The position numbers and the translations under genes are program-made. A stretch of 13,358 nucleotides of DNA, from positions 1 through 13,358 of the forward strand of contig JAWOFX010000025.1 of NCBI GenBank assembly GCA_046497275.1. The letters are read 5' to 3'. Every line of letters starts with the position of its first letter. Positions within the stretch are counted from its first letter, which is position 1. This document shows, one piece after another, positions 1 to 13,358 of the stretch. This DNA comes from Promethearchaeia archaeon. GTDB lineage: Archaea; Asgardarchaeota; Lokiarchaeia; Sigyniarchaeales; SOKP01. The notes beneath the pieces were generated by a model. That model ran no database searches. It was not told the DNA's origin and saw only the letters and a list, made by a program, of their open reading frames with translations.

Positions 1-993
1 TTATCCGCTTGGATGACTTGGAAATGCGCTTGTGTTGATATTCCGCTTGGAGGGGCAAAAGGAGGAATTATTTGTAATCCAAAAGAAATGAGTAATGGAG
101 AATTAGAAAAACTCGCTCGAGCCTACATTAGGAAATTAGCAGAAAATATTGGACCTCAAATAGACGTTCCCGCGCCTGACGTATATACAAATCCTCAAAT
201 TATGGCATGGATGATGGATGAATATGAAACGATTTATCGTAAGCATTCCCCCTCTATGATTACTGGTAAGCCTCTTCCGCTAGGAGGTTCTGCAGGACGT
301 TCAATCGCAACTGCTAAAGGAGGCACTTTTTGCATAAGAGAAGCTGCGAATGATATCGGGTTAAATTTAAGTGGTGCCACTATAGCAATTCAAGGTTTTG
401 GAAATGCTGGGCACCATGTAGCGCGATTGCTCCAAGAAGAATATCATTCAAAAATAATCGCAGTTTCAGATACAGGAGGAGCTATTTATAATCCCAATGG
501 AATTGATGCAGGAAAAGTTTATGAACATAAGAATAAAACAGGATCGATTATAGATTTTATAGGTTCCATTAAAATATCTAATGAGGATCTATTAGAATTA
601 GATTGTGATGTATTAATCCCAGCAGCTATAGAGAATGCTATAACCAAAAAAAATGCTCCTAATATTAAAGCAAAGATTTTAGCCGAACTTGCTAATGGTC
701 CAACAACTCCAAATGCAGATACTATTCTTTTTGATAAAGGAATTTTCGTTATACCCGATTTTTTATGCAATGCGGGAGGAGTGACGGTGTCTTACTTTGA
801 AATGGTGCAAGGAAAGTATATTTATTTTTGGACTGAAGAGGAAGTATTTAATGCATTAGATAAAATAATGACTAATGCATACAAAAATACCGTTCAAACA
901 GCTAAAGAATTCAATGCTAATAACCGGATGGGGGCATATATCATCGCTATTGAACGAGTAATTGAAGCAATGAAACTTCGGGGCTGGATTTAA
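1..993 (+). CDS. gdhA: Glu/Leu/Phe/Val dehydrogenase, most likely glutamate dehydrogenase; 5'-truncated by the window edge
   Basis: The frame is open from base 1 (LSAW-MTWKC...), so the ATG at 13 is internal. Motifs: [28 protein letters not shown], Rossmann [35 protein letters not shown]-terminal R.GAY..A..RV..AMKLRGW. Stop TAA at 991-993. Confidence 0.95.
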
Positions 994-1136
994 GATATAT
1001 CCCTCTTATACTTGCACAATTCTACTCTCTCATCAATTAGTAATAAATATTAATTCCTAAGATCGAGTAATAACTTTTTATAGCAACCAAATAATCTTTT
1101 ATATTATCCAAAAATAAAACATTTACTAAAATAAAA

Positions 1137-1142
1137 GGGTGA
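1137..1142 (+). promoter_or_regulatory. Shine-Dalgarno-like site GGGTGA
   Basis: Lies 6 nt before the TTG at 1149 and supports that start codon. Confidence 0.6.
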
Positions 1143-1148
1143 AATAGT

Positions 1149-1931
1149 TTGGATTTCGATTTTCCGTTTAATCCATTTTTAGTTGGTATAATAGCTCTTA
1201 TCGTAGTTATAAGTATATTTATTATCATTTTACTGGCTACAAGTGTCAAAATAGTCACAGAATATAATAGGTTAATAGTATTCAGATTTGGAAGATATAA
1301 AAGAACTGTTGGTCCAGGAATTGTCGTTATTTTACCGTTCATAGAACGTTCTGAGATGGTTGATTTAAGAATAAAAACATTAGACATTGCGCGCCAAGAG
1401 ATTATAACTAAAGATAATATTCCAATAACCATCGATACATCCGTTTTTTATAAAGTAATTAATCCGGAGTATGCGAAAACGAAGATTGAGAATTTTGTTA
1501 GGGCTGTTTTAAATTATACCCAAGGTGCTCTCAGAGATGTTATTGGGAACATGGAATTAGATGAAGTACTGACCCAAAGAGAAAAGATCTCCAGTGAAAT
1601 TCGCAGGGTCGTAGATGAAGAAACAAGAGAATGGGGTATTGAAATAAGCCAGATTAAGATCCAACAAATCGAGCTTCCAGAAAATATGAAGCGTGCGATG
1701 GCAGTTCAAGCAGAAAAAGAAAGAGAGAAGAGAGCTGCGATAATTGCCTCTGAAGGAGAGTTAGAAGCCTCAAAGAATATTGCGGAAGCTGGCAGAATAT
1801 TATCTGAAACACCATCTGCAATTCAACTCCGTACACTGCAAACAATTCAAGATATTGCTCAAGAGCCATCTCAGAAGATCTTAATTTTTTTACCAACTCA
1901 AATTGGAAAGCTGCTTGACAAATTTAAATAG
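1149..1931 (+). CDS. SPFH/band-7 stomatin-like membrane protein
   Basis: N-terminal hydrophobic anchor, then FRFGRY..TVGPG...ILPFIE, VDLR, QEIITKDN, LRDVIG.MELDE.L..RE.I, WGIE, MA.QAE.ERE.RA.II.SEGE, and C-terminal PSAIQLRTLQTI resembling stomatin PAALQLRYLQTL. TTG start with SD. Confidence 0.95.
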   Translation: MDFDFPFNPFLVGIIALIVVISIFIIILLATSVKIVTEYNRLIVFRFGRYKRTVGPGIVVILPFIERSEMVDLRIKTLDIARQEIITKDNIPITIDTSVFYKVINPEYAKTKIENFVRAVLNYTQGALRDVIGNMELDEVLTQREKISSEIRRVVDEETREWGIEISQIKIQQIELPENMKRAMAVQAEKEREKRAAIIASEGELEASKNIAEAGRILSETPSAIQLRTLQTIQDIAQEPSQKILIFLPTQIGKLLDKFK

Positions 1932-1938
1932 AGAGTGA

Positions 1939-1968
1939 TTTTCTTTAACTTTTTTTTTATCTTTATTT
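1939..1968 (+). terminator. Putative archaeal-type oligo(T) terminator after the SPFH gene
   Basis: T-rich tract with a T9 run at 1950-1958, directly after the stop codon. Confidence 0.4.
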
Positions 1969-2045
1969 CCACATACTAAGAAATATTAGTCCCATTTGAT
2001 ATCTAAATAATTGATAGAAAATATTTTTTTACTGAATATCATCAA

Positions 2046-2051
2046 GAGTGA
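2046..2051 (+). promoter_or_regulatory. Shine-Dalgarno-like site GAGTGA
   Basis: Lies 6 nt before the ATG at 2058. Same motif and spacing as before 9287. Confidence 0.5.
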
Positions 2052-2057
2052 AAAATA

Positions 2058-3056
2058 ATGGAAAAAACAGTTTTAAATTTGAAGTACTCCTTTTTGCATG
2101 AATCGCAAATGATTTCTCTCTATAAAATATTTTCACGAAAAGCAGCCCAAGAAGGATATAATTTAATATCAAACTTTTTTGAAGATATATCAATTAATAA
2201 ACAACAAAATGCATATTGGACTTACATGATACTGCAGAAATTAGATGATCTACAAGAAATCGAAGAATCTTCCGTAAAATTCGAAGATATTCCCTCAATA
2301 GGAACAACTTCAGAAAATCTTGCAACTGCAGTGAAGATTGAAGATTATGAGTGGAGAATAATGTATGATGATTTTGCAAAGACTGCCAGAGAAGAGGGTT
2401 TGGATGAGATTGCATCTCGACTTCAACTTATTTCAAATAGAGAGCGTAAATTCTTCGAGCGTTTTAAAATCTTTTCTAGTCTATTTTCTGATAAAAAATT
2501 AATGAGAAATCAGAGTATTGTGGTGTGGGAATGTCAAGGATGCGGATTTCAAATAGCAAAAGAAAACTTACCAAAAGATTGGGTATGTCCTTCATGTGGG
2601 CATCTTCAAACTTATTTTGAAAAAAAGTTTTTAAATTACACTACTGGAGATAGAAATGTATGGGTATGTATGGAGTGCGGTGAAGAGGTAAATATAGAAA
2701 ATTTACCAAGAGATTGGAATTGTCCGAATTGCGGTAAACCAAAGGAATATTTCCGAAGGAAAAAATCAGATAATGTGAAAGATGACATCTTCAGCTTACC
2801 AAAATCAGAATGGGAATGTATGGAATGTGGAAATACTGCGATTGCAATGGATGAGTTACCAGATGATTGGAAATGTATAAATTGTGGAGCATCAAAAGCA
2901 TATTTTAGGCGAATATCAACTAAACCCAGTAAAACGACCTATACGTTCAAAAAGCGAGAAAAAGCGATTTGGTATTGTCCTTCTTGTGGGAAAGAGGTAG
3001 AAATAGATCTGCCTCCTAATTGGAAATGTCCTACTTGTGGATTCTCAGTATACTAA
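2058..3056 (+). CDS. Rubrerythrin-like ferritin-fold domain (degenerate diiron site) fused to four rubredoxin-like CxxC...CxxC modules
   Basis: aa 1-150 align by eye to rubrerythrin (ESQ...Y..F...A..EG, T.ENL, E..E...MY..FA..AREEG..EIA). aa 157-332 contain four WxCxxCG-x(11-13)-W-x-CxxCG modules bearing the rubredoxin LPx(D/N)WxC motif. Confidence 0.85.
   Translation: MEKTVLNLKYSFLHESQMISLYKIFSRKAAQEGYNLISNFFEDISINKQQNAYWTYMILQKLDDLQEIEESSVKFEDIPSIGTTSENLATAVKIEDYEWRIMYDDFAKTAREEGLDEIASRLQLISNRERKFFERFKIFSSLFSDKKLMRNQSIVVWECQGCGFQIAKENLPKDWVCPSCGHLQTYFEKKFLNYTTGDRNVWVCMECGEEVNIENLPRDWNCPNCGKPKEYFRRKKSDNVKDDIFSLPKSEWECMECGNTAIAMDELPDDWKCINCGASKAYFRRISTKPSKTTYTFKKREKAIWYCPSCGKEVEIDLPPNWKCPTCGFSVY
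2526..3053 (+). repeat. Four protein-level tandem repeats (rubredoxin-like modules) at about 2526-2627, 2661-2762, 2811-2912 and 2970-3053
   Basis: Cys pairs at C159/162-C177/180, C204/207-C222/225, C254/257-C273/276 and C307/310-C324/327. Diverged at DNA level. Confidence 0.9.
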
Positions 3057-3126
3057 CTTTTTAAAACTATTTCAATTATTTTAATAATCTCATTAATTAT
3101 TAATTTTTTAGTTAATTGAAACAATT

Positions 3127-4323
3127 ATGTCTTTTGAAAAAGAAATTGAACTCGCTAAAGATCATTTCGCACAAATAGTTAAAGAACAATTAGAACGAAT
3201 TAAACGCTTAAAGGAAGAAGGAGATTGGATTGATTATTCTAAGTTAGAGCCCATAATTATTGGAATTATTGGAGGGGATGGAATCGGCCCGGAAATCTCT
3301 CGCTATGCTAAGAAAGTTCTTGAATTTTTGCTAAGAAAGGAGATAAAGAACAATAAGATTGAATTAAGGACTATAGAAGGATTAACTATTGAAAATAGAG
3401 CAAAATTAATGGAAGCTGTACCTAAGAACGTGCTGGAAGTGATTAAAAAGTGTCATGTATTATTAAAAGGTCCAACTACTACACCTCGAAAGGGAGATAA
3501 ATGGCCGAATATAGAAAGTGCGAATGTAGCTTTAAGACGGACGCTCGATTTATTTGCAAATATTAGACCTGTAAGAGTTCCAGAGAAAAATATAGACTGG
3601 TTATTTTTTAGAGAAAATACTGAAGGTGCCTATATATTAGGTTCAAAAGGCATAAATATAACAGAAGATTTAGCAATCGATTTTAAAGCAATTACCACAC
3701 AAGGTGCCGAACGTATCCTAAAATTAGCATTCGAATATGCTGAAAAAAATAATATAGATAAAGTAACAGTCGTCACAAAAGCGAATGTTATCAAAACATC
3801 AGATGGTAAATTCTTATCAATTGCTGAAAAAATCGCTCAAGAATATCCCAATATAGAGGTAGATGATTGGTATATTGATATTATTACTGCAAAACTTATT
3901 GATCCATCTCGTCAAAGTCAATTCAAAGTCTTTGTTGCCCCTAATTTATATGGAGATATTATCACTGATGAAGCTGCTCAAATGCAAGGAGGTGTGGGTA
4001 CTGCAGGGAGTGTTAATCTTGGTAAACGATATGCCATGTTTGAGGCAATTCACGGATCCGCACTAAGAATGGTAGAAGAAGGACGATCTCAATATGCAGA
4101 TCCTTCAAGTTTGCTACGCGCTGTTGTAATGATGTTGGATCATATTGGCTTTGAAAAGAATGCAAAACACCTTGAGATGGCTCTTGATATCTGCGGTACA
4201 TATGAGAAAAAGATTTTTCCAACGGGACGATCAAATGGAGCAACTGGGGAAGACTATGTGAAATATATAATGAATACACTTCAAGACTCTAAGTTGGAAC
4301 AAAAATGGAAATCTTTTCAATAA
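3127..4323 (+). CDS. Isocitrate/isopropylmalate (beta-decarboxylating) dehydrogenase family; probably isocitrate or homoisocitrate dehydrogenase
   Basis: GDGIGPEI, LKGPTTTP, SANVALRR.LDLFANIRPV (the Ser/Asn pair is IDH/HICDH-like, not the IPMDH Glu-Leu-Leu type), RENTEGAY, TKANVIK.SDG.F, PNLYGDIITD, FEAIHGSA. Confidence 0.9.
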   Translation: MSFEKEIELAKDHFAQIVKEQLERIKRLKEEGDWIDYSKLEPIIIGIIGGDGIGPEISRYAKKVLEFLLRKEIKNNKIELRTIEGLTIENRAKLMEAVPKNVLEVIKKCHVLLKGPTTTPRKGDKWPNIESANVALRRTLDLFANIRPVRVPEKNIDWLFFRENTEGAYILGSKGINITEDLAIDFKAITTQGAERILKLAFEYAEKNNIDKVTVVTKANVIKTSDGKFLSIAEKIAQEYPNIEVDDWYIDIITAKLIDPSRQSQFKVFVAPNLYGDIITDEAAQMQGGVGTAGSVNLGKRYAMFEAIHGSALRMVEEGRSQYADPSSLLRAVVMMLDHIGFEKNAKHLEMALDICGTYEKKIFPTGRSNGATGEDYVKYIMNTLQDSKLEQKWKSFQ

Positions 4324-4572
4324 ATGCTTTTAATTTTTAATATTATCTTCTCTTATTAGTTCAAAGCAATTAGAATAACCTTTACCTACCAAAATTTTAT
4401 AATAAAAATGAGTTTAGGGTACCGGAAGGATTTTTGAATTATTTTTAAAATTCTGTGAGCTATTCTATAATTAGGGATTTCTTTCTTCAATCATATATAT
4501 CACTCGTTAGATTTATTAGATGTTATTTATTACTCTTCATAATTACGCTCGCCTCTCTTATTTCAGTAAACA

Positions 4573-5880
4573 ATGAATATTCCAATCCTAATAATCAGTT
4601 TTATCTTTTTTGCATTAATCATCATCAGTTATACTATTGAGAGACTCGACTTTGTAGCCATCTCTCTGCTTTCTAGCTTTATCGCCGCTACCATCACAGG
4701 GGCAACCTTGGGTATAGGAATTAATGCTTTTGTTGGTCATATCGAATTTGAAGCAATAATAATTATCTTAAGCATGAGTATTATCACCAAAATCGCTGAA
4801 GACTCGAATATTTTAGAATATCTTGCGGTTAAATTATTTCAAATCTCTCGTGGAAGCCAGAGAGTGTTTTTCTATCTGATTTGTATAATTACTACTCTAC
4901 TCGCAGCAATAATCACCGATGTTGTGGTAGTGCTCATTATTGCTCCCGTGGTTATCCGTCTTTGCCATTTTTTAAAGATCCGTTCCGGTACATATTTGAT
5001 GGGCATGACAATATGTATTAACATAGGATCAATCATTACTCCCTTCTCAAGCGGAGAAAATATTATAATATCGACTGAATTTGGTTTGAATACGCTCTAT
5101 TTTATTCAGAACTATTGGGTTTTTTCATTTCTTTTATTATTTTTAACTGTTTTTTTATTAGATCGATTTTATCTCAGTAAAGAACCGAAAATCGAAGAGC
5201 AACAAAAACAATTTGTTATACAATTAATCAACAGCGATGTTGTAATTAAAAATAAGAAAATGTTTTATATTAATAGCGTCGGGATCATTATTACCATCGC
5301 TCTTTTCGCGATCCTTCCATCATTATATTTAACAGCTCTTATTTCTGCCATGATACTCGTTCTCCTTAATAAAGGATTCACTAAAAAGACAATGAGTGAG
5401 CTCTTAAGAGACGTAGAGTGGGAAATAATCTTCTTTTTTATTTCATTATATATTGTGGTTGGGTGCTTATTGGAAGCGGGATTCCAAGATATATTTGAAG
5501 GGATTCCTTTTAATCTTGTAAATCCCATTCTCTTGAGTTTTCTTCTACTCCTAATTGTTAGTGGCATGAGTGGCGTCATCGCTAACACCCCGACTGCCTT
5601 AATCTTTATTTACATCATTCAAACTTTGATTAATAGTTTTGGATTCCTTCCAGTTCCTCTATATTTTGCTTTAATAATAGGAATAAATCTTGGTGGCAAT
5701 TTTCTGGTTCAAGGCGCCGCATGCGATATGATGACGCTTAAAATCGCTCAAGATTCAGGGGTTACAAATCTTGATTATAAACGCTTAGCCAAAAATGGCG
5801 CATTATTCGCACTCATACACATCGGAGCATCTATTATATATTTATTATTCATATATCTTTTTTCAATGATTTTCAGTTAA
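4573..5880 (+). CDS. ArsB/NhaD/SLC13 (ion-transporter superfamily) permease, paralog 1
   Basis: Highly hydrophobic with about 12 TM segments. Motifs ..D.VV.VLI..PV, NIGS.ITP....ENII, DVEWE.IFFF..LY..VG.LLEAG, .ANTP, G.NLGGN....GA. In-frame TAA just upstream fixes the start. Substrate cannot be determined. Confidence 0.88.
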   Translation: MNIPILIISFIFFALIIISYTIERLDFVAISLLSSFIAATITGATLGIGINAFVGHIEFEAIIIILSMSIITKIAEDSNILEYLAVKLFQISRGSQRVFFYLICIITTLLAAIITDVVVVLIIAPVVIRLCHFLKIRSGTYLMGMTICINIGSIITPFSSGENIIISTEFGLNTLYFIQNYWVFSFLLLFLTVFLLDRFYLSKEPKIEEQQKQFVIQLINSDVVIKNKKMFYINSVGIIITIALFAILPSLYLTALISAMILVLLNKGFTKKTMSELLRDVEWEIIFFFISLYIVVGCLLEAGFQDIFEGIPFNLVNPILLSFLLLLIVSGMSGVIANTPTALIFIYIIQTLINSFGFLPVPLYFALIIGINLGGNFLVQGAACDMMTLKIAQDSGVTNLDYKRLAKNGALFALIHIGASIIYLLFIYLFSMIFS

Positions 5881-6183
5881 TTTACTAAACAATTTATAAT
5901 ATGAATTTAAACAATTTTGAAAAAATTTTAAGATATATTATACCGAATTTTTGGATTATATGAGAATTATTAATAAGATGGAGATATTTGAAATCCTCCA
6001 ATTATATTAAATAAAAAACACCAAAAAGATAAAATTAATATTTTTATTATTTTTGGCGATTTCAGATTATTTTTAAAAAGAAATCAGGAAACTTAGCTAT
6101 GGAATATTATCCCATTGCTTATTAGGGTCATTTGATATGATAAATAATGCTTAGTTTTAATCAATTATAATGAATAAACATAA

Positions 6184-6190
6184 GAGGTGA
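6184..6190 (+). promoter_or_regulatory. Strong Shine-Dalgarno site GAGGTGA
   Basis: Lies 7 nt before the ATG at 6198. Confidence 0.7.
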
Positions 6191-6197
6191 AAGATTT

Positions 6198-6998
6198 ATG
6201 CCTAGAGAGAAAATAAACAATATGGAATTATATTATGAAACATACGGAGAAGGAGATCCTTTGGTTATGATTATGGGCTTAAGCGCTAATATTGATTGGT
6301 GGCCTCCAACATTTTTAGATATTATGAAAAAAAACTTTGAGATAATAGTTTTCGATAATCGGGATGCGGGTAGGTCAGAAAATGTTGAGGAAAATTATGA
6401 ATTGAAAGATTTAGCGATTGATACTGTTGGGCTTATGGATAAACTAAATATTAAAAAAGCACATATTTTAGGCATTAGTATGGGAGGAATGATTGCGCAA
6501 GAGCTAGTATTAAACTATCCAGAACGAGTAAATAAATTAGTTTTAGCATCTACTAATTGTGGTAATCCAAAATCTATTTTGCCATCCAAAAGAGTATTAG
6601 CAGATCTAACTAAAGATAGAGAGGGACGCTCTGAAAAAGAAATCATTGAGGATTTTATAGATTTACTTTATACAGATAAATTTATAGAGGAAAATCCAGA
6701 TTATATAGAAAATGCAAAAAGAAGGATGATGAAAGCACCAATTAAACCAGAGGCTTATCAACGCCAAATTAAAGCAATACTAACATTTAATTCAGGGAGA
6801 AGGCTAAAAAACATAAAAGCTCCAACATTAGTTATACATGGAAAAGACGATATTCTATTACCTCCCAAAAACGCCGAAATTATAGCTGATGCTATTCCAA
6901 ATGCAAAATTAGAATATTTTGAAAAAAGTGGACATACTTTATTCTCCCATCAACCCGAAAAAGTAGGTCAGACTGTGCTAAATTTCTTAAAGAATTAG
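6198..6998 (+). CDS. Alpha/beta-fold hydrolase (enol-lactonase/esterase-like), paralog 1
   Basis: LYYE..GEG.P, FDNRDAGRS, nucleophile elbow GISMGG (Ser94), PERV.KLVL, PTLVIHG..D (Asp218), SGH (His246). Catalytic triad intact. Confidence 0.95.
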   Translation: MPREKINNMELYYETYGEGDPLVMIMGLSANIDWWPPTFLDIMKKNFEIIVFDNRDAGRSENVEENYELKDLAIDTVGLMDKLNIKKAHILGISMGGMIAQELVLNYPERVNKLVLASTNCGNPKSILPSKRVLADLTKDREGRSEKEIIEDFIDLLYTDKFIEENPDYIENAKRRMMKAPIKPEAYQRQIKAILTFNSGRRLKNIKAPTLVIHGKDDILLPPKNAEIIADAIPNAKLEYFEKSGHTLFSHQPEKVGQTVLNFLKN

Positions 6999-7069
6999 AC
7001 TTCATTGATTATTCAAAATTCAAATTAATCAACTTTTTATTATAAATTAAAATAGGAAAATAAAAAGGA

Positions 7070-9106
7070 TTAAAATTTCGTGATTATTGCGCAATGGTCA
7101 GAAGCAATAGAACATGATACATCACTTAATATCGGAATCAGATCAGGTGAACACATTATATAATCAATCCTTTTTTGGGGCACAAAATCATCATTAAAAT
7201 GACCAGTATATCCTGAATCCGAATTTAAATAAGAATAAGTATCAGTAAAATTCAGGGATGTTGTACTATTAATTAGCCCATATTCAGTATCACTTGGTTC
7301 AAAATTGAAATCACCCATCCATACAGTTCTTTCAAATGTTTCTTGATTGATTTGATTCACGATAAAGGGTACTTGTGCTAATCTATCAGCAGATTTTGTA
7401 GAGAGATGAGTAAGATATATAGTCCAGAGTGATGAATTTATCTCTATTTTTGCCTTAATCAAGGATCTTGGCTCTGCAGATGCAACAATCAGAGGTAGTT
7501 CTATTATTTCCACTTCTAAAATAGGATATTTGCTCAATAATGCATTACCATAATGTTTATAGAATGAGTAACCATAATAATAATACATATCTAGCTTATG
7601 AGCAAAATATGTCGCTATATCTACAAAAGAAGTCTTTAAAGCCCCCATATCTACTTCATTTATCCCAAGAACATCGGGATCCTCGTTTTTAATATCATCA
7701 ATGAGTCGATCTAAATTGAAAGAATCATCAACTCCAATAGCATTATGTATGTTCCATGTCATAAAAGTGGGATCCTCGGCTCCTGTATTGACCTTAACTT
7801 TCTGAGTTGTGATTATAACACAAGAAACTCCACTTAGGATCAATATTCCCACGAAAAGAATCCCTGTTGATTTTCTATCCAATTGAAATGTTAATTCTTT
7901 TCTTTTCATTAATTTTGAGAAATTTATACTTTCAATTATAGAAATCAGAACAGCCCCAGTACCCACCAGTATTATTACATTGATCAGTAATGACACATAT
8001 TCATACCACAAGATTTCTACTTGGATTATTATAAAAACTAATATGATGATAAAGAATAGAATTAATCCTATCAGTAATTTGGGACGGGAATCAAATCTAT
8101 AAAAGTTAAAGATATATGAGATGTAGTAAACTAAAAAGAAAACATTAACGATAGTGGCAGACGTAAAAAATATAGTTGCTAGAATGCTTCTAGTTTTTCC
8201 CAAAAAGAGAAGAGAAAGCCCATTCATCAAAATAAATAATAGTCCTAATAAGAGAGAAAAAGTTTTTAGCTGGTTCTTACTGAATTTTAAAAGGTATTCT
8301 GATGTAATATAAAAAGATAAAATCCCCCCTAAAAAAATAATAAAAATATAATATATGAATCCATAACCAAACCATGGAAAATATAAATTAGTATCTAAGA
8401 AATTAAAATTTATACTATCATAGGCCGATAACGCCATTGGATTAACCATCCATAGTATTGATACTAAAAATAATGCCCCAAGAATGATGAAATGAATATA
8501 GGAGATTTTTTTTATGGGTTTCTCAATCTCTTCTTTTTCTGTTAGTAATCCTACATTTTCGGGCAAAAAAAATATTATATTTACAATGTTTGTGCCTATA
8601 ATCAGAAATATCACAGGTATTAGTTTGATAAAATCATTAGTTAAGTTAGAAGAGATATTTATTATGAGGAAAATGAATTGTATTCCTAGTCCCAATATTA
8701 TTCCAGCAACTAATAAATTAGGATTTAAAAAATCTTTCTTAGTTTGAATCCAGTAGATAATCTCATTAAAAAAAATCATTCCTGAGAAAAGAATTAGAAA
8801 ATTAAATAATAGAAGGATTGGTGTTAAGATCATAAATTGAGCTATAATACGTAATATTGATATTAGTAGAATAATCAGAAATAGTCTGTATTGATGTTTT
8901 ATTAGTTTTTTAGTATTAAAACTTATAACTATTATTGCAATTATAATCAAAGTGATTATTAAAATGGGGATTATAGACATAATCTCCGAGAGATTCATGA
9001 ACACATAAGTATTTACATCTATCATTAGATTATAAAACGATTCGATGAAGGTGAAAAAGATTACTCCAATTAAAAAGGTCTTTAAAATATTTTCGTTATC
9101 TTTCAT
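7070..9106 (-). CDS. Polytopic membrane protein (~13 predicted TM helices) with a C-terminal endonuclease/exonuclease/phosphatase (EEP, DNase I-like) domain
   Basis: aa 1-~435 are a series of hydrophobic segments. The C-terminal ~235 aa (about 7070-7775) carry the full EEP motif set: TWNIH, GINEV, GNALLSKYPI, THL, GDFN, RIDYI, SDH. Confidence 0.9.
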   Translation of the reverse strand: MKDNENILKTFLIGVIFFTFIESFYNLMIDVNTYVFMNLSEIMSIIPILIITLIIIAIIVISFNTKKLIKHQYRLFLIILLISILRIIAQFMILTPILLLFNFLILFSGMIFFNEIIYWIQTKKDFLNPNLLVAGIILGLGIQFIFLIINISSNLTNDFIKLIPVIFLIIGTNIVNIIFFLPENVGLLTEKEEIEKPIKKISYIHFIILGALFLVSILWMVNPMALSAYDSINFNFLDTNLYFPWFGYGFIYYIFIIFLGGILSFYITSEYLLKFSKNQLKTFSLLLGLLFILMNGLSLLFLGKTRSILATIFFTSATIVNVFFLVYYISYIFNFYRFDSRPKLLIGLILFFIIILVFIIIQVEILWYEYVSLLINVIILVGTGAVLISIIESINFSKLMKRKELTFQLDRKSTGILFVGILILSGVSCVIITTQKVKVNTGAEDPTFMTWNIHNAIGVDDSFNLDRLIDDIKNEDPDVLGINEVDMGALKTSFVDIATYFAHKLDMYYYYGYSFYKHYGNALLSKYPILEVEIIELPLIVASAEPRSLIKAKIEINSSLWTIYLTHLSTKSADRLAQVPFIVNQINQETFERTVWMGDFNFEPSDTEYGLINSTTSLNFTDTYSYLNSDSGYTGHFNDDFVPQKRIDYIMCSPDLIPILSDVSCSIASDHCAIITKF

Positions 9107-9126
9107 TTTTTTATTAGATTTTAAGT

Positions 9127-9134
9127 TTTTATAA
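9127..9134 (-). promoter_or_regulatory. Putative TATA box (TTATAAAA) for the EEP membrane-protein gene
   Basis: Lies 21-28 nt upstream of the ATG at 9106, with no SD, as expected for a leaderless archaeal transcript. The AT-rich background weakens the call. Confidence 0.35.
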
Positions 9135-9274
9135 TAAATCTTGGATATTGTGATATTTAATCATTACTTTTTAAAATGGGATTAGGCACAAAATTTTTAA
9201 TTATTTAAATATGATTTATTTACAATTTGATTTGATATAATATTTATATCTAATTTTTAATTTAAAAAATGAAT

Positions 9275-9280
9275 GAGTGA
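9275..9280 (+). promoter_or_regulatory. Shine-Dalgarno-like site GAGTGA
   Basis: Lies 6 nt before the ATG at 9287. Confidence 0.5.
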
Positions 9281-9286
9281 TTAATT

Positions 9287-10087
9287 ATGCCAAAACAAAA
9301 AATTAATGATACCGAATTATATTATGAGATTCATGGAGAAGGATACCCCGTAGTAATGATTATGGGATTGGGAGCCAATATTTACTGGTGGACACCAGAA
9401 TTTCTGGAACCTATGAAAAATAATTTTCAAACAATTATTTTTGACAATCGAGATGCCGGTCGATCTGATCACGCAAATGAGCAATATCAAATAGCAGATC
9501 TTGCTACTGATACTATTAAACTCATGGATATGTTAAATATTGATAAAGCTCATATCTTAGGGATTAGTATGGGCGGGATGATTGCCCAAGAAGTCACCTT
9601 AAATTATCCTGAAAGAGTAAACAAGCTCGTTCTATGTTCTACTAATTGCGGTGGTGCGAAATCTATTCTCCCCTCTCAAGATTTATTAGCTCAATTAACA
9701 CAGGATCGAGGAGAACTTTCTCAAAAAGAAATAATTGAGAAAACTATACCTCTTCTATATACTAATGAATTTATCGATAAGAATCCAGAATATATCGAAC
9801 GAACAAAAGAGCAATTGATGAAAGCTCCAATACAACCGGAAGCATATGAACGACAAATTCAGTCCTTATTAAGTTTTAACACGGGAAGAAAGCTTAAAAA
9901 AATAGAACATCAAACATTAGTAATACATGGAAAAAAAGATATCTTAGTTCCCCCCCAAAATGGCCAAATCTTAACAGATTTAATAACAAATGCTACATTG
10001 AAATATTTTGAAAAAAGCGCGCATGCTATTTTTTCCCATGAACCAGAGAAAGTAACTACCACGGTTCTAGATTTTCTAAAAGAATAG
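9287..10087 (+). CDS. Alpha/beta-fold hydrolase, paralog 2
   Basis: Same length (266 aa) and colinear with 6198..6998. My manual ungapped count is 177/266 identical. GISMGG, HGKKD and SAH triad intact. Confidence 0.95.
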   Translation: MPKQKINDTELYYEIHGEGYPVVMIMGLGANIYWWTPEFLEPMKNNFQTIIFDNRDAGRSDHANEQYQIADLATDTIKLMDMLNIDKAHILGISMGGMIAQEVTLNYPERVNKLVLCSTNCGGAKSILPSQDLLAQLTQDRGELSQKEIIEKTIPLLYTNEFIDKNPEYIERTKEQLMKAPIQPEAYERQIQSLLSFNTGRKLKKIEHQTLVIHGKKDILVPPQNGQILTDLITNATLKYFEKSAHAIFSHEPEKVTTTVLDFLKE

Positions 10088-10121
10088 AAATTCTCCATAA
10101 ATTTTTTTAAATTCTTATTTT

Positions 10122-11426
10122 TTAACCAAAAATGAGACTTAAAATAAGTGTATAGCCTAATGAGAGGATGATGTGGATAATAGCGAATGTAGCACCAACT
10201 TTTAATAATCTTTTATAATTAAAGTTCTCTACACCTGCATCTTGAGCAATCTTAAGAGTCATTACATCACAAGCAGCCCCTTGTGGAATTAAATTCCCTC
10301 CTAAGTTAATCCCAATAATAAAGGCGAAGTATATGGGTAAGCTGGGAAATCCCTCTTTTGTAAGGGTTTCAATTATCGGGATAAACACTAAAGCTGTAGG
10401 TGTATTTGCAACAAAACCACTTATTAAACTTACAGCAATTAAAATGATTAAAGCAATCAAGATTGGATCTACTGCTGTAAATGGAATCATTTCGAATATT
10501 TCTTTAAATCCAGCTTGTAATAGACATCCAATGACAATATAAAGCGAAATGAAAAAAAAAATTATTTCCCATTCCACATCTTTAAGAAGAACTGCCGCCT
10601 TTTTCTTGGTATAGCGTTTATTAATAATTACTAAAATAAAAGCTGATAAGACTGCTGTTAGATAAAGGAGAGGAAGAATAGCAAAAAAAGCGATGGTGAT
10701 CATAATTGCGATACTATTAAAATAAAACATTTTTTTATTTGCGACCATAACATCTGCATCTATTAAATCAAGGACGAATCTTTTTTGCTGTTCTTCGATC
10801 TTTGGTTCTTTACTAAGATAAAATCTATCAATAAGAAATATTGTGATAAGAAGTAAGGTAAATGAGAAGATCCAGTAATTCTGAATAAAATAGAGAGTAT
10901 CCAATCCAAACGCAGTCGATATAATAATATTCTCACCAGAACTAAAAGGAGTGATGATTGATCCAATGTTTATAGATATCGTCATTCCAAGCAAATACGT
11001 TCCTGAGCGAATCTTTAGAAATCGGCATAATCTGATAACCACTGGTCCTAGAATAAGAACAACCACAACATCCGTGATGATTGCCGCAAGTAGGGTAGTG
11101 ATTATACAAATCAAATAAAAAAAGACTCTTTGGCTTCCACGAGAGATTTTAAAAAGTTTCACTGCAAGATATTCTAAAATATTCGAGTCTTGCGCAATTT
11201 TGGTGATAATACTCATGCTTAAAATTACTAGAATTGCTTCAAATTCGATCGATTGTAGAAAATCGTTAATAGTTGTACCCATAAGAATTCCCGTCACAGT
11301 TGCGGCAGTAAAACTCAATACTATAGAAATTGCTACGAAATCAATATTTTCTTGGGTATAACTAATAATTATTAGCGCGAAAATGATAAATACAAATATT
11401 AACAAGGGGATATTGAGAGTCGCCAT
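10122..11426 (-). CDS. ArsB/NhaD/SLC13 (ion-transporter superfamily) permease, paralog 2
   Basis: Colinear with 4573..5880 and roughly two-thirds or more identical by eye, including a 32-aa identical run ISRGSQ...VVVVLI. Confidence 0.88.
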   Translation of the reverse strand: MATLNIPLLIFVFIIFALIIISYTQENIDFVAISIVLSFTAATVTGILMGTTINDFLQSIEFEAILVILSMSIITKIAQDSNILEYLAVKLFKISRGSQRVFFYLICIITTLLAAIITDVVVVLILGPVVIRLCRFLKIRSGTYLLGMTISINIGSIITPFSSGENIIISTAFGLDTLYFIQNYWIFSFTLLLITIFLIDRFYLSKEPKIEEQQKRFVLDLIDADVMVANKKMFYFNSIAIMITIAFFAILPLLYLTAVLSAFILVIINKRYTKKKAAVLLKDVEWEIIFFFISLYIVIGCLLQAGFKEIFEMIPFTAVDPILIALIILIAVSLISGFVANTPTALVFIPIIETLTKEGFPSLPIYFAFIIGINLGGNLIPQGAACDVMTLKIAQDAGVENFNYKRLLKVGATFAIIHIILSLGYTLILSLIFG

Positions 11427-11446
11427 ATTATCAAAGATTACTTAGA

Positions 11447-11454
11447 TATTTTAA
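11447..11454 (-). promoter_or_regulatory. Putative TATA-like box (TTAAAATA) for permease paralog 2
   Basis: Lies 21-28 nt upstream of the ATG at 11426, with no SD. BRE is poor. Confidence 0.25.
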
Positions 11455-11517
11455 GAAAGTAAAGAGTGATCATTTTATAAATCTAACTAGTATTAGAAAA
11501 TGAGACTTTATGGTCAC

Positions 11518-12354
11518 TTAATCTAATAAGATAAGAGATAAAAGAAATTTATCAAGATTCAATTCTTTCAAGAGAACGAGATTATTGATCAGATAATTAA
11601 ATAGATTTTCTTTCATAAAATATTTTAAACTTTCCCTTCCTCCTAAAGAATTTTTTAAAATACCCACGCTATTTTTCAATAATGTTATCAGATATCTCTC
11701 AACAAGCATCATATCAGCTGCATTTGGATTGATATTTATTATATTAAATCCTGATTCTGGGGAAAAACTGATTTTTTGTAGTTCACTATCCTTTTCAAAA
11801 TCAAGATTATCACGAAATTCATGGTACATTTTATCCATCTTTTCAATTAGTTTTCCTTTCTGATCTATTTGAGAAACTATATTCATTATGATGTTAAGAA
11901 TCTGTTGAAAAATACCCAATATATCGAAGAATTCAGCGATAGTGGTTATATTCTCTGCTTGTTTCCACTGATGATAATATTCATCTATAGTTTGTTTAAA
12001 TGGTGCAAAAAGCTCTGTATTTCCATCCCAATTATTTTTATTATAATTTTTTTTCACTACGTATTCTTGTAAAAAAGATTTTTTAATGATGTTGAGACGT
12101 GCTCTTATTATCTCTGCACTTACGTCTTTATTGTCTGCTGCGATAAAAAGTAAATTAGACTCATTATCCTCAAGATATACCCACCTTAAACCTCCCATTT
12201 CTATACTTTCAATTCCTTGTTTGAATTCAAAGACTGTAAACTGATTTAAGGCAGTTAAAAGCCCTGATACTAAATCTTCATTAACCATTAAATCTTGATA
12301 AGGCTGATAAAGAAGGGTTACGCCACTTTCAGAATCTAAAATCCATATATTCAT
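11518..12354 (-). CDS. Longin-like domain protein (N-terminal ~130 aa) with an uncharacterised helical C-terminal domain
   Basis: Pattern beta-beta (IWILDSESGVTLLY), alpha (EDLVSGLLTALNQF), beta-beta-beta (IESIEMGGLRWVY, LLFIAAD), alpha (IIRARLNIIKKSFLQEY), then WDGN..LF..F...IDE. This matches longin/sedlin/AP-sigma-like domains common in Asgard archaea. Recognised by motif memory, not by search. Confidence 0.7.
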   Translation of the reverse strand: MNIWILDSESGVTLLYQPYQDLMVNEDLVSGLLTALNQFTVFEFKQGIESIEMGGLRWVYLEDNESNLLFIAADNKDVSAEIIRARLNIIKKSFLQEYVVKKNYNKNNWDGNTELFAPFKQTIDEYYHQWKQAENITTIAEFFDILGIFQQILNIIMNIVSQIDQKGKLIEKMDKMYHEFRDNLDFEKDSELQKISFSPESGFNIININPNAADMMLVERYLITLLKNSVGILKNSLGGRESLKYFMKENLFNYLINNLVLLKELNLDKFLLSLILLD

Positions 12355-12373
12355 AATTTTATAAAATCCCTAA

Positions 12374-12387
12374 TTTATATATTTTTG
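12374..12387 (-). promoter_or_regulatory. Putative BRE + TATA (CAAAAA-TATATAAA) for the longin-like gene
   Basis: TATA lies 20-27 nt upstream of the ATG at 12354, with an A-rich BRE immediately 5' of it. Confidence 0.4.
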
Positions 12388-12439
12388 ACCGATTAATTAA
12401 ATGTACTTTTATAAGCTGGATTATTAGATATAATAGAAT

Positions 12440-12928
12440 TCATTCTAATAAATCTTTAATATCATTATTTTTCAGATAATTTTGAAGATTGCGTAAAATC
12501 TGAGACAATTTATTTCTTAAGATAAGTTCGCTAGCATCTCCGATTAAATTTAAAAATTCATTATTTAACTTAAACGTATGTATAAATACGCCTACTTTTG
12601 CTTTCTTTGTTCCTATATTTTTAATTCTAAGTCTTCCTTCTAATTTATCAATATCTTTATTGTTTCTCACATTCAACTCAATCAAATGACCCTTATCTGG
12701 CACTTCACCTTGATCTATCATTACTAATTCTCCACTCATCTCAATTGGAATATTGAGAACATCTACTTCATCATAAATATCACTATGAAAGACGTTTGGT
12801 GCTGTAAATTCTATTGTTATTTTCTTCACGGGACTAATTTTTTCCCAGATAGTAGGTTTATAAATCGCTTCTAAAAGACTTTCTTTATCACTATCAACTT
12901 CTATGACTTTAGATATTAATTTTGCCAC
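12440..12928 (-). CDS. Hypothetical protein, probable SRPBCC/START/CoxG-like helix-grip fold
   Basis: GTG start. N-terminal beta-alpha-alpha pattern ISKVIEVDSDKESLLEAIYKPTIWEKISP resembles the SRPBCC signature, followed by several beta-like segments and a long amphipathic C-terminal helix (SELILRNKLSQILRNLQNYLK). ORF is well supported; fold is moderately supported. Confidence 0.55.
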   Translation of the reverse strand: MAKLISKVIEVDSDKESLLEAIYKPTIWEKISPVKKITIEFTAPNVFHSDIYDEVDVLNIPIEMSGELVMIDQGEVPDKGHLIELNVRNNKDIDKLEGRLRIKNIGTKKAKVGVFIHTFKLNNEFLNLIGDASELILRNKLSQILRNLQNYLKNNDIKDLLE

Positions 12929-13163
12929 TTTTTCTCATCATCGTAAGTTTTTGTAGAATAACCTACCATTTAATAAATTTTTAATTATTTCATATTAAGA
13001 TTTGCTCTTTCTATCAATTATTAGAATAAAAAATAATCTAAGTTTTATGCCTCAGTCTTCCTCAATATGAAATCATTCAAAATGTCATATAAGATGAATT
13101 ATCATCACAGGCAAATACAATATGAATGAATAAAGCAATTATATAAAAAGAATCATAGAAATT

Positions 13164-13358
13164 TTATATGTTTTTCTCTCGAAATAATTTACTATCTTCA
13201 ATTTTGTTTTTTGCGCCACATTTTGGACATTGCCATTCTGTATTGCTAATCTTGATAGAATTTATACACTCATCACATACAGAAATGTCGCAAATACAAT
13301 AAAAGAGAGTATCGACTTCATGTTCGAAATCTTTTTTGCAAATGTAACAGTTGGTAGG
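13164..13358 (-). CDS. Partial CDS (start lies outside the window) encoding a C4C4 RING-type zinc finger; not in the ORF track
   Basis: Manual translation from 13358: PTNCYICKKDFEHEVDTLFYCICDISVCDECINSIKISNTEWQCPKCGAKNKIEDSKLFREKNI*, with TAA at 13166-13164. Eight Cys spaced C-x2-C-x13-C-x-C-x4-C-x2-C-x12-C-x2-C. Confidence 0.88.
   Translation of the reverse strand, partial: PTNCYICKKDFEHEVDTLFYCICDISVCDECINSIKISNTEWQCPKCGAKNKIEDSKLFREKNI

Follow-up and report, generated by a model that had tools for sequence, protein, structure and literature searches.

In a 13,358-nt stretch of Promethearchaeia archaeon DNA (the window: contig JAWOFX010000025.1 of assembly GCA_046497275.1, positions 1 to 13,358, forward strand), we find a gene for a rubrerythrin-derived protein that joins a ferritin-like helical bundle with an incomplete diiron site to four tandem mini-rubredoxin modules. 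The protein, P0001, belongs to a lineage-restricted Asgard family in which, as judged from the sequences, the electron-carrier domain multiplied before the catalytic site eroded, and we tentatively read it as a former peroxidase that may now work as a carrier of electrons.

A helical bundle followed by four Cys4 modules

The frame at 2058-3056(+) is the sole long one at its position and encodes a product of 332 aa (Table 1). Residues 7-137 match the Pfam family Rubrerythrin (PF02915, E 7.8e-16), the Pfam matches beyond the bundle comprise four RUBY_RBDX stretches and four Rubredoxin stretches, and phmmer comparisons with rubrerythrins in the PDB give E-values from 5e-20 to 3e-17. In an AlphaFold2 model built on an alignment 45 sequences deep, the bundle is formed by helices at residues 2-31, 35-65, 84-112, and 116-144 with pLDDT around 90, and Foldseek searches with this model return the rubrerythrins 1b71 and 1ryt as top matches; the modules are modeled at pLDDT 55-80 and the linkers are predicted to be disordered (pLDDT below 50). 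These results confirm the architecture proposed in an initial annotation of this DNA, which had described a bundle and four CxxC modules with 16 cysteines from the sequence alone. The protein as a whole has a pI of 5.8 and its tail a pI of 7.5, with a net charge per module of -3 to +1; nucleic-acid binding through the basic YFRRK linkers was considered alongside these values and set aside.

Table 1. Features of the P0001 gene and its upstream neighbor, in window positions.
Feature	Position	Strand	Description
SPFH/Band_7 (stomatin/HflK-like) gene, N-terminal transmembrane helix	1149..1931	+	Pfam Band_7, E 2e-40
Intergenic region	1932..2057	+	Oligo-T tract right after the SPFH stop; GAGTGA ribosome-binding-like site before the ATG
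Whole gene, P0001	2058..3056	+	332 codons plus stop; rubrerythrin-like bundle, then four mini-rubredoxin modules
Ferritin-like four-helix bundle, rubrerythrin type, degenerate diiron site	2058..2507	+	Residues 1-150
Substituted ligand codons	K48 2199-2201; N51 2208-2210; F132 2451-2453	+	Alignment to 1ryt
Module 1	2520..2627	+	Residues 155-190; C159/162/177/180; C-x2-C-x14-C-x2-C
Module 2	2655..2765	+	Residues 200-236; C204/207/222/225; C-x2-C-x14-C-x2-C
Module 3	2805..2918	+	Residues 250-287; C254/257/273/276; C-x2-C-x15-C-x2-C
Module 4	2967..3053	+	Residues 304-332; C307/310/324/327; C-x2-C-x13-C-x2-C

The four modules are rubredoxin-like but lack the rubredoxin loop

All 16 cysteines of P0001 lie within four C-x2-C-x(14,14,15,13)-C-x2-C modules, and the modules are therefore not a product of chance. 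The initial annotation had put the spacing between the two knuckles at 13 or 15 residues, which is right for modules 4 and 3 and misses the x14 of modules 1 and 2. It had also pointed to an LPx(D/N)WxC motif in every module and a YF tail on three of them, and both are found: the motif reads LPKDWVC, LPRDWNC, LPDDWKC, and LPPNWKC, and the tail follows modules 1-3, module 4 being the C-terminal end of the protein. A conserved EKAIW lead-in precedes module 4. All four modules have two CxxCG-type knuckles, the conserved aromatics, and the (L/I)PxDWxCPxCG motif, and they share W-x-C-x-x-C-G and LP-x-D-W-x-C-P-x-C-G-x-x-K-x-Y-F with the free rubredoxins encoded by the same genome. Module 1, directly after the bundle, is the orthologue of the one rubredoxin-like domain that rubrerythrin carries, and module 2 matches 1spw, an engineered, loop-truncated Desulfovibrio gigas rubredoxin (phmmer, E 3.3e-5). 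A full rubredoxin domain runs to some 45-55 aa with about 29 residues between its knuckles; the P0001 modules, at about 35 aa each with spacers of 14, 14, 15, and 13, are without the long inter-knuckle loop, and the Pfam Rubredoxin profile (PF00301) matches four stretches (E 1.2e-13) covering only profile positions 29-47. The modules are rubredoxin-like in motif, yet they are not full rubredoxin domains, and they arose by duplication of the rubrerythrin Cys4 domain.

In solved rubrerythrins (1ryt), the Cys4 domain binds Fe(Cys)4 and hands electrons to the diiron site. Sequence alone cannot distinguish iron from zinc in the P0001 modules, as such Cys4 knuckles bind zinc well too. An alternative that we hold to be rather unlikely is that the modules are Zn(Cys)4 ribbons and that P0001 is a protein-protein adaptor or an oxidation-sensitive zinc switch, acting as a structural or regulatory partner of, for example, the SPFH protein encoded upstream. 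Zinc-ribbon families of Pfam (DZR, HypA, Zn_ribbon) are indeed numerous among the matches to the modules, and the flexible linkers between them fit an adaptor; however, their best matches are the rubrerythrin rubredoxin-like domain and rubredoxin, their aromatic and LPxDW motifs are missing from generic zinc ribbons, and they descend from an iron-binding domain.

Loss of diiron ligands

We mapped the ligands of P0001 by aligning it with phmmer to the rubrerythrin of D. vulgaris (1ryt/1b71), and the mapping is identical to the one made by manual alignment in the initial annotation. Of the seven diiron ligands, three have been substituted (D. vulgaris E53, H56, and H131 correspond to K48, N51, and F132), four are kept (E20, E94, E97, and E128, corresponding to E15, E95, E98, and E129), and both second-shell tyrosines are retained (Y27 and Y102, as Y22 and Y103). 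The seven-ligand set E, ExxH, ExxE, ExxH is absent from P0001 and complete in both canonical paralogues of the same genome. A canonical diiron site cannot form with K48, N51, and F132, which upholds the earlier view that the protein is not a normal diiron peroxidase, and P0001 has most likely lost diiron-based peroxide reduction. Against the NCBIfam equivalog RuberyRbr (NF045767), it scores 151.6 bits, below the cutoff of 200. Because, measured against rubrerythrin as defined by PF02915 plus PF21349 and NF045767, it falls short both in the seven-ligand comparison and in this curated equivalog score, P0001 is to be filed as rubrerythrin-derived and not as a rubrerythrin.

All close orthologues share the ligand loss: at 64-92% identity (P0001-P0005 and L013), the seven positions read E-K-N-E-E-E-F throughout. 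Since the substitutions are common to close orthologues and the gene is under purifying selection (see below), they are not a sequencing error or a one-off decay.

Distribution and history of the family

A word-indexed search of 5.8 billion proteins recovered 19 full-family homologues, which measure 278-369 aa and have 3 or 4 modules; the named organisms among them are only Lokiarchaeota or Promethearchaeota MAGs. The product names attached to these homologues are 'hypothetical protein', 'rubrerythrin', and 'ferritin family protein'. When 1.84 billion cluster representatives were searched exhaustively with phmmer, no more than 15 proteins reached E <= 1e-30 against P0001, about six of them belonging to the multi-module family (50%-identity clusters) and the remainder being poly-rubrerythrins of 700-1957 aa, which have another architecture. 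Across 400 genomes of the phylum, multi-module forms are restricted to three genus-level groups (g1, g6, and g12) of the window's family-level group, and the matches elsewhere are single-module rubrerythrins of about 200 aa.

For 61 sequences, we tabulated the number of modules and the residues at the seven ligand positions, and a phylogeny of the bundle and module 1 was computed with IQ-TREE. The multi-module clade is monophyletic (support 100/99), and its sister group consists of single-module x14 rubrerythrins from the same archaeal family with all seven ligands present. Inside the multi-module clade, the state of the site varies widely: all seven ligands occur in L018-L020 and P0011 (4 modules), one ligand is missing in P0014, P0016, and P0019 (3 modules), the window's subclade has E-K-N-E-E-E-F, its neighbors have E-K-H-Q-D-E-F and E-K-Y-Q-E-E-F, and other subclades have E-K-Y-L-E-K-N or E-V-H-I-I-K-Y. 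On a tree made without the ligand columns, each ligand position requires 2-8 state changes and the number of modules requires four. Scoring 'all seven intact' against 'not' as a single parsimony character gave only 2 changes and was uninformative, and the per-position counts are used here in its place.

Module 3 is the one missing in 3-module members of the family. Modules 2 and 3 are nearly identical in the P0011 lineage, which points to a recent duplication there, and the four-module state originated at least twice. Because multi-module members with intact ligands exist, module multiplication is placed first and the repeated, independent erosion of the diiron site after it, and the founder of the multi-module family had probably kept rubrerythrin activity while gaining a longer arm for electron input. 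The label 'pseudo-rubrerythrin' used in the initial annotation suits several sublineages, including the window's, and does not extend to the whole family, whose distant members keep ExxH. That annotation had counted orthologues with ExxH as evidence against its reading, and the intact-site members named above are in part just such orthologues.

Selection on the gene and its presence in RNA libraries

Each module cysteine is invariant in 35 of 35 non-identical multi-module proteins, and at the ligand positions of the same set the frequency of the top residue is 0.31-0.89. Mean entropy is 1.2-1.5 bits in the modules, which are the best conserved parts, 1.85 in the bundle, and 2.45-2.7 in the first two linkers; the third linker, at 1.8 bits, contains the conserved lead-in to module 4. 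Between P0001 and its 92%-identical orthologue L068, dN/dS is 0.245 over the whole gene, 0.157 over the bundle, and 0.349 over the modules plus linkers, all three values resting on small counts. Taken together, the invariant cysteines, the pattern of entropy, and the dN/dS ratios indicate that the gene is functional, that a folded bundle still matters, and that the Cys4 sites are indispensable.

Metatranscriptome contigs from two salt-lake studies match parts of the P0001 gene and of the upstream SPFH gene, mostly with zero mismatches. Stretches 900-1142, 2439-2600, and 3006-3300 are without cover from RNA contigs, and no metatranscriptome contig spans 1842-2063, the junction between the two genes. 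As assembled contigs, these matches speak to presence only and not to starts, ends, or levels, and DNA carry-over is possible.

These observations bear on two other accounts of P0001. That P0001 is a functionless, decaying remnant of a rubrerythrin paralogue would be in keeping with its eroded ligands and with its fast evolution (36-66% identity among loci for the rubrerythrin-like gene vs 77-91% for SPFH), but we regard it as extremely improbable: the frame is intact in all lineages, the cysteines are invariant in all 35 proteins, dN/dS is 0.25, and the gene is present in the RNA libraries of both studies. Alternatively, the bundle could bind metal at a remodeled, carboxylate-rich site (E15, E95, E98, and E129, with K48 nearby) and P0001 could be an oxidoreductase that draws electrons from its four modules, for instance as a peroxidase, oxidase, or ferroxidase. 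Both histidines and one glutamate of the bridging site have given way to Asn, Phe, and Lys, the RuberyRbr score lies below its cutoff, and sister subclades lose different or additional ligands (K..Y, Q/L..E, K..K/N), which indicates relaxed constraint on the diiron site. We consider this account improbable, even though four ligands out of seven and the two second-shell tyrosines remain, E-K-N-E-E-E-F is fixed in orthologues down to 64% identity, and purifying selection is stronger on the bundle than on the modules; the four remaining carboxylates of the subclade-wide pattern might still bind metal.

A conserved SPFH gene upstream

The P0001 gene is flanked by the SPFH/Band_7 gene and by an isocitrate/isopropylmalate dehydrogenase-family gene; a gene for glutamate dehydrogenase lies farther upstream. 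All 23 genome loci with a multi-module gene have an SPFH orthologue upstream in the same orientation, inside the 1.5-kb flank in 21 of them and 1.8-2.1 kb off in the other two, L014 and L017, which were for this reason rejected as exceptions to the synteny. Independent metagenome contigs repeat the pairing, among them the P0011 locus, whose other neighbors are all different. Beside single-module sister genes, no SPFH gene was found in any of 7 loci within the fetched flanks, several of which are short. The initial annotation had overlooked this neighbor. When 14 upstream regions of the family are aligned, the sole conserved feature is the oligo-T tract that follows the SPFH stop; they have no common TATA/BRE-like block that would mark a conserved promoter.

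The usual prokaryotic partner of SPFH proteins is NfeD. SPFH is single copy in the window's genome, which is 98.9% complete, and the NfeD domain (PF01957) is found neither in P0001 by Pfam nor in that genome. In lineages without the multi-module family, SPFH orthologues (55-62% identical) have an OMP-decarboxylase/HUMPS-family gene 2-26 nt downstream. The three family-bearing genus-level groups also have the most similar SPFH proteins (70-86% identity vs 62% or less elsewhere), and for this reason the synteny may have been inherited from one ancestor and not re-selected. A complex prediction for SPFH residues 32-260 with P0001, using both alignments, scored 0.00 without controls, a value that speaks neither for nor against binding.

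The neighborhood weighs on the zinc-ribbon alternative from both sides. The complete synteny across genome loci, its absence beside the seven single-module relatives, and the combination of one SPFH gene with no NfeD in the genome would suit a structural partner of SPFH, but the same synteny may be simple inheritance, and the SPFH orthologues of other lineages are paired with a different gene. A bolder possibility, to which we give a low probability, is that the multi-rubredoxin protein is a dedicated SPFH partner in the place of NfeD, the two jointly forming a membrane device for redox or for sensing oxidative damage, in which the catalytically dead bundle would dock on SPFH and the string of Cys4 sites would pass electrons to targets near the membrane or detect oxidants.

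A putative multi-center electron carrier

The interpretation we lean towards, with a confidence somewhat short of even, is that P0001 is a multi-center Fe(Cys)4 electron carrier, its bundle having been turned into a scaffold. We favor it because the modules have rubredoxin motifs and descend from an iron-binding domain, because modules of this Pfam type, likewise with x14 spacing, stand in tandem in redox contexts (P0085 and P0062), and because the genome holds candidate partners, namely an NAD(P)H:rubredoxin reductase-rubredoxin (NROR) fusion, free rubredoxins, and two intact canonical rubrerythrins. An acyl-CoA dehydrogenase-rubredoxin fusion is also encoded there. Against this interpretation, the modules of P0062 and P0085 adjoin a redox enzyme domain, whereas the sole other domain of P0001 has lost part of its redox site.

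The Asgard family descends from an ordinary rubrerythrin, a peroxidase with a diiron site and a lone Fe(Cys)4 domain at its C-terminus, and in the family this C-terminal domain multiplied into 3-4 tandem loop-less mini-rubredoxins. The window's lineage lost E53, H56, and H131, and selection kept the Cys4 modules and the folded bundle. In the present protein, as we propose, each module would bind one iron in the manner of rubredoxin, P0001 would act as a multi-center one-electron carrier or relay in the organism's rubredoxin network, and the helical bundle would provide a scaffold for oligomerization or docking. The conserved SPFH neighbor suggests that such a relay may operate at a membrane scaffold. 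The heterodimer with an active rubrerythrin that had been proposed earlier is possible, the genome holding two intact canonical rubrerythrins, of 167 and 192 aa, as potential partners. Because the linkers are predicted to be disordered, there is no support for a rigid wire in which the irons would sit a short, fixed distance apart, and the arrangement of the modules in the model is of low confidence.

The four Cys4 sites could also serve as an iron or zinc buffer or chaperone, holding or delivering metal under metal or oxidative stress. The density of metal sites is high, the ancestry lies in the ferritin superfamily, and one orthologous locus (L042) encodes FeoB a few kb from the family gene; however, the FeoB proximity is limited to that locus, there is no iron-regulation signal, and rubredoxin-type sites hold their metal tightly and are, to our knowledge, not known as metal-exchange sites. 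We judge this role very unlikely and retain the multi-center electron carrier as the working interpretation.

Comparison with known systems

Canonical rubrerythrins (D. vulgaris 1RYT/1B71; Clostridioides difficile 9FJ2) have the fold and the order of bundle and then Cys4 domain in common with P0001, which differs in having four Cys4 modules instead of one and in their x13-15 spacing and LPxDW motif, where the canonical domain has x12. The sister clade, at about 40% identity, is made up of the single-module x14 Asgard rubrerythrins (L032, L033, and L036-L041), whose module agrees with the family in its x14 spacing and its ELPxDF/W motif; unlike P0001, they have all seven ligands, one module, a length of about 194 aa, and no SPFH gene within the fetched flanks. 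Rubredoxins (1SPW and the genome's free rubredoxins) share the knuckle motifs W-x-C-x-x-C-G and LPDDW-x-C-P-x-C-G-x-x-K-x-F with P0001, whose modules are instead loop-less, tandem, and fused to a ferritin-like domain.

Rubredoxin-like modules are also strung together in flavin reductase fusions: P0085 has a flavin reductase and three modules (RUBY_RBDX, x14); P0062 a flavin reductase, two modules, and a rubrerythrin with its own module; and P0045, whose 90%-identity cluster has 8514 members, a flavin reductase, one module, and a rubrerythrin with its module. The Moorella thermoacetica protein Hrb, a high-molecular-weight rubredoxin, is similar to these fusions. P0001 differs from them in being without Flavin_Reduct (PF01613) and in its degenerate diiron site, the fusions often having an intact rubrerythrin. 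The one fusion with a named source stems from a bacterial MAG. The poly-rubrerythrins (P0032 and P0037-P0044; 700-1957 aa) likewise repeat rubrerythrin-family elements in one chain and score well against P0001; however, they repeat the whole unit, a bundle with ExxH pairs plus one Cys4 domain, 3-8 times, whereas P0001 has one bundle with no ExxH and repeats the Cys4 module only.

The AlkG protein of the Pseudomonas alkane hydroxylase system has two rubredoxin domains in one polypeptide that bind one iron each (PMC3604635). It differs from P0001 in that its two domains are full-length, are joined by a 70-aa linker, have no ferritin-like domain with them, and serve the AlkB monooxygenase in aerobic bacteria. 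In the literature that we searched, this two-domain protein is the only case of tandem rubredoxins found described. Searches for rubrerythrin together with Asgard, the stem Lokiarchae-, or SPFH, for the architecture itself, and for tandem or multiple rubredoxins returned no description of such an architecture from sources that mostly lie outside subscription journals. The initial annotation had not recognized the architecture either, and the multi-module family appears to be undescribed.

Implications

Rubrerythrin is one of the main peroxide defenses of anaerobes, and the catalog of its domain layouts had seemed complete enough. A 2016 survey of 2631 rubrerythrins recognized four layouts only: Rbr-RD, RD-Rbr, no RD, and long-spaced RD (PMC5114695). 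The family described here adds a fifth, Rbr-(RD)3-4, and with it a clean natural series that shows repeated erosion of the catalytic site once the domain that carries electrons had multiplied. It offers a worked example of how an enzyme may turn into a non-catalytic redox or scaffold protein, and its members with intact and with eroded sites allow side-by-side biochemistry. If the four centers hold iron, P0001 would have the densest natural string of rubredoxin centers found in our searches, and the compact module of about 35 aa might then be of interest to protein designers. The family is confined to Lokiarchaeota-type Asgard archaea and is tied by position to their only SPFH scaffold gene, and the way in which these archaea handle oxygen and redox stress bears on models of the origin of eukaryotes.

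Gene neighborhood and divergence of the multi-rubredoxin gene

The rubrerythrin-like gene with its mini-rubredoxin modules is much less diverged at synonymous sites than the genes on either side of it: between the window and the related contig L068, dS is 0.15 for this gene, 0.65 for the upstream SPFH gene, and 0.62 for the downstream isocitrate/isopropylmalate dehydrogenase (IDH)-family gene, so that both flanks stand at about four times its value in the same pair of contigs. Recent recombination or replacement confined to that one gene is a possible cause, and strong constraint at the codon or RNA level is a possible alternative.

The SPFH gene is the only SPFH/Band_7 gene in the window's genome (98.9% complete), and no NfeD domain, the usual operon partner of SPFH in prokaryotes, was found anywhere in that genome. 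The SPFH gene appears to have TTG as its start codon, preceded by the ribosome-binding-like sequence GGGTGA, and one contig from the RNA libraries starts at position 1148. In the lineage of protein P0006, a tautomerase-family gene (68 aa) separates SPFH from the multi-rubredoxin gene. At loci lacking the multi-rubredoxin gene, a conserved gene of the OMP-decarboxylase/HUMPS family (223-228 aa, Pfam PF00215) lies 2-26 nt downstream of the SPFH orthologue, an odd and apparently operonic pairing that recurs in several family-level groups. Divergent from the SPFH orthologue and upstream of it, at such loci in the genus-level groups g13 and g12, is a gene for a small protein (~100-106 aa) that has a transmembrane helix at its N-terminus and a zinc ribbon at its C-terminus.

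Coordinates of the genes discussed (L, genomic loci)
Feature	Location	Strand	Remarks
SPFH gene	window 1149-1931	+	dS over 1149-1928
Rubrerythrin-like gene	window 2058-3056	+	dS over 2058-3053
IDH-family gene	window 3127-4320		dS over this span
Tautomerase-family gene	L042:5553-5759		
SPFH orthologue + OMP-decarboxylase/HUMPS-family gene	L048:2959-4423; L049-L060; L063		other Asgard lineages
Transmembrane/zinc-ribbon gene	L048:2412-2732	-	likewise in L049, L052, L063
Acyl-CoA dehydrogenase-rubredoxin	L005:1489-2895	-	contig C118, window's genome
NAD(P)H:rubredoxin reductase-rubredoxin	L008:1483-2826	-	contig C65, window's genome

Other rubrerythrin and rubredoxin fusions

Giant tandem rubrerythrins (P0032, of 1957 aa, and P0037-P0044) contain three to eight complete rubrerythrin units, in which the ExxH pairs are intact; P0071, a relative, carries an Ig-like domain together with a Por secretion tail. 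Flavin-reductase/mini-rubredoxin proteins are represented by P0085 and P0180 (Pseudomonadota MAG) and by P0062; in the bacterial P0085, a flavin-reductase domain precedes a tandem array of three x14 mini-rubredoxins, and P0062 joins a flavin reductase to two mini-rubredoxins and a complete rubrerythrin. Fused electron chains of the P0085 and P0062 type may likewise be undescribed.

The window's genome itself encodes an acyl-CoA dehydrogenase with a full-length rubredoxin fused at its C-terminus (468 aa). It also encodes an NAD(P)H:rubredoxin reductase of 447 aa that carries a rubredoxin at its C-terminal end, and a small rubredoxin gene lies on either side of the reductase gene (53 and 55 aa). 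This reductase-rubredoxin fusion is a likely electron source for the organism's rubrerythrins.

Follow-up and report, generated by a model that had tools for sequence, protein, structure and literature searches.

What kind of zinc finger is encoded at the right edge of the window, i.e. of the 13,358 nucleotides of DNA analyzed here, and does it serve the ubiquitin system of its archaeal host? At this edge, a minus-strand reading frame with eight cysteines runs off the sequence. On the basis of the cysteine spacing (2, 13, 1, 4, 2, 12, 2), an earlier note had assigned the frame to the Not4/CNOT4 type of C4C4 RING and had proposed a small or C-terminal prokaryotic RING, possibly an E3-like partner of an Asgard ubiquitin-like system.

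The gene and its family

The frame is open on the minus strand from 13358 to 13164. A re-reading of the sequence reproduced the eight cysteines (codon starts at 13349, 13340, 13298, 13292, 13277, 13268, 13229, and 13220, minus strand) and their spacing, as well as the 17 residues between the last cysteine and the stop, which is a TAA. No start codon lies in the window, because the window is the entire contig C50 of this genome (3.85 Mb, 30% GC). The final 191 bases of C50 are identical to the initial 191 bases of contig C119, and 191 is the overlap length that recurs across the contigs of this assembly. The extension called for by the earlier note is thus at hand: C119 (L003:192-212, outside the window) provides the first seven codons including an ATG, which lead to a protein of 71 residues; residues 8-71 and the stop are encoded by 13164..13358 (minus). 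A 71-residue protein with 91% identity occurs in two other assemblies, where the genes on either side of the join are also the same. Based on the contig overlap and these copies, the protein is complete and consists of a single domain. It is therefore small, as had been proposed; with the start codon found, it is not the C-terminal domain of a larger protein.

The eight-cysteine core (13218..13349, minus) comprises C11, C14, C28, C30, C35, C38, C51, and C54 in full-length numbering; Y27, D31, W49, and P52 are near-invariant within it. It is followed by the conserved C-terminal motif S/T-x-L-F/I-R/K (residues 63-67; 13179..13193, minus), which is the hallmark of the family beyond the zinc core. 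A relaxed eight-cysteine pattern occurred four times in the genome, two of these occurrences being the finger gene on the two overlapping contigs, and not once in eight shuffled genomes. Two partial matches of 21-25 residues, which resulted from a single-sequence scan of the genome contigs, were treated as noise.

The finger belongs to a genuine but unannotated family, whose RING-like members stand alone and occur in one order of Lokiarchaeia. Of 151 Lokiarchaeia genomes, 118 gave strong profile matches (E ≤5e-18), and every one of these belongs to this order; besides the source genome, they were 110 of 126 genomes of family f1, 3 of 13 of f2, the single one of f3, and all three of f4. The profile matched neither the seven genomes from other orders of the class nor any of the 225 Asgard genomes that were sampled beyond this order. 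True members are separated from weak second matches by a gap in E-values from 5e-18 to 3e-6. In relatives, such second matches have E-values of 1e-4 to 1e-6; those that were read proved to be transposase or other zinc-ribbon domains. The finger is 55-74 residues long and single-copy almost everywhere; an exhaustive search of cluster representatives gave no fused form. Homologues with a database name are listed as hypothetical proteins of Lokiarchaeota/Promethearchaeota; in the ESM Atlas, the corresponding cluster of 194 members has been labelled automatically as "putative RING-type domain-containing protein". No account of the family was found in the literature accessible to us, mostly outside subscription journals.

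Across the family, the median pN is 0.31 and the median pS 0.78, which signals purifying selection. The eight cysteines are invariant in alignment A1, and ligand 4 is a cysteine in 112 of 114 members. The two members lacking the fourth cysteine (L031:1489-1692 and L035:2983-3195) possess a phenylalanine or an aspartate instead; here, the invariant aspartate next to the lost cysteine may be the substitute ligand. The finger gene is covered by RNA-library contigs of two studies, from which strand and expression level are not readable and in which DNA carry-over is uncontrolled. The stretch 12952-13073 is bridged by no RNA-library contig, which in itself does not prove separate transcripts.

Predicted fold and candidate role

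The AlphaFold model of the protein (pLDDT 87) consists of a hairpin (25-35, with strands 25-28 and 32-35), a helix following ligand 6 (36-42), a second hairpin (48-59), and a short helix (60-63). A second model, computed for a distant member with a C-x2-C arrangement of ligands 3 and 4, has the same layout. For both models, Foldseek ranked the RINGs of TRIM23, TRIM2, and TRIM32 first (TM 0.54-0.58, E 0.006-0.05). VIA-align placed the Slx1 RING on top in both cases (Z 6.1 and 6.4, rmsd 2.6 over about 60 residues), followed by the RINGs of TRAF3, CTLH, Nse1, and FANCL; the VIN3 PHD and ZZ domains were within about 1-2 Z, and RING/U-box chains dominated the VIA lists. Note that all structural scores are middling, with Z-values of at most 6.4 and Foldseek E-values above 0.001. 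In the ESM Atlas, structure neighbours other than the family itself and bacterial look-alikes are RING E3s. The look-alikes are several Thermodesulfobacteriota clusters of hypothetical proteins with 68-78 residues (features 0.92; TM 0.63-0.66); none of them was recognized among the matches of the finger sequence searches.

Taken as predictions, the single compact models speak for a binuclear finger of RING-like shape rather than for tandem zinc ribbons, and they favour RING over PHD/FYVE. The models are metal-free; cross-brace zinc binding by the eight cysteines is what we infer from their end-to-end alignment with RINGs. With respect to the proposed prokaryotic C4C4 RING, the predicted fold is in agreement, and the profile of the C-x2-C members retains some PHD/FYVE_2 character.

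The residues expected to contact an E2 are present, as the earlier note had observed. The position before Cys2 (I13) is occupied by I/V/L in 88 of 114 members and by polar or small residues in 26; the position four residues after Cys6 (I42) is V/I/L in 97, and proline follows Cys7 (P52) in 112. The glycine in place of the linchpin arginine after the last cysteine is a feature of this copy and not the norm of the family: among 114 members, lysine is most common (59), followed by asparagine (13), glycine (12), histidine (11), and arginine (4), such that K/R/H is found in 74. In RNF38, lysine is the next-best linchpin after arginine (PMC12326332), and at least half of the yeast and human RINGs have no arginine at this position (PMC7667886). 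The helix (residues 36-42) is short and contains no tryptophan. The best-kept non-cysteine residues are Y27, D31, W49, and L65 with the SxLFR tail; these are not the usual E2-contact positions and, judged by their conservation, suggest a fold or a partner surface peculiar to the family.

A search of the genome gave the ubiquitin components that the earlier note had suggested to look for: a ubiquitin-like gene (ending with GG plus one residue), ThiF/E1-like genes, and one catalytic E2 (HPN, catalytic cysteine), which retains the PF and TP(S/A) loops. At least three proteins of the genome exceed the RING-H2 cut-off. An E2 is found in 149 of 151 Lokiarchaeia genomes; in several genera retaining it no finger was found, and consequently the finger cannot be the sole E3. 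No ubiquitin-system gene adjoins the finger in any neighbourhood examined. A predicted complex of the RING with its cognate E2 (genome G001) scored 0.13 at a mark of 0.32, which is evidence neither way. The downstream neighbour, a SRPBCC/START-like protein of 162 residues (12440..12928, minus), is syntenic in f1 only and is therefore probably no functional part. The same restriction to f1 applies to the second downstream neighbour (11518..12354, minus), a protein of 278 residues with no Pfam match, whose N-terminus may be longin-like. In f4, a flavoprotein gene and radA are found close to the finger gene; neighbours vary elsewhere. An operon with the downstream genes was rejected due to the gap of 235 bases to the next gene and the different neighbours in f2, f3, and f4.

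Several other observations were made in these genomes. The E2 gene (G000:C79 ~2872-3390, minus; L047:1455-1520) contains a frame-shifting insert of 32 bases that does not occur in orthologues. It fits a bulge-helix-bulge intron, the removal of which restores the conserved HVEPP reading; in the MFE fold the intron hairpin is present, but with a different 4-bp helix (z -0.5). The E2 of 169 residues appears to start at an ATT behind AAGGTGA here (L047 ~1870-1890) and in several relatives (L057, L063, L064, L073), in others at an ATG. The relatives (L055-L073) possess two E2 types, one of 169 residues with the PF loop and one of 175 residues without the phenylalanine, which adjoins an E1-like gene; the source genome yielded only the 169-residue type. 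A protein of 578 residues (G000:C45:13457-15190; L048) combines UBC-like and RWD domains with a C-terminal Cys/His cluster, a layout recalling FANCL. Two vWA-like proteins have C-terminal RING-like domains (G000:C44:126-1247 and C66:6930-8048); the former presumably resembles Ssl1/p44, and a similar vWA gene is located two genes from the finger gene in the f3 genome. In the window, two genes are duplicated at 4573-6998 and 9287-11426, namely a transporter (copies 73% identical and on opposite strands) and an alpha/beta hydrolase (copies 67% identical), with a membrane endonuclease/phosphatase-like gene between the copies; 2058-3056 encodes rubrerythrin, then four rubredoxin-like knuckles.

We favour the reading, at a probability of roughly 0.45, that the protein is a putative minimal RING of the cell's own ubiquitin system, partnering the E2 or another RING. 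In this mechanism, the eight cysteines would bind two zinc ions in cross-brace order; I13, the aliphatic I42, and P52 would constitute the E2-docking groove, and the residue after Cys8, mostly lysine, would act as a second-rate linchpin. As there is no substrate-binding domain, the probable task of the SxLFR tail is to pair the finger with a second copy of itself, with another RING, or with an adaptor for substrates, the kind of pairing that RNF4, IAPs, and MDM2 achieve through their C-terminal tails. The Not4-like spacing would be the coincidence of one indel. This reading is backed by the leading position of RINGs in Foldseek and of RING/U-box chains in VIA-align, by the zf-RING_4 matches of 27 of 29 members, by the mostly aliphatic or proline E2-contact positions and the basic linchpin of most members, and by the ubiquitin, E1, and E2 genes; moreover, E3 activity has been proven for a small archaeal RING that stands alone (PMC5654768). 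Arguments against it are the missing adjacency to ubiquitin genes, unlike the operon-encoded srfp, and the other RING proteins of the genome. Further counterarguments are the 26 members with a polar or small residue before Cys2, the short helix without tryptophan, the glycine linchpin of this copy, the conservation off the usual E2-contact positions, the middling scores, and the several E2-keeping genera in which no finger was found. In addition, VIA-align ranked the Slx1 RING first, and the role of this RING is to bind Slx4 (PMC4726241).

Only somewhat less probable is a RING-fold adaptor without ligase activity, which would bind one conserved partner via the surface of Y27, D31, W49, and SxLFR. 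Slx1 is the best structural match of both models, and its C-terminal RING (PDB 4zdt; PMC4726241) shares two hairpins and two helices with the finger; its score is only about 1 Z above those of E3 RINGs. It differs in being C4HC3 and nuclease-fused, and its identity to the finger is only 18-19%. The E2-like surface of the C4C4 RING of TFIIH p44/Ssl1 binds p34 (PMC5737387). This all-cysteine RING is weakly similar in structure to the model of the C-x2-C member (Z 4.3, 27% identity); it is vWA-fused, and no significant sequence match with the finger was found. That conservation is highest away from the E2 positions, that no link to ubiquitin operons was seen, and that similar small proteins exist in Thermodesulfobacteriota also agree with an adaptor. 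On the other hand, the three E2-groove positions are mostly hydrophobic or proline, the linchpin is mostly basic, and no partner gene co-travels with the finger beyond one family.

It is rather doubtful, though conceivable, that the finger stands between RING and PHD/FYVE_2 as an unnamed Asgard type, combining a RING shape, the tryptophan of PHD fingers, and two ligand spacings in a single family, and that it acts as an operon-independent, dimerising all-cysteine E3 constituting a second archaeal E3 class beside the RING-H2 protein srfp.

Cysteine spacing and other finger classes

Ligands 3 and 4 are arranged as C-x-C in 101 of 114 members, including this protein, and as C-x2-C in the other 13, which are the members of f4 (one labelled Sigynarchaeota) and some f3-like sequences. 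Both groups are clearly homologous (hhalign probability 99.4). On the gene tree, the spacing state changed at least twice, probably four times; the tree is based on only 69 columns and is unrooted, and for this reason the ancestral spacing is not readable from it.

The profile of the C-x2-C subgroup gave its best matches with the PHD fingers of KMT2D/KMT2C (about 24 bits per finger) and the finger of Slp4. A PHD- or FYVE_2 (Rab-effector)-type finger, recognizing peptides, small GTPases, or membranes, would explain this result, as well as the matches of 19 of 29 members to FYVE_2 and of 8 of 13 to PHD, and the atypical VIN3 PHD at Z 4.9-5.7. The motif W-x-C-P-x-C, retained in 112 of 114 members, contains the PHD-type tryptophan two residues ahead of ligand 7; a W-x-C before the last knuckle is common to PHD and FYVE_2 fingers (Slp4, RIM, rabphilin). 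The FYVE-type C-x2-C-x4-C of ligands 3-5 is found in 13 members of the distant subgroup and not in this protein. We nevertheless regard such a finger as unlikely. Ligand 5 is a cysteine in all members and never a histidine, which deviates from the C4HC3 ligand set of PHD fingers, and there is no basic R(R/K)HHCR patch. Both models, the C-x2-C one included, possess the RING helix after Cys6, and for both Foldseek scored RINGs above PHD and FYVE (TM 0.57-0.66 vs 0.42-0.47). Like the finger, the Slx1 RING is PHD-like by sequence and RING-like by structure; first called PHD on the basis of its sequence, it proved to be a RING (PMC4726241).

That the finger is an orthologue or a direct ancestor of the eukaryotic Not4/CNOT4 RING is very improbable; this reading, which follows on from the Not4 label of the earlier note, has been largely refuted. 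The likeness to the Not4 RING (zf-RING_4; PDB 1e4u, 5aie) consists of the eight cysteines, of gap lengths which in f1 and f2 equal those of Not4 save one, and of an end-to-end alignment over the whole core (E 0.006-0.013). In addition, zf-RING_4 was the most frequent Pfam match (27 of 29 members), and a precomputed PF14570 match exists in a few homologues. This protein itself reached 20 bits, which is under the curated cut-off of 27. In the profile comparison, the C-x-C group matched TRIM32, Not4, and RBBP6 weakly, with Not4 below the other two; Not4 sank to rank 14 or lower once distant members joined the profile, and was not among the best 60 matches of the C-x2-C subgroup. The spacing of the finger family is labile, and thus the Not4 match rests on one indel. 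The complete protein of 71 residues contains no RRM, C3H1 finger, or Not1-binding region, nor any other Not4 domain; conversely, the conserved W49 and the SxLFR tail are absent from Not4. The family was not found in the sampled Asgard classes outside Lokiarchaeia. A Not1 search gave no match in the genome and none in any control either. No Not4 chains were among the best 50 matches of any fold search, which is still compatible with this fold.

A pair of consecutive zinc ribbons and a chance frame can both practically be dismissed: the last knuckle (W-x-C-P-x-C-x3-N) weakly matches the RanBP zinc ribbon (E 6e-4), but the model is compact and aligns end to end with RINGs, and more than 100 genomes retain all eight ligands as well as the start and the stop, with the pN and pS values given above.

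Implications

A close precedent is the small RING finger protein (srfp) known from Caldiarchaeum subterraneum and from the ubiquitin operons of Asgard archaea (PMC5654768); it is likewise a short RING that stands alone, and the archaeal genomes in question also encode ubiquitin, E1, and E2. It is an operon-encoded RING-H2 (C3H2C3) requiring I30, Trp58, and Arg69 for activity (PMC5654768), whereas the finger is all-cysteine and encoded outside such operons. Of these residues, the equivalent of I30 is kept in the finger family, W58 is replaced by an aliphatic residue of the helix, and R69 is absent, its place being taken by Lys, Asn, Gly, or His.

As archaeal RING E3s are already established and the family was found in only one order of Lokiarchaeia, the impact is limited; the contribution of this analysis lies in the labile spacing and the linchpin census. 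The spacing of cysteines alone cannot assign a eukaryotic signature protein, since one indel converts a PHD-like into a Not4-like spacing. A finger between RING and PHD/FYVE_2 would, if true, be a living model of the divergence of eukaryotic cross-brace fingers. An adaptor role would mean that RING folds already served non-ligase functions before the eukaryotes. Should the finger prove to be an active E3, a minimal all-cysteine ligase would exist in Lokiarchaea outside the ubiquitin operons; the range of pre-eukaryotic E3s would then extend past RING-H2, and a protein of 71 residues would be easy to assay.
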